Made by a program: the position numbers and the translations under genes | Part shown: positions 1-64,000 of the stretch, piece by piece | Numbering within the stretch: position 1 is the stretch's first letter | How the letters are laid out: each line of letters starts with the position of its first letter | Assembly (NCBI GenBank): GCA_951406725.2 | Contig: OX597826.1 | Coordinates: 29,946,001 to 30,010,000 of the forward strand | Direction of reading: 5' to 3' | DNA from: Octopus vulgaris | Taxonomy: Eukaryota | Length of the DNA stretch: 64,000 nucleotides | Notes under the pieces: generated by a model | What the model saw: only the letters and a program-made list of their open reading frames with translations | Databases searched by the model: none | Told to the model about the DNA's origin: nothing

Positions 1-27
1 TCTTCTTCTTCTTCTTCTTCTTCTTCT

Positions 28-192
28 TGTATTTCGCACGTCGCTACATTCTGAGTTCAAATTCCGCCGAGGTCGACGCTACCTTTCATCCTTTCGGGAT
101 TGATAAAATAAGTACCAGTCGAATACTGAGGTCGATGTATTCGACTCATCCCTTCCCCCAAAATGGCTGCCCTTGTGGCAAAATCTGAAACC
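28..192 (+). mobile_element. SINE family 2 fragment (Meta-domain-like core)
   Basis: Contains gagttcaaattccgccgaggtcgac...ctttcatcctttcggg...gataaaataagtaccag, which recurs at 1391, 5163, 26187, 40715, 57045 and 58860. Confidence 0.75.
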
Positions 193-234
193 ATTATTAT
201 TATTATTATTATTATTATATTATTATTATTATTA

Positions 235-278
<44 letters not shown>

Positions 279-279
<1 letters not shown>

Positions 280-733
280 TATGTTTGACTTTTGCTTTAT
301 GTCTGTACAAGTTGGCTCCAAGTCTCACCCAGAGACCTCAAGAGACAACAGGTTGGAAGTTCACGTTGTTGTTATGCCTAATGTGCCATATATTTGGGGT
401 TTTTTTTGGTGTTGTACTAGTGAATGTCTAATACATAAATTAAAAAAAAAAAAGTTTTAGACCTTGGGATTACATAGAGAGTATTTTGCGTAGGATATGA
501 GCAGTTCCCATGAGCAATATCTTTTGAATTTCTGCCATTTTGGGGTTTCCTGGTATCTGAGTTAGGTAGCAATCAGCCCCTTTCGCTATCATTCCCAGGG
601 CACCTATGACAACAGGTATTGTTTTAGTCTTCAGGTTCCACATTTTGCTGATTTCTATTTCAAGATCTTTATATTTGCTCAGTTTTTGGTAGGTCTTGAC
701 AGATACATTTATATCGATTGGGACAGTCATATC
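279..733 (-). mobile_element. 3' fragment of an RLE-type (Dong/R4-like) LINE in (TAA)n
   Basis: ORF 470-733 reads IDMTVPIDINVSVKTYQKLSKYKDLEIEISKMWNLKTKTIPVVIGALG...GTAHILRKIL, homologous to the RLE C-terminus at 35050-35320. Both ends abut (TAA)n. Confidence 0.9.
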
Positions 734-734
734 A

Positions 735-1202
<468 letters not shown>

Positions 1203-1328
1203 CATCATCATCATCATCATCACCATCATCATCACCATCATCATCACCATCATCATCATCATCGTCGTCATCATCACCGTCATCGTCATCATCATCGTCA
1301 TCATCATCATCATCATCATCATCATCAG

Positions 1329-1388
<60 letters not shown>

Positions 1389-1390
1389 TA

Positions 1391-1572
1391 AGGCGGCGAA
1401 CTGGCAGAATCTTTCATCCTTTCTGAAATCGATAGAATAAGTTCCAGTTAAATACTGGAGTCGATGTATCGACCACTCGATAGAATAAGTACCAGTTAAA
1501 TACTGCAGTCGATGTATCGACCACTCCCCTCCCGAAAAAATTTCAGGCCTTGTGCTGTTACTAGAAAGGATT
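1391..1572 (+). mobile_element. SINE family 2, internally deleted, with a short tandem duplication
   Basis: Head ggcggcgaactggcagaa. The segment tcgatagaataagt...gtcgatgtatcgaccactc occurs twice. Confidence 0.7.
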
Positions 1573-1584
1573 ATTATTATTATT

Positions 1585-1772
1585 CTCTTTTACTTATTTC
1601 AGTCATTTGACTCTGCCCATGCTGGAGCACCGCCTTTAGTCGAGCAAATCGACACAGGACTTATTCTTTGTAAGCCTAGTACTTATTCTATCGAACCGCT
1701 AATTCACGGGGACGTAAACACACACATCGGTTGTCAAGCGATGTTGTGAGGGGACAAACACAGACACACACA

Positions 1773-1844
<72 letters not shown>

Positions 1845-2019
1845 CATACATATATACGACGGGCTTCTATCAGTTTCCGTCTACCAAATCCACTCACAAG
1901 GCTTTGGTCGGCTCGAGGCTATAGTAGAAGACACTTGCCCAAGGTGCCACGCAGTGGAACTGAACCCGGAACCATGTGGTTCATAAGCAAGCTAATTATC
2001 ACACAGCCACTCCTACGCC
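1585..2019 (-). mobile_element. SINE family 1 (tRNA-like head, internal TA/TG microsatellite), full length
   Basis: Head ggcgtaggagtggctgtgtg...ggttcagttcc (A/B-box-like) and tail gtcaaatgactgaaa. Many copies in the window. Confidence 0.85.
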
Positions 2020-2032
2020 TATATCATTATTA

Positions 2033-2110
<78 letters not shown>

Positions 2111-2147
2111 TATTATTATTAATATTATTATTATTATTATTATTATT

Positions 2148-2701
2148 GAGTGAGAGAGCAGTTCATGCCATCAAAGTGACACTGGGGTAAAATATATGAA
2201 GCCCAATATACCCATCATGACTACCCGTCTGATAAAGGTACACCAGGCACATGCATCACAACCATATGTGCGCGACATGGTGATCTCATATCAAGATAAA
2301 CAGCACATGACCTTGCAGGTGGGTCCCAGTTAGAATTTTCTTCAGGTTGAGTAGCCCATCCCGCTCAAACGGTCCCTGAATAAGGGTTGTTTAAGGATGT
2401 TGAAAGAACCACCCATGTTTCCAGAGGTGAACTATTCAAACCCCAAAGAATCCCTCTCAACACATGGCTATGATGCTCCCCCACTACTTCTGCTCGTGAT
2501 CAGAGATGCACATATCGTCAGCCACTAAGGGACATGCTCAACTGGTTACGGTCAAACAACTGACAAGCAAATCTGTGGTATTGAGCAGAATATTTGCTGT
2601 AGCCCATCTTTTATACCAAGACAAAACAATGTACATGATAACACTTCCAATCAGTTAAGATCAGAAGCCATGAGATCCACTGCCTGGTACTGCATCAGGG
2701 C

Positions 2702-2703
<2 letters not shown>
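2148..2703 (-). mobile_element. ~555 bp non-coding element embedded in (TAA)n
   Basis: Reverse-complement copy at 4439-4991 has the same two ends; a 3' part lies at 36249-36625. All are bounded by (TAA)n at the ctctctcactc end. Confidence 0.8.
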
Positions 2704-2765
<62 letters not shown>

Positions 2766-3180
2766 GTTATTATTGTTATTATCATCATCATCATCATCAT
2801 CATCATTATTATTATTATTATTATTATTATTGTTATTATTATTATTAGTATTATTACAACACAAATTAAGCTAATAGCCTAATTTGCATATTTGTGCGTT
2901 TGACGCCTTTAATATCAGTGAGAACAGAACAAAGTTCAAAAGCAAGTGTAGGAACGATTTTGTTGTTGAGGAAATTGTGAAAGGGAAAGTAAAGAAGAGA
3001 AAGGAAAGAAGGAGATGAAACGTTCGAGCGAGACTTAATGAAAATTAAGGGGGACGGAAACAATTGAAGTAAATCAAAGAGTGATTAAATAAACAGGTAA
3101 GATACGAAACAATATTCAACACCAAAAGAGACAGCAATAACTTCATCCGTATTTCTCTCGCTCTTTCCATCTTCCCATCG

Positions 3181-3960
<780 letters not shown>

Positions 3961-4375
3961 AAGCAACAATGAAACATTAACCGGCATTCATAAGACGAAG
4001 AACAAAACATCTTTTAATGAAACAAGAAAGATGAAAGAAGATGAAAATAGATCACGCCTCCTCCCCTCCTCCATTTCTCCTCTTCTCCCACCCATGCACA
4101 ATGATAGGATTACGCGCGCGTGCGCGCACACACACACAAACACGTACGCATATATATATATATATATATATAGACTCGCACACACTTTGATTTAGCAATA
4201 AAAATAATAACAATGTACCGCCACCACCGCCTCAGCTACCACTATTTCCATCACCACCACCACCACCGCCATCAGCTCCACCACCATCTCCACCACCGCC
4301 ACCATCTACATCACCATTTCAATACTGCTCTGCTATTACTGCTGCTACCGCTGCTGCTGGTACTACTACTAAAAC

Positions 4376-4438
<63 letters not shown>

Positions 4439-4440
<2 letters not shown>

Positions 4441-4991
4441 GCCCCGATGCAGTACCAGGCAGTGGCTCTCATGGTTTCTGATCTTAACTGATTGGAAGTG
4501 TTATGTACATTGTTTTGCCTTGGTATAAAATATGGGCCACAGCAAATATTCTGCTCACTACCACAGATTTGCTTGTCAGTTGTTTGACCTTAACCACTTG
4601 AACATGTCCCTTAGTGGCTGACGATACGTGCATCTCTGATCAGGAGCAGAAGTAGTGGGGGAGCATCATGGCCGTGTGTTGAAAGGAATTCTTGGAGATT
4701 TTGATGATTCACCTTTGGAAACATGGGTAGTTCGTTCAACATCCTTAAACAATCCTTGTTCAGGGACCTTTTGAGCGAGATAGGCTACTCGACCAGAAGA
4801 AAATTCTAACTGGGCCCCACCTGCAAGGTCATGTGCTGTTTATCTTGATATGAGATCACCATGTCTCGCATAAATGGTTGTGATGCATGTGCCTGGTGTA
4901 CCCTTATCAGACGGGTAGTCATGATGGGTATACTGGTTTTCATATATTTTACTCCAGTGTCACTTTGATGACATGCACTGCTCTCTCACTC
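4439..4991 (+). mobile_element. ~555 bp (TAA)n-embedded element, second full copy
   Basis: Inverted homolog of 2148-2703. Confidence 0.8.
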
Positions 4992-5065
<74 letters not shown>

Positions 5066-5088
5066 GAAGAAGAAGAACAACAACAACA

Positions 5089-5162
<74 letters not shown>

Positions 5163-5358
5163 CCTTTATACTAAAGGCGCAAAGTTTGAAATTTGGTTGA
5201 TCACATCGACCCCGGTGTTCAATTAGTACTTATTTTATCGATCCCTAAAGGATGATAAGTAAAGACAACCTCGGCGGAATTTGAACTCAGAAGGCAGTGA
5301 AGGGTGAAATGCCGGGAAGCACTTTGCCCGACGTGCTAACGATTCTGCCATCTCACCG
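5163..5358 (-). mobile_element. SINE family 2
   Basis: cctcggcggaatttgaactcagaa...gtgctaacgattctgcca is the reverse complement of the family-2 head and core. Confidence 0.75.
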
Positions 5359-5361
5359 ATT

Positions 5362-5409
<48 letters not shown>

Positions 5410-6525
5410 GTGATGATGGGAATGATGATGATAATGATGATACCATAGAGGAAAATGTCTGAAAGAATAGGGCCGAAATTTGCTTCGGATTGTAGGAGTT
5501 GGAGGTAGTAATTGATTTGTCCTCTCTTTTGGAAGAGATTCCTAATTAGCAGTTATCGGTCTTTGATCTCATTAACTGAGAAAGTGATATCGTTATACAT
5601 TCGAAATGGAGGTTGAGTGACTCAGGAAATGGTAACACCATCGCCATCACAACCACCACCACCACCACCATCACCACCATCATTATCGCCACCACCCTAT
5701 CGTCATCATTTTCATCATCATTATCATCGTCATCATCATCAACACCATCATCATTATCACATCATCCCCGCTAACGTCATCACCACTAATACGACTTCCA
5801 CCACCACCCCACTACCAACTCTACCACTACCGTCATAACCATCACCATACCTATCAGTAACACCACCTACACCATCACGATCACCATCACCATCACCGGA
5901 AATTCCGGTAGGTGTCGCTTTTTCTTTTCATTCGTCGCTGGTTGATGAAGTAATTCACCAGACAATTCCTGGCATGGATTGAATGCCAGAGTAAAACACC
6001 ATTCTGTTAGCTTGTGGTATTGTGCCGACCATAGAAAGGTAGTGGTAGTAGTGGTAGTAGTAGGAGTAGTAGTTGTAGCAGTAGTGGCAGCAGTACCAGT
6101 AGTAGTAGTAGTAGTAGTAGAAGGAGGAGGAGAGGAAGAGAAGGAGTAGCAGCAGCAGTAGTAGTAGTAGCAGTAGTAGTAGTATTAGTAGTAGTAGGAG
6201 GAGGAGGAGGAGTAGCAGCAGCAGTAGTAGCAGCAGCAGTAGTATTAGTAGTAGCAGTAGTATTAGTAGTAGCAGTAGTAGTAGTAGTAGTAGCAGCAGC
6301 AGTAGTAGCAGTAGTAGTATTATTATTATTAGTAGTAGTAGGAGGAGGGTAGCAACAGCAGTAATAGTAGCAGTAGCAGCTGCAATAGTAGTAGTTGTAA
6401 CAGGTGGAGTAGTAGAAGCAGCAGCTGTAGTAGTGGTAGTAGTAGTAGTGGTACTAGTAGAGAATAGTAGTAGTAGCAGCTGTAGCAGCAACAGAAGTGG
6501 TTATAATAGTAGTAGTAGTAGTAGT

Positions 6526-6556
<31 letters not shown>

Positions 6557-6763
6557 ACAACAGTAGTAGTAGTCTTAGTGGTAATGGCGGCAGCTGTAGT
6601 TGCTGGGGATCGGAAGGCTAAGAATTTGCCAAAAGTGTTTCGATCCACAGTCAAACGTGGTGATGTATTTGTTACAGTTTGGGAGGTAGTTGAGTCTGGC
6701 TGATCAGATATGTTGAGTGTTTCGATTTTTGAAGACAAACTTATATTAATGTTTGCATATAGC

Positions 6764-7160
6764 TGCAGGGGTGGTAAGGGCTGTGTGGTAAGACACTTCG
6801 CTTCCAGACCACATGGTTCCAGGTTCAACCCCACTGTGTGGCACCTTGGGCAAGTGTCTTCTATTCAGGCCGACCAAAGCCTTGCGATTGTATTTGGTAG
6901 ACAGAAACTGAAAGAAGCCCGTCATATATATATGAGGTGGGGGTGTATTCATGTCTGTCTTTGTTCCCCCATCTCTTGACAACCGGTGTTGATGTGTTTG
7001 CATCTACATAACATGGCGGTTCGGCAAAAAGAGGCCGATAGAATTGGTACCAGGCTTAAAGCAAGAACTACTGGCGTCGATTCATTCGACTAAGAATTCA
7101 AGCTACTGCATCAGCATAGCCACAATCAAATGACTGAAACAAGTAAAAGATAAAAGAAAA
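6764..7160 (+). mobile_element. SINE family 1
   Basis: ggctgtgtggtaag...ggcaccttgggcaagtgtcttcta...tgactgaaacaagtaaaag. Confidence 0.8.
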
Positions 7161-8364
7161 ATCTAATTGAAAGAAAGAAAGAAAGAAAGGAAGGAAGGAA
7201 GGAAGGAAGGAAGGAAGGAAGGAAGGAGGAAAGAAGGAAAGAAAGAAAGAAATAACAACTCAATGTTCGTGGAACGTAATCTCATGACGCAAAAACAACA
7301 AAAATATAATGCAAGGGAAGGAGTGCGAAATAATACGGAAAAGTTTCTTTGGTTTGGTTTGTCTCCTGGCATCAAACACAGAAGCAATTTTAATCAGTTT
7401 GAGGGGAAGGGTTCAGTCGATACCACCCACCCTAATGGTAAGAAACTTTAAGAAAGCTGAACAGCAGAAGGTCTTCAGAAAAGAAACCCCTCTCCTGCAA
7501 GTGTTCCTGTCCTTAACTTTTTACATTGGAAAGGGTCCGTGCCGCATTCAGGTTATAACTACAGGGTACCCTTCTTCTGACACCTTTTAGCCACTTGCAT
7601 ATCGGAGCCTTGTGCATTTAAACACCTAAAAGATTTCATCTATTTGCAACTCCTCTCCGTGGACTAAACTTTGTCTTATCGACTCAGAAGGATGAAAGGC
7701 AGGATCTGAACACAGAACGTAAAGAACCAGCATAGAATAGCAGCGAGACATTTTTCTGGTCTTCTAAGGATTCTGCCAGCTTATAACCGATGGTTAGCAC
7801 TATATAATCGTCTCTAATTTAAGAAGTCTAGCAATTTCGAAACAAAGAACTCAATCGATATTAGCTTGACTGTCACATTATTGTATTGACCAAGACAAAA
7901 TGAAAATTAAAGTTGGCCCCAGCGCTAGGAATTGAACTCAGACCGTAAAGAGTGGGGACAATATACCGCAAGACGCCGTATCGGTTCGACCAGCTCTCAT
8001 CCGATGATGAATACCAGATTATACTTTATGTAAACTGTACAAAACTCCAGCAACACAATTAAATTGTTGAATTATTTATGAGAAGCATAAGAAATAGCTC
8101 TTACTGCCATTTTGAGAAATCAAGATGACTTGTTGATCCAAAGACAGTTAGAATACTGTCGACAGAGAATTTATGTTTAGCATAAAAGAATTAATAGTTT
8201 AATATTAATTCTTCAGAATTTATTTCGCGTTTCACATTTCCTTCCAGAAGTTTGCACAGCAAAATGTTGGGGTCTGTTTACTTACTGGATGTGTATATGT
8301 GTATGTATGTATGTATGTATGTATGTATGTATGTATGTATGTATGTATGTATGTATGTTTTTTT

Positions 8365-8560
8365 ATAGTTTACACTTTTCAGTCATTAGACTGCGGCCAT
8401 GCTGGGGCACCGCCTGGAGAAAGTTTTAGTCGAAAGAATCGACCCCAATTTGTAAGACTGCTACTTATTCTTTTGTTCTCTTTTGCGAACTGCTAAGTTA
8501 CGGGGTCATAAACACACCAACACCAGTTTTCAAGTGATGGTGGAGGACAAACACAAACAC
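8365..8560 (-). mobile_element. SINE family 1, 3' half (probable partner of the head at 10545-10695)
   Basis: tttcagtcattagactgcggccatgctgggg...gacaaacacaaacac matches the tail half of 1585-1770. Confidence 0.7.
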
Positions 8561-8681
8561 ACGCACATATATACAAACACGCATGTACACACACACACAC
8601 GCATGCACACACACATACAAACACGCATGTACACACACACACATGTACACACACGCGCATGTACACACACACATATACCAA

Positions 8682-9575
8682 ATCTGATCAATAAATATCC
8701 AGAGTGTTGTGATAATAACGAAGCTAAAGCGCATAAGGTGAAGCTGTTTGACACAGTTTGACCTTTGACACTACTGTGCATGCGCACTGAATTTTATCGT
8801 TCCAGCTCACTTCCAGTGTTAAGAGCAGTGCTTGGAAGGAACGTGTATAGCGTGTGATCGTCGCATTTATTATGACAGAAAGCTGTCGTAGCGACACCTG
8901 CTCAGAGGCCTACGCAAAGTTGTAGAAAGTGTATGGAGAGGAGTGTATGAACCACAAACAAGTGTACGAGTGGTTCAGACGTTTCCAAAATGGCCGAAAA
9001 GATATTGATATCGACGAACGTTCTGGAAGAGACCCACAACCATCAGAACTGAGAAAAAACATTGCAGATGTGCGTGAGGCTGTGAGGGAAATCGTCGAAT
9101 CACTATCCGTGAGTTATCAGAGGATATGCAGGTTAGTTACGATTCAGTTCAGTGCATCATTACTGAAGATTTGGGTATGCGACGCGTGACTGCCAAGTTT
9201 GTGCCAAAATCGCTTTCAGCCGACCCCCAAAACACTTGACTCCTTGCACAAGATCTCCTTGGTTGTGTCGAGAACGATGGAAATTTCATGAAAACTTTGC
9301 GCAGGCCTCTGCGCAGGTATCGCCAAGCTTTTGGCAAAATTTGATACAGATTCTCTGCTCAACTTTCTCTGTCATGCTCAATGCGACGATCACTCGCTAC
9401 ACATGTTCCTTCCAAGTACTGCTGTAAACAGTGGAAGTGAGCTAGAACGTGAAAGCTTAGTGCGCATGCACAACCGAGTTCAAGGTCAATCTGTGCCAAG
9501 CGGCATCACTCTGCATGATTTAGCTTCGTTACTATATTAATAGCTCGCCGGATACTTAATGAACACACCACGTGT
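8682..9575 (+). mobile_element. Defective mariner element with fold-back structure (two 5' ends facing inward)
   Basis: Frameshifted transposase N-terminus KVYGEECMNHKQVYEWFRRFQNGRKDIDIDERSGR...EDLGMRRVTAKFVPK at 8926-9208. The minus strand near 9376-9305 encodes MTEKVEQRICIKFCQKLGDTCAEA. 8682-8867 and 9380-9570 are diverged inverted repeats. Confidence 0.85.
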
Positions 9576-9735
9576 ATATATGTATATATATATATGTATG
9601 TATGTGTGTGTGTGTGTGTTTAAAGATTTGTACACAGAGAGAAGACGCTTGACAGGACTAAAAAGGGCAGTTCAACCCAAACCACGAAAAGATAATTCTT
9701 AATTGCACTGGAGTGAACAAAATTAAAAATTAGTT

Positions 9736-9807
9736 AATCCCATAGTCAATTTTCGCTATTAAGGACAAAGTAAATTAATTTGCCATCCATAATTCGTCAG
9801 TGAAATC
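9736..9807 (-). ncRNA. Degenerate type I hammerhead ribozyme candidate
   Basis: gatttca-CTGACGA-attat...atagc-GAAA-attgac-TA-tgggatt. Stems I and II pair with wobbles; stem III has a mismatch. Confidence 0.45.
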
Positions 9808-10058
9808 GCTAAAGAATGCATAATTATGTAGCTTTAATACGTACCGAAAGCACGCGCGCAAGACAGCTTTATGTATTATGGATTCAGATTTAGTGCACGA
9901 GCGTAGTCAAATAGTCGAGCAGTAAATAAATTTAAACTGTGTACTATAAGTCCTCAGAATATGTTATGTCTTATGACTTTTACTACGCATGCGAACCACT
10001 AGTAATAAATTAATTTTATTTTTTACCTTCATAATTTACACAGTAGTATATATATATG

Positions 10059-10105
<47 letters not shown>

Positions 10106-10106
<1 letters not shown>

Positions 10107-10434
10107 GTTTAAGTAATACTAAGTAATTAAGGGTTTAGCAACGATTTGCCTCACCACACACCGAATTTAGAAATAGCAGTCAAAGAGTTATAGCTATTCT
10201 TTCTACTAAAAGGGAGATCTCAGTAAAACCACAGATCTCCCTTTAAGTAGAAAGAATAGCTATAACTCTTTGACTGCTATTTCTAAATTCGGTGTGTGGT
10301 GAGGCAAATCGTTGCTAAACCCTTAATTACTTAGTATTACTTAAACTTTCCTCGAATGAGGCTTTTACATGCCGAAATCTACTTGGTGAAATTAATGATT
10401 ATTCCAAATTAATTAATTTCACCCTATATTATTA

Positions 10435-10437
<3 letters not shown>
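10106..10437 (+). mobile_element. (TA)n-embedded fold-back element, same family as 54602-55209
   Basis: Arms 10106-10220 and 10233-10347 (115 bp, one mismatch seen), a 12-nt spacer and an unpaired tail to 10437. Confidence 0.9.
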
Positions 10438-10508
<71 letters not shown>

Positions 10509-10544
10509 TGTGTGTGTGTGTGTATGTGTGTGTATATATATATA

Positions 10545-10695
10545 CAATAGGCTTTCAGTATTCGTCAACCAAATCCGCTCACAAGGCTTTAATCGGGTCG
10601 AGGCTACAGTAGACACTTCTCTAAGGTGTCACGCAATGAGACTGAACCTGGAATCATGTGGTTAAAAAGCAAGGTTTTTACCACAGTCACGCTGA
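10545..10695 (-). mobile_element. SINE family 1, 5' half
   Basis: accaaatccgctcacaaggcttt...actgaacctggaatcatgtggtt. Confidence 0.7.
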
Positions 10696-11077
10696 GACAG
10701 TTCTATTTTTAATTACTTGGAATGTCCCTGTATGAAAGGACTGTTTTCTAACAACGATTCAAAACTCCATCATAATGTATATTAGAAAAACAACGTCAAG
10801 AGTTGATTTGAGATAAGTCTCGCATATTTTTAATGCTCCACTTACAAATTGTATTTTAATGTGCAGATTAGCTGGTTGATTTCTATTTCTGAAAAGCCCT
10901 TGCTGATCCAGATTGCCACAGGTTTTTATCCTCGAAATTAAGTGCGCCAAATATTATTGGTAAATTTACAATCTGGATATAGAAGCTGGAGGTTTCAAAG
11001 CAGTTATACGTAGTGTGTATGTATGTATGTATGTATGTATGTATGTATGTATGCATGTATGTATTTATGTATGTATA

Positions 11078-11650
11078 TCATTATTCAGTTTTTTTTCAAG
11101 ATTTCTTGCCAATAGAGAAAGAACCGATTTCTAACCTAGATCCAAGGTTCCTTCATTAGAATTTCAACATCAACAGCAGGGTATTTTTGTATGTATATAT
11201 GAATGTATGTATGTATGTATGTATGTATGTATGTATGTATGTATGTATGTATGTATGTATGAGCAGATTTTTATGTTTTATGTATGTATTCTCATGCATA
11301 TAGTTACATATCTAGATATGTTCATATATAGTTAAATGATAAACTTCTGGAAAGTTATACAGATTTTTACCGTTCCAGTGATGACTTGGATCTGTAGCCT
11401 TCGAATTAGCATTCTCCTTTCTAGTTTTGAGAAACCTAATTTCTCAAGATTGGTATTTAGGCAGTGTGCTACATATCCCAGGACCCCAATAATTACAGGT
11501 ATAAGCTTGAATGTGTAATCTGAATAGAGGAACTGCACATTCCTCAGTTCAGCATAGGTGTTCTCTTTTTCATTTATCTTCAGCTTATTGTTAACATCCG
11601 CTGGGCAGCTGATTTCTACAACTCTGCACAGTTTCTCTTTTCTATCCCTA
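11078..11650 (-). mobile_element. 3' fragment of an RLE-type LINE flanked and interrupted by (CATA)n
   Basis: ORF DRKEKLCRVVEISCPAD...KENTYAEL...IPVIIGVLGYV...GTVKICITF is an RLE C-terminus. Confidence 0.8.
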
Positions 11651-12230
11651 AGTGCGTATGTATGTATGTATGTATGTATGTATGTATGTATGTATGCATG
11701 CAATTATGTATATATGTGTGTTTGTGTCTATGTGTCTATGTATTTATATATGTATATATGCATATATGCATTACTATTGCTGTGATGTCTGTTCTGACCC
11801 GGAAGGGTAACACCTGTCAGGGACGTGTTAGTGAGTCAAATAGATTTCCCAGGGGTGAGAGGAGGCTCCCGTGATTTTTGACAAAACCATGGGGAAAACA
11901 ATTTTACGAGGATAAAAATACTTTGACATAAAATTTCCAGCCAAAAATAGCCATCTCTCAAAGTTTGTCACTAGAATCTACTCTGGCGACCGAGAGAGTG
12001 GCAAAGGTTTTTGTCGCTTAAATCCAACGACGTACAGATGTCTCACAAGCATTTGAATGCGTGACGGAAATCACGTGAGAAGATGAGGCAATCATGTATG
12101 TATGTATGTACGTAAACACATACACACACATATAGTATCATACATATATTGAGTTTTAAAGTATATTATATTTATATAGTACTAACCTTATCAGATGTAG
12201 CATTCATTACGTCGGATAGTATTGATAAAT

Positions 12231-13500
<1,270 letters not shown>

Positions 13501-13768
13501 TTTTAAAAATATATATATACATATAGCGGCGTAGTACACTTTTGGTCTCCTAAATATATATAGATACACACACACCACACACACATATACACATATATAC
13601 ATATGTGTGTGTGTGTGTGTGTATGTGTGCGTGTGTATGTGTGTGTGTGTGCTTGTATGTATATAGGTATGTGTATTATATAAAACGTTAACAGCTTACT
13701 CTTCGTGCCGTTCATAACTGTCTTGAAAAGCCTAGAGCAAAACGTGTTGACTGTCAATCTATGATGTA

Positions 13769-13813
<45 letters not shown>

Positions 13814-14614
13814 ATGTCTCACTAATACATCCAATACAAAGATTATACACATGTATCATGTCTGCATCTGTATATTCTTCATTTTATCAATTATCTACAC
13901 ATCTACTTACCTACGTTCCTACGTACCCACCTACATACATACGTACCTACCTACCTACTTACATCATTACCTACCTACACATCAACTTCCCTATTTACTG
14001 ACCCTCGAAGGCTTACATATCTACCTACACTTATGCACAAAGTTATAGATTCCAGAAGCCGTTTTACTTCTATGCGTATATAAATATTCGTCTGTGTATA
14101 TATATTAACATGCGTGATGGTGAAAAACCCTTCGTCGATTTCGATGTGGATTGTTATGTTGGTAGATCAACAGAGCCGCCTATCAACATATCAGTTTATA
14201 TATGGCTGGCCTTAGTAAAAGATAATAGTAGTTACCAAACCAACCGTCATAAAGAGCCTTTTACTAAGAATATTCCTTAATTCTTAAACGATGGAACTGG
14301 TAACTGCTGTTACCTTTTACTGAGGATATTCTTGAATTCTTCGACAATGGAACTTGTAACTATTAATATATTTTATTAAAGACATCCTTTAATTCTTCCT
14401 CTCAGAAGATGGAGTTGTTGGCTAGTATGGAAGTCTTTGCTCAATGGCCTATGTGCCGTATAGACATCTATTTTAGAAACAGCTGTAAGGGACTTTACAC
14501 AGTGTTTCTTAATCCCTTATTTGCCTTAACTACCCTGCAAATTATGTTTGGATTATAAATTGCACGTTTTAAAGTGATACTACAAGTGTTGCTTACTCGT
14601 TCTTTTTTTCTATC

Positions 14615-16113
14615 CATTGGACAACAAAGATTTTGCTACTGGAGCAGAAACATGTGTTTTAGACTAAACCGAGGATGCTGACTCCGAATCCGCAATCAGA
14701 ATTGTTCAGGCACGACAAGATTTTGAGTTATGCGCATGCGCAAAATTTATAACTATACTTTCAGCTAGATATAGACCGCATTATAAAATTTGTTAAAATG
14801 AAAGCAAGAAAATAATACTTGTTTCTGTACTGACGGTAATGCACTCATACAAAAACTAGGACATGTGAATATGGCTAACGAATGGAGATCGTTTATAGAC
14901 TCGAGTAAGGTTAGCCTCAAAACTGTGTTGTCTCATAATGGTAATGAAACACATTTCATTCCTGTGGGTCATGTTGTCGGTATGGAAGAAACTTATGAAT
15001 CGATGGAACTTATTCTGAAAGGAGGTAATTACTCAGTTCATAAGTGGAATATTTGTGGTGGTTTAAAGGTGATTTCCCTCCTCCTTGGACAGCAGCTGGG
15101 ATATACCAAAAATATGTGCTTCTTGTATGTTTGGAACAGCCACAACGACAGCAATCATTCCACTGTAAAAGACTGACCTAAAAGAGATGAGCGCATAGTT
15201 GGTCGATGCAATGTGCAGCATATGCCACAGGAAGACCTGTAAAAGATTTTTCTTCCACCCCTTCACATCAAACTCGGCCTCATGAAAAACTTTGTAAAAG
15301 CAATGACACATGATGGTTGTGCCTTCCAGTACCTTAAAGTGAAATTTGGTGCAGAGAAAAGTGACGCAAAGCAGAAAGCAGGCATTTTCATTGGACCCGA
15401 GATTAGAGAATTGATATCTGATAGCAAATTCAGAGGTAAACTGAATCCAGTTGAGCTGACGGCATGGGATTCATTCCTTTTGGTAGTTGTACAAAACTTT
15501 CTTGGAAGTCATAGAGCGGAAAACTATGCTGAATTAATAAACAACATGCTAACAACGTACGAGAGAATGGGATGCCGAATGTCCCTTAAAATGCACTTCT
15601 TGCATTCTCAACTCGATTTTTCCTAACGAATCTTGGTGCCCTTAGTGATGAACATGGTGAGAGGTTCCACCAAGAAATATCTGAGATGGAAAAGAGGTAT
15701 CAAAGCCAGTTCAATCGACATATGATGGGTGACTACCGCCGGTTCCTACAACGGGAGACCAGCACGACGCATAAGCGCAAGAGCAAGTGTCTTAAACATT
15801 TCTGAGCTGAGCATATCAAAAATAAAGTGAATATTCCCTTCACATAAATATACTATGTACCATTATATTATAATATTATTTGCCTTGAACAATACTATAT
15901 ACAGTACTAATATTCTATAATAATAATTATTTAGCTTCAACTTAACTATTTCTGATTCTAGTATAGTATTAATATATAATTATGCGCATAACTCAAAATC
16001 CAGATGTGTTACATTAATTCTGAGTGCAGATTCGGAATCAGTATACTCTATTTAGTTTAGTACAGCACCATTTGTCTGGGTAGCAGATAATAAATCTTTT
16101 TTTCTGCCCAGTG
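14615..16113 (+). mobile_element. Chapaev3-like (CMC superfamily) DNA transposon with a transposase pseudogene
   Basis: EWRSFIDSSKVSLKTVLSHNGN...WNICGGLKVISLLLGQQLGYTK...LPPLHIKLGLMKNFVKA...MSLKMHFLHS...SDEHGERFHQ, with stops and frameshifts (~14820-15805). Imperfect TIRs cattgga...ccagtg include ctccgaatccgcaatcagaatt / aattctgagtgcagattcggaa. The family assignment is from recall of these motifs. Confidence 0.8.
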
Positions 16114-16390
16114 TTATAAATCCCCCCGCTCAATGATGAACCACTTATAGCCATTCTTTGCTTGGAAGCTATAACACCACCTTTGTTTTAGTTGCAGTGG
16201 AAGCCGGAGTTTTAGTGATAAACCAACCCTACTGTATTACATCATGACGGAATTATACACACATACATATATATATATAGATACATATATGTGTATATAT
16301 ATGTACATCACCCACACATATATTTATATATATGTTTATGTATATATACATATATGCATATACATATAAATACATATATATATATATCTG

Positions 16391-16474
<84 letters not shown>

Positions 16475-17290
16475 AATATGTGTTTGTATACATATGTTTG
16501 CTAACATACAAAGTTAATAAAATCACACAACACGTGAGACAAGTAGCTATGAGCTCAAAGGATATTAAGAAATGTACGCATTCATTAAAAATAAATGGCA
16601 CAGAATACAATAATGTAATATAATATAAAACTAAATATATTACAGAAGAATACAATATAATATAATATCATACAATACCGATATAATATATTACACTGAA
16701 GTAATATAATATATTTCGTTGATGTAATATTTTACACTTGCTGGCTGTTTTTTTTGTTTTAAATAAAAATATACGTAAAAAAAAGACATACCAACAAAGA
16801 CGAGATTAACATTATATAAACGAAAACCAAAAATTAAACAGTAAGTACGACGAACAAAATTCTCTGGCAGCGATATTTAGAACAAAATAAAACAGATATA
16901 ACAAAAAAACTTAAGTGAAAACAAGAAAAATTGTTTGATTAGTTAATATTGATTTTGGTAAGAAAGACTTTGAGAAGTTTTGTTAATTCTTATTTCATTC
17001 GGTAAGACGTGGAATCGTTTACCAACAACGTCTCTGTGTACAAAACTAACTACAAGAACTGTTAAAGAATGGTGTGTTCTTGATTTTGCTGTTTGTTTTC
17101 ATTTTCTGTTTTTATTTCTTTGGTTTGACTGGTTGGTTGGCTGGCTGGTCGGGTGGCGGGTTGACTGTTCGACTTTTTGATGGGTAACTGCTTGACCGGC
17201 TTAATTAGTTGACTAGTTGATTGGTTTGACTAGAGCTTCATTGGTTGATTGTCTGCCTGTTTGTCAGATTATCATATCTATCTATCTATC

Positions 17291-17860
17291 TTTGAAAAGG
17301 AAAGTGAGAGTAGAGAGGCAAGTTTTGTCTAGCGAATGTTTTAAAAAAAGATGGGTTGATGTAGCAAGGATGGTACGTATGAATGACGAAGCCACATTGA
17401 GCATAATCCTATGAACCCAGAAATTGAAAACAGAGGGTTACCCACTTGCAAACAAATGTGGTAACATAAAACAATATTGACCAAGGTTACCGTGGTCTTT
17501 TTCGTAGGCTTTTCTTCCCACGGATAAACCTTACTTGCTCTCCCCTTTACACCATACATCATAACACTGTGATACACGATCCCTATTGATCGTTTTTTTC
17601 CTCTTCCCCTTTTTTCCCCTTTTTCTTCTTTTTTTCATTTCTCTTTTCTTTTGGTCCTTTTCCTTTTCTTCTTTTTTTCTTTTTTTTCTTTTTTGTTCTT
17701 TTTTTCCCTTTTACGATACCTTTTGATCGAAAACCTACGCCACCTTTTTTTTTGTTTCTTTTGTCTTTTGTTTTTTGTTTTTTTCATCCCCCAAAAGAAA
17801 AGCTCTACCTTGTAACTTGTCCCATCTGTGTGCAGCCCTGTGTGGCCAATAAAGAAACTT
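17291..17860 (+). mobile_element. 3' end of a LINE (Tx1/L1-like) in (ATCT)n
   Basis: Peptide LKRKVRVERQVLSSECFKKRWV...IIL* followed by a T-rich 3' UTR and AATAAAGAAACTT running into (ATCT)n. Homologs at 20378, 53113 and 60073. Confidence 0.7.
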
Positions 17861-17865
17861 ATCTC

Positions 17866-17915
<50 letters not shown>

Positions 17916-17936
17916 GATCTATCTATCTATCTATCA

Positions 17937-17996
<60 letters not shown>

Positions 17997-18019
17997 GATA
18001 ATCTTTCTGTCTGTGTGTG

Positions 18020-18057
<38 letters not shown>

Positions 18058-18060
<3 letters not shown>

Positions 18061-18498
18061 TTCACTTCCGGATTCTCTCACTCTGTGAAAGTTTCAAGTT
18101 CGAATCACACGTGTCTCGAGATGTGCCGAAGATTTTCTATTTTGGATATATTTGGGGTACTTAGTGTTTGCTTTTTCCATGGGTATGAGTAAGTATTTCA
18201 CTTATATCTCACGTATTTATCGCTGAAGAGGGGAAAATTCTTATGAATTAACCCCGAAATTGGGACCAATACGGTAATAACGGATTTTTTAGAAATTTCT
18301 ATCGGTTTGTTTCGAGACGCATAAATTATAATGGTTATTGACAATTTTTGGGGTTTTTTTCGGCATATTTGGCATTAGAATTTTTCTTTTGCCCTTATTT
18401 TGTAAATTATTCATAAATTTAACCTTTAAATGTATTTTTTGATATGCTGGCCATTGATAAAATTTTTTTCCCGAAAAAAATTTTATCCTACATTAGTT
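18058..18498 (+). mobile_element. ~440 bp (TA)n-flanked element containing a hammerhead ribozyme
   Basis: (TA)n on both sides; hammerhead at 18212-18282. Confidence 0.7.
18212..18282 (+). ncRNA. Type I hammerhead ribozyme with an intact core
   Basis: Stem I tatt(t)atcg/cggtaata; CTGAAGA at 18223-18229; stem II GGGG-aa-AATTC-ttat-GAATT-aa-CCCC; GAAA at 18256-18259; stem III TTGG-ga-CCAA. Predicted cleavage at AUA, after 18271. Confidence 0.85.
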
Positions 18499-18555
18499 AT
18501 ATATATATATATATATATACATTAATCAAAATAAAAACATGATGCCAAGGATTCA

Positions 18556-18633
18556 GCGGTACATATGTTTCGGGCCTTTATTAGACGGATTTATAACAAT
18601 GCATAATGTGTGTCTATGGCCTTCTTCAGCCGC
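18556..18633 (-). ncRNA. Hammerhead ribozyme, mirror copy in the left arm
   Basis: Exact reverse complement of 18900-18977. Confidence 0.8.
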
Positions 18634-18899
18634 GCACAATTACTACCCCAAGGACACGTATTACATCAAAAATTCTACGTTGGGGATGCAAATCCTCTCA
18701 TTCGCGTACGACATAATGCGGCACCAGCACAAAAATGGAGCGTCCATCTCGTCCTTCTCTCAATGTAGAATGAGAGAAGGACGAGATGGACGCTCCATTT
18801 TTGTGCTGGTGCCGCATTATGTCGTACGCGAATGAGAGGATTTGCATCCCCAACGTAGAATTTTTGATGTAATACGTGTCCTTGGGGTAGTAATTGTGC

Positions 18900-18977
18900 G
18901 CGGCTGAAGAAGGCCATAGACACACATTATGCATTGTTATAAATCCGTCTAATAAAGGCCCGAAACATATGTACCGC
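18900..18977 (+). ncRNA. Type I hammerhead ribozyme with a palindromic stem III
   Basis: GCGG-CTGAAGA-aGGCC...tagac/gtcta...GGCCc-GAAA-CATATG-TA-CCGC. Predicted cleavage at GUA, after 18973. Confidence 0.8.
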
Positions 18978-19079
18978 TGAATCCTTGGCATCATGTTTTT
19001 ATTTTGATTAATTTACTCCACCACCTACACCACCAAACGGTATATACAGGTGCTTACAATTATCAAGTACTCACCCTGA

Positions 19080-19190
<111 letters not shown>

Positions 19191-19205
19191 TGAATGTATG
19201 CATGC

Positions 19206-19238
<33 letters not shown>

Positions 19239-19560
19239 TGTATCTATCTGTCTGTCTCTTTGTCTATCTGTCTGGCTATCTATTAATCTATCTATCTGAC
19301 AATCTTTCTGTATGTGTATATATACCTGCATGTATGTATGTATGTATGTATATATGTATGTACGTATGTATGTATGTATGTATCTATCTACCTAATTATC
19401 TATTTATCTATCTCTGTCTGCCTGTCTGTCAGTTCGTCCGTGTGTCTGTCTGTCAGTCTGTCTGCCTGTTTGTCTGTCTATCTATCTATCAATCAATCTA
19501 TCTATCTATCTATCTATCTATTTGTCTGTCTGTCTGCCTCTCCGTCAGTCTATCTATCTG

Positions 19561-19621
<61 letters not shown>

Positions 19622-20324
19622 ATCTGTGTCTCTGTCTCTCTGTCTGCCCGTCTATCTATCTATCATTGTATCAAGCTATTCGTCGACATTTTTGTCTTTA
19701 GACACGACCGGCCAATGCTGCTCCCGTCGTTTTACTTTTATCCACTTCAGTATGGAACGGCATATATGACAAAAAACAAACTATAACTAATTTCATTCAC
19801 GTGAATACTTGCCATTGTATCTAATACATTCATCATATCGTACTTTCCAGCCATTCATATTATTTGATCTGACGTCAATGAATTTATCGTACTGCTGGCG
19901 ATGCATTTGACAATATTTCAACCTATATTTCCAAGTATTATCGAACTCCACTATTATTCGTTTGCATTATTCTTATTGATTATTGATTAAATTAATCTTG
20001 GTATTGAATAAATAAAGTATTTCATAAACGGAAGTCTATATTTCATTCATTTTGCTTTCACATTTTCCACAATGACAGTATTTATGATGTATTTTTGATA
20101 ATGCAATTGTTTACATAGAAAGAATTTACATTCCGGATTATGTTTGTGATATGTGACAAAGATTAGGATTTGATAACTGGTAAACACAGGGGTCTGTGTT
20201 TGCTGATTGTTTCTGACTGTTCGTCTGTTTGTCTGTTCGATTGTCTACACATCTACCTACCTACCTACCTACCTACCTACCTACCTACCTACCTACCTAC
20301 CTACCTACCTACATACCTACTTAC

Positions 20325-20377
<53 letters not shown>

Positions 20378-20380
<3 letters not shown>

Positions 20381-20571
20381 TTCTTTCTTTCTTTCTTTTT
20401 CTTCTTTTTTCTTTTTTCTTTTCTTTTGTTTCCTCTCCTTTTTTTTTCTTCTTTCCCTTTTACGATCCCTTTTGATCGAAAACCTACCCCACCTTTTTTT
20501 CCCCCAAAAAGAAAAGCTCTACTTTGTAATCTGTCCCGTCTGTGTGCAGCCCTGTGTGGCTAATAAAGAAA
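20378..20571 (+). mobile_element. Short 3' end of the (ATCT)n-associated LINE
   Basis: tacgatcccttttgatcgaaaacctac...gcagccctgtgtggctaataaagaaac. Confidence 0.75.
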
Positions 20572-20643
<72 letters not shown>

Positions 20644-20744
20644 TCTATCTATCTATCTATCAATCTATCCGACTGTCTGTCATTCAGTTATCTCTGCCTT
20701 TTTGTCTGTCTGACCGCCCAAATATGTATCTATTCCTTTAAAAT

Positions 20745-20950
20745 TAAATAATAAGGGTAGCAATTGATGTTAATCAATTAAAACCAGTGGCTTAGCATAT
20801 TTAAAAATCCGAAGATTAAAAATTGTCTTACATACAAAATTAAGAGGAATGACCACATAAGTGGACACCTAATATGCTAAACATAGACGCCAAATCGTCA
20901 TTACCACGAAGAATGTGGTCATTCCTCTTAATTTTGTATGTAACAAATTA
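20745..20950 (-). mobile_element. Short fold-back element next to (TA)n
   Basis: Perfect 31 bp inverted repeat at 20828-20858 / 20913-20943 with a 54-nt spacer. The left tail (aagggtagcaatt) resembles the tails of the other fold-backs. Confidence 0.65.
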
Positions 20951-20954
20951 TTTG

Positions 20955-21022
<68 letters not shown>

Positions 21023-21102
21023 CATGAATTTAAGTGTGTGTATGTAGGTATGTATGTGTATACACACATATATGCATTCATACAAATGTGTGTGTGTGTG
21101 AG

Positions 21103-21344
21103 TATAGTTCAAATTTGCAGAAAGCAAAAGACAATGGCGGGTGTAAGGAACAACAAGTAGGTGTATTAGTTTAACGCTCGGGAAAAATGGAAAAGTCTTT
21201 TACGTTTCAAGCCTTCGCTCTTCAACAAAAAAGATTAAAAGGAAAATATGGAGAGAGAATGAAAAGAACGGAGAGAATAAGTGCAAACTTCAGTGGTCCT
21301 ACATGATGAGATGACTGAAAAAAAAAGAAGTTGAATGAAAGGGA

Positions 21345-21376
<32 letters not shown>

Positions 21377-21381
21377 TAATG

Positions 21382-21451
<70 letters not shown>

Positions 21452-22760
21452 TGATGATGGTAATGTTGACCCGAACGAACTAAGGTGCGCAAGCGTGTGT
21501 GTGTACATGAGAATGGTGTGTGTGTAAATGTGTATGTGTGACTGGGGGCGAGTCAATCTAACGTGTGTGTGTGTGTGTGTGTGTCTCCTTGCGAATGGGG
21601 ACGAGTGAGTCTAACGTGTATTTGTAGGTGTGTGTATGTACGTGCGTGTTGTGTGTACCAGTTGATGCGTGCTTGTTCAGGTGTTGTGTGCACATGTGTA
21701 TGTGTGTGTATGTGTCTATGACGAAATAGTATGTTTAGTGTATGTTTGTGGGCGAAAGTTATCTTTGTCTATGTGTCTTGCGCGTGTGTATACTGTCTGC
21801 GTTTAGGTATTATGTGCTTGTGTGAATGTGGGAGTGTGCATGATGGTGTGTGGTGTGTGTACTGAGTTAAACAGTGTGTGTGTGTGCGTGGGTGTTCGTA
21901 TAGTGATATGTGTGGCGACACTATGTGTGTGAGTGTGTGGATAATTGTTGTTTGCTGTTTTGGTTTCGTATGTTTGTGTTGTTGCTGTATTGTCCTAAAT
22001 TCCATCTTATTTTTAAGAACGTCTTTTCAAACTCAGACAAACGATCGATTTTTCTGACCTTCTTATATGTAGCGAATTTCAGTAGTAACTCTAAGGCATG
22101 CAGTTCATCCGTATCTAGTGGTATTGCACTATATAAGGGGTGTAATTATTGCTGTTGGTAGTGGTGGTATTGTTTTTCAGTGCCCTGACGCCGAAGTCCT
22201 CTGGTAGTTTATATTCCGACATGACGAAGCCGTTGATATTGTCTGGGTACCTGTATTGATTCTTACCATGCTGTTGTTGTTATTGTTTCATATCATTTGA
22301 TTTTATGAAAGTGTTCGTTACAGGCATGGTTTACTCGGCGGTATTCTTGTTGGATGTGTGTCATGAATCTGTCTCTTTCGTGTAGTGTAGTGATGTTTTT
22401 CAGTTCATGCAGTAGGACTGTTTCATTTCTGGTACTGATTGATTTTTGTGTATATTTTCTTTTTGATGTTTTGTGACAGCGTGTGTTTTAGTTGTCATGC
22501 TTGATGGTCTGTGAGCCCTAGCCGCTTGACAACCGAATTAACAGGCTTCATGTATAGCCTGGAGGAGATGCAAGCTTTAATGAAGTGGAGCTGTCGGGTA
22601 GCTATTTTGATTTTTAGACAGGAGAACACAGTGTCCTTCAGCGTCTTGCTAGCTTGGCTAGAGCTTATTTTAGTTCGTTTTAGCATTTATTTGAACAATT
22701 CTTTATGTGAATTTGTGTGTTGAAGCATATTTTGTTGTGTCTGGGGAGAAAATATGTGCG
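21103..22760 (-). mobile_element. Probable non-autonomous Penelope-like element remnant
   Basis: Degenerate minimal hammerhead TTGTTGA-A-GAGCgaagGCTT-GAAA-CG-TA at 21195-21235. The minus-strand peptide IPLDTDELHALELLLKF...IDRLSEFEK (~22130-22025) resembles the pre-RT region of Penelope ORFs. Confidence 0.5.
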
Positions 22761-23367
22761 CCTGTTTATGACCTCTCTTACGATAAATGCAAACACTAAA
22801 AAGAAAATAACAACCAAAAAACAAAATATGAGAAAAAATAATAAAGTTGTTACCATGGTAACAATTTTTTGGGATAAGGAATCGAGAAAAATTGGTATGA
22901 AGTCAGTGGAATTGAGGAATTGTATTGCATTGTGTTCGAGAGAAGGCGAATCATTACCTTCTGATCTCTAAGGCAGGCCTGTAACAACGTATAGACAACG
23001 ACAAACTGACAGATAGAAGATAGATAGATAGAGAGAGAGAAAGAGAGAGAGAGAAGAAGAAGGAGGAGGAGGAGGAGACAGGGAGGGTGAAATAACGAGG
23101 AAAGAGATAGATGGAGAATATTCCATTCAGATCAGCGTTTGCAACGTTAAGCTGGCGTGTAGTTCGATACATTGTCGTGTCTTAAGGGAATGATTGCAAA
23201 TCTGCCAAAATGCTAGATAAATATCTTATAGATGATATTGATTTCTAGTATCGATACAATGACTCGAAATTAGGGAAGAGAATATAATCGATATATCAAT
23301 CCTCCATCCTCCAGAACTTGATAAGTACATGCATACACACACACACAAACACACATATGTATATGTC

Positions 23368-23421
<54 letters not shown>

Positions 23422-23489
23422 TACATATATATAAATTCAATTAGAGATTGCTTTAACCTCATGAAAGGATAGCCTCTTCCAAGGAAATA

Positions 23490-23844
23490 CTGGTTCAGTC
23501 CCACTGCATGGCACCTTGGGCAAGTGTCTTCTACTATAGCCTAGGGCCGACCGAATCCTTATGAGTGGATTTGGTAGACGGAAACCGAAAGAAGCCCGTC
23601 GTATAAATAAATATATGTATGGTTGTCTTTGTGTCTGTGTTTGTTCCCCTACCATCGCTTGACAACCGATGTTCGTGTATTTACGTCCCCGTAACTTAGT
23701 GGTTCGGCAAAACAGACCGATAGGATAAGTACTAGACATACAAGGAATATGTACTGGGGTCGATTTCTTCGACTAAAAGAACCCTTTAAGTCGGTGCTCC
23801 AGCATGGCTGAAGTCAAATGACTGAAACACGTAAGAGAATAAAA

Positions 23845-23848
<4 letters not shown>
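23490..23848 (+). mobile_element. SINE family 1
   Basis: ggttcagtcccactgcatggcaccttgggcaagtg...gtcaaatgactgaaac. Confidence 0.8.
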
Positions 23849-23905
<57 letters not shown>

Positions 23906-23908
<3 letters not shown>

Positions 23909-24776
23909 TTGCGCACCAAAATGTCCAGAACGGCATTGTTTTCGTCAGAAAAGGAGGTACAATATTTTATCAAAGTTGTTTTATATTCTATATAATTTTC
24001 ACAGACAATAAATACGATATCATTTGTTATGGTCCGAGATTCTGGTGTAATTTGAGAGGATAATACAAAAGTTATGGCTTCACTGCAGGTGATCTTGCTT
24101 GTAGGTCATGTTCAACTAAACGACGAGACACAGTTTTTCGAGATAAAGTTTTCTTCAATACAATGCTCATTTCCCGAGAAACAGCAGCAGTAGTTTTAAA
24201 TCTGTCCTTTTTAACCAATTTTACCATAGCACGATCTTCTCTCTTAGTCGTTTTTTTTGGCCTACCTGCAGACTTTCTTGCTTCACACGAACCACAATCA
24301 TCGTAGACCTTAAGAATACCGTGTACAACACTTTTTGACTTGTTAACAATCTTTGCAATAGACCCAATACTTAAATTATCCTTCTTTCGAAGCTTAATAA
24401 TCTGCTGACGAATTGGTAACGGAGTAAGTGGCATTATATAAACAAAGTACACTGCAGATATTCTTACTAATGTTTAGTAAACGAACCGTCAAGTAAACAA
24501 ATTCAAAACATTAGAGTTCGCCTGTTCAATATACTAAAACATGGAGTAAAAGCAACCGTTCTGATCATTTTGGCCGCCATGGGTTTTGCAGTAAATCACT
24601 AAATCATCCATGACTTTTGTATTATCCTCTCAAATTACACCAACATCTCAGACAATAACAATTAATATCGTATTTATTGTCTGTGAAAATTATAGAATAT
24701 AAAACAAATTTGATAAAAAATTATACCTACTTTTCTGCCGAAAACAATGCCGTTCTGAACATTTTGGCCGCAACTG
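23906..24776 (-). mobile_element. Internally deleted Tc1-like transposon in (TA)n
   Basis: TA-cagttgcg...cgcaactg-TA termini with ~165 bp TIRs and an extra internal copy of ccgttctgatcattttggccgc near 24557. ORF 24072-24434 encodes the Tc1 paired-HTH N-terminus (IAKIVNKSKSVV...AGRPKKTTKREDR...SRKTVSRRL). Confidence 0.9.
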
Positions 24777-24866
<90 letters not shown>

Positions 24867-26099
24867 TAGATAGATAGATAGATAGATATGTGCGTGTGTG
24901 CGTGTGTGTGTGTGTGTGCGTGTGTGCGTGTGTGTGCGTGTGTGTGTGCGTATATATGTATATATGTGTATGTGTGCATATGCAGCTGGTGGTCTTCTTA
25001 TATATATTGTCTTTTACTATTTTACTTGTTTGCGGCCTTGCTGGGGCATTATCTTCAAGGTTATATTCAAACAAATCGACACAAGTACATATCAGTACTT
25101 ATTCTGGTGAGTTAATTTTGCTGAACCGCTAATTAATGAGGACGGGAACAAATTAATACAAACATAAAGACGCACGGCTATGAGTTTCAGGTGTTTTAAC
25201 ACCTGGTCCTTTGAGAGGGTCCTGTCCTCTGAGTCAAATCGAAGCCGACCGACGAAAAGGCAAAACCCATACATTGTGTATGTGTGTTCGATAATGTTTA
25301 CAGCATTCGCGCTGCTTGTACTTCATGTTCGAATTTATTCCTACGCATGCGTCGTTCGGGCATAAACAGTAATAAACGAGTGAAGAACGGAGATAATGTG
25401 CCTGTGTTTACTTGGCAAAAAAAAAGACCATCCCAAAGCATAACAATATTGTTTTTACCCCATTTTACATGTATCATGGACAGGCTATTCGATTTGCCTC
25501 AGGTTCGGTTCAGGTGCGTGATTTTGACAAGGCACAAAAATGGTGAAACATCGATGTCCATCGCTCCTGAACGGGATTTGTGGGTGAGTTGTCTCACCTG
25601 TCTATGAGTAGGACTTTGGGAGGTTGTGAGTTGAAAGGGAAAAATAATTTTGTACTGAACTAAATCTTAAATATTCTTCTTGTACTTGATCATTCACACT
25701 TTACGCTTTAGCCTTATAGAGAAGAGGAGAAAGAGAAGGAGAAGTGAGAAAGAGGAAGAGGGAATGTGAGAGTGAATGAGAGAGCAGACAGCCAGTCGAT
25801 GCATTGTGCTGCCACACTTGTGGTTAGTGGAACTGAGAGGCAAAGAGAAAGAGAGATATGTTAAAGACAGGAAGAGTGAAATTACATGGCTTTTTACGAA
25901 AGTTTGTTGAAGGGGTTGAGAGAAAGTTAAAAATATAAAGTGCTTAGCAGAGGGACATTTTGAAATCATGTAATACATTATTGTGACTGGAAGTGAAATA
26001 ACTTAGCAAAATAAAAATAAAAATGCAAATTATCCTTTCTTTCTTAAATATCTTCTCTTAATATTTTACGCTCTGTGGAATTCCCATGGTTTCCTCTAG

Positions 26100-27090
26100 T
26101 ACAGCGTGTCCCAAAAGTCACTGATGGGTTTCAATTTTTAATGACTTCCTTAACTTAATATATAAATGCATGAAATTTTAGACGCAAGCTGGCAGAAACG
26201 TTAGTACATTGGGTGAAATGCTTGACGCTCTGAGTTCAAACTCCGCCGAGATCGACATTGCCTTTCATTCTTTCGGGGTCGATTAATTAAGTACCAGTTA
26301 CGCACTGGGGTCGATGAAATCGTCTTAATTCCTTTGTCTGTCTTTGTTTGTCCCCTCTATGTTTAACCCCTTGTGGGCAATAAAGAAATAAGAAACGTTA
26401 GCACGCCGGACGAAATGCTTAGCAGTATTTCGTCTGCCGCTACGTTCTGAGTTCAAATCCTGCCGAGGTCAACTTTGCCTTTAATCCTTTCGGACTCGAT
26501 AAATTAAGTATCAGTTACGCACTGGAGTCGCTATAATAGACTTAATCTGTCTGTCTGTCCTTGTTTGTCTCCTTTGTGTTTAGCCCCTTGTGGGTAGTAA
26601 AGAAATAGGTATTTCGTCTGCCGTTACGTTCTGAGTTCAAATTCCACCAAGGTCGACTTTGCCTTTCATCCTTTCGGGGTCGATTAAATAAGTACCAGTT
26701 GCGTACTGGAGTTGATCTAATGGACTGGCCTCCTCCCCTAAAATCTCGGGCCTCGTGCCAAGTATCCTTGATTGAGACCTTTTTGCGCCCGGCCATTCTA
26801 AGTAAACTTCACACTCGGTCCAGCTCATACCACAAGAGAAACAATGCAGTTGCTACGGCAGTGCTTTGGAGAGAGAATAATCTCCCACTGCGGCAATGTC
26901 AACTGGCCTTTACGTTCCCCAGACTTGGCTAGCCCGGATTTTGTCTTGTTGGGATACCTGAAAGAGAAGGTTTACGTCAAACAAACCGGAGACCCTGTTG
27001 CAACCGAAGGAGAATATCAATAGAGAAATCAGAGAAGTGGGGTCTGTAACTCTTGAGGGTGTTATGGTGCAAGTTTTGGAAAGTTCAAAT
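26100..27090 (+). mobile_element. Tc1/mariner (Tc3/rosa-like) remnant interrupted by a SINE array
   Basis: Left end tacagcgtgtcccaaaa. 26819-27080 encodes PAHTTRETMQLLRQCFGERIISH...NWPLRSPDLASPDFVLLGYLKEKVY. Confidence 0.75.
26187..26762 (+). mobile_element. SINE family 2, head-to-tail array of 3 units
   Basis: ctgagttcaaa...gcctttcatcctttcggggtcgat...aagtaccagttacgcactgg repeats near 26230, 26447 and 26631. Confidence 0.85.
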
Positions 27091-27230
27091 GGCTCCGGGG
27101 ACGACATTGCTTTTAATCCGTTTGGGGTCGATAAAATAAAGTACCAGCTGAAGACTGGGTTCGATATAATCTACTCTCTCTCCACCCCCCAAAAATTGCT
27201 AACCTTGTGCCAGAATTTAGAAAACCGATA

Positions 27231-27429
27231 CAGTAATCCCTCGCGGTTCACCTATCGTGCACTCAGTACATCGCGAATTTTCCTGACAAATTTATGTAAA
27301 TTTATATCGCGGACTCCTCTGTATATCGTGGGTTTCTGCGGCCGATAGGTTTTCATATTTGTTTTAGATTTGAATTATTTATGTGGAAGGTTTTGGAACG
27401 TAACACCAGTAATAGTCGAGGGATTATTG
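27231..27429. mobile_element. Tigger/pogo-like MITE
   Basis: TA-cagtaatccctcg...cgagggattattg-TA termini, ~200 bp. Confidence 0.75.
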
Positions 27430-27786
27430 TATTCATACGCTGTGTTGAAGAGCTCTAATCACGCAAGGAAACATGTGCAGAGTTGTCCCCCGTTCATACC
27501 AATATCAGATCAAAATAACATGTTATTGAATTCACGTAATCTCCTTAACAAATGACTATTACATTTTCATGAATTTTTTTCCTCACTATCTAAAATCTGA
27601 AGTCACTAATCTGACAGTTATAAGAACTAAATTATATTTATTTAAACACAGTTTGAAAAAAACCCCAAAGGTTACTGACACCAGATGGCGCCTCTTAAAC
27701 AATTCTCTGTCTCAAATTTATGTCCTTATCATATTGAATATATAAAAATATGTTAGCATTTGTTTTGTGTAAGAACTTACTATGTA

Positions 27787-27900
<114 letters not shown>

Positions 27901-28003
27901 ATAACATACATACGCAGGACGACGAAGACGATGATGCTTACATACACACACGTATGTATGTATACATGTATATACTCACATACACATATATGTACTTATA
28001 TAA

Positions 28004-28052
<49 letters not shown>

Positions 28053-28057
28053 CTTAC

Positions 28058-28127
<70 letters not shown>

Positions 28128-28153
28128 TTACATACATACATATATATATATAT

Positions 28154-28218
<65 letters not shown>

Positions 28219-28732
28219 TAAGAGCACTTGAGAAAAGTTTTAAATCCTATGAAGAAGACAAAAGCAAAAATACAATCATCAAATTTTCTTTGCTTCCCAC
28301 ACGAAAAAACATAACAAAAACAAAAATAACAATGGACAACAACACCACACTCAACACGACGACGACCACCACCACCACGACCACCACAACCACCACAACC
28401 ACCACCACCACCACAACCACCACCACCACCATCACTACAACCACCAATCGTTTGCTCGCTCTTTAACAGTAGCAATCTGATGCAGCAACCACGACCAGGA
28501 TGAGAGCGTGTCATCAAATGTAAGCCATACTCTACAAACGATGAACCTTCGTTTCCAGAATGTTTAATCGTTTCCTATATTTCTGTGGAATCATTTCCGT
28601 TGGCCAACGCCATTTCCCGTATTCTCTGTGAATATGTTAGATCTTATCAGGCGTATCCTTGTCTGTAATTACTGCTTCTGAGTGATGTGCGTACGGATGG
28701 ATGTCCGAGTATGCGTCTATTAGTGGTGCTTC

Positions 28733-28796
<64 letters not shown>

Positions 28797-30008
28797 TGTG
28801 TAAGGGCTGAGGTCAGCATCAATAAGAATCGCTATTTATTGATAAAGAATTGTTATAACAGCTTGGTTCTATCATTGAAGGAAACCAATTTCTCAATTCT
28901 GACATCAAAGCCGGTTTTGCGTTCGCCTCTTACTGGAAACAGTGTCTTATTAATTTCTGATGATAAATATATATATATATATATATATATAAACGTTTCA
29001 CACATATACACACATACACACATACATATGCACATACATATACACATACATATACACACATACATATACAATGTCCTTAATTTCTGATGGTTATATACAC
29101 TCGCACGCATATGTATGCACACATATACACACATATACACACATGTAGACATATACATATGCAGTGTCTTATTAATCTCTGATGATAAGTATACACACAC
29201 TCGCATGCATACATATACACGCATATGCACATATATGGGAACACACACACGTACACATACTTACGCACACATCTTTACAAATATACGTATACATACATAC
29301 ATGCATGCATTCACATATAGAAACATGCGATAGCACTAGTGTATCTACATACACGCAACACATGTGAACGTGCAAGAATACATACAAATGGAGAAGAGAA
29401 CAGACACATGCATATGTATGCACACACACACACACACATACGTACATACACACACATATAGAGACGCAAAATTGCACGGGACAAGTGCATACATACGCAT
29501 GCGTTAACTCACAAGTTGTTACACATAGAGAAGCAAACAAGCTCACATGTGCAAACACATACACACGCACACAATCAAGCGTTATCAATGGACCTCAGCA
29601 AGATACAATCTCCCTAACCACTCTACACAAAATGAAGGAACCGTCGTCAGCACCACCACCGTCACCACCATTTCTACCAGCTACAACCACCGTCCACTAT
29701 CATCACCACTACCACCACCATTGCTATCACCATCATCACCGCTATCCCCATAATTGTCAACACCACTACTACTACTACTACTACTACTGCCACCGCCTCA
29801 TTATTTCAATGTTCCGCCCCACCCAATTCATATTTATCTTTAATTTCATGATCCCCCTATCTTCCATCTCTTTCCCACCATCTTTTGTTCCCTACTTATC
29901 TCATTTCCCATCGTTTTACCCGTCCTCCTCCTTTTCCTCCTCTTCTTGAATCTCTTCATTCATTTTGCTATTGTTCCGTATCTTCCCATTTTTATTCTTC
30001 AATCCGCA

Positions 30009-30078
<70 letters not shown>

Positions 30079-30269
30079 AACTCAAAATCATTCCTAAAGT
30101 TTCATTAACTTCTCCTTACCATTTCGTCCTCCCTTTCTCCATCTCCCAAGGTCCCTCCCTCTCTCTCTCTTCCTTTTTCTCTCGTCCTCGCTATCTCACC
30201 TTCACTTTCTCACTACTTCTTTGTCTCACTTTACTCTGTATTTTATCTTTCGTCCGTAATCTTATTCTT

Positions 30270-31480
30270 TTCTCATTCTTTCAAACTCATCATCGAATCC
30301 CCAACATAACTACTACCATCCGCCAACACATCACCAACGACCCTTCCTTTTACTCCTATCTTGACTATTTTCCCTTCCATTCCTCCACGCGGCAAATCTG
30401 CCACTCATCTTTTATCACGATTCTTCAGGGATTTCGCCGCATTTGCAACAGATAATCCCACTTCCAGAATTCATTTCAAATGTGTCACTTTTTGGTCCCA
30501 ACCCGCAGCGGTTACAATTCTGTCAATCACAGACAACACTTAACCCAAACTACCATTCCTGTCCTTCAAAAGAGACAAAAACTAGCACGACAATCTGGTC
30601 GGGTGTACCCCTGTCCCTTGTAATATGCGGACCTTTTCTTATGCCTACACCTTAATCTTTTGAATCCTGCATATTTCACACAATTATAACTCCACGTTGA
30701 ACGTATCCATCCAATCAGTTGGTAATTTATACAACCTTACGCTCTGCATATCATACAGTACCACGCAGTCTTTACAATATATTTTATATAAGGGCAATAT
30801 ACCGCTGCCATGAAGCTCGCTTCTGGGATTTTCTTCTTGATATTCGAAATATCACCACTGGCTTCTTCAGACACTTAGCTTGATGCTTCAATTCACTTAT
30901 CCGCCTCCTGTGATCACCTCTCCGAATGTAGTACTCTCAAACAGAAAAGTTTTGTTTAAACCCACCAACTCAACGATCCGAGGATTGTTTTAAACATAGA
31001 AAGCACAGCTTCCTATTGTGTGAACAGCATCTTCAATATTTTATTCTGTACATCTATTCATGGCTGTCCCTGTACGTTTATTTGCGGTTTTACCTGTACA
31101 GTAGTCTATGCGTGAGTGTGTACGATGGTATGTGCATATATGTGTCCCTATACATGTATTCAATGATGTGTGCGTATGTCCGAGTTAGTCTTTCAGCATG
31201 TTGACTTAACCACTGTCCACCCCACATAATATTCCTTTTAGTTAGATTATTCTGACCAACATCCAGTTACCGCTTCTTTTCCATTTACTGTTTCGCATTC
31301 TCCTTCATGTTATGAACATCTTATACTACCCCCTTTACTCTCCACATCACCTATCTCTCCTTCACTGCAACCCCTCTTCATTCTTAGAGCTTGGCCAACA
31401 ATATCTTAGTCTTACTCAACTTTCTGATGAAGAGTAACAGTCCGAAACGTTAAGACTTTCAATGCCTTATAATAATCGAA
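30270..31480 (+). mobile_element. Degenerate Penelope-like retroelement (RT C-terminus, GIY-YIG remnant, 3' hammerhead)
   Basis: SYLDYFPFH...FRRICN (30355-30450) resembles the PLE thumb motif YLxxxSxHP...LRRICS. tatataagggcaa (~30785) reads as a frameshifted YIGQ. Minimal hammerhead at 31408-31458. Confidence 0.6.
31408..31458 (+). ncRNA. Minimal Penelope-type hammerhead remnant
   Basis: CTGATGA-A-gagt-aaca-gtcc-GAAA-CG-TT-aagac; stem II is decayed. Confidence 0.45.
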
Positions 31481-31789
31481 CTTTTCGAGTTCCTTTAAAT
31501 ATTTCTTAAACAAACTGGTAGTTAGCCAGTCATGCATTCGTTCAAACGGTTTCTGGTAGACTTGTTCTCCCGTAGCTCTTTAACCAACATCAACTACCTT
31601 ATCTGGCATTAAACGAGGCATTATATTAATAATACAACATAAAATAATGTAGATTACGTGATAACTCATCCGGGGCAGTTAGACATTTAGTTAGTGGATG
31701 CTCAAGACCAGCCCAGAAGGAATACAGAAAACGCCATGGCAAGTTGCACAGCGAGTAAACTGGGAGATGTGCAGACGGTACGGGCTATA

Positions 31790-32230
31790 GTTTACCGACA
31801 AGGGGTTCGAATGCTAACAGTGAAAGAGACTGAGTAAAACTCACGTTGGATACCGCAATTTACACAGAGAAGAAGCTGCAATATAACTGACCAGATATCA
31901 CTTTCTTACGGAAAGAGGTAAAGAATGGATCTTCATTAACGTAGCGGTATTTGCTGAGTAGAATATTGTGAAGACAAAGAATGAGAACGTCGAAATGTAT
32001 CAAGAACTGGTGCTTGAAGTGGAACTAATTCATTGAGCTTCGAGAATGATTGTGATTCACCATCATGATACGTACAATTGGAACCATCTCAAAGAACATA
32101 TAAACCTGTTATGAGAAGTTGCGACTACCAGACATATTTGGAATTCGGAGTCCATGTTCGAAACAGCAGAAGTATTAAATAATGTATTGCATCTCTTATC
32201 TGCCGGAAGAAGCTGAGACATGACGTAGAT
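31790..32230 (+). mobile_element. Old, decayed RLE LINE 3' fragment
   Basis: ccagatatc (PD motif region), aaatgtatcaagaactggtgcttgaa and gtgattcaccatc echo the RLE C-terminus; many stops. Confidence 0.45.
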
Positions 32231-32268
32231 AAACCATGAGAACATCAAACCAAGAAAGAATTACGATA

Positions 32269-32318
<50 letters not shown>

Positions 32319-32635
32319 GGTGGGGGGTGATGGTGGTGGTGATGATGATGGTGATGATGGTGGTGGTGGCTATAGTTCTAGTTGTAGTAGTGGTAGTAGT
32401 AGTAGTAGTAGTAGTAGGGCCTTAAATTTTAGTGAAAGGGTTACTCGTTTTCATCCATACCAGTGCTTAACTGGTGTTTATTTTATTGACACCGAAAGGA
32501 TGAAAGGCAAAGCGACCTCGGCGAAATTCTTACAGCTTGCGGAAGGAGACCCTGTGAGACCTCTGATAACAGGTTGCTGTCCACTCTCTCAGGATCAACC
32601 AGAACAAGATCTAGAGCTCTGAGAAGTAAAACATA

Positions 32636-32686
<51 letters not shown>

Positions 32687-32690
32687 GTGG

Positions 32691-32751
<61 letters not shown>

Positions 32752-32758
32752 AGTGATC

Positions 32759-32800
<42 letters not shown>

Positions 32801-32895
32801 TGGAAATAAAATAAAATATGGAAGGAAATATGAGTAGAAATAAAATAAAATATGGAAATAAAATAAAATATGGAAATGAAATAAAATATGGAAGG

Positions 32896-34408
32896 AAAAC
32901 AACATAAATATAGACTTGGATATAGCAATGAACCCTAACAAACTAGCAAATATACGGAGATATATTCTCAACGCAAAAAAAATATCAGAAATAGAAATAG
33001 AACATCTAAAAGAAAAAATACATCAGGAAAATGTAGATAGAAGCCAGACGACAATGCCCAATAATATAAACACTGAAACAGTAAAACACGAAGACAAATG
33101 TAACACTCCCAACACGACAAACAAACATACAAATAAGAAAGAAAACGACACAAATCTAAAACCTGGAAACAATGAAGGGGAGCCTAATGAATATGATAAT
33201 ATAAAAAGTAGAATAATCAAAGAACTGAAAACCACAGAGCTCAAAATGGACCAAAGACCATACCTCCCAAAAATCAAAATAGACGAAACAACAACACCAA
33301 TTATAAACAGCATTAACCTAGCCGTCACGGAACTAATAGCCACTGAAACAAAAAGCGATATCACTGAGCTAAATAACTTAGTATACGCAGCAGCCACTGC
33401 AGCCACAAAAGAAGTTGGATGATAGCATCCCTCACACATGGATCCTCGAAACACTAGCCATTAACAAAGTAGCACCAACAATTATAAAATTCATTGGGCA
33501 CTCTTTGAATAAATGGCAAACAGTGCTACAGCTCCAAACAAAAGAGGGACTCATGAAAACCAAAGCCATCCCCATTAGAAGAGGAATATTCCAGGGAGAC
33601 ACGCTCTCTCCACTCCTTTTCTGCTTGGCACTGTCACCTCTATCTGATATGCTAAATAGAACTGGATGCAGATATAAATGTTACGACAAAACGATCAGCC
33701 ATCTTTTATATATGGATGACCTAAAACTATACGCTGCAAATGACAAACACCTGGAAACACTATTAAAGACAGTTCATGGATTTACCAAAGAAATAGATAT
33801 GAAATTTGGATTAGAAAAATGCGCCAAAGTAACCATGAAAAGAGGAAAACTAGTTAAGAGTAGCAACATCACACTAGATAAAACCAATGAAATAAAAGAA
33901 TTAGACCAAAGCCAAACTTACAAATACTTAGGAATCCATGAACTAGATAAGACACAACACACACAAATGAAAGAGAAAATAAAAAAAGAATATTATAGAC
34001 GAGTTAGATCAATACTAAAAACAGAGCTCAATGCTAAAAACAAGATAATAGGTATTAACACTTTAGCTGTCCCAGTTATAAGTTACAGCTACAATATCCT
34101 TAACTGGACACGAAATGAACTGACCAAAATAGATAGGAAAACAAGAAAAATAATGACAGGGTCTAGAATGCATCACCCAAAATATGACATAGAATGACTA
34201 TATATACAACGTATAGAAGGTGGTAGAGGCCTTATACAGCTGGAAAACTACTATAAAATAACCACCATAGGACTGCAAAAATATCTACTTCAGAAGGAAG
34301 GAAAACTGATACAAATAGCGGCAAAACACGAGCAAAACAAGAAAATGTTCTCAGTATTTAAGGAAGCTGACAAATACAAACAAGAAATCATACCACCTAA
34401 CAAATATA

Positions 34409-34439
<31 letters not shown>

Positions 34440-35420
34440 AGAAGAAGAAGAAGAAGAAGAAGAAGAAGAAGAAGAAGAAGAAGAAGAAGAAGACAACAAC
34501 AAAAGCTATAAAACAAATGAAATCTAAACTAAAACTAGAACAGCAAAGAACCATGATAAAACGATGGCAAGAAAAACCCCTCCACGGTAAATACTGGACT
34601 AAACTAAATGCAAAAGAAATAGACAAAGAAAAATCCCAGCAATGGTTGAGAAGCTCAGGACTCAAAGCAGAGACAGAGGGATTTTTAATTGCAGCACAAG
34701 ACCAAAGCCTCTCCACCAGAAATTACCAAAAACATGTAATAACAAGTAACTGCAGAATATGTGGAGATGGACAAGAAACAATAAATCATATTATCTCTGG
34801 CTGCCCAGTCCTGGCTAAGAAGGAATATATTCACAGACATGACAGAGTTGGAACCTACATACACTGGAAGCTATGCCAACATTATGGAATAACAACAGAA
34901 AAAAGATGGTATAGGCACACACCAGAAAAGGTCACAGAAAACGAGAAAGCAACCATACTCTGGGATATGCCGATACACACAGATAGAGAAATTAAGGCCA
35001 ACAGACCAGATATAGTTGTCAGAGATCATGAAGGAAAAAAATGCTTTCTAATTGATGTATCAATACCGGCAGATGACAACGTGTCTCTAAAAGAAATGGA
35101 GAAACTTTCAAAATACAAAGACCTGGAAATGGAGGTAACCAGAATGTGGAATCTAAAAACAGAAACAATTCCTATCATAGTAGGTGCATTAGGCATGATA
35201 AAAAAATATTCAGACAAATACATAACAAAAACACCAGGACTTACAAACACATATAACATACAGAAAATTGCACTACTAGGCACTGCACACATCCTACGCA
35301 GAACACTTTCCATACAATAACCATCAGAGTATCACAGCAAATCACAGCACATACCCAAGGCACACAGAGCTGCGCTCAGTAGTGAAGTGAAAGCACGATA
35401 TAAAAAATAAAACTACTGAA
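32896..35420 (+). mobile_element. Dong/R4-clade non-LTR retrotransposon (RT + CCHC + restriction-like endonuclease), defective
   Basis: RT motifs DSIPHTWIL, GIFQGDTLSPLLF, HLLYMDDLKLYA, FGLEKC and YKYLG; CRICGDGQETINHIISGC; RHD; RPDIV...IDVSIP...KY. The 3' end runs into (TAA)n. Defects: internal deletion at ~33415, a stop at 34195 and a (GAA)n expansion with frameshift at 34410-34492. Confidence 0.93.
33418..35320 (+). pseudogene. Reverse transcriptase/RLE ORF, disrupted
   Basis: ORFs 33415-34197 and 34517-35320 are colinear parts of one R4/Dong-type protein. Confidence 0.9.
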
Positions 35421-35422
35421 TG

Positions 35423-35514
<92 letters not shown>

Positions 35515-35515
<1 letters not shown>

Positions 35516-36030
35516 TAGCAAGGCTTGTCCATTGGACACTTTGCAAAAAGTATGGTCTTAACAAAGAAAAAAAAATTGGTACTACCACAAACCCGAAGGC
35601 ATCATCGAAAATGATAATGCAAAGATCCTGTGGGATTTTATGATTCAGTGCGACCATGAGATAGAGAATAGGAAGCCAGACATAGTCTTAATTGAGAAAC
35701 AAAGCAGATTATGCTGGATCATAGATATAGCATACCCAGCTGACAAAGAAAAGTCGATAGGTATGACAGATTAGCTTGGGAGGTAAAGCAGTTGTGGTCG
35801 ATGAAAAAGGTGGTAGTAGTAGCCCTGGAAACAGTGAGCAAACATTTCGAGAAGTACATGGAACAAATAGAGGCTGCAATAAGGGTGGAGCACTTGCAGA
35901 AAACAGCACTGCTTGCAACCGCTCGAATACTCCGGAAGGTGCTCGAAAGATAAGAGATGTTACCTTAGTTCGCTGGTAGTGAACGGCTGACACCGTAATA
36001 TATCTTCAGCGTTAGAAGCTGTGTAAAGGC
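35515..36030 (+). mobile_element. 3' fragment of a different RLE LINE subfamily in (TAA)n
   Basis: Reads IARLVHWTLCKKYG...IENDNAKILWDFMIQCDHEIENRKPDIVLI...LQKTALL with frameshifts; (TAA)n on both sides. Confidence 0.85.
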
Positions 36031-36142
<112 letters not shown>

Positions 36143-36145
36143 TTA

Positions 36146-36199
<54 letters not shown>

Positions 36200-36248
36200 T
36201 AATAATCTTTGTATCGTTCCAATTTTAGTATATTGTTTGCCGAGTATG

Positions 36249-36625
36249 TTGAGCATGTCCTTTGTGCATCTCTGATCAGGAGCAGAAGTAGTGGGAGAGC
36301 ATCAAAGCATGTGCTGAGAAGAATTGTTTGGTGTTTGAATAATTCGCCTCTGGAAACATGGGTTTTTCGTTCATCATCCTTAAACAACCCTTATTCAGGG
36401 ATCTTTTGAGCGGGATAGGCTACTGGATCTGAAGAAAATTCTAACTGGGTCCCACCTGCAAAGTAATGCGCTTTTATCTTGATTTGAGAGCACTACGTTA
36501 CAGACATATGGTTGTGATGCATGTGCCTGGTGTACACTTATCAGAGGAGTAGTCCTGATGGGTATACAGGGCTTCGTATAATTCACCCCAGTGTCACTTT
36601 GATGGCATGCACTGCTCTCTCACTC
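36249..36625 (+). mobile_element. (TAA)n-embedded element, partial third copy
   Basis: Matches 4600-4991 and ends ctctctcactc-(AAT)n. Confidence 0.8.
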
Positions 36626-36703
<78 letters not shown>

Positions 36704-37243
36704 GCCAGGCATGGTAATTAAAAAACACCAAATAAAAAAGCTGCACGTTGATTCACAGTAAAGCAATATATGCCTGAAGATGGTGGTGGCTGGAACATTC
36801 GGCTGTCAATCTTTCTTCCCATTACATCATGCAGTCTTGGAAACAAAATGGGATGATCCAGCATGGCCGCATTGAAAATAACTGAAACGAGTAAAAGAAT
36901 ACCAGTCCTGAATCAAAACAAAGATGGGATGGTTTCAATTAGAACCCAGATTAAAACAAAAACAACAACAACAACTACTACAACAGCTTCGATAAGAGCT
37001 CTGATTGGTTGATACAGAATGGTGAAGTTGACCACACATATTTCCTAAGTGCTTCACAGACGGCTTTCTAAAGTGAATACATCAAATTCTGCAATACAAT
37101 TTATGAGTTTCATAATCGGATTAATGTCTATTTTTACTACATCGATTAAAATCAGTTTTTATTTCTGCTGTCCAGAGTATTTCGAGTCATTACAGACAGT
37201 CTTAATGAATCATTTGTGCGCATATATAAGTTCCTTCTTTCTT

Positions 37244-37350
<107 letters not shown>

Positions 37351-37363
37351 GTCAATCTGTCTG

Positions 37364-37437
<74 letters not shown>

Positions 37438-37766
37438 GATATATTAACCCTGTTACCTCAGGTGTACCTCTGAATGCTGTTCTGTCCTTCAAAAACATCC
37501 TCAAATGACGTGATGCCAGTCTTCCGTTCTTCAACAGAAAAACAGGCAGAATCCTGTAAATATCAAAGAACCATCCTTGACTTTACCTAAGCATAAAGCA
37601 GCAAGAAACTAGAACCTAGAATATCCACGCTAAGTTGGTTTCGTAGTCCCGAAGGGCCGCTCCAGGCGAAATCAAATCGGTAAGATAAAGAACCCACCTG
37701 AAAGACTGTACTTGCTTTTCACGATCAGAGAATGCTTCACTCCTACACAATATCTACATCATCATT

Positions 37767-37841
<75 letters not shown>

Positions 37842-37964
37842 GTCTTCGTCGTCGTCGTCGTCGTCGTCGTCCTCCTCCTCCTCCTCCTCATCATCATCAT
37901 CATTAGCCCATGGGCATTACTGTCCCGTGCCCTGGACTCATCTCACCATTTGTCTCCGTTTCTG

Positions 37965-38192
37965 TGGTGCATAAGTGACCGATATCACAATATGATATTT
38001 CCTCTGAGTAGGACACCAGTCTGTCGTAGGGTCAGTCGTATTTGCTAGCTGAATGGTCTGTGGGGGGGGGGGGGGTAATGTGAAATGAAGCGTTTTGCTC
38101 AAGAACACAACGCACCGACCGGTCACGGAATCGAAACCTCCATCCAATTTTGCGATCCTAAGTGCAACACCCCGAGCACGTGGCCACATGCC
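37965..38192 (-). mobile_element. SINE family 3-like (tRNA head, ttcttgagcaaaac core)
   Basis: Reverse complement reads gcatgtggccacgtg...ggtttcgattccgtgacc...tgtgttcttgagcaaaacgcttcatttcac. Confidence 0.65.
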
Positions 38193-39352
38193 CTCACTTA
38201 CGAGTATTCAACAAAGCTCGGCGGGTTGGGGGGGTACCACAGTAGATTACTCCTTCCGTATCTGAATCTGTGCTGGTGATATACACAAGTATCCTAATCT
38301 ACATCCAAAGAAAGCCTGAATGAAGATACTCGTATCAACCACCCCCACCACACTCAGACTCACTGATATGCTGTCTCCTTTCTCTGCTCTTTCAACCGCT
38401 ACTACTGTGGCCTCTGCACCTTCGATATGACTGATCCCATACCACGACAACTATCACTTCTACCACTCAGATATTCTCTTCCTGAATCATTCGTCTCGTT
38501 TTTTTTTTCTGATCCTTCATATTGGGTTCATTTTTCGATTTCTGCATTTAGACAAACTTCAGAATTTAGAAGAATTTCGGACAGGATTATTTTTACAAAT
38601 TCTTGGTAGGTGGTGATGAAAGCTAATCTAATAGAACGGAGGTTACCTACTTCGGTGAGTATTAGTTGGAAAACAGAGTGGCGAACGGGATATGCTGATA
38701 TCTGGTGACTGAAAATAAACGCGAGATGGTCTTCGTTCACAATTCCGCTGAATCAGATCTAACCTTGAACTTAAAAACAACAACAGCAATAGCAACAACA
38801 GCAACAGCAACGAAACAACAAGCACAACAAGAGAAACAGCAACAAAACCACAACGTGACGTTATCAAGGAAAAGAATTTCATTCCACATGTTCTTGAGCT
38901 TCTAAAAGGGTTAAAGCAAGCAGAAGTCAAAATAAAAACCAAACTGTATAGATTGTAATATCTACGTAATCTCTAATGACCGTATAATTATATTTAAATA
39001 TTTCATCTCTGAGAATATAAATAAATCTATGTCTGTTTGTTAATAATCATTGAATCAAATAAAATGTCTTCATTCAATATAAATGATGGCGGCTACTCAG
39101 CGTTGCCGCTTTTATGTCCTTTGTTTTCGTCACAGCTTTTGTTCTATTTAAATAATTATTTCAATCAAATATCAAATATCGATTGATTTATTGATTTACT
39201 TACACTCACCAAATACATACATATTAATGTTGTTTGGAACATAAAACTGGGCATTGATTCGTTCGCCTCGCTCACAATACGTATTATGCAAATACACACA
39301 AACAGATTCACGGATACAAACACACATGCATATACATATACATATACATATA

Positions 39353-39401
<49 letters not shown>

Positions 39402-39421
39402 CTATGTATATACATACATAC

Positions 39422-39500
<79 letters not shown>

Positions 39501-39832
39501 TATACATACATACATACATACATACATACATACATACATACATACATACATACATACGTACAAGGAAAGCGTTGCAGATATGACTGTGTGATAAGAGATT
39601 TGCCACATGGTTCCAAGTTCAGTTCCATTGTATGACACCTTGGGCAAAAGTCTTCTACTATTCCATCGGACCAACCAAATCCTTATGAGTGGATTGACAG
39701 ACAGAAACTGCATAACAAACATCATGTATACCAAGAAGGAATCAAAGGTCCTTTCCAAGCCACAAGCTCAGAAGCCTGGTTTCCCGGATTCTGAGGGATG
39801 CGAGTCCTTCGCGGCACACACACACACATACA

Positions 39833-39871
<39 letters not shown>

Positions 39872-40704
39872 ACACACACACTCACACACACACACGCATA
39901 TATAATATACATATAAACACGAATATTTGTATGCTCCGGCTTCCATTTTGCAACATAAGTGCAATATTTTCAAGTATCGATCCTTAGCAATCGATTATAT
40001 TATTTTTTGATTATGCAAGAAATAATATTTTCAATCGCTTCAAGTGATTTAAAACTTCTTTGCTCTCGGAGAATTTTCTTGTTTACATGCAAAATTATTT
40101 TTAGCATTTATATATGAATATTATTTATTTTGCTTCAATCGAAATTCTAATTTCTTAAATTACGCTTGAAAAATGTTTTTATGATTTATCTTACAATTTG
40201 AGGTCTTTTATTAAAGAAACTTTTCTATTCTCTGTGATTGTAGGTTAAGTTGAAGACATTTTATTTTGTATTATTAAAACCGGATAATTTGAATTTTTAT
40301 TTAGCTCACATTGTTAAGGCACTACCTGCTGTAAAGGTCTATGTATTGTTGATCTCCCACTCATCTATGGTTAATTGAGATATAAATGTATCTCAGGTTT
40401 ACATACCTTACTGTTGAATCTGAGACGATTAGAAACGCTGTACTGAACAATCTTACAGACTTCCTATGATCGTCAGATCGTCTGCTTCATTTGTCTCCCT
40501 TGATTCATAACAAGATTTGATTAAGTGAAAGTTCTGTTGATTGACAGACAAACATTCACTTCCCAAAATGCTTTTCGCAACCTCAATGTAGTTACTGGAC
40601 CTACAAGAGATTGCAGCCAAATCTCCTTCGGATCATACCCTACCATCTTAAAAAGAATGATGCGATAAAAATTTACTACTATATATACAATATCCATAAA
40701 AAAG

Positions 40705-40880
40705 TCATTCTAATTTCGGCACAAGGCCAGCAATTTTGAGGAGGAAGGGGGTTAGCCGAGTACATCGTCCCCCACTGTCTCAACTGGTTTCTTATTTTAA
40801 AACTTTGAAAAGCTGAAAGGTACAGTGGTATCGGCGGAATTTGAACTCAGAACGTAAATATCCGGAAGTAATTCCGCCAA
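40705..40880 (-). mobile_element. SINE family 2
   Basis: tcggcggaatttgaactcagaacgtaaa. Confidence 0.65.
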
Positions 40881-40933
40881 ATGTGAACAGGTATATTTAT
40901 AAAATACGCCATGTATTTTAAACAAATATATAT

Positions 40934-40966
<33 letters not shown>

Positions 40967-41054
40967 TTAAAAAAAAAATGGACGCTGAACAGTAAGAAAA
41001 TAAGAAAAAATGAAAAGGTTGGTACAAAAAATTGCACGAGAAAAAAGAAACGAT

Positions 41055-41415
41055 GCACCGGATATAAGATAGGTGGATTGCATAACGTCTTTTGAATTCG
41101 CCTTCATACAACCCAATGTAATAATTATTTTCAATTGATTTGTCTTTGAGCGTTGCTGTAACTTCTGCTTCGTCAAGTGGGCATGATTTAAGATCTCGAC
41201 AGTTACAACTGGGTGTAGTCTCTTTGGTTATTTTTGCAAGTTATGTTCTTCATATTGTATGATATTTTTACTGAGCGTCTATTAAAAATGTTCATATACT
41301 TATGATTTATTGGAAAATGTTTATCTGAAAGAGACATGTATTTCTTGCTTACAGAAGTCTTAACCATAAGGGAGAAAGGAGGTGTGAGCCAAATTATTTC
41401 CCTAGGTCTATACAT
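41055..41415 (-). mobile_element. Penelope-like (Nematis-type) fragment: linker plus GIY-YIG endonuclease
   Basis: RPREIIWLTPPFSLMVKTSVSKKYMSLSDKHFPINHKYMNIFNRRSVKISY, then SCNCRDLKSCPLD and NYYIGLYEGEFKRRYAIHLSYIR in shifted frames. Confidence 0.85.
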
Positions 41416-41908
41416 TTAAGTATATATGTATGTATGTGTGTATGAATGTCCATAAGGAAAACACCAGAAATTGAATTAAGGAATTTTCACAAAAGAAACT
41501 TTTCTGCCATATTATTAGAATAACTTTTCGGTAGATATAAATACCTTAACATGAGAGTGAAGAGTTTGACGGAAGTCGGCTATTTTTCTATTTGGTTTTG
41601 ATAAAGCGAAATGTCGACAATATATGTATTAAATTGGGAACATAGCGATGTATCAATATGTAGCTGAAGGCGATTTGTGTTTCTTAATATGAAAAAAAGT
41701 CAATCTTACATTTTAACAGCAAAGATAGATTAAATGGTGATTGAAGGAAACCCTGTAAAACTTTTGCAGTCACGTTATCTCTGAAAGTGTATGTATATGT
41801 ATATGCGTGTGTATATACACACGTGCATATACATAAATATGTAAATATTTTTTAATTAGGTATATTCACACAGAAAACTGTCTCTCTATACACATATAAT
41901 ATAATATA

Positions 41909-41967
<59 letters not shown>

Positions 41968-41997
41968 ATATATATGCATGTGGAGTATATATATGTA

Positions 41998-42056
<59 letters not shown>

Positions 42057-42234
42057 TTGTGAGTGTTTGTGCATATATGCGTGTATAAATGTGTGTGAGT
42101 GTGTGTATGTGTGTGTGTATTTCGGTGCAAATAGTTTTGTTATAGGCCGCCGGGTTTACAATCATGTAAATAATAATAATGGTAATTATATAAACCTGAA
42201 GCTTAAAAAGCACTCGACAGAAAAAAGTAGGCTT

Positions 42235-42315
42235 TCCTATCCGCGTGGGACTCGAACCCACATCCCTTTTTTAATGCGACTACGTGTGTTACCATTACAC
42301 CAGCGAATTAGCCTC
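42235..42315 (-). other. tRNA-like sequence (SINE head or tRNA relic)
   Basis: A-box-like tggtgtaatggt and a T-arm gtggg-ttcgagt-cccac; the anticodon arm is not well formed. Confidence 0.5.
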
Positions 42316-42331
42316 CCTGTTTCTGTCAAAC

Positions 42332-42366
<35 letters not shown>

Positions 42367-42373
42367 ATGTATA

Positions 42374-42406
<33 letters not shown>

Positions 42407-42944
42407 GTTAATAAAATATATGCATATATATAAACATATATGTACGTACCTACCTCTACATGTACATATACACGCATATATGTGTACAGGACACCAAAAG
42501 GACGTCGAACACATAGAGAGACGAAAAACATAGACACAAACCAAGGAACAAGACAAGCAAAAAAAGGAGATACAGGACAATAAGCACAACGAAAAATCCC
42601 CTTCTTCAGTCGCTAAAGTTTCATCTACTAAACGTTTTGAAGGATAAAAGCGAGACGTATACTTCGAATGAAAAATTCCTTCCTGCGAAAAGCAAATCAA
42701 TTAAAATTCTGAGATCTTGTCGCAGAGGGGTAAAAAAAAGCAAGACGGTAACGACAGTACAAACATATAAACAGTAAAAAATATATATATAAACAGTGGA
42801 AAAATAAATATATAACAGTGAGAGACAGGACAAGGAGAACAAGATAAGAAGGGCTGTTAACGCCAGACGAAAAAAGTATTGCAAACGCTGGATTATAGTG
42901 GACGACGAGAGAGGAAGATGTCGACCAGTGGCCTTACGTTTAAA

Positions 42945-43320
42945 TATTTGTTGTGCAAGATTTTTTATGTGGAGTCGTGTGTTGAAACAGATATTGTTAT
43001 ATTTCGGAATGGTCATATTGCCAGTTTAGCCAATAAAAACACACGCACTATATATTTGGTGTTATTTTGCTTCAGTGTTATTTATTTTTTACATTAATCT
43101 TAATCTTATTTCGGCTGGAGTTCTTTCGTCACACTCCTGTGACCGCATCAGTAGTATCTGTTTTCTTCTTTCTTATTTGTGTCTCTCCTTACTAACCGTC
43201 AGCCATTTTGTATTTCTATTGTATGTCTTCATTTGCGCATGCTTATATCTCTATGTGCGTCTTTGTTTATTTAGTGTGTGTATGTGGGGGGATGCCTGTA
43301 ATATTTGTATCTTCTGTTTA
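42945..43320 (-). mobile_element. (TA)n-associated repeat family carrying a variant hammerhead
   Basis: Homologous to 46755-47110 and 51722-52060. Hammerhead-like motif at 43113-43157. Confidence 0.75.
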
Positions 43321-43354
43321 TATAGAAGACACTTGCCAATATATGCGTGTCTGA

Positions 43355-43414
<60 letters not shown>

Positions 43415-44299
43415 GTGTGTATCTGTATTTGTGTATTTGTATTTATGTATTTGTGTTAATGCTTGTCCCAGCCCAACCCTTCTTGAGGAACAGTTTACTT
43501 CTCTGTAACTTAACAGTTTGTCAAAAGCGACCGATAGAAGAAGTAAGAGGCTTTAAAAAGTAAGTGCTGGGTTCGATCTGTTCGACGAAGCCCTTCAAGA
43601 CGGTGCCCTAGCATTACCTCAGTCCAATGACAGAAACAAATAAAAGATAAATCATAAAAGATGTGAAGCCATTGTGAAAAACCGAAGAAAAGCACAAAAA
43701 AAGAGAGAGAATTAAATGCCTGGACAATAAGTTGGAGTTCGCTGGTGGGCGACATTGTTACTGTTAGCTATGTGACCTTTCATTGGGCGTGGTCTAGAAT
43801 TTCTTTGGATGTACATGATTTGCAGAGGAACGGACTCTATATATATTTGTGTATTAATTGCAGGCGGGATGGTTCCACATGGTGAGGAAACGCTTCAGTG
43901 ATAACCACTACCCACCTGTTCATAGTTAGCTTAGGGAGAAAATGTAGCTGCACGTGCCATCGTTCAAATTTCTGCTAAATCACAAAAAAACCTATAAAAG
44001 ACAAAGAGGAAGCACTACTGGAAAATGTACTCCTAGATAGTTATATGAAAACATGGTCGTTTACTTGTTTCAGTCATTACACAGCTGCTACAGCTATACC
44101 GAGGCATCATCGCCTTGAAGAATTTTGAGTTGAATGAATCGACCTCATAATATTTTTTAAGCCTCATAATTATTCTATCAGTCTCTTAGGCCGAACCGCT
44201 TAGTTACGGAAACATAATCACAAACACATACTCACATATCTATGTATATATGTGTGTTTGTGTGTATGTGTGTGTTTGTGAATGTGAGTATATATGTAT

Positions 44300-44622
44300 A
44301 CTCTTTTACTCTTCTACTTGTTTCAGTCATTTGACTGCGGCCATGTTGGAGCACCGCCTTTAATCGAGCAACTCGACCCCGGGACTTATTCTTTTGTAAG
44401 CCCAGTACTTATTCTATCGGTCTCTTTTGCCGAAACGCTAAGTAACGGGGACATAAACACACCAGCATCAGTTGTCAAGCAATGCTAGGGAGACAAACAC
44501 AGACACACAAACACACACACGCATATATATATATATACATATATACGACGGGCGCAGTGGGACTGAACCCGGAACCATGTGGTTAGTAAACAAGCTACTT
44601 ACCACACAGTCACTCCTGCGCC
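44300..44622 (-). mobile_element. SINE family 1, internally deleted
   Basis: Matches 1585-2019 apart from a deletion near 44553. Confidence 0.8.
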
Positions 44623-44644
44623 TATATGTACATATATATTTTGA

Positions 44645-44957
44645 GACCCCCTTCTGTCACGACACAGACCATGGGATTGCACCTAGAAAGTTACCCTTCT
44701 AGGCACAAGTCCGGGCAAGGTTGTTTATGGAAGACCAGCAGTCGCCCATGCATACCGGCCTCCCCTCTCCATGCCACCAGTGTTATCCAAGGGATAGGCA
44801 AAGGTCGATACAGCTTGATACCTGTGACATTGCAGCTTATTTCTACAGCTGAGTGAACTGGAGCAAGGTGAAATAAAGTGTCTTGCTCAAGAACACAACA
44901 CGGTCCGGGTTTCGAGCTCACAACCTCACGATCATAAGCTCGACGCTCTAACCACAC
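44645..44957 (-). mobile_element. SINE family 3
   Basis: Inverted homolog of 56246-56545. Confidence 0.8.
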
Positions 44958-45104
44958 GTATATATATAGGCATATATATATATAAATTGGAAAAAAAACA
45001 CCTTTTATCAATTCAATAATGAAAAAATTAAATTATGCCATTTAGAAAAATTACATCTTATAGAAAGATTAAATATACGATAAAACATATACCATATATA
45101 TATA

Positions 45105-45491
45105 TTATGGAGATGTACTTGCATAGCAAGTGCTTTGATCTGAGATCGTGTGCTGGAACGAAAACAATTGCAGCGTGGAAGGTGTTTGTAAGCCATTTAA
45201 GAAACACACAAAATCCGTTCCATTCACTTCAACATTTAAGTTTAATTTGTCAAAATATTTTCGTCGCTATAAGACCGCGACCTGTTCACTAACAAAAATC
45301 CGTGCCGCATCTCGGAATTTTGTCTGCAGCTTTTATCAATTCGTGCTGCAACACGGTTTTTTTCAGTGAACAGGTCGCGGTCTTATAGCGACGAAAATAT
45401 TTTGACAAATTAAACTTAAATGTTGAAGTGAATCGAACGGCTTTTGTGTGTTTCTTAAATGGCTTACAAAACCTTCCACGCTGCAATTGTC

Positions 45492-45492
<1 letters not shown>
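45105..45492 (-). mobile_element. (TA)n-embedded fold-back element
   Basis: Arms ~45164-45319 and ~45338-45490 are near-identical distally and diverge towards the centre. An unpaired tail at 45105-45163 runs into TA. Confidence 0.9.
45246..45296 (-). ncRNA. Atypical hammerhead ribozyme candidate (G3-C8 core); mirror copy at 45359-45409 (+)
   Basis: TTTGTTA-GTGAACA-g-GTCGC-ggtcttata-GCGAC-GAAA-ATAT-TT-TGACAAA: 7 bp stem I, 5 bp stem II and a palindromic stem III. Confidence 0.6.
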
Positions 45493-45562
<70 letters not shown>

Positions 45563-45830
45563 ACGTTTTTTTTATGTTTTTCAGTTTCTGACTCCTAAGG
45601 AGGCACTAGCCCAAGGTACCAGTGAAACTGAACCCGTAACCATGCGGTTGGGAAGCAAGCTGCTTACTACACACCCATGTTTGTGCCTATTTAAAGGCCA
45701 ATGCTGTAATATCTTTGATTATAGGTCTGCTTGTTCAGGACTGCTTGGCTCGGGGCTAAGAAATAGCTGCACGTAACAGAATTGATATATTCATATCAAG
45801 ACAATATATTTATAGTCATTAGCTTTATAG

Positions 45831-45895
<65 letters not shown>

Positions 45896-46304
45896 TGTGT
45901 GTCTGTGTCTGTGCGTGTTTATACTCATTAACCAACAACACTACGTGCGCTGCAATCAAACGTGATCTACATCACAAACACAATTTTGAAAATTTAGCAT
46001 TCAATATTTCTCTAATATTATATATTTCTCTTCTCTTCTATATTTTTGCTGACAATGATGCATAGCAAATACGCTAATATTTGGGAAATGTAAAGAAAGA
46101 CTGTAATACGATCGTTAAAGAAAATATAACACAGCATGAAGAAGACTTGTAATATAGAGTATTCTAAATCCGTACATAAATAATGAGATTAAATACTGTG
46201 TTGAGATGAATATGTTTTATATTGAAGGCTTCATTTAATACAAACATTGTCGAACGTTCGGTTTATCGAAAGCAACAACGTTTACCTGTTCACTAATAAA
46301 GAAA

Positions 46305-46384
<80 letters not shown>

Positions 46385-46399
46385 GTATGTATATATATA

Positions 46400-46645
46400 T
46401 AATCAAAATAAACAACAAGAATATCCAGGGGTAATGCAGTACGATCGTTTCATGCAACTCCATTTAACTGAACAATACAATCATTACATCAATTTAAAAT
46501 GCAGAGCAATCCTCAGCTGCACAAAGACAGAATTTTTAATTAAATTAGAACATATGGACACATTAGTGTAATTATACCTAAAATCTCCAAGAAGTTAAGA
46601 AGATAGACAAAGAACATGCTGCGTTCACTCCACCATAGAAGCTAC
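46400..46645 (-). mobile_element. (TA)n-flanked element with a hammerhead
   Basis: Its end aatcaaaataaacaaca resembles the arm end of 18521 (aatcaaaataaaaaca). Confidence 0.7.
46435..46521 (-). ncRNA. Type I hammerhead ribozyme
   Basis: TGCAG-CTGAGGA-tTGC...cattttaa...ttaaatg...GCAt-GAAA-CGATCG-TA-CTGCA. Predicted GUA cleavage between 46440 and 46439. Confidence 0.78.
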
Positions 46646-46754
46646 ATATACATACATATACATGTGTGTATATATATACATATACATATACATATATATA
46701 TATATACATATATACATATACATATATTTATATATATACATATATATATATATA

Positions 46755-47175
46755 TTGTTATATTTCGGAATGGTCATATTGCCAGTTTAGCCAATAAAAA
46801 CACACGCCAGTTTAGCCAATAAAAAAACACGCATTTGGTGTTATTTTGCTTCAGTGTTATTTATTTTTTACATTAATCTTAATCTTAATCTTATTTCGGC
46901 CAGAGTTCTTTCGTCACACTCCTGTGACCGCATCAGTGGTCCTTTGTTTTCTTCTTTCTTATTTGTGTCTCTCCTTACTAACCGTCAGCCATTTTGTATT
47001 TCTATTGTATGCCTTCATTTGCGCATGCTTATATCTCTATATGCGTCTATGTTTATTTAGCGTGTGTATGTGGGGGGATGCCTGTAATAGTTGTATCTTC
47101 TGTTTATATATGTTCATGTAATTTGTAATTTGTATTTTGTTTTTGTTGTTTTTGTTTATTCTTATTTTGTTCATG
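46755..47175 (-). mobile_element. Second copy of the 42945 family
   Basis: High identity to 42995-43320, with a local duplication of gccagtttagccaataaaaa. Confidence 0.8.
46898..46942 (-). ncRNA. Compact variant hammerhead candidate (C at position 9)
   Basis: GGaCCA-CTGATGC-g-GTCAC-aggagt-GTGAC-GAAA-GAAC-TC-TGGCC. Confidence 0.55.
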
Positions 47176-47268
47176 TGTTTACATCCACTTATTATCATTA
47201 CATATGCTTGTATGTATGTATGTATGTATAACAACAATACTAGTAATAATAATAATAAATCGAATCGA

Positions 47269-47322
<54 letters not shown>

Positions 47323-47327
<5 letters not shown>

Positions 47328-47655
47328 TTATTTCTATTAGTTTATTTATCTGTGAATTTATTATGTTTTCAGGATCCTCTATCGTCATATGTTGTGGTGT
47401 GTGTTAGTGCTCCATTCTAGTTTTCTATTCAGGCTAGGTTTATTTTCTATTATGTGTGTAGCATCTGATCTATGTGTAGATCTAGTTTTCTATTCAGGCT
47501 AGGTTTATTTTCTATTATGTGTGTTGCATCTGATCTATGTGTAGAAAATATTTTAATTTCTATGTTATTGATTGATCCCCCGTGTTCCTGTTCGGCGTGT
47601 TGGTACAGAATCGAGGAGCTTTTACCTTCCTTGAGTTGTCTCCAATGCTCATTTA
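47323..47655 (-). mobile_element. Penelope-like 3' fragment: C-terminal half of a GIY-YIG endonuclease ending in (TA)n
   Basis: Minus strand reads NEHWRQLKEGKSSSILYQHAEQEHGGSINNIEIKIFSTHRSDAT-HIIENKPSLNRKL(EW). Contains a ~66 bp tandem duplication. Confidence 0.75.
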
Positions 47656-47659
47656 CCCG

Positions 47660-48202
<543 letters not shown>

Positions 48203-49059
48203 AAATATAGATATCCGTAAACCTGCCTTCGTCTTTTGTCTATTTTCATAAAGCTTCCCGTTATATATATATGTATATATATAGTGAGACTTTAAAGTAG
48301 GACTGAACCTGAAATCACGTGGTTGCAAAGTAAGCCTCTTAACCACCCAACCATATCAGTACCAATGATGATTTTCTCACCCATTCAGTATGTAGACTAG
48401 GTTTTTAGAATTGCAGCTGTTGGCAGGATGCGAGCTATTGACTCTTCGGTTGACAGTTCGTCAGTTTATAGACCAGGCCAGCTGTAGCAGATAACGTTTG
48501 AGAAAATTAAATTGACTCATTACCGATGAAGAGGCTCTGCTTAAAATATTAGAATACGTTTGTCCACTGCATAGCGCTTAAGACAGAGCGTGAAATAGCA
48601 ATTGCTCTCTTTATAATTCAGTATCGAATCAACTCTGATAAGGTTGTGTACTTAGGAACTCTGATAAGGTTATATTACACCGAAATGGTATTTTTAAAAT
48701 TTGTTTTGAACACTCGGGCAATGAGCCAATCTATGACAAACAGAAAAGTATAACAAAAAACTCATTTTACTACCAAAAATAAACAAAAAAAATCAAAGAA
48801 ACTGAGAAATGTCCAGCAGAGTTTAAACTATCATTTCCGTTAAGAAAATATTTTATAGAAACAATATCAAATTCAAAAACAAACTATAAATGAATGTAGA
48901 TTCTCAATTAAAAAAAAAAATTATGTAAATTACTTTAATAAGAGGAACTGAACAAACTCAAGGGAAATAATTTCTGCTCAAAGTTGTTTTAGCTGGAAAT
49001 TAAGAACATGGTGACTTTCAGATAAAGCGCTGGAAGAAACGAATTTAATAATAATAATG

Positions 49060-49173
<114 letters not shown>

Positions 49174-49181
49174 TTAATAAA

Positions 49182-49252
<71 letters not shown>

Positions 49253-49464
49253 CAATGTAAATCTTACAGAAAGGAGGAGAAAATGTTCATGGACTATACG
49301 GCATTATAAATTCAGGTAACATGCTTACGTATGGAGTGATACATGCACACACATGCACGAGTTTATTTGTATATATATATATATATATATACTTATAAGT
49401 ACTATCTATTTATATTTATACGTATATGCATATATATATATATATGGATGTGTAGATATATAAG

Positions 49465-49542
<78 letters not shown>

Positions 49543-49919
49543 TAGGTAGATAGACAGCTTTAAAGAAAACGTGTCAAACAAAAAGAAAAAAATTCAAATC
49601 GAACGACACTTCCAACACCACACTATCAAGACAGCCACAGCCATTAGCATCCTCACCAGCACCAGCAGCAGCAACAGCAACAGCAAAAATAACAACAACT
49701 AAATGAATGATAAGTACATTTGGAAAATCGAGCCAATAATGAAGAAGAAGGAACAGAGATTTCCAACAGGAAATTAAGTAATTTCGTGTTCTTAAGATTT
49801 TACAGATTCCTGATAAAGGAAAGGGTTAACAAGAGAGCCTGACAGGAGAAACACACACACACACACACACACACATACATACACGTTTACATACATATAC
49901 ATATACACATATATGTACG

Positions 49920-49997
<78 letters not shown>

Positions 49998-50009
49998 TAT
50001 GCATATATA

Positions 50010-50062
<53 letters not shown>

Positions 50063-50662
50063 TATATACGTATATGTACATATACATTTATATTTCTATA
50101 TATATGCATGTGTATGTATATATATATGTATATATGTGTATATAAATATATATGTGTGTATGTATGTGTGTGTGTATGTATGCAAACTCTTTATCTTCGC
50201 TCTTTGCCTTTGATGTTTTCAATATCCTCTCGTAGGCATGTATGCGCCATTCTTACAAGAATGATACTTATGCAAATACTCAGGCACTAACACACACACA
50301 CACACACACATACCTACATACACACACATACACACACACACTCTCTCTCTCACACACACATATAAACACATGAATATATTTATATGTATGTATATATACA
50401 TGTGTATATATATATGTGAATATATATGTGTGTGTATATATATGTGTGTGTGTGTATATATACATATGTGAATATATATATATATTTATTTAGTTATGGA
50501 TGTCTGTATACAAACACAAATATGTAAATATCTATAAATTCACACACACACACACACACAAACACATATATATAAACATATATGGATGTGTGTAAATATA
50601 TATGTATATATACATATATATTTATACATATATATATTTGCATACATATATACATATATATA

Positions 50663-50712
<50 letters not shown>

Positions 50713-51025
50713 TGTATGTATGTATGTATATATCTATCTACCCACATATAAACATGTAAATAGATAGATACACATATATATACATACATACAGACACACA
50801 CACACACATATATATGTATGTATATACGCATATTCAATTGTGGGTTATCTCCAAAAGTATTTAATAATAATTACTCGACACAATGATTCTACATCAAAGA
50901 TTTTGTAAAAACCTCGGAGTAATTTCCAATAAAATTAAGGAACTCATTCGTTGGAAATGGTTCTGGAGATTTTTACATGGTAATGAGACAGCTGGGGGCC
51001 AATCATACATAACGTCTCCTCTGTG

Positions 51026-51117
<92 letters not shown>

Positions 51118-51303
51118 TACACTTATATAAACAAATACGTGGAGATACGCACATACACATACATATAAACACACAACACACAAAGTGTTTATCATCATAT
51201 ATTTACAGATGGTGATAAACATTTTAGATATATTTCACACGCAGCCTCACACATATAGGCATATAGGAATAGATATATACATAGATACACACACAGACGC
51301 ACA

Positions 51304-51353
<50 letters not shown>

Positions 51354-51526
51354 CATACACATACATATATACGCATAACCATATTTGATAACACACATAC
51401 ACATGTTTCTGGACGCATGCATACATACGAGCACACATACTTGCATATATGTGGCATATCTATAAAAATACATATATAAATATATTTGTGCCTGTCTGTG
51501 CTTTTGTACATAGATTTACGTTAATG

Positions 51527-51611
<85 letters not shown>

Positions 51612-51621
51612 ATATCATGCC

Positions 51622-51719
<98 letters not shown>

Positions 51720-51721
51720 AT

Positions 51722-52060
51722 ATATTGTTGTATTTGGGGGATGGTCATGTTGCCAGTTTAGTCAATGAGAACACACGCACTATATACTTGGTGTTCACTT
51801 GCTTAAGCTTTATTTCATATTAATTTTATTTCGTCACACTTCTGTGGCTTCATTAGTAGTCCTTTACTTTCTTATTTATTGTGTCTCTCCTTAGTGTGAC
51901 GACAGAACTCTGGCCGAAATGCAATTAATATAAAATAAACCTGAAGCACCAAATGCATAGTGCGTCTGTTTTCATTGGCTAAACTGGGAACATGACCATC
52001 CTCAAATACAACAATATCTGTTTCAACACACGATTTCACATCAAGAATCTTGCAAAACGT
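51722..52060 (+). mobile_element. Old fold-back copy of the 42945/46755 family in (TA)n
   Basis: Diverged inverted arms ~51722-51840 and ~51893-52017, plus a tail to 52060. Confidence 0.8.
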
Positions 52061-52352
52061 ATATATATATATATAATATTTGTATTGTATGCATGTAGGC
52101 TAGTGACAAGGGTGCTGCTATCACGCTCTAACGGTTGCAGGTTCGATTTCCTGACCAAGCGTCACGTTGTGTTCTTGAGCAAAACACTTCATTTCATATT
52201 GCTCCTGCCCACTCAGCTCTAAATAGATTACAACTTGGCTCTAGCTGGGCGGACTGGAGGAACTTGTGATGAAGGGTTTTCCTCATGGACACAATGCGAA
52301 ACCGGTCTACGTGTCAAAACCATGAGCTCACAATCGTTCAACAGTGATTTCC

Positions 52353-52409
<57 letters not shown>

Positions 52410-52971
52410 CGTGTGTGTGTGCATGTGTGTGTGTGCATGTGTGTTACTGTGTGTATATACTTTATTATTAAAGCAGATATGATAATAAAGCATATTAGTA
52501 CTCGAGTACTATTTTTTCCCACCTGGTTTCACATCTATGTACTTATTCTGGTACACACACACACGCACACACACAAACATACACACACACACACACACAC
52601 TAAAGCTAATACTTCCAAATCACTGTTGACCCTTTTCTTTGCAAAATGTAAGTTTATTACTAACATGTAATGCATAAACCATTAATTTAATGCTAAATAG
52701 TTTTTGTATAAAGCATTATAACACACCTTAATAAAGGCATATATAGGTTTGGTAAATGCTAATAAACGAAACTTTTGGCTCTTGAATCACTCTGTTGCTT
52801 CCGCTAAATATTGTCAAATAATGTATATATACATGCTTATAATGCACACACACACACACATACGCACCCACACACTCACACACACGCACATATATGAAGA
52901 TAGATAAACATAAAAATACGTAGATAGCCAAGTGAATATATAGACCAACACAAGCGCGCGCACACAGACAT

Positions 52972-53035
<64 letters not shown>

Positions 53036-53112
53036 GCAGACAGACAAATAACCAGATAAACAGAGAGATAGATAAATAGACAGATTGATCGGTGGATAGA
53101 CATATGGCAAGA

Positions 53113-53628
53113 TAAGTTTCTTTATTGGCCACACAGGGCTGCACACAGATGGGACAAATTACAAGGTAGAGCTTTTCTTTTGGGGGGTTAGAAGAAAAAC
53201 AAAAAAAAACAAAAAACAAAAGGCGTAGGTTTTCGATCAAAAGGGATCGTGAAAGGGAAAAAAAAGGAGGAAAAAAAGAAAGAAAAGAAAAGAAAAGGGA
53301 AAAAAGAAGAAAAAAGAGGAAAAAAGGGGAAGAGGAAAAAAAACGATCAATTGGGATCGTGTATCACAGTGTCATGATGTACGGTGTAAAGGGGGAAGCA
53401 GATGAGGTTTATCCGTGGGAAGAAAAGCCTACGAAAAAGACCACGGTAACCTCGGTCAATATTGTTTCATGTTACCACATTTGTTTGCAAGTGGGTAACC
53501 CTCTGTTTTCAATTTCCAGGACGGCAGAGTTGCTTGAGAGCAACGCGACACTCGCGGTGCCATTCGCCCTTCCTCGGCCTCTTTTTGATCCACGACTGCA
53601 GTTCGGTCATAGAGACGAGCTGCGGGAT
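53113..53628 (-). mobile_element. (ATCT)n-associated LINE 3' end joined to a GC-rich upstream piece
   Basis: 53113-53518 is the reverse complement of 17418-17860; (GATA)n lies on both sides. Confidence 0.8.
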
Positions 53629-53728
53629 TGATAGATAGGTAGATAGATAAATAGATAGATAGACAGACAAACCGACAGACAGATAAATATATAGACAGGT
53701 AGATAGATAGCTAGATGGATAGCTAGAT

Positions 53729-53766
<38 letters not shown>

Positions 53767-53903
53767 GGAGAGATGGAGAGATAGATAGATGTGTAGATAG
53801 ATAGATAGATGGATAGATAGATAGACAGTTTGACGAATAGGTAGATGGTAACTAGTCTGATGAAAGTCTGAGTGAAAGCTGAAGGTGGAGTAGGAAGCGG
53901 AGA

Positions 53904-54002
<99 letters not shown>

Positions 54003-54407
54003 TGTGTAAGACAGGTGAAATTAGTGTATTGAACTTTACTCAATTAGAACGCCTCCTGACAAATAATTTCTTCGTGTATCAAAAAATTAGGAACTTGTCT
54101 TCGGGAAAAATCTAATGAGAGAACATAGGAAGAAAACAAAAATCCAAAGAAAAAAAGAAAGAAAAACAGCTAAAATACGTACTTAAAAGATACAAAATAT
54201 TTCTGAAGAAAACTAAGAAACTGTTGCTGAGAGATAAAATGCTAAGCTACACCACATAACCTCTGGTGATAGGATTTTGTATTTTAATATCAAATCTTCG
54301 ATATGTCTTACTTTTCAATTGTCATTTTCCTTTTTCTTTTTTTATTCCGTTTGTCTTCTTTCTATTTCTTTCCTTTTATCGGTGAATCACGCGTGTGTTA
54401 TCAACAT

Positions 54408-54553
54408 AGGCGCAGGCGTAGCTGTGTGGTAAAAAAACAGTTTGCTTCCCAAGCACGTGGTTTCCGGTTCGGCTCCGTTGCGTGGCACCTCGGGCAATTG
54501 TCTTCCATTATAGCCTCGGGCCTTGTGAGTGGATTTGGTAGACGGAAACTGAA

Positions 54554-54557
<4 letters not shown>
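54408..54557 (+). mobile_element. SINE family 1, 5' half (3' half at 55685-55900)
   Basis: aggcgcaggcgtagctgtgtggt...gtagacggaaactgaaaga, followed by (TA)n. Confidence 0.8.
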
Positions 54558-54601
<44 letters not shown>

Positions 54602-54604
<3 letters not shown>

Positions 54605-55209
54605 CAGTAACAATGAAGGGTGAAATTAATTAATTTGGAACAATTATCAATTACACCAAGTAGTCTTCGGCATGTAAAAGCCTCATTCGAGGAAAATTTA
54701 AGTAATACTAAGCAATTAAGGGTTTAGCAACGAATTGCCTTACCACACACCGAATTTAGAAATAGCAGTCAAAGAGATTATAGCTATTTCTTCTACTAAA
54801 AGGGAGATCACAGTAAAGGCACAGCATTTGAAAGGCAAACACAAACAGGTAAAAGAGAATGAATTAACGGCAATCTATCATACAGTTTTAAGTCACCTAC
54901 GGACGTACGTTTCGAGATCAAGTCTTAGGAAAGCATAAGAATTAGATAACTCTACTTTACCCAGTTATCTAATTCTTATGCTTTCCTAAGACTTGATCTC
55001 GAAACGTACGTCCGTAGGTGACTTAAAACTGTATGATAGATTGCCGTTAATTCATTCTCTTTTACCTGTTTGTGTTTGCCTTTCAAATGCTGTGCCTTTA
55101 CTGTGATCTCCCTTTTAGTAGAAGAAATAGCTATAATCTCTTTGACTGCTATTTCTAAATTCGGTGTGTGGTAAGGCAATTCGTTGCTAAACCCTTAATT
55201 GCTTAGTAT
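54602..55209 (-). mobile_element. (TA)n-embedded fold-back element
   Basis: Arms 54705-54951 and 54963-55209 (247 bp, no mismatch seen), an 11-nt spacer and a ~100-nt tail. Contains a hammerhead 3' half, GAAA-CGTACG-TC (55001-55012 and mirror). Confidence 0.92.
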
Positions 55210-55229
55210 ATATATATACATATATATAT

Positions 55230-55585
55230 ACTAGCAGTATCGCCCGGCGTTGCTCGGATTTGTAAGGGAAATAAACTATAAAGCATTTTTAGAGAGTTAT
55301 AGCCAAAAAATAGCAAAAAAATGGGAAAAAAATGATGGTAAATTTTTTTGAGAGTTAAAAAGGTCAAGTTGCGTCCCCTAGACAGTCTGTGGTTTGTGTT
55401 TCTGATTCTCGACCCCATGTCGAATTTATCGATCTTTTTCAGAACTGGGGGAACCTTTCAAAATTTTCGCTGCGTTAGTTTTGAATCATGACATTGGGCT
55501 ATGTGTGTGTCAAGTTTCATCAGAATCGGTTGAAAGCTGTGGTCAGGGTGAGGGTACAACATGACAGACACACAGACAAACTGCC

Positions 55586-55592
<7 letters not shown>
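55230..55592 (-). mobile_element. Non-autonomous Helitron (Lep1-like architecture)
   Basis: The minus strand ends ccgagcaacgccgggcgatactgCTAG-t (GC-rich hairpin plus CTAG) and starts with (TA)n-aaacggcagtttgtctgtgtgtctgtc. Confidence 0.7.
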
Positions 55593-55655
<63 letters not shown>

Positions 55656-55684
55656 AGGTGTGTAGGTGGGTTGGTTTGTGGGTG

Positions 55685-55900
55685 TGTCTTTGTGTTTGTC
55701 CCCCACTACCGCTTGATGACCGGTGTTGGTGTGTTTACGTCCTCGAAGCATAGCGGTTCGGCAAAGAGACCGATAAAATAAGTACCTGGCTCGAAAACAC
55801 AAATAGCTACAGGGCTGATCCCTTCAATTAAAATCCTCCAAGGCGGTTCCCCAGCGTGGCCGCAGTCTAATGACTGAAATAGGTAAAATATAAAAGATAT
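55685..55900 (+). mobile_element. SINE family 1, 3' half
   Basis: gtgtttgtcccc...gcggttcggcaaagagaccgata...tgactgaaa. Confidence 0.8.
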
Positions 55901-55941
55901 AAAAAAACATCGTCTTAATGGGATGTTGGGAGGTATTTTCC

Positions 55942-56022
55942 GATGACACACAACAGCGATAGACACACAACAGCGATGACACACAACAGCAATGACACAC
56001 AACAGCAATGACACACAACAAC
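55942..56022. repeat. Minisatellite of a ~16 bp unit, about 5 copies
   Basis: (atgacacacaacagc[a/g])n. Confidence 0.85.
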
Positions 56023-56245
56023 GATCAGATATTCACGAATCTGCCTGAAGCTATTTAGAAAGAGTCGACACATTAAATTGAACCGCAAAGCAGGGCAGCG
56101 AGCCCTAGTTGTTGCGAAAGCTTACAATGTCCATGCTAGCACCATCTATCGCCTGCAACAGCGATACAACAACACTAACAGCACTGCAGACCGTAAATCA
56201 TGTGTTTTATGAACGCTATGAATATTCATTGTCTAAAGAAAGAAG

Positions 56246-56545
56246 GCGCACCGCTCAGTGGTTAGAGCGTCGAGCTTACGATCGTGAGGTTGTGAGCTCG
56301 GATCCCGGACCGGGCTGCGCGTTGTGTTCTTGAGCAAGACACTTTACTTCCCGTAGCTCCAATTCACTCAGCTGTAGAAATGAGTTGCGACGTCACAGGT
56401 GCTAAGCTGTATCAGCCTTTGCCTTTCCCTTGGGGAGGCCGGTATGCATGGGCGACTGCTGGTCTTCTATAAACAACCTTGCCCGGACTTGTGCCTGGGA
56501 GGGTAACTTTCTAGGTGCAATCCCATGGTCTGTATCGTGACCGAA
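56246..56545 (+). mobile_element. SINE family 3 (tRNA-derived head)
   Basis: ggcgcaccgctcagtggttagagcgtcgagcttacgatcgtgaggttgtgag...ttcttgagcaagacacttt. Confidence 0.8.
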
Positions 56546-57034
56546 ATGGTTTTCTCAGAAAGAAAGAAGATATTCTCGGATGATGAAAAACAATTGCGAT
56601 CAGCATATCCAAGTTTGAATCTGCCACAACGTATTAAATATGAATAGGTACGTTATAGTTTCGAATCTCACTATTCTGCAAGCACCCCATGAATTAATTG
56701 TTTTTCCTTGACATATGAAAATTAAGTGGTGATGGAAAAAAAGTGTCTTTAGCGTGTCTGACTGTAGTTGTTATTGTTGCTGTTCCTGTTGTTAAGGCAA
56801 TGTCATACTACTATATGTATAGCTGGACTAAAATATATATATAAAAAACGTAAGATTTCGTATCAAATTTCCTCGTCACGGAGCTGCTTTTCCACGACTG
56901 ACCACCAGACAAGCAATGAGGAAAGTATAGTGCCGCTTGATGAGAGCTGACCGCCAGACAACAATAATAACAGCAACAAAGTATAGTGTGGCTTGATCGA
57001 GATGGAAGACAAGATAAATAACAACAATAATAAT

Positions 57035-57255
57035 TCTTTCTAATTTCGGCTCTAGGCCAGCAACTTTGAGGAGAGAGGCAAACCGATTACATCGACTTGA
57101 CTAGTATTTGCCTGGTACTATATTTTACCAACCAGAAAAGGATGAACGGTAAAGTTTACTTGGCTGATTTGAGCTCAGAATGTTCGTAAAAAGGCAGAAA
57201 TAAATGTCGCTAAGCATTTTGTTCGACGCGTTTCTGATTCTGCCGGCTTGCTGAG
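57035..57255 (-). mobile_element. SINE family 2, diverged
   Basis: aaaaggatgaacggtaaag...atttgagctcagaa...gctaagcattttg. Confidence 0.6.
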
Positions 57256-58154
57256 CCAATGTGTGGTAGGCTTGTACTCTATTTACCGTTGGTTCTTCCA
57301 AAATAGGCAACTAAACAAAGGCACCCTCCTCAAAGGTTTCCATGTATAAGTCTATTTTATAATTTTTGGTGCCTGGTTAAAACAATAACAACGACACTTC
57401 TTCAATGACAAGAACAACAACTCCAGCAACAGCAGCACCATCAACATCGTCATCATCATCATCATCATCATCATCACCAGCGTGTTGTAGTCGTAGTACT
57501 AGTTATTGTTGTACAGATGCTGGCCAACCCCACTCGAACGATGTCTATACTGAAAGGCATTCTTCTTTATCTAAGATGTTAGAGCGTAATTTGAAGGAGA
57601 TTTGCTGCTATTTCTGGCGAATCAAAGTGCTGCCTTTGTCTCAAGTCTGATTTTCAGGCTCACAAAATGATGATGATGATGATGATGATGTAAGGTAAGT
57701 TTTAATAAATCAATTCAAACAGTGATGCCTCTATCTCGAGTCTGTGTATCCCAGGCCAAGAAGAAGACGATTATATAAGCGAAATTTTAATAAATAAGCG
57801 ATTCCGTAATTTATTTCTGACATCGAAGCAAACAGAAAAATTCTTCTTACCCGATCCAGATCTCTATCGAGGACAGAAAATAGCTGTCTGATCGACAGTC
57901 TGACATTTTGATCTTTCCTTGTGCTCAAAGTTAGAAACGCCGAAATCAAAGATTAAGCAAATACAGAACGACAAGTAATAACGTTTTATTCTTTTGTGTA
58001 AGAGTTTTTCACTTCAGTTTAGTGTCGTATATTTTTCTATGATGACGGCGAAGCACTTATTTCATGCGAAGCGTAAACTTGTGGTTGTGAAAGATTTCTT
58101 TCGAAATACTTATATAAACGTATTTATTTCAGGGAACATAAAAATGTGTGTGTG

Positions 58155-58230
<76 letters not shown>

Positions 58231-58859
58231 CATGAAACCTGACCTTTCAAAGATAGGGATAGGAATTTTATTTATTTCATTTGCTAAATACAGATTTATT
58301 CTCAGACGAGAAACGAATGGATAAAAGCGATAGAAGATATTTTGGGAAGAAATTTTATATATTAGAAGTCTTCGGTTGCCTTTTTCTTTTCGTTTCTTTG
58401 TTTCCATTTTTTTTTTACATCTTTGGAGTTGAAATAATTTTCATATTTTTCATATCTCACTTCTGATGTTTTCATATTCCCATACAATACAAAATAATAA
58501 TTATCTTTGTAGCAAAATAATTAAGCTTCTTACAATGCAAAAACGAATAAGTTTATATAACCGTTAGATATTTCAGGCGTAAAGACCCATCCTCAGAAGT
58601 AAACGTTCAAGAAATGCGAATCTATATCAGACAATGGCAGTATTTTTCGAGAAGCGGGCCGCCATTCGAGGGATCGCACAACAAATATGGATTAAGGTAC
58701 TTTTCGTTAGTTGTGACATTCACAAAGTCCCGCGGGCCATAGTTTATCCATGACTGGTCTATACAGTACCGGCCGCTTTTGCATTAAGTAAAAGAATAAA
58801 ATCGAAATCAACGGAGGATGTTGAGCAGAACACAAGGAGAGCAAACTTACTGTCTTCAG

Positions 58860-59050
58860 CGGAAATGCTACAAATAAATATGTTAAAAATTCGTCTATCT
58901 TTACGTTCTGGGTTCAAATTTCGTTGAGATCGCTTTTGCCTTTCATCATTTCGGGGTCGATGAAATAAGCAGCAGTTGAGCACTGGGGTTGATGTAGTTG
59001 ACTAACACCCCACTCCAAAATTTCAGGTTTTCTGCCTATAATAGAAAGAA
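58860..59050 (+). mobile_element. SINE family 2, diverged
   Basis: ttacgttctgggttcaaatt...gcctttcatcatttcggggtcgat. Confidence 0.65.
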
Positions 59051-59170
59051 ATTTTCTTTTTCTTCTTCATCTTCTTCTTCTTCTTCTTCTTCTTCTTCTT
59101 CTTCTTCTTCTTCTTCTTCTTCTTCTTCTTCTTCTTCTTCTTCTTCTTCTTCTCATCATCATCATCATCA

Positions 59171-59243
<73 letters not shown>

Positions 59244-59258
59244 CATTATTATTATTAC

Positions 59259-59321
<63 letters not shown>

Positions 59322-59338
59322 CATTATTATCATTATTA

Positions 59339-59384
<46 letters not shown>

Positions 59385-59755
59385 TTGGTCGCAGTCTAAT
59401 GACTAAAACAAACAGAAGATAAATGAATAAAAGATAATCTCTACTCGCGCCACAAAATCATTGAAACAGACTTTTATTGATCACCTTCGATTGATTTTTC
59501 GTAGATGATTGTATTTACAATTGATCCAGTTCTTCTGCTCTTGTGTCAAAACCGTTGAATATTTCTTCGTCTCTGTTTTACGAGGAATAAGTCAACCGAA
59601 CTCACCATTTACTTTTAGAACAACGAGTTCAGAAAAAAAAAATTCAGAAATACTTCTGTAAAAGACTAAATAACAAAAAATATTCTGCTTTTGACAGTTA
59701 CGACAAAGTTATAAGAATCTTTTACAGGAGGGCTCGGTCTATTGGATATATATAC

Positions 59756-59820
<65 letters not shown>

Positions 59821-59926
59821 AATAGGCAGATACCTAAATAAAAAGATCGATAGATAAATAGATAGAAATATACATACATAGACAGGCAGACAAACAGGTA
59901 GATGAATATATATAGATAGATAGCTA

Positions 59927-59967
<41 letters not shown>

Positions 59968-60010
59968 CAGGCAGAGATAGATAGATAGATAAATAGACAG
60001 ACAGGCAGAC

Positions 60011-60072
<62 letters not shown>

Positions 60073-60074
<2 letters not shown>

Positions 60075-60465
60075 GTTTCTTTATTGGCCACACAGGGCTG
60101 CACACAGATGGGACAAGTTACAAGGTAGAGCTATTCTTTTGGGGGATGAAGAGAACAAAAAACAAAAGAAAAAAAAGGGGTGGCGTAGGTTTTCGATCAA
60201 GAGAGATCGTAAAAGGGAAGAAAAGAACAAAAAAAAATAAATAAATAACTAAAATAAAAAATAAAAAGAATAAAAAGAAAAAAAAGAAAAGGAAAAGGAA
60301 CAAAAGAAAAGAGAAATGAAAAAAAGGGGAAAAAAGGGGAAGAGGAAAAAAAGAACGATCAATAGGGATCGTGTATCACAGTGTTATGATATATGGTGTA
60401 AAGGGGAAAGCAAGTAAGGTTTATCCGTGGGAAGAAAAGCCTACGAAAAAGACCACGGTAACCTT
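60073..60465 (-). mobile_element. (ATCT)n-associated LINE 3' end
   Basis: Reverse complement of 17483-17860, inside a (GATA)n tract. Confidence 0.85.
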
Positions 60466-60543
60466 AGATAGATAGATAGATAGCTAGCTAGCTAGCTAGA
60501 TAGATAGATAGATAGACAGTTACACAGACAGACAGATAGTTAA

Positions 60544-60627
<84 letters not shown>

Positions 60628-60765
60628 GCAGAGATAGATAGACAGATACATTCATACATACTTATATACATAGACAGTTAGACAGACAGACAGACAGACA
60701 GACAGATAGATAGACAGACAGACAGACAGAGATAGATAGATAAATAGACAGACAGACAGACCGAC

Positions 60766-60819
<54 letters not shown>

Positions 60820-61177
60820 ATAGATAGGAGTATGGTTTACATTATAAGACATGATGATGGCGCAAATGACGAAGTACAAGCAGAAGTGTAGCAATTATTA
60901 TTGATGACGTCTGAGCTTAGTATAATGCCAGACGTCATATGTGAGGTTGTTTGACATTTATGCATCTTCCAAGGCTATTCACAACGCACATGAACTACAA
61001 CAACAACCGTTAATCTCTAGGACTCCATCTCTATGCTTTATTCTTCTTGATCCTACTGCTAATAAATACAGAACATTTTTTTTATTTAAAAAAGATAATG
61101 GACTGCTGGGTGTTCATGCTTTTCCAAATAACTCTAGCACCGACGATCTTATTATTATTGTTGCTGTTGTCCAACAT

Positions 61178-61785
61178 GGAGGTGCAATGGCCCAGTGGTG
61201 AGGGCAGTGGACTCGCGGTCGTAGGATCGTGATTTCAATTCCCGGACTTGGCGTTGTGAGTGTTTATTGAGCCTAAAGCTTCACGAGGTTTCCGGCAGTG
61301 GGTGGTGGTGAACCTTGCTGTACTCTTTCACCACAACTTTCTTTCACTCTTTCTTCCTACTTCTGCCACAAAGCAAAGGAACCATGGTGTAACCCTAGTC
61401 TTGATTGCGAATCCTCTGTACCCCAGGATGGTTCAGCTCTCCACCCGTTAAAATCTACCGTTTACGGAATGAGGATAACAACATAGCTTTCGCGTCCGTG
61501 CAACCACCAGTCTATCACATAAAGCTCCACGAAGCAGTGGGTGGTGGCGAACCCTGCTGTACTCTTTCACTACAACTTTCTCTCACTCTTTCTTCCTGTT
61601 TCTGTTGTACCTGTATTTCAGAGGGCAGCCTTGTCACACTATGTGTCACGCTGAATCTCTCCGAGAATTATGTTAAGGATACACGTGTCTGTGGAGTGCT
61701 CAGCCACTTAAACGTTAATTTCACGAGCAGGTTGTTCCGTTAATCAGATTAACTGGAACCCTCGTCGTCGTAACCGACAGAATAC
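61178..61785 (+). mobile_element. tRNA-headed SINE with an internal duplication
   Basis: Head ggaggtgcaatggcccagtggtgagggcagtggactcgcgg. The segment gcagtgggtggtgg...ctgtactctttcac...ctctttcttcct occurs near 61295 and 61534. Confidence 0.65.
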
Positions 61786-62443
61786 TACGTGTGTTGTCCA
61801 GCTCTAAACCCAGAAAATAGAACATATTTGTTAGCATACCTAGGGATATATGAACTAACGTATCTTTAATTTCTTTAAGACGATCGAAAGTACTATGAAG
61901 CAGATTAGGCTGCTGTTTACAATAGGTGGAACGACCACATTAAAACTTCTCCGTTGCCACATAAATTCCACTGAAAAACTTTGAACTTCGATTTTCTTTG
62001 ATTTGACAACACGCTTTTGTGTCTAAATTAGTGAAAGAAATGCATTTACATACATATTTCAAGTAGTCAACACTGTAATTAATGTACCAACCAATCAACC
62101 GGTAAATAACTTCAGATTTACAGTTCGTACCTACCACGAGATATAGCTAACCTATATGGATTACTATATTCTTCATCAGAAATTCTGTTACCCAGATTTA
62201 TCTTCACATAGAGTGCTGAGGTATTCACTTGACTTCTTGAAAGAGGAGGTCTGATGTTGAAAGAGTCCCCAGAAACATCACTGACGACGCATTCCAGAGC
62301 AGATGTAACTTAAACACACACAAAAACGTTGGACCATACACATATATACACGCGTATGTGTGGTGTATGTTTGTAATTAAACTCTTTCTCTTTCTCTCTC
62401 CCTCTCTCTCTCTGTACACACGCACACACATACACACACACAC

Positions 62444-62529
<86 letters not shown>

Positions 62530-62553
62530 ATCGTGTTGCTGGATAAAAATGAT

Positions 62554-62922
<369 letters not shown>

Positions 62923-63700
62923 ATGTATATATATATACATTTAGCAGAAGCAACAGAGTGACTCAAAAGCCAAGAGTTTCGTGCGTTAGTACTTATCATG
63001 TATAAATATATCTGTGTATGTGTATATACATGCAAAGATACATACATACACATATATACACACATGCATAAATATACTATTTAGTCACAATCCTCTCTTA
63101 TTCTTACCTTCCGGTACCTATGTGTCATGGAAGTACGACCTAACACCTCATCACTACCGTCTTCATCCTTGTCCCCAGCTATTCCCTTCTCTTATACGGG
63201 GTAGCCATGTTATTTCCTCTACAGCTAAAACTTCTTTCAATCTTCCTCTATCATACTTAACCTCTCAACACTCAGCATAAATCTGCGCCCCGTTTATTAA
63301 TCCCCTCTTAGCCGAGGCGGCATTTGTTTTTCGCGTTTCTTTTGTCTTGCCTCTTACTTGGTGACCTCACAAGTGTCGGTGCCATGAACAAAAAGTGCAC
63401 CCAGTAAACTCCGTAAAATGTTTGGTGCTAAGAAGGCTATCCAGCTGCAGGAATCGTGACAAAGAATACATTAGAGATGGACGGCAACCCTCGGACTCTC
63501 TTGAACAGTCTTCCATGCCACTTTGGAAGACGGATGCTAAACAACGATGTTGATCGTACTGATGACATACATGCGTTTGAATGTACGCGTGCATGTATGA
63601 AGATAATATTCTGGAAACGTTAATGAAAAGGATGTAATAAATTCTCTATTTCCTATAAAAACAGAAGGGTCATTGCACTTAGAAAACATAAAAATACTGC

Positions 63701-63732
<32 letters not shown>

Positions 63733-63911
63733 TAAGATGAGAAGGAATATAAACGCTTCAATCACATGCGGAAAGATATAATCTGAAAATAGCCGAAGAA
63801 AGTAGTGTATTATAGATCGAGTTGGCATGCAAGTGAGGTTCAGACAGTCGTTACATATAATCGATATGAATATTCAATAGTGAAATATATAGCCGTGAGA
63901 GAGTTCATCCG

Positions 63912-63987
<76 letters not shown>

Positions 63988-64000
63988 CATATATATATAT

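Follow-up and report, generated by a model that had tools for sequence, protein, structure and literature searches.

A conserved type I hammerhead in a 468-bp octopus repeat with the features of a non-LTR retrozyme, likely mobilised in trans by Penelope-like enzymes and predicted to cut mainly as a pair

At a probability of about 0.6, we favour the reading that the motif, a conserved hammerhead of type I, belongs to a 468-bp non-LTR retrozyme present here as a solo copy, that this repeat was likely mobilised in trans by a Penelope-like element (PLE), and that its cutting is predicted to proceed mainly through a double hammerhead. The copy lies in a 64-kb stretch of Octopus vulgaris DNA, referred to here as the window, and its features are collected in Table 1. 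The ribozyme itself is unremarkable; small animal repeats with a canonical type I hammerhead form a class that has already been described. The value of the repeat is that of a test case with countable footprints, namely A+B priming, read-through of the cut site and rare mutations common to both repeats of one insertion. Intact Neptune-like frames in the same genome make the helper, the template form and the question of monomer versus dimer cleavage directly testable.

Architecture and conservation of the hammerhead motif

The initial annotation had described the core nucleotides as canonical and stem II as closed by a G-C pair and extended past a symmetric AA/AA loop, and both descriptions were borne out when the sequence was read again. 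On the + strand, CUGANGA, GAAA (18256-18259) and NUH, here the AUA triplet at 18269-18271, follow each other in order together with stems I-III. Stem I consists of six contiguous pairs (18217-18222 with 18272-18277, one of them G-U), a 2x2 loop and three further pairs and is open, which gives the motif its type I topology. In stem II, GGGG (18230-18233) pairs with CCCC (18252-18255) and the distal bases 18236-18240 pair with 18245-18249, with pairing probabilities of 0.71-1.0 (ViennaRNA). Stem III pairs AUUG (18259-18262) with CAAU (18267-18270) around GGAC, and cleavage is predicted between 18271 and 18272. Stem III had also been said to differ from the minimal forms of animal Penelope pLTRs, and at four pairs it is indeed longer (compare PMC4209133).

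Table 1. Positions of the repeat copy, its hammerhead and its end sites in the window
Feature	Position	Strand	Basis or remark
Solo copy of the 468-bp non-coding repeat	18055..18501	+	Corresponds to positions 7-468 of the natural unit in locus L003; one hammerhead
5' (TA)n tract, target remnant	18025..18057	.	Sequence
3' (TA)n tract, target remnant	18498..18519	.	Unrelated second Penelope-like insertion directly behind
Type I hammerhead ribozyme motif	18212..18282	+	Read from sequence; strict pattern scan
Stem I, 5' strand	18212..18222	+	Pairs with 18272-18282
Core strand C3-A9, CUGAAGA	18223..18229	+	N7 is the sole variable core position in the family
Stem II: four G-C pairs, AA/AA internal loop, 5-bp distal stem, UUAU loop	18230..18255	+	Folding
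GAAA core strand, palindromic stem III (AUUGG-GA-CCAAU) and AUA triplet	18256..18271	+	Sequence, folding
Site B, putative reverse-transcription start	18400..18409	+	100 of 270 segments end here; unused by the window copy
"Tail" of about 90 nt between both end sites	18410..18501	+	End mapping
Site A, main 3' end, used by the window copy	18501	+	110 of 270 segments

This was the only strict match on either strand of the 64-kb window. A generic descriptor (stem I at least 6, stem II at least 4, stem III at least 4) returned 0 matches when the whole window was dinucleotide-shuffled 300 times, and the exact core-and-stem pattern matched the genome 344 times against 3 times for a control pattern, with 4 of the first 100 matches listed being unrelated. 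A chance motif is ruled out by these two results. At gathering scores Rfam left the motif unmatched, and none of the 13 matches at E<=10 came from hammerhead families; the long stem II may account for this miss.

Conservation was assessed in 272 distinct segments from 202 loci, a non-random sample chosen by best score or exact patterns. At the 11 invariant core positions, 30 of 2343 cells departed from the majority, compared with 3619 of 79817 in the rest of the unit (Fisher p=3e-18); core-containing queries supplied some of the loci and thereby bias this comparison toward conservation, a bias that explains neither the changes at the free core position N7 (45 of 205) nor those in the stems. 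In 70 sequences hand-picked from 169 distinct ones, 11 of the 22 stem pairs were changed on both sides, amounting to 36 cells compared with 6.9 in shuffles (0 of 500 reaching the observed value), although the sequences are related and the cells are therefore not independent events. Changes on both sides affected five of the nine pairs of stem I, and the compensatory exchanges included U-A to A-U and G-C to A-U in stem I, G-C to A-U in stem II and U-A to C-G in stem III. The hammerhead fold is also retained in a sister subfamily (77-80% identical), which combines several of the exchanged pairs. Conservation of the core together with compensatory pairs in all three stems shows that the structure is real and maintained, and on this pattern of substitutions the motif is judged to be a true type I hammerhead of canonical form that purifying selection maintains.

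The 468-bp repeat, its copy ends and its candidate helpers

The hammerhead belongs to a protein-free retrozyme repeat rather than to the pLTR of a protein-coding element. This repeat is short, low in GC and non-coding, carries a type I hammerhead and occurs in many dispersed copies, and it thus has the sequence-level features of animal non-LTR retrozymes as these are described in PMC7229834 and 10.64898/2026.07.22.740005. Canonical hammerheads are the norm in protein-free retrozymes according to PMC7229834. The genome that holds the window is 2.8 Gb in size and rich in microsatellites. A DNA search gave 2898 candidates for the unit, of which the 40 scored were 96-100% identical, and at least 340 copies in the genome bear the motif. 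The unit of the sister subfamily is about 498 bp long, and a search with a 19-mer, one mismatch being allowed, gave about 1570 matches, with 0 for the control. No reading frame of at least 150 aa overlaps the unit in the window, and no frame is joined directly upstream in the segments that cross or start at a unit junction. There is likewise no true LTR structure, the unit adjoining itself without a reading frame. In contigs of four runs guessed to be RNA, a format in which ends and circles are invisible, the unit was covered at a summed depth far below that of a neighbouring repeat.

Units join head to tail at 52 exact junctions, only one of which has a neighbour that is one unit off. No long satellite arrays occurred among the sampled segments, the longest spans being 835 (unit of 468) and 921 (unit of 498). 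Two complete hammerheads are present in 13 of the 272 segments, which makes these "active" by the rule of the 2026 preprint (10.64898/2026.07.22.740005). By the same rule the window copy, which also has a 17-nt deletion between 18158 and 18159, is a monomer. As it carries one motif, it would release no unit-length RNA and would be a dead end, with slow cutting on its own being possible.

Apart from the ribozyme, CACTTCCGG at 18063-18071 is retained in the displayed copies of the sister subfamily while the adjacent bases diverge; we take this stretch to be ETS-like, and it may act as a promoter or as a binding site for a protein. The B-box-like GTTCGAATC suggested transcription by polymerase III, a reading that was dropped, the unit being full of T runs.

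The ends of the copies carry the marks of Penelope-like insertion, namely 5' truncation, partial tandems, inverted copies, a tail at one end only and (TA)n targets. Only 60 of the 270 complete segments had a 3' end elsewhere than at site A or B, and the 3' flank was (TA)-rich at 91 of 113 A ends and 70 of 101 B ends. The 5' ends are scattered across the unit, giving 5'-truncated copies, partial tandems and inverted pairs. Among 80 head-to-head pairs, 46 had both ends at the main sites, and these consisted of 45 A+B pairs, a single A+A pair and no B+B pair (p=7e-13). Penelope elements are described as leaving partial tandems and inverted 5' copies and as carrying a one-sided tail (PMC8557442), and measurements on the anole element PAc showed two internal start sites with priming on both strands (PMC11167929). 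The one-sided tail, the A and B ends and the inverted pairs seen here match these descriptions and hence constitute a Penelope-like insertion footprint. A palindromic hairpin (18457-18486) lies just before site A, where the direct copy is in many cases joined to a very short inverted 5' stub; 47 of the 270 5' ends fall at unit positions 420-459, near this hairpin.

Two PLE families of the same genome were considered as helpers. The Neptune-like family, obtained from a GIY-YIG genome search in which 150 of 6136 candidates were scored, is young (copies 93-98% alike) and encodes a 466-aa ORF1 and a 765-aa reverse transcriptase (RT) with a C-terminal GIY-YIG domain and a CX4CXXC linker; an element with intact reading frames exists, and in locus L114 the ORF2 is naturally intact. 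The Hydra-like family, reached via the repeat that adjoins the window copy, has the RW, DKT, CxCX5C, CxxC and CxH motifs described in PMC8557442, and no complete frame was found for it across the eight stretches examined. Both families end in (TA)n at two sites. Local alignments of the unit with the ends of either family scored 20-27, within the range of shuffles. By its footprint the helper is likely a Penelope-like enzyme, the two families found here having no matching ends.

These observations bear on whether the repeat could be the detached pLTR of an unsampled autonomous PLE, with its tandems produced by homing or local duplication. The homology of Xenopus retrozymes to pLTRs (10.64898/2026.07.22.740005) and the small scored fraction of the GIY-YIG candidates speak for such an origin. 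We nevertheless consider it very improbable, for in every listed segment the start of the unit is preceded by its own end, by an inverted piece or by target DNA, and no RT and GIY-YIG frame between pLTRs was found for the unit in the loci examined. PLE fragments occur in just 2 of 201 family loci with the Neptune-like query and 4 of 201 with the Hydra-like queries, and the two Neptune-like matches examined were set off by an inverted piece or lay on the other strand. In addition, the units within one insertion differ by 4.1%, mostly through unique changes, which argues against recent duplication. Three apparent links to a parent element were rejected. In L112 a copy immediately follows a Neptune-like element and in L242 another sits within an old endonuclease frame, and each is read as an insertion; a 57-nt match of 75% beside a Hydra-like end (L357) is separated from that end by a TA tract and is interpreted as an old copy in its own right.

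The PLE families and the window showed several further features. In the Neptune-like locus L111, a hammerhead-like motif at 5060-5105 has a minimal palindromic stem III and U3/A8 in place of C3/G8, presumably a swapped tertiary pair, and standard CUGANGA descriptors would miss this form. Upstream of a TATA-like site in the same 3' region (L111 4250-4720) there are repeated GATTGG and TGACGTC boxes, which we take to be CCAAT- and CRE-like. Five full-length Neptune-like copies start at L111 4658-4717, which suggests a transcription start of the family. In the window, the stretch behind the element (18520-19082) is a perfect 245-bp inverted repeat that represents a twin-primed insertion of a Hydra-like PLE 3' end, with a short left arm and a right arm carrying a tail of about 70 nt. 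Inside it there is a second hammerhead-like motif at 18904 (+), mirrored at 18629 (-), which has a 4-bp stem I, a palindromic stem III and a GUA triplet and whose stem II is closed by an A-C mismatch. The Hydra-like family gave 1568 exact 27-mer matches and has a 4.7-kb unit with RT and endonuclease. A minimal hammerhead-like motif with an imperfect stem II (CTGATGA ... GAAA CGTT) at 31424-31460 is probably an old Penelope pLTR remnant, and a second perfect inverted repeat at 54705-55209, which has arms of 247 nt and a spacer of 11 nt and ends at a TA tract, is possibly another twin-primed insertion. The window also holds a broken non-LTR retrotransposon at 32880-35320 with an RT (RVT_1, E=3e-16) and a zf-RVT-like stretch, a related 3' fragment at 470-934 (-), and at 14600-15810 a degraded frame that resembles a DNA transposase by eye.

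Template form and mode of cleavage

Insertions in which the same part of the unit is present twice preserve a record of the RNA from which they were copied. In 49 segments with overlapping repeats, the minor allele was common to both units at 89 sites and discordant at 23; random pairs gave 14,407 shared-minor and 112,802 discordant sites. Rare alleles were found in both units of one insertion 22 times compared with 1.6 expected, and five of them were absent from all other sampled loci. A linear cleaved monomer as the template was ruled out, since the cut site shows no accumulation of 5' ends (unit positions 236-246 hold 4 of 270 against 6.3 expected). The shared alleles and the lack of a stop at the cut site together indicate one unit-length template that was read more than once, and such a template would most simply, although not decisively, be a circle.

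The same insertions could also stem from a miniature linear PLE in which two pLTRs, the first about 365 nt long, flank a body of about 100 nt; its transcription would begin near position 100 and its uncut linear RNA would be copied, with no circle as template and with a late or protein-assisted role for the hammerhead. The upstream 5' ends halt near 103-120, with 2 of 20 segments passing position 100 of the upstream unit compared with 54% under a constant stop rate (p=5e-5), and such a boundary would be expected from a linear uncut RNA of 1.8 units or from an enzyme limited in the length it can copy. Every span is shorter than two units, a point against a circle, since free rolling would yield longer arrays, and the five full-length Neptune-like copies have a similar hard 5' boundary. 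A GTAAGT upstream of the hammerhead, presumably a donor-like site as in PLE pLTRs, fits as well. For PAc, uncleaved linear RNA is reported to be the main substrate, and hammerhead mutants leave insertion unaffected (PMC11167929). However, separately inherited pLTRs should carry differences between the 5' and 3' copies, of which none recurs in more than 4 of the 49 insertions, and the excess of rare alleles common to both units runs against separate inheritance too. Two segments (L090 and L153) cross two unit junctions, and the stop rate climbs with length within the last unit, so that a length limit could mimic a fixed boundary. On balance we regard the linear miniature element as unlikely, and the circle is ranked first, though not decisively, from the alleles and ends of the copies.

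A related question is whether the motif cuts alone. The initial annotation had called stem III stable and the motif the best candidate in the window for monomeric self-cleavage. The cis pairing between ATTG and CAAT can form as it had proposed, but the stability did not hold up: the stem III hairpin alone is predicted at +0.5 kcal/mol, with a pairing probability of at most 0.03 in six contexts. The active hammerhead fold is 2.1-6.0 kcal/mol less favourable than the minimum-energy fold, which is a different structure. For the transcript 18190-18310 the gap is 5.2 kcal/mol, so that this RNA is predicted to misfold, whereas for the motif with a minimal leader (18208-18286) it is only 2.1 kcal/mol. 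The stem III strand is a near-perfect palindrome whose self-duplex, at -12.3 kcal/mol, is strong in trans. Among its common variants the palindrome is kept while the centre contracts to one base, which leaves the inner G and C unable to pair in cis. In all 11 natural two-motif loci the double hammerhead was 10.0-11.4 kcal/mol better than two monomers, lying within 1 kcal/mol of the minimum in six loci and 3.4-13.4 kcal/mol above it in the other five. These values are from equilibrium ViennaRNA folding without tertiary contacts or co-transcriptional order, with the trans pairing spanning 470 nt. The motif is thus predicted to cut best as a pair and not alone. Palindromic stem III and dimer action are known for animal hammerheads (PMC4209133, PMC7229834).

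An efficient monomeric self-cleaver that works through its cis stem III, with the double fold being irrelevant in cells, would have a precedent in the coral and mussel retrozymes, which cut as single motifs (PMC7229834). Four Watson-Crick pairs are possible in cis, whereas animal hammerheads usually have one or two (PMC4209133). The lengths of stem I (6 bp) and stem II (4 bp) are canonical, their loops are in register, and a cis fold formed co-transcriptionally would precede synthesis of the second motif. In a one-unit circle, for which 60-68% of the bases are predicted to be paired, the single hammerhead costs only 1.0-4.4 kcal/mol (six loci) and is therefore not firmly blocked. Set against the weak hairpin, the variants with a one-base centre and the lead of the double fold, efficient cutting by the single motif nonetheless appears improbable, and monomeric cleavage by the motif at 18212-18282 is possible without being the best-supported mode by these folds.

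The reading of a PLE-mobilised retrozyme that cuts as a pair suggests the following course. The loci with two motifs would be transcribed, and the palindromic stem III strands of the transcript are predicted to pair with each other, so that both sites are cut and an RNA of one unit is freed. As in the coral, mussel and axolotl retrozymes, this RNA would then be ligated into a circle. To judge from the copy ends, a Penelope-like RT-endonuclease would nick both strands of a (TA)n target, with one cDNA primed at site A and another at site B, and each cDNA would pass the ligated cut site and continue for up to about 1.8 turns. The products, which are seen directly, are 5'-truncated, partial-tandem and inverted copies. 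More tentatively, we suggest that the double hammerhead gates a single 468-nt circle, and that a borrowed dimer of a PLE enzyme copies it from two sites, one per nicked strand, without any homology to a pLTR. If this were true, the copy ends would record a missing step of the retrozyme life cycle, and the repeat would provide direct genomic evidence and an in vitro substrate for the mobilisation of circular RNA in trans by a telomerase-related RT. Copying of retrozyme circles by Penelope-like enzymes has been proposed, with no demonstration found in the available text of PMC7229834 and 10.64898/2026.07.22.740005.

Relation to known systems

A search of the literature for this repeat family and for cephalopod hammerheads, with supplements, Repbase and Dfam lying outside it, found no published description of the family. 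The closest systems are the animal non-LTR retrozymes (Cervera and de la Pena 2020, PMC7229834; Li, Clavereau and Pollet 2026, 10.64898/2026.07.22.740005), which are likewise protein-free low-GC repeats with one canonical type I hammerhead per unit. They also share the occurrence of monomers and tandems, the coexistence with PLEs and a highly paired circle, the last being a prediction for the octopus repeat. The units of 468 and 498 bp are longer than the 170-400 nt given in PMC7229834 and fall within the 51-972 bp of 10.64898/2026.07.22.740005. The octopus repeat differs in that its arrays reach at most about 1.9 units in our sample and in that its stem III has four pairs and is palindromic. 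The (TA)n targets, two start sites and A+B pairs were not found described for animal retrozymes in the available text of these two sources (PMC7229834; 10.64898/2026.07.22.740005), and local pLTR homology, reported for 24 of 57 Xenopus families (10.64898/2026.07.22.740005), was not found here.

The pLTRs of the endonuclease-bearing Neptune, Hydra and Poseidon PLEs (PMC4209133, PMC8557442, PMC11167929) resemble the repeat in having a type I hammerhead upstream of two internal RT starts, and in their 5' truncation, partial tandems, inverted 5' copies, one-end tail and (TA)n targets. In contrast to them, the repeat has no reading frame and its hammerhead is canonical and not minimal. Its tail is also longer, at about 90 nt compared with 30-40 nt in PLE pLTRs and about 70 nt in the Hydra-like family of the same genome. 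Lastly, the newt satellite and the axolotl retrozymes (PMC7229834) share a palindromic stem III that lets two tandem motifs cut when paired. Their stem III has one or two pairs and their dependence on the dimer has been measured, whereas the octopus motif has four pairs and its dependence on the dimer is predicted.

What the first reader, a model, noticed from the sequence alone, without database searches (positions are those of the whole stretch)
46435..46521. Hammerhead related in layout to the 18900 one but with covarying stems
It has the same architecture (long stem II insert, 6-nt palindromic stem III, GUA site, similar downstream ttgttt/attttgatt tail) but different paired sequences: stem I TGCAG/CTGCA versus GCGG/CCGC, and stem III CGATCG versus CATATG (and CGTACG at 55005). 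Keeping palindromy while changing sequence argues for selection on structure, probably on dimeric cleavage.
Basis: partly seen in the sequence, partly recalled or inferred. Interest (0 to 1): 0.7.

Follow-up and report, generated by a model that had tools for sequence, protein, structure and literature searches.

The report
Hammerhead tail of Penelope-like retrotransposon
This is the clipped tail of a known kind of jumping gene (a Hydra-type Penelope-like element) with a hammerhead ribozyme motif; its short self-matching stem differs in sequence from family to family and likely lets two RNA copies pair up to cut, a design already described in such elements.

Summary
The motif is real. It is a type I hammerhead on the minus strand (46434-46522), inside a 244-nt 3' fragment of a Hydra-clade Penelope-like element lying between (TA)n tracts. 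The genome holds 915 exact core matches. Longer copies carry RT and an endonuclease 47% identical to that of the 18900 family, so the two families are relatives.

The covariation holds. With stem III left unconstrained, 15 of 21 other clusters with a 6-nt insert are self-complementary (9 perfectly). The centre pair, which a monomer cannot form, also covaries. The double hammerhead is the predicted best fold.

Corrections: the 55005 copy is half a ribozyme. Stem I differs by one pair only. An older subfamily (about 250 matches) has CGGTCG, a wobble pair and not a palindrome. Decay within the family is neutral CpG loss.

Palindromic helix III, dimer cleavage and the U·U base of stem II are published; earlier scan notes found this class elsewhere in this genome. 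Weak extras: 5'-truncated copies start 2-4 times more often at the predicted cut site, and dimers are predicted to be family-specific. Cleavage itself is untested.

The parts
46402..46645 (-). 5'-truncated 3' end of a Hydra-clade Penelope-like element (family A, short 3' end)
   Evidence: 91% over 248 nt to another copy; 3136 first-look candidates, best copies 92-94%; RT and EN upstream in longer copies
46517..46522 (-). hammerhead stem I, 5' strand
   Evidence: pair probabilities 0.73-0.99
46510..46516 (-). catalytic core CUGAGGA (C3-A9); N7 varies among copies
   Evidence: N7 differs in 27 of 70 copies, other core positions in 15 of 822 cells
46452..46509 (-). 58-nt stem II with U.U at 10.1/11.1, then UGC/GCA and an extended hairpin
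   Evidence: U.U in 115 of 121 copies, pair 10.2/11.2 U-A in 70 and A-U in 33
46448..46451 (-). core GAAA (G12-A15.1)
46442..46447 (-). self-complementary stem III insert CGAUCG; an 8-bp duplex between two copies is predicted
   Evidence: duplex -10.0 kcal/mol, monomer hairpin +2.4
46439..46441 (-). GUA triplet end; predicted cut between 46440 and 46439
   Evidence: hammerhead numbering (established knowledge); excess of 5'-truncated copies starting here
46434..46439 (-). hammerhead stem I, 3' strand
46402..46433 (-). 3' tail to the short end, running into (TA)n; similar in the 18900 family
18518..19085 (.). related family B: fold-back insertion with two hammerheads (18900-18977 +, 18556-18633 -), stem III CAUAUG
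   Evidence: EN 47% identical to family A
54705..55209 (.). family C fold-back; each arm holds only the 3' half of the hammerhead (stem III CGUACG at 55005)

Best explanation
This is a type I hammerhead motif in the truncated 3' end of a Hydra-clade Penelope-like retrotransposon copy that sits in a (TA)n tract, and its self-complementary stem III is predicted to let two element RNAs pair into a double hammerhead that likely cuts after GUA. Shown: the motif, the family, the link to RT and EN, and covariation between families. Predicted: a lone copy does not form stem III; two copies (in one tandem transcript or in trans) form an 8-bp helix III with exchanged stems I. Inferred: cleavage trims precursor RNA, and weak monomer activity leaves most templates uncut so that the ribozyme is copied intact. 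Selection acted on the active source elements; this genomic copy is probably an inert passenger.
For: 915 exact matches and 0 for the control pattern. L121 holds RT with DKT, the linker and EN upstream of the same hammerhead. Hydra motifs and (TA)n targets as in PMC8557442 section 11 and File S2. Stem III self-complementary in 15 of 21 unselected clusters, p=3e-15; centre pair 18 of 21, p=8e-6. Window copy: double hammerhead -46.6 kcal/mol, equal to the cofold minimum, against -40.8 for two monomers; monomer stem III probability about 0. Truncations at the cut site 11-13 of 30 sampled, against 3-6 and 5-9 of 30 at two control positions; rate ratio 2.3-3.6, p 0.025-0.005. Dimer cleavage is published for this class (PMC4209133; PMC7229834 for the axolotl).
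Against: No cleavage assay. Subfamily A2 has CGGTCG: its duplex is only -5.8, and its double hammerhead (-48.0) is no better than two monomers (-48.0) and worse than the cofold minimum (-55.0). The double hammerhead equals the cofold minimum in only 4 of 11 representatives. 6 of 21 clusters are not self-complementary, and 19 other clusters have 7-12-nt inserts. Clusters are not phylogenetically independent. Core conservation is not significant among the 49 copies not selected on the ribozyme (p=0.25). The truncation test has only two control positions and microhomology may bias it. No second family A copy lies in the window or 10 kb either side, and the close pairs found are mostly inverted, so one transcript would not carry two sense ribozymes. 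PMC4209133 reports low activity even as dimers.
Confidence: 0.72

Rival explanations
1. Same element, but the ribozyme cuts as a monomer with a 2-bp stem III and a tetraloop, helped by contacts from the long stem II or by proteins; the palindrome is secondary.
For: PMC7229834 describes this helix III in invertebrate hammerheads, reports efficient cleavage in invertebrate retrozymes, and 22% monomer cleavage for axolotl Amex2, which also has a U.U base in helix II. Family B forms the monomer pair with probability 0.25. A long stem II goes with the 6-nt class (18 of 24 versus 5 of 19 clusters, p=0.002).
Against: The middle and centre pairs covary although a monomer cannot form the centre pair. 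Monomer pair probability is below 0.1 in 10 of 11 representatives.
Confidence: 0.15
2. The motif is kept as an RNA pairing or recognition signal (dimer seed, RT handle) and catalysis is marginal.
For: Nearly all copies run through the site uncut: about 28 start at the site, against 915 exact full matches. U.U replaces G10.1-C11.1. Low in vitro activity is reported in PMC4209133.
Against: The catalytic core is the same across unrelated families while N7 varies; truncations are in excess at the cut site.
Confidence: 0.1
3. The palindromes are a mutational by-product of fold-back and template switching by the element's RT, or chance.
For: Fold-back insertions are frequent in these families.
Against: The palindrome sits at a fixed place between GAAA and UH in many unrelated families; G-U variants (CGGTCG, CATGTG) keep RNA pairing but not DNA symmetry; shuffles give none.
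Confidence: 0.03

Closest known systems
Hydra-clade Penelope-like elements and their hammerheads, including Hydra-1_Obim (Craig et al. 2021, PMC8557442; passages, section 11, supplement parts 1, 2, 52, 53 of 59 read)
   Same: C-terminal EN, CxCX5C linker, DKT, CxxC..E..N..CxH, hammerhead near the 3' end, (TA)n targets, inverted truncated arms, tail at one end only. Many listed Hydra hammerheads have the same U.U base followed by tgc/gca and a similar gttgttt 3' tail.
   Different: Listed Hydra hammerheads have short stems II (3-7 bp with 3-10-nt loops) and mostly 7-8 nt between GAAA and the cleavage U with an unpaired centre; here stem II is 58 nt and stem III a 6-nt palindrome. Family A is over 6 kb, with an Asn-rich linker and a 2.7-3.4 kb 3' region, against mostly under 3 kb. 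Hydra-1_Obim has a different hammerhead.
Minimal and variant type I hammerheads of metazoan PLEs (Cervera and de la Pena 2014, PMC4209133; parts 1-2 of 4 read, supplements not read)
   Same: Small palindromic helix III, proposed dimer activity, many families per genome with compensatory changes, most motifs in truncated single copies.
   Different: That consensus has G10.1-C11.1 with an extra 5' base and a 7-8 bp helix II; here U.U and a much longer helix II.
Dimer-cleaving PLE hammerhead variants (Lunse et al. 2016/2017; paper not held, known only through PMC6765202 and PMC6466107 passages)
   Same: Palindromic short stem III and cleavage as dimers.
   Different: Cannot be compared in detail; text not seen.
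Axolotl HHR_Amex2 retrozyme hammerhead (Cervera and de la Pena 2020, PMC7229834; passages read)
   Same: 2-bp helix III with tetraloop, U.U at the base of helix II, better cleavage as a dimer.
   Different: Non-coding 350-bp tandem repeats; family A is the end of a coding element.

Membership tests
Type I hammerhead ribozyme | Core CUGANGA ... GAAA ... UH | tested here: met
Type I hammerhead ribozyme | Stems I and II, ends open in stem I | tested here: met
   compensatory change at 10.2/11.2 between subfamilies
Type I hammerhead ribozyme | Stable stem III in the monomer | tested here: not met
   pair probability about 0; 8 bp predicted only between two copies
Type I hammerhead ribozyme | G10.1-C11.1 pair (usual, not universal) | tested here: not met
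   U.U in 115 of 121 copies; same variant in published Hydra hammerheads
Type I hammerhead ribozyme | Loop 1 - loop 2 tertiary contact | not tested
   none
Type I hammerhead ribozyme | Self-cleavage after UH | not testable with these tools
   indirect only: truncation excess
Hydra-clade Penelope-like element | RT with DKG modified to DKT | tested here: met
   ADKT in L121; motifs matched by eye to the published consensus DNA; Pfam gave no RT hit, Atlas neighbours carry RVT_1 in 12-42% of members
Hydra-clade Penelope-like element | C-terminal GIY-YIG endonuclease | tested here: met
   downstream of RT in L121; Pfam GIY-YIG E=0.01, below cut-off; 47% identical to family B EN
Hydra-clade Penelope-like element | CxCX5C linker; CxxC and CxH around conserved E and N | tested here: met
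   read in translations of families A and B
Hydra-clade Penelope-like element | CCHH motif absent from EN | tested here: inconclusive
   by eye only, on degraded copies
Hydra-clade Penelope-like element | N-terminal RWK motif | not tested
   no complete 5' end was found; L121 is truncated there
Hydra-clade Penelope-like element | Insertion in (TA)n and hammerhead near the 3' end | tested here: met
Hydra-clade Penelope-like element | Generally short (under 3 kb; descriptive) | tested here: not met
   L121 element spans over 6 kb
Hydra-clade Penelope-like element | Placement in the Hydra clade by RT phylogeny | not tested
   no tree built
Non-LTR retrozyme | Short non-coding unit in head-to-tail tandems | tested here: not met
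   family A continues into RT/EN; family C (55005) does form about 587-bp tandems

The most novel reading that the evidence does not exclude
Stem III and stem I act as a family-specific pairing code, much like the 6-nt dimer-initiation palindromes of retroviruses (analogy recalled). Among dozens of co-resident families, each RNA would pair in trans only with its own kind. The double hammerhead would both cut and hold two templates together for the RT jump that builds the two-armed insertions. Support: heterodimers between distinct families cost 14-38 kcal/mol, except B/E (4.9), C/C2 (0) and A1/A2; inverted pairs have one long and one short end in 13 of 15 (A) and 8 of 9 (B); some arms start at the cut site. 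Orthogonality may be a mere by-product of drift.
Probability: 0.15. Interest if true: 0.65.

Novelty: new member of a known kind. Interest (0 to 1): 0.3.

Why it matters
As it stands: a new family of a known ribozyme class, in a genome with roughly 90,000 descriptor-matching hammerheads, about 60,000 of the 6-nt class (extrapolated from 600 kb). Its value is as test material for an open question, what hammerheads do in Penelope-like elements. The family panel gives natural compensatory variants for the dimer model, including the centre pair that only a dimer can form. The excess of insertions starting at the cut site is a genomic hint of cleavage in vivo.

Tried and rejected
Rfam: no hammerhead match, probably because of the long stem II; the miRNA hits are microsatellite noise.

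Pfam and PDB gave no clear RT hit for the degraded ORF.

Folding z-scores of the whole motifs (-0.40, +1.18) and of the stem II inserts (-1.49, -1.83) are not significant, so selection on the distal stem II is not shown.

Within-family conservation as a test of selection was rejected: the palindrome CpGs decay at 10.8% against 15% for another CpG (p=0.33). The Fisher p of 3e-20 for pair 10.2/11.2 counts copies, not events; it is essentially one inherited change.

A tail-to-ORF junction was sought in 30 tail-selected copies: none continued into element sequence; all ended in simple repeats.

RNA: no RNA holder listed. Three raw runs of one study gave family A reads on both strands with no pile-up of ends at the cut site and only 2 reads on family C. 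They are probably from a related species and are randomly fragmented, so this is no test.

Start positions of arms in loci not selected on their start were too few to test the cut-site excess. The automatic truncation classifier (13 versus 7) has at least one false call (L351), so the by-eye ranges are quoted. One stray family A copy (L273) was dropped from the 25 six-nt clusters, and A, B and C were set aside, leaving 21.

Lunse et al. was not held. Literature searches found no paper on family-specific dimer codes or on cut-site truncations, but the library is incomplete.

Full report
Observation. The 18900 motif and its mirror copy at 18556-18633 are as described. The 55005 site is only the 3' half of a ribozyme inside a perfect fold-back. 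A descriptor that ignores stem III finds 3 palindromic 6-nt motifs in the window and none in 100 shuffles. Rfam has no matching hammerhead model.

What it is part of. The window lies in G000, 2.8 Gb in 227 contigs; an octopus-like animal is my inference. The segment 46402-46645 is one copy of a dispersed family (A) between (TA)n tracts: 3136 first-look candidates and 915 exact matches to stem I, core and stem III, with 0 for the control. Walking upstream through longer copies reached an endonuclease 2.7-3.4 kb before the hammerhead. In L121 an RT region precedes it. The motifs DKT, CxCX5C and CxxC..E..N..CxH, and the (TA)n targets, are those given for the Hydra clade of Penelope-like elements in PMC8557442. 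I matched RT and thumb motifs to the published consensus DNA by eye; no tree was built. Family B (18900) has the same kind of endonuclease about 1.7 kb upstream, 47% identical to that of A. A and B are therefore related elements; their 3' tails still align, their stem II inserts do not. Family C (55005) is young, forms about 587-bp tandems and showed no ORF in the unit. Copies of A end mostly 30-49 nt or 120-159 nt after the cut site. Inverted pairs have one long and one short end in 13 of 15 (A) and 8 of 9 (B) cases, as in the published 'tail at one end'.

Covariation. In a four-family alignment (A, A2, E, B), 47 of 48 cells pair; one pair in stem I, one in stem II and two in stem III change on both sides. 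An unbiased test used 600 kb of arbitrary stretches (58 spread over 16 contigs, 2 flanking the window). It gave 21 hits against 1.2 in shuffles, 13 of them with a 6-nt insert against 0.2; 7 of the 13 are perfect palindromes and 12 self-complementary with G-U. Over all 1.5 Mb then held, 21 clusters other than A, B and C gave 9 perfect and 15 self-complementary inserts. Outer, middle and centre positions pair in 18, 19 and 18 of 21, and the centre shows AT, TA, CG, GC, GT and TG. A monomer cannot close the centre pair, so this is the best evidence for pairing between two copies. The clusters are not independent lineages, and some single copies are decayed.

Within families. CGATCG is intact in 54 of 82 A copies, CATATG in 37 of 40 B copies and CGTACG in 34 of 35 C copies; most B and C copies and 33 of the A copies were chosen by likeness to the window copy. 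Losses in A are mostly CpG transitions, at a rate like that of another CpG, so genomic copies decay neutrally. A pattern search found 273 matches whose third letter is not A; 27 of 30 fetched read CGGTCG. This subfamily A2 is more diverged (16% versus 10% pairwise) and has A-U in place of U-A at 10.2/11.2. Strict palindromy is thus not constant in the lineage; pairing with G-U is.

How it likely works. The lone window RNA is predicted not to form stem III; the palindrome pairs instead with GAUUG next to the core (probability about 0.8). Two copies form a double hammerhead at -46.6 kcal/mol, equal to the cofold minimum and 5.8 below two monomers. It beats two monomers in 10 of 11 representatives and equals the cofold minimum in 4; A2 gains nothing. 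Following PMC4209133, cleavage would trim precursor RNA, possibly to a circle, while weak monomer activity leaves most templates uncut. As an indirect test, prompted by an earlier scan note on another family, I counted copies starting at the cut site. They were 11-13 of 30 sampled (64 matches), against 3-6 of 30 (64) at +3 and 5-9 of 30 (39) at +5; ratio 2.3-3.6, p 0.025-0.005. In L352/L353 both arms end at the site. Two controls and possible microhomology make this suggestive only. RNA runs gave no test.

Comparison and verdict. Small palindromic helix III, dimer cleavage and many covarying families per genome are in PMC4209133. Dimer cleavage is restated in PMC6765202 and PMC6466107 (passages). 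The U.U base of stem II is in the Hydra table of PMC8557442 and in axolotl Amex2 (PMC7229834, passages). That table also lists a 6-nt palindromic insert and a 52-nt stem II, in non-Hydra elements. bioRxiv 10.64898/2026.07.22.740005 (part 1 of 5 read, supplements closed) links retrozymes to PLE ends. PMC13282606 (passages) lists Penelope-like families in an octopus and has no occurrence of 'ribozyme' in the main text. Lunse et al. was not seen, nor the supplements of PMC4209133 and PMC7229834; they may hold similar variants. What differs here is the pairing of a long stem II with a 6-nt stem III (18 of 24 versus 5 of 19 clusters), the long element and the sheer number. Earlier notes of this scan describe the same class elsewhere in this genome. 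Verdict: real, a new family of a known kind; interest 0.3.

Noticed in passing
window 18217-18277 (+): A further type I hammerhead with short stem II (GGGG/CCCC) and a 10-nt stem III insert; relatives in L046, L079, L201.
   Followed up: partly
window 9745-9807 (-), core at 9800: Weak hammerhead-like match with a non-complementary 6-nt insert; may be decayed or chance.
   Followed up: no
window 40797-41240 (-): Degraded endonuclease fragment with a CxCX5C motif, probably another Hydra-type element; no Pfam hit.
   Followed up: partly
window 32880-35320 (+): Non-LTR retrotransposon with RVT_1 (E=2.9e-16) and a C-terminal nuclease-like region; the R4/Dong label is recalled, not tested.
   Followed up: partly
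window 24072-24473 (-) and 14802-15626 (+): Transposase-like ORF fragments, judged by eye.
   Followed up: no
window 54705-55209; L094, L097: Family C is very young (many copies 100% identical) and forms about 587-bp head-to-tail arrays, a retrozyme-like unit. L149 shares its stem III and 3' stem I strand but has a different stem II.
   Followed up: partly
L121 1511-7760; L118; L031: Family A has an Asn/Asp-rich linker between thumb and EN and a 2.7-3.4 kb AT-rich 3' region with internal repeats at about 72-79% identity; unusual for Hydra elements.
   Followed up: partly
L043, L084, L181, L182, L031: A common family with CATGTG in several independent copies (one CATATG): a second wobble-type stem III.
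   Followed up: partly
L373, L321: Internal deletions between look-alike words in the 5' strand of stem II and just after the cut site remove most of the ribozyme.
   Followed up: no
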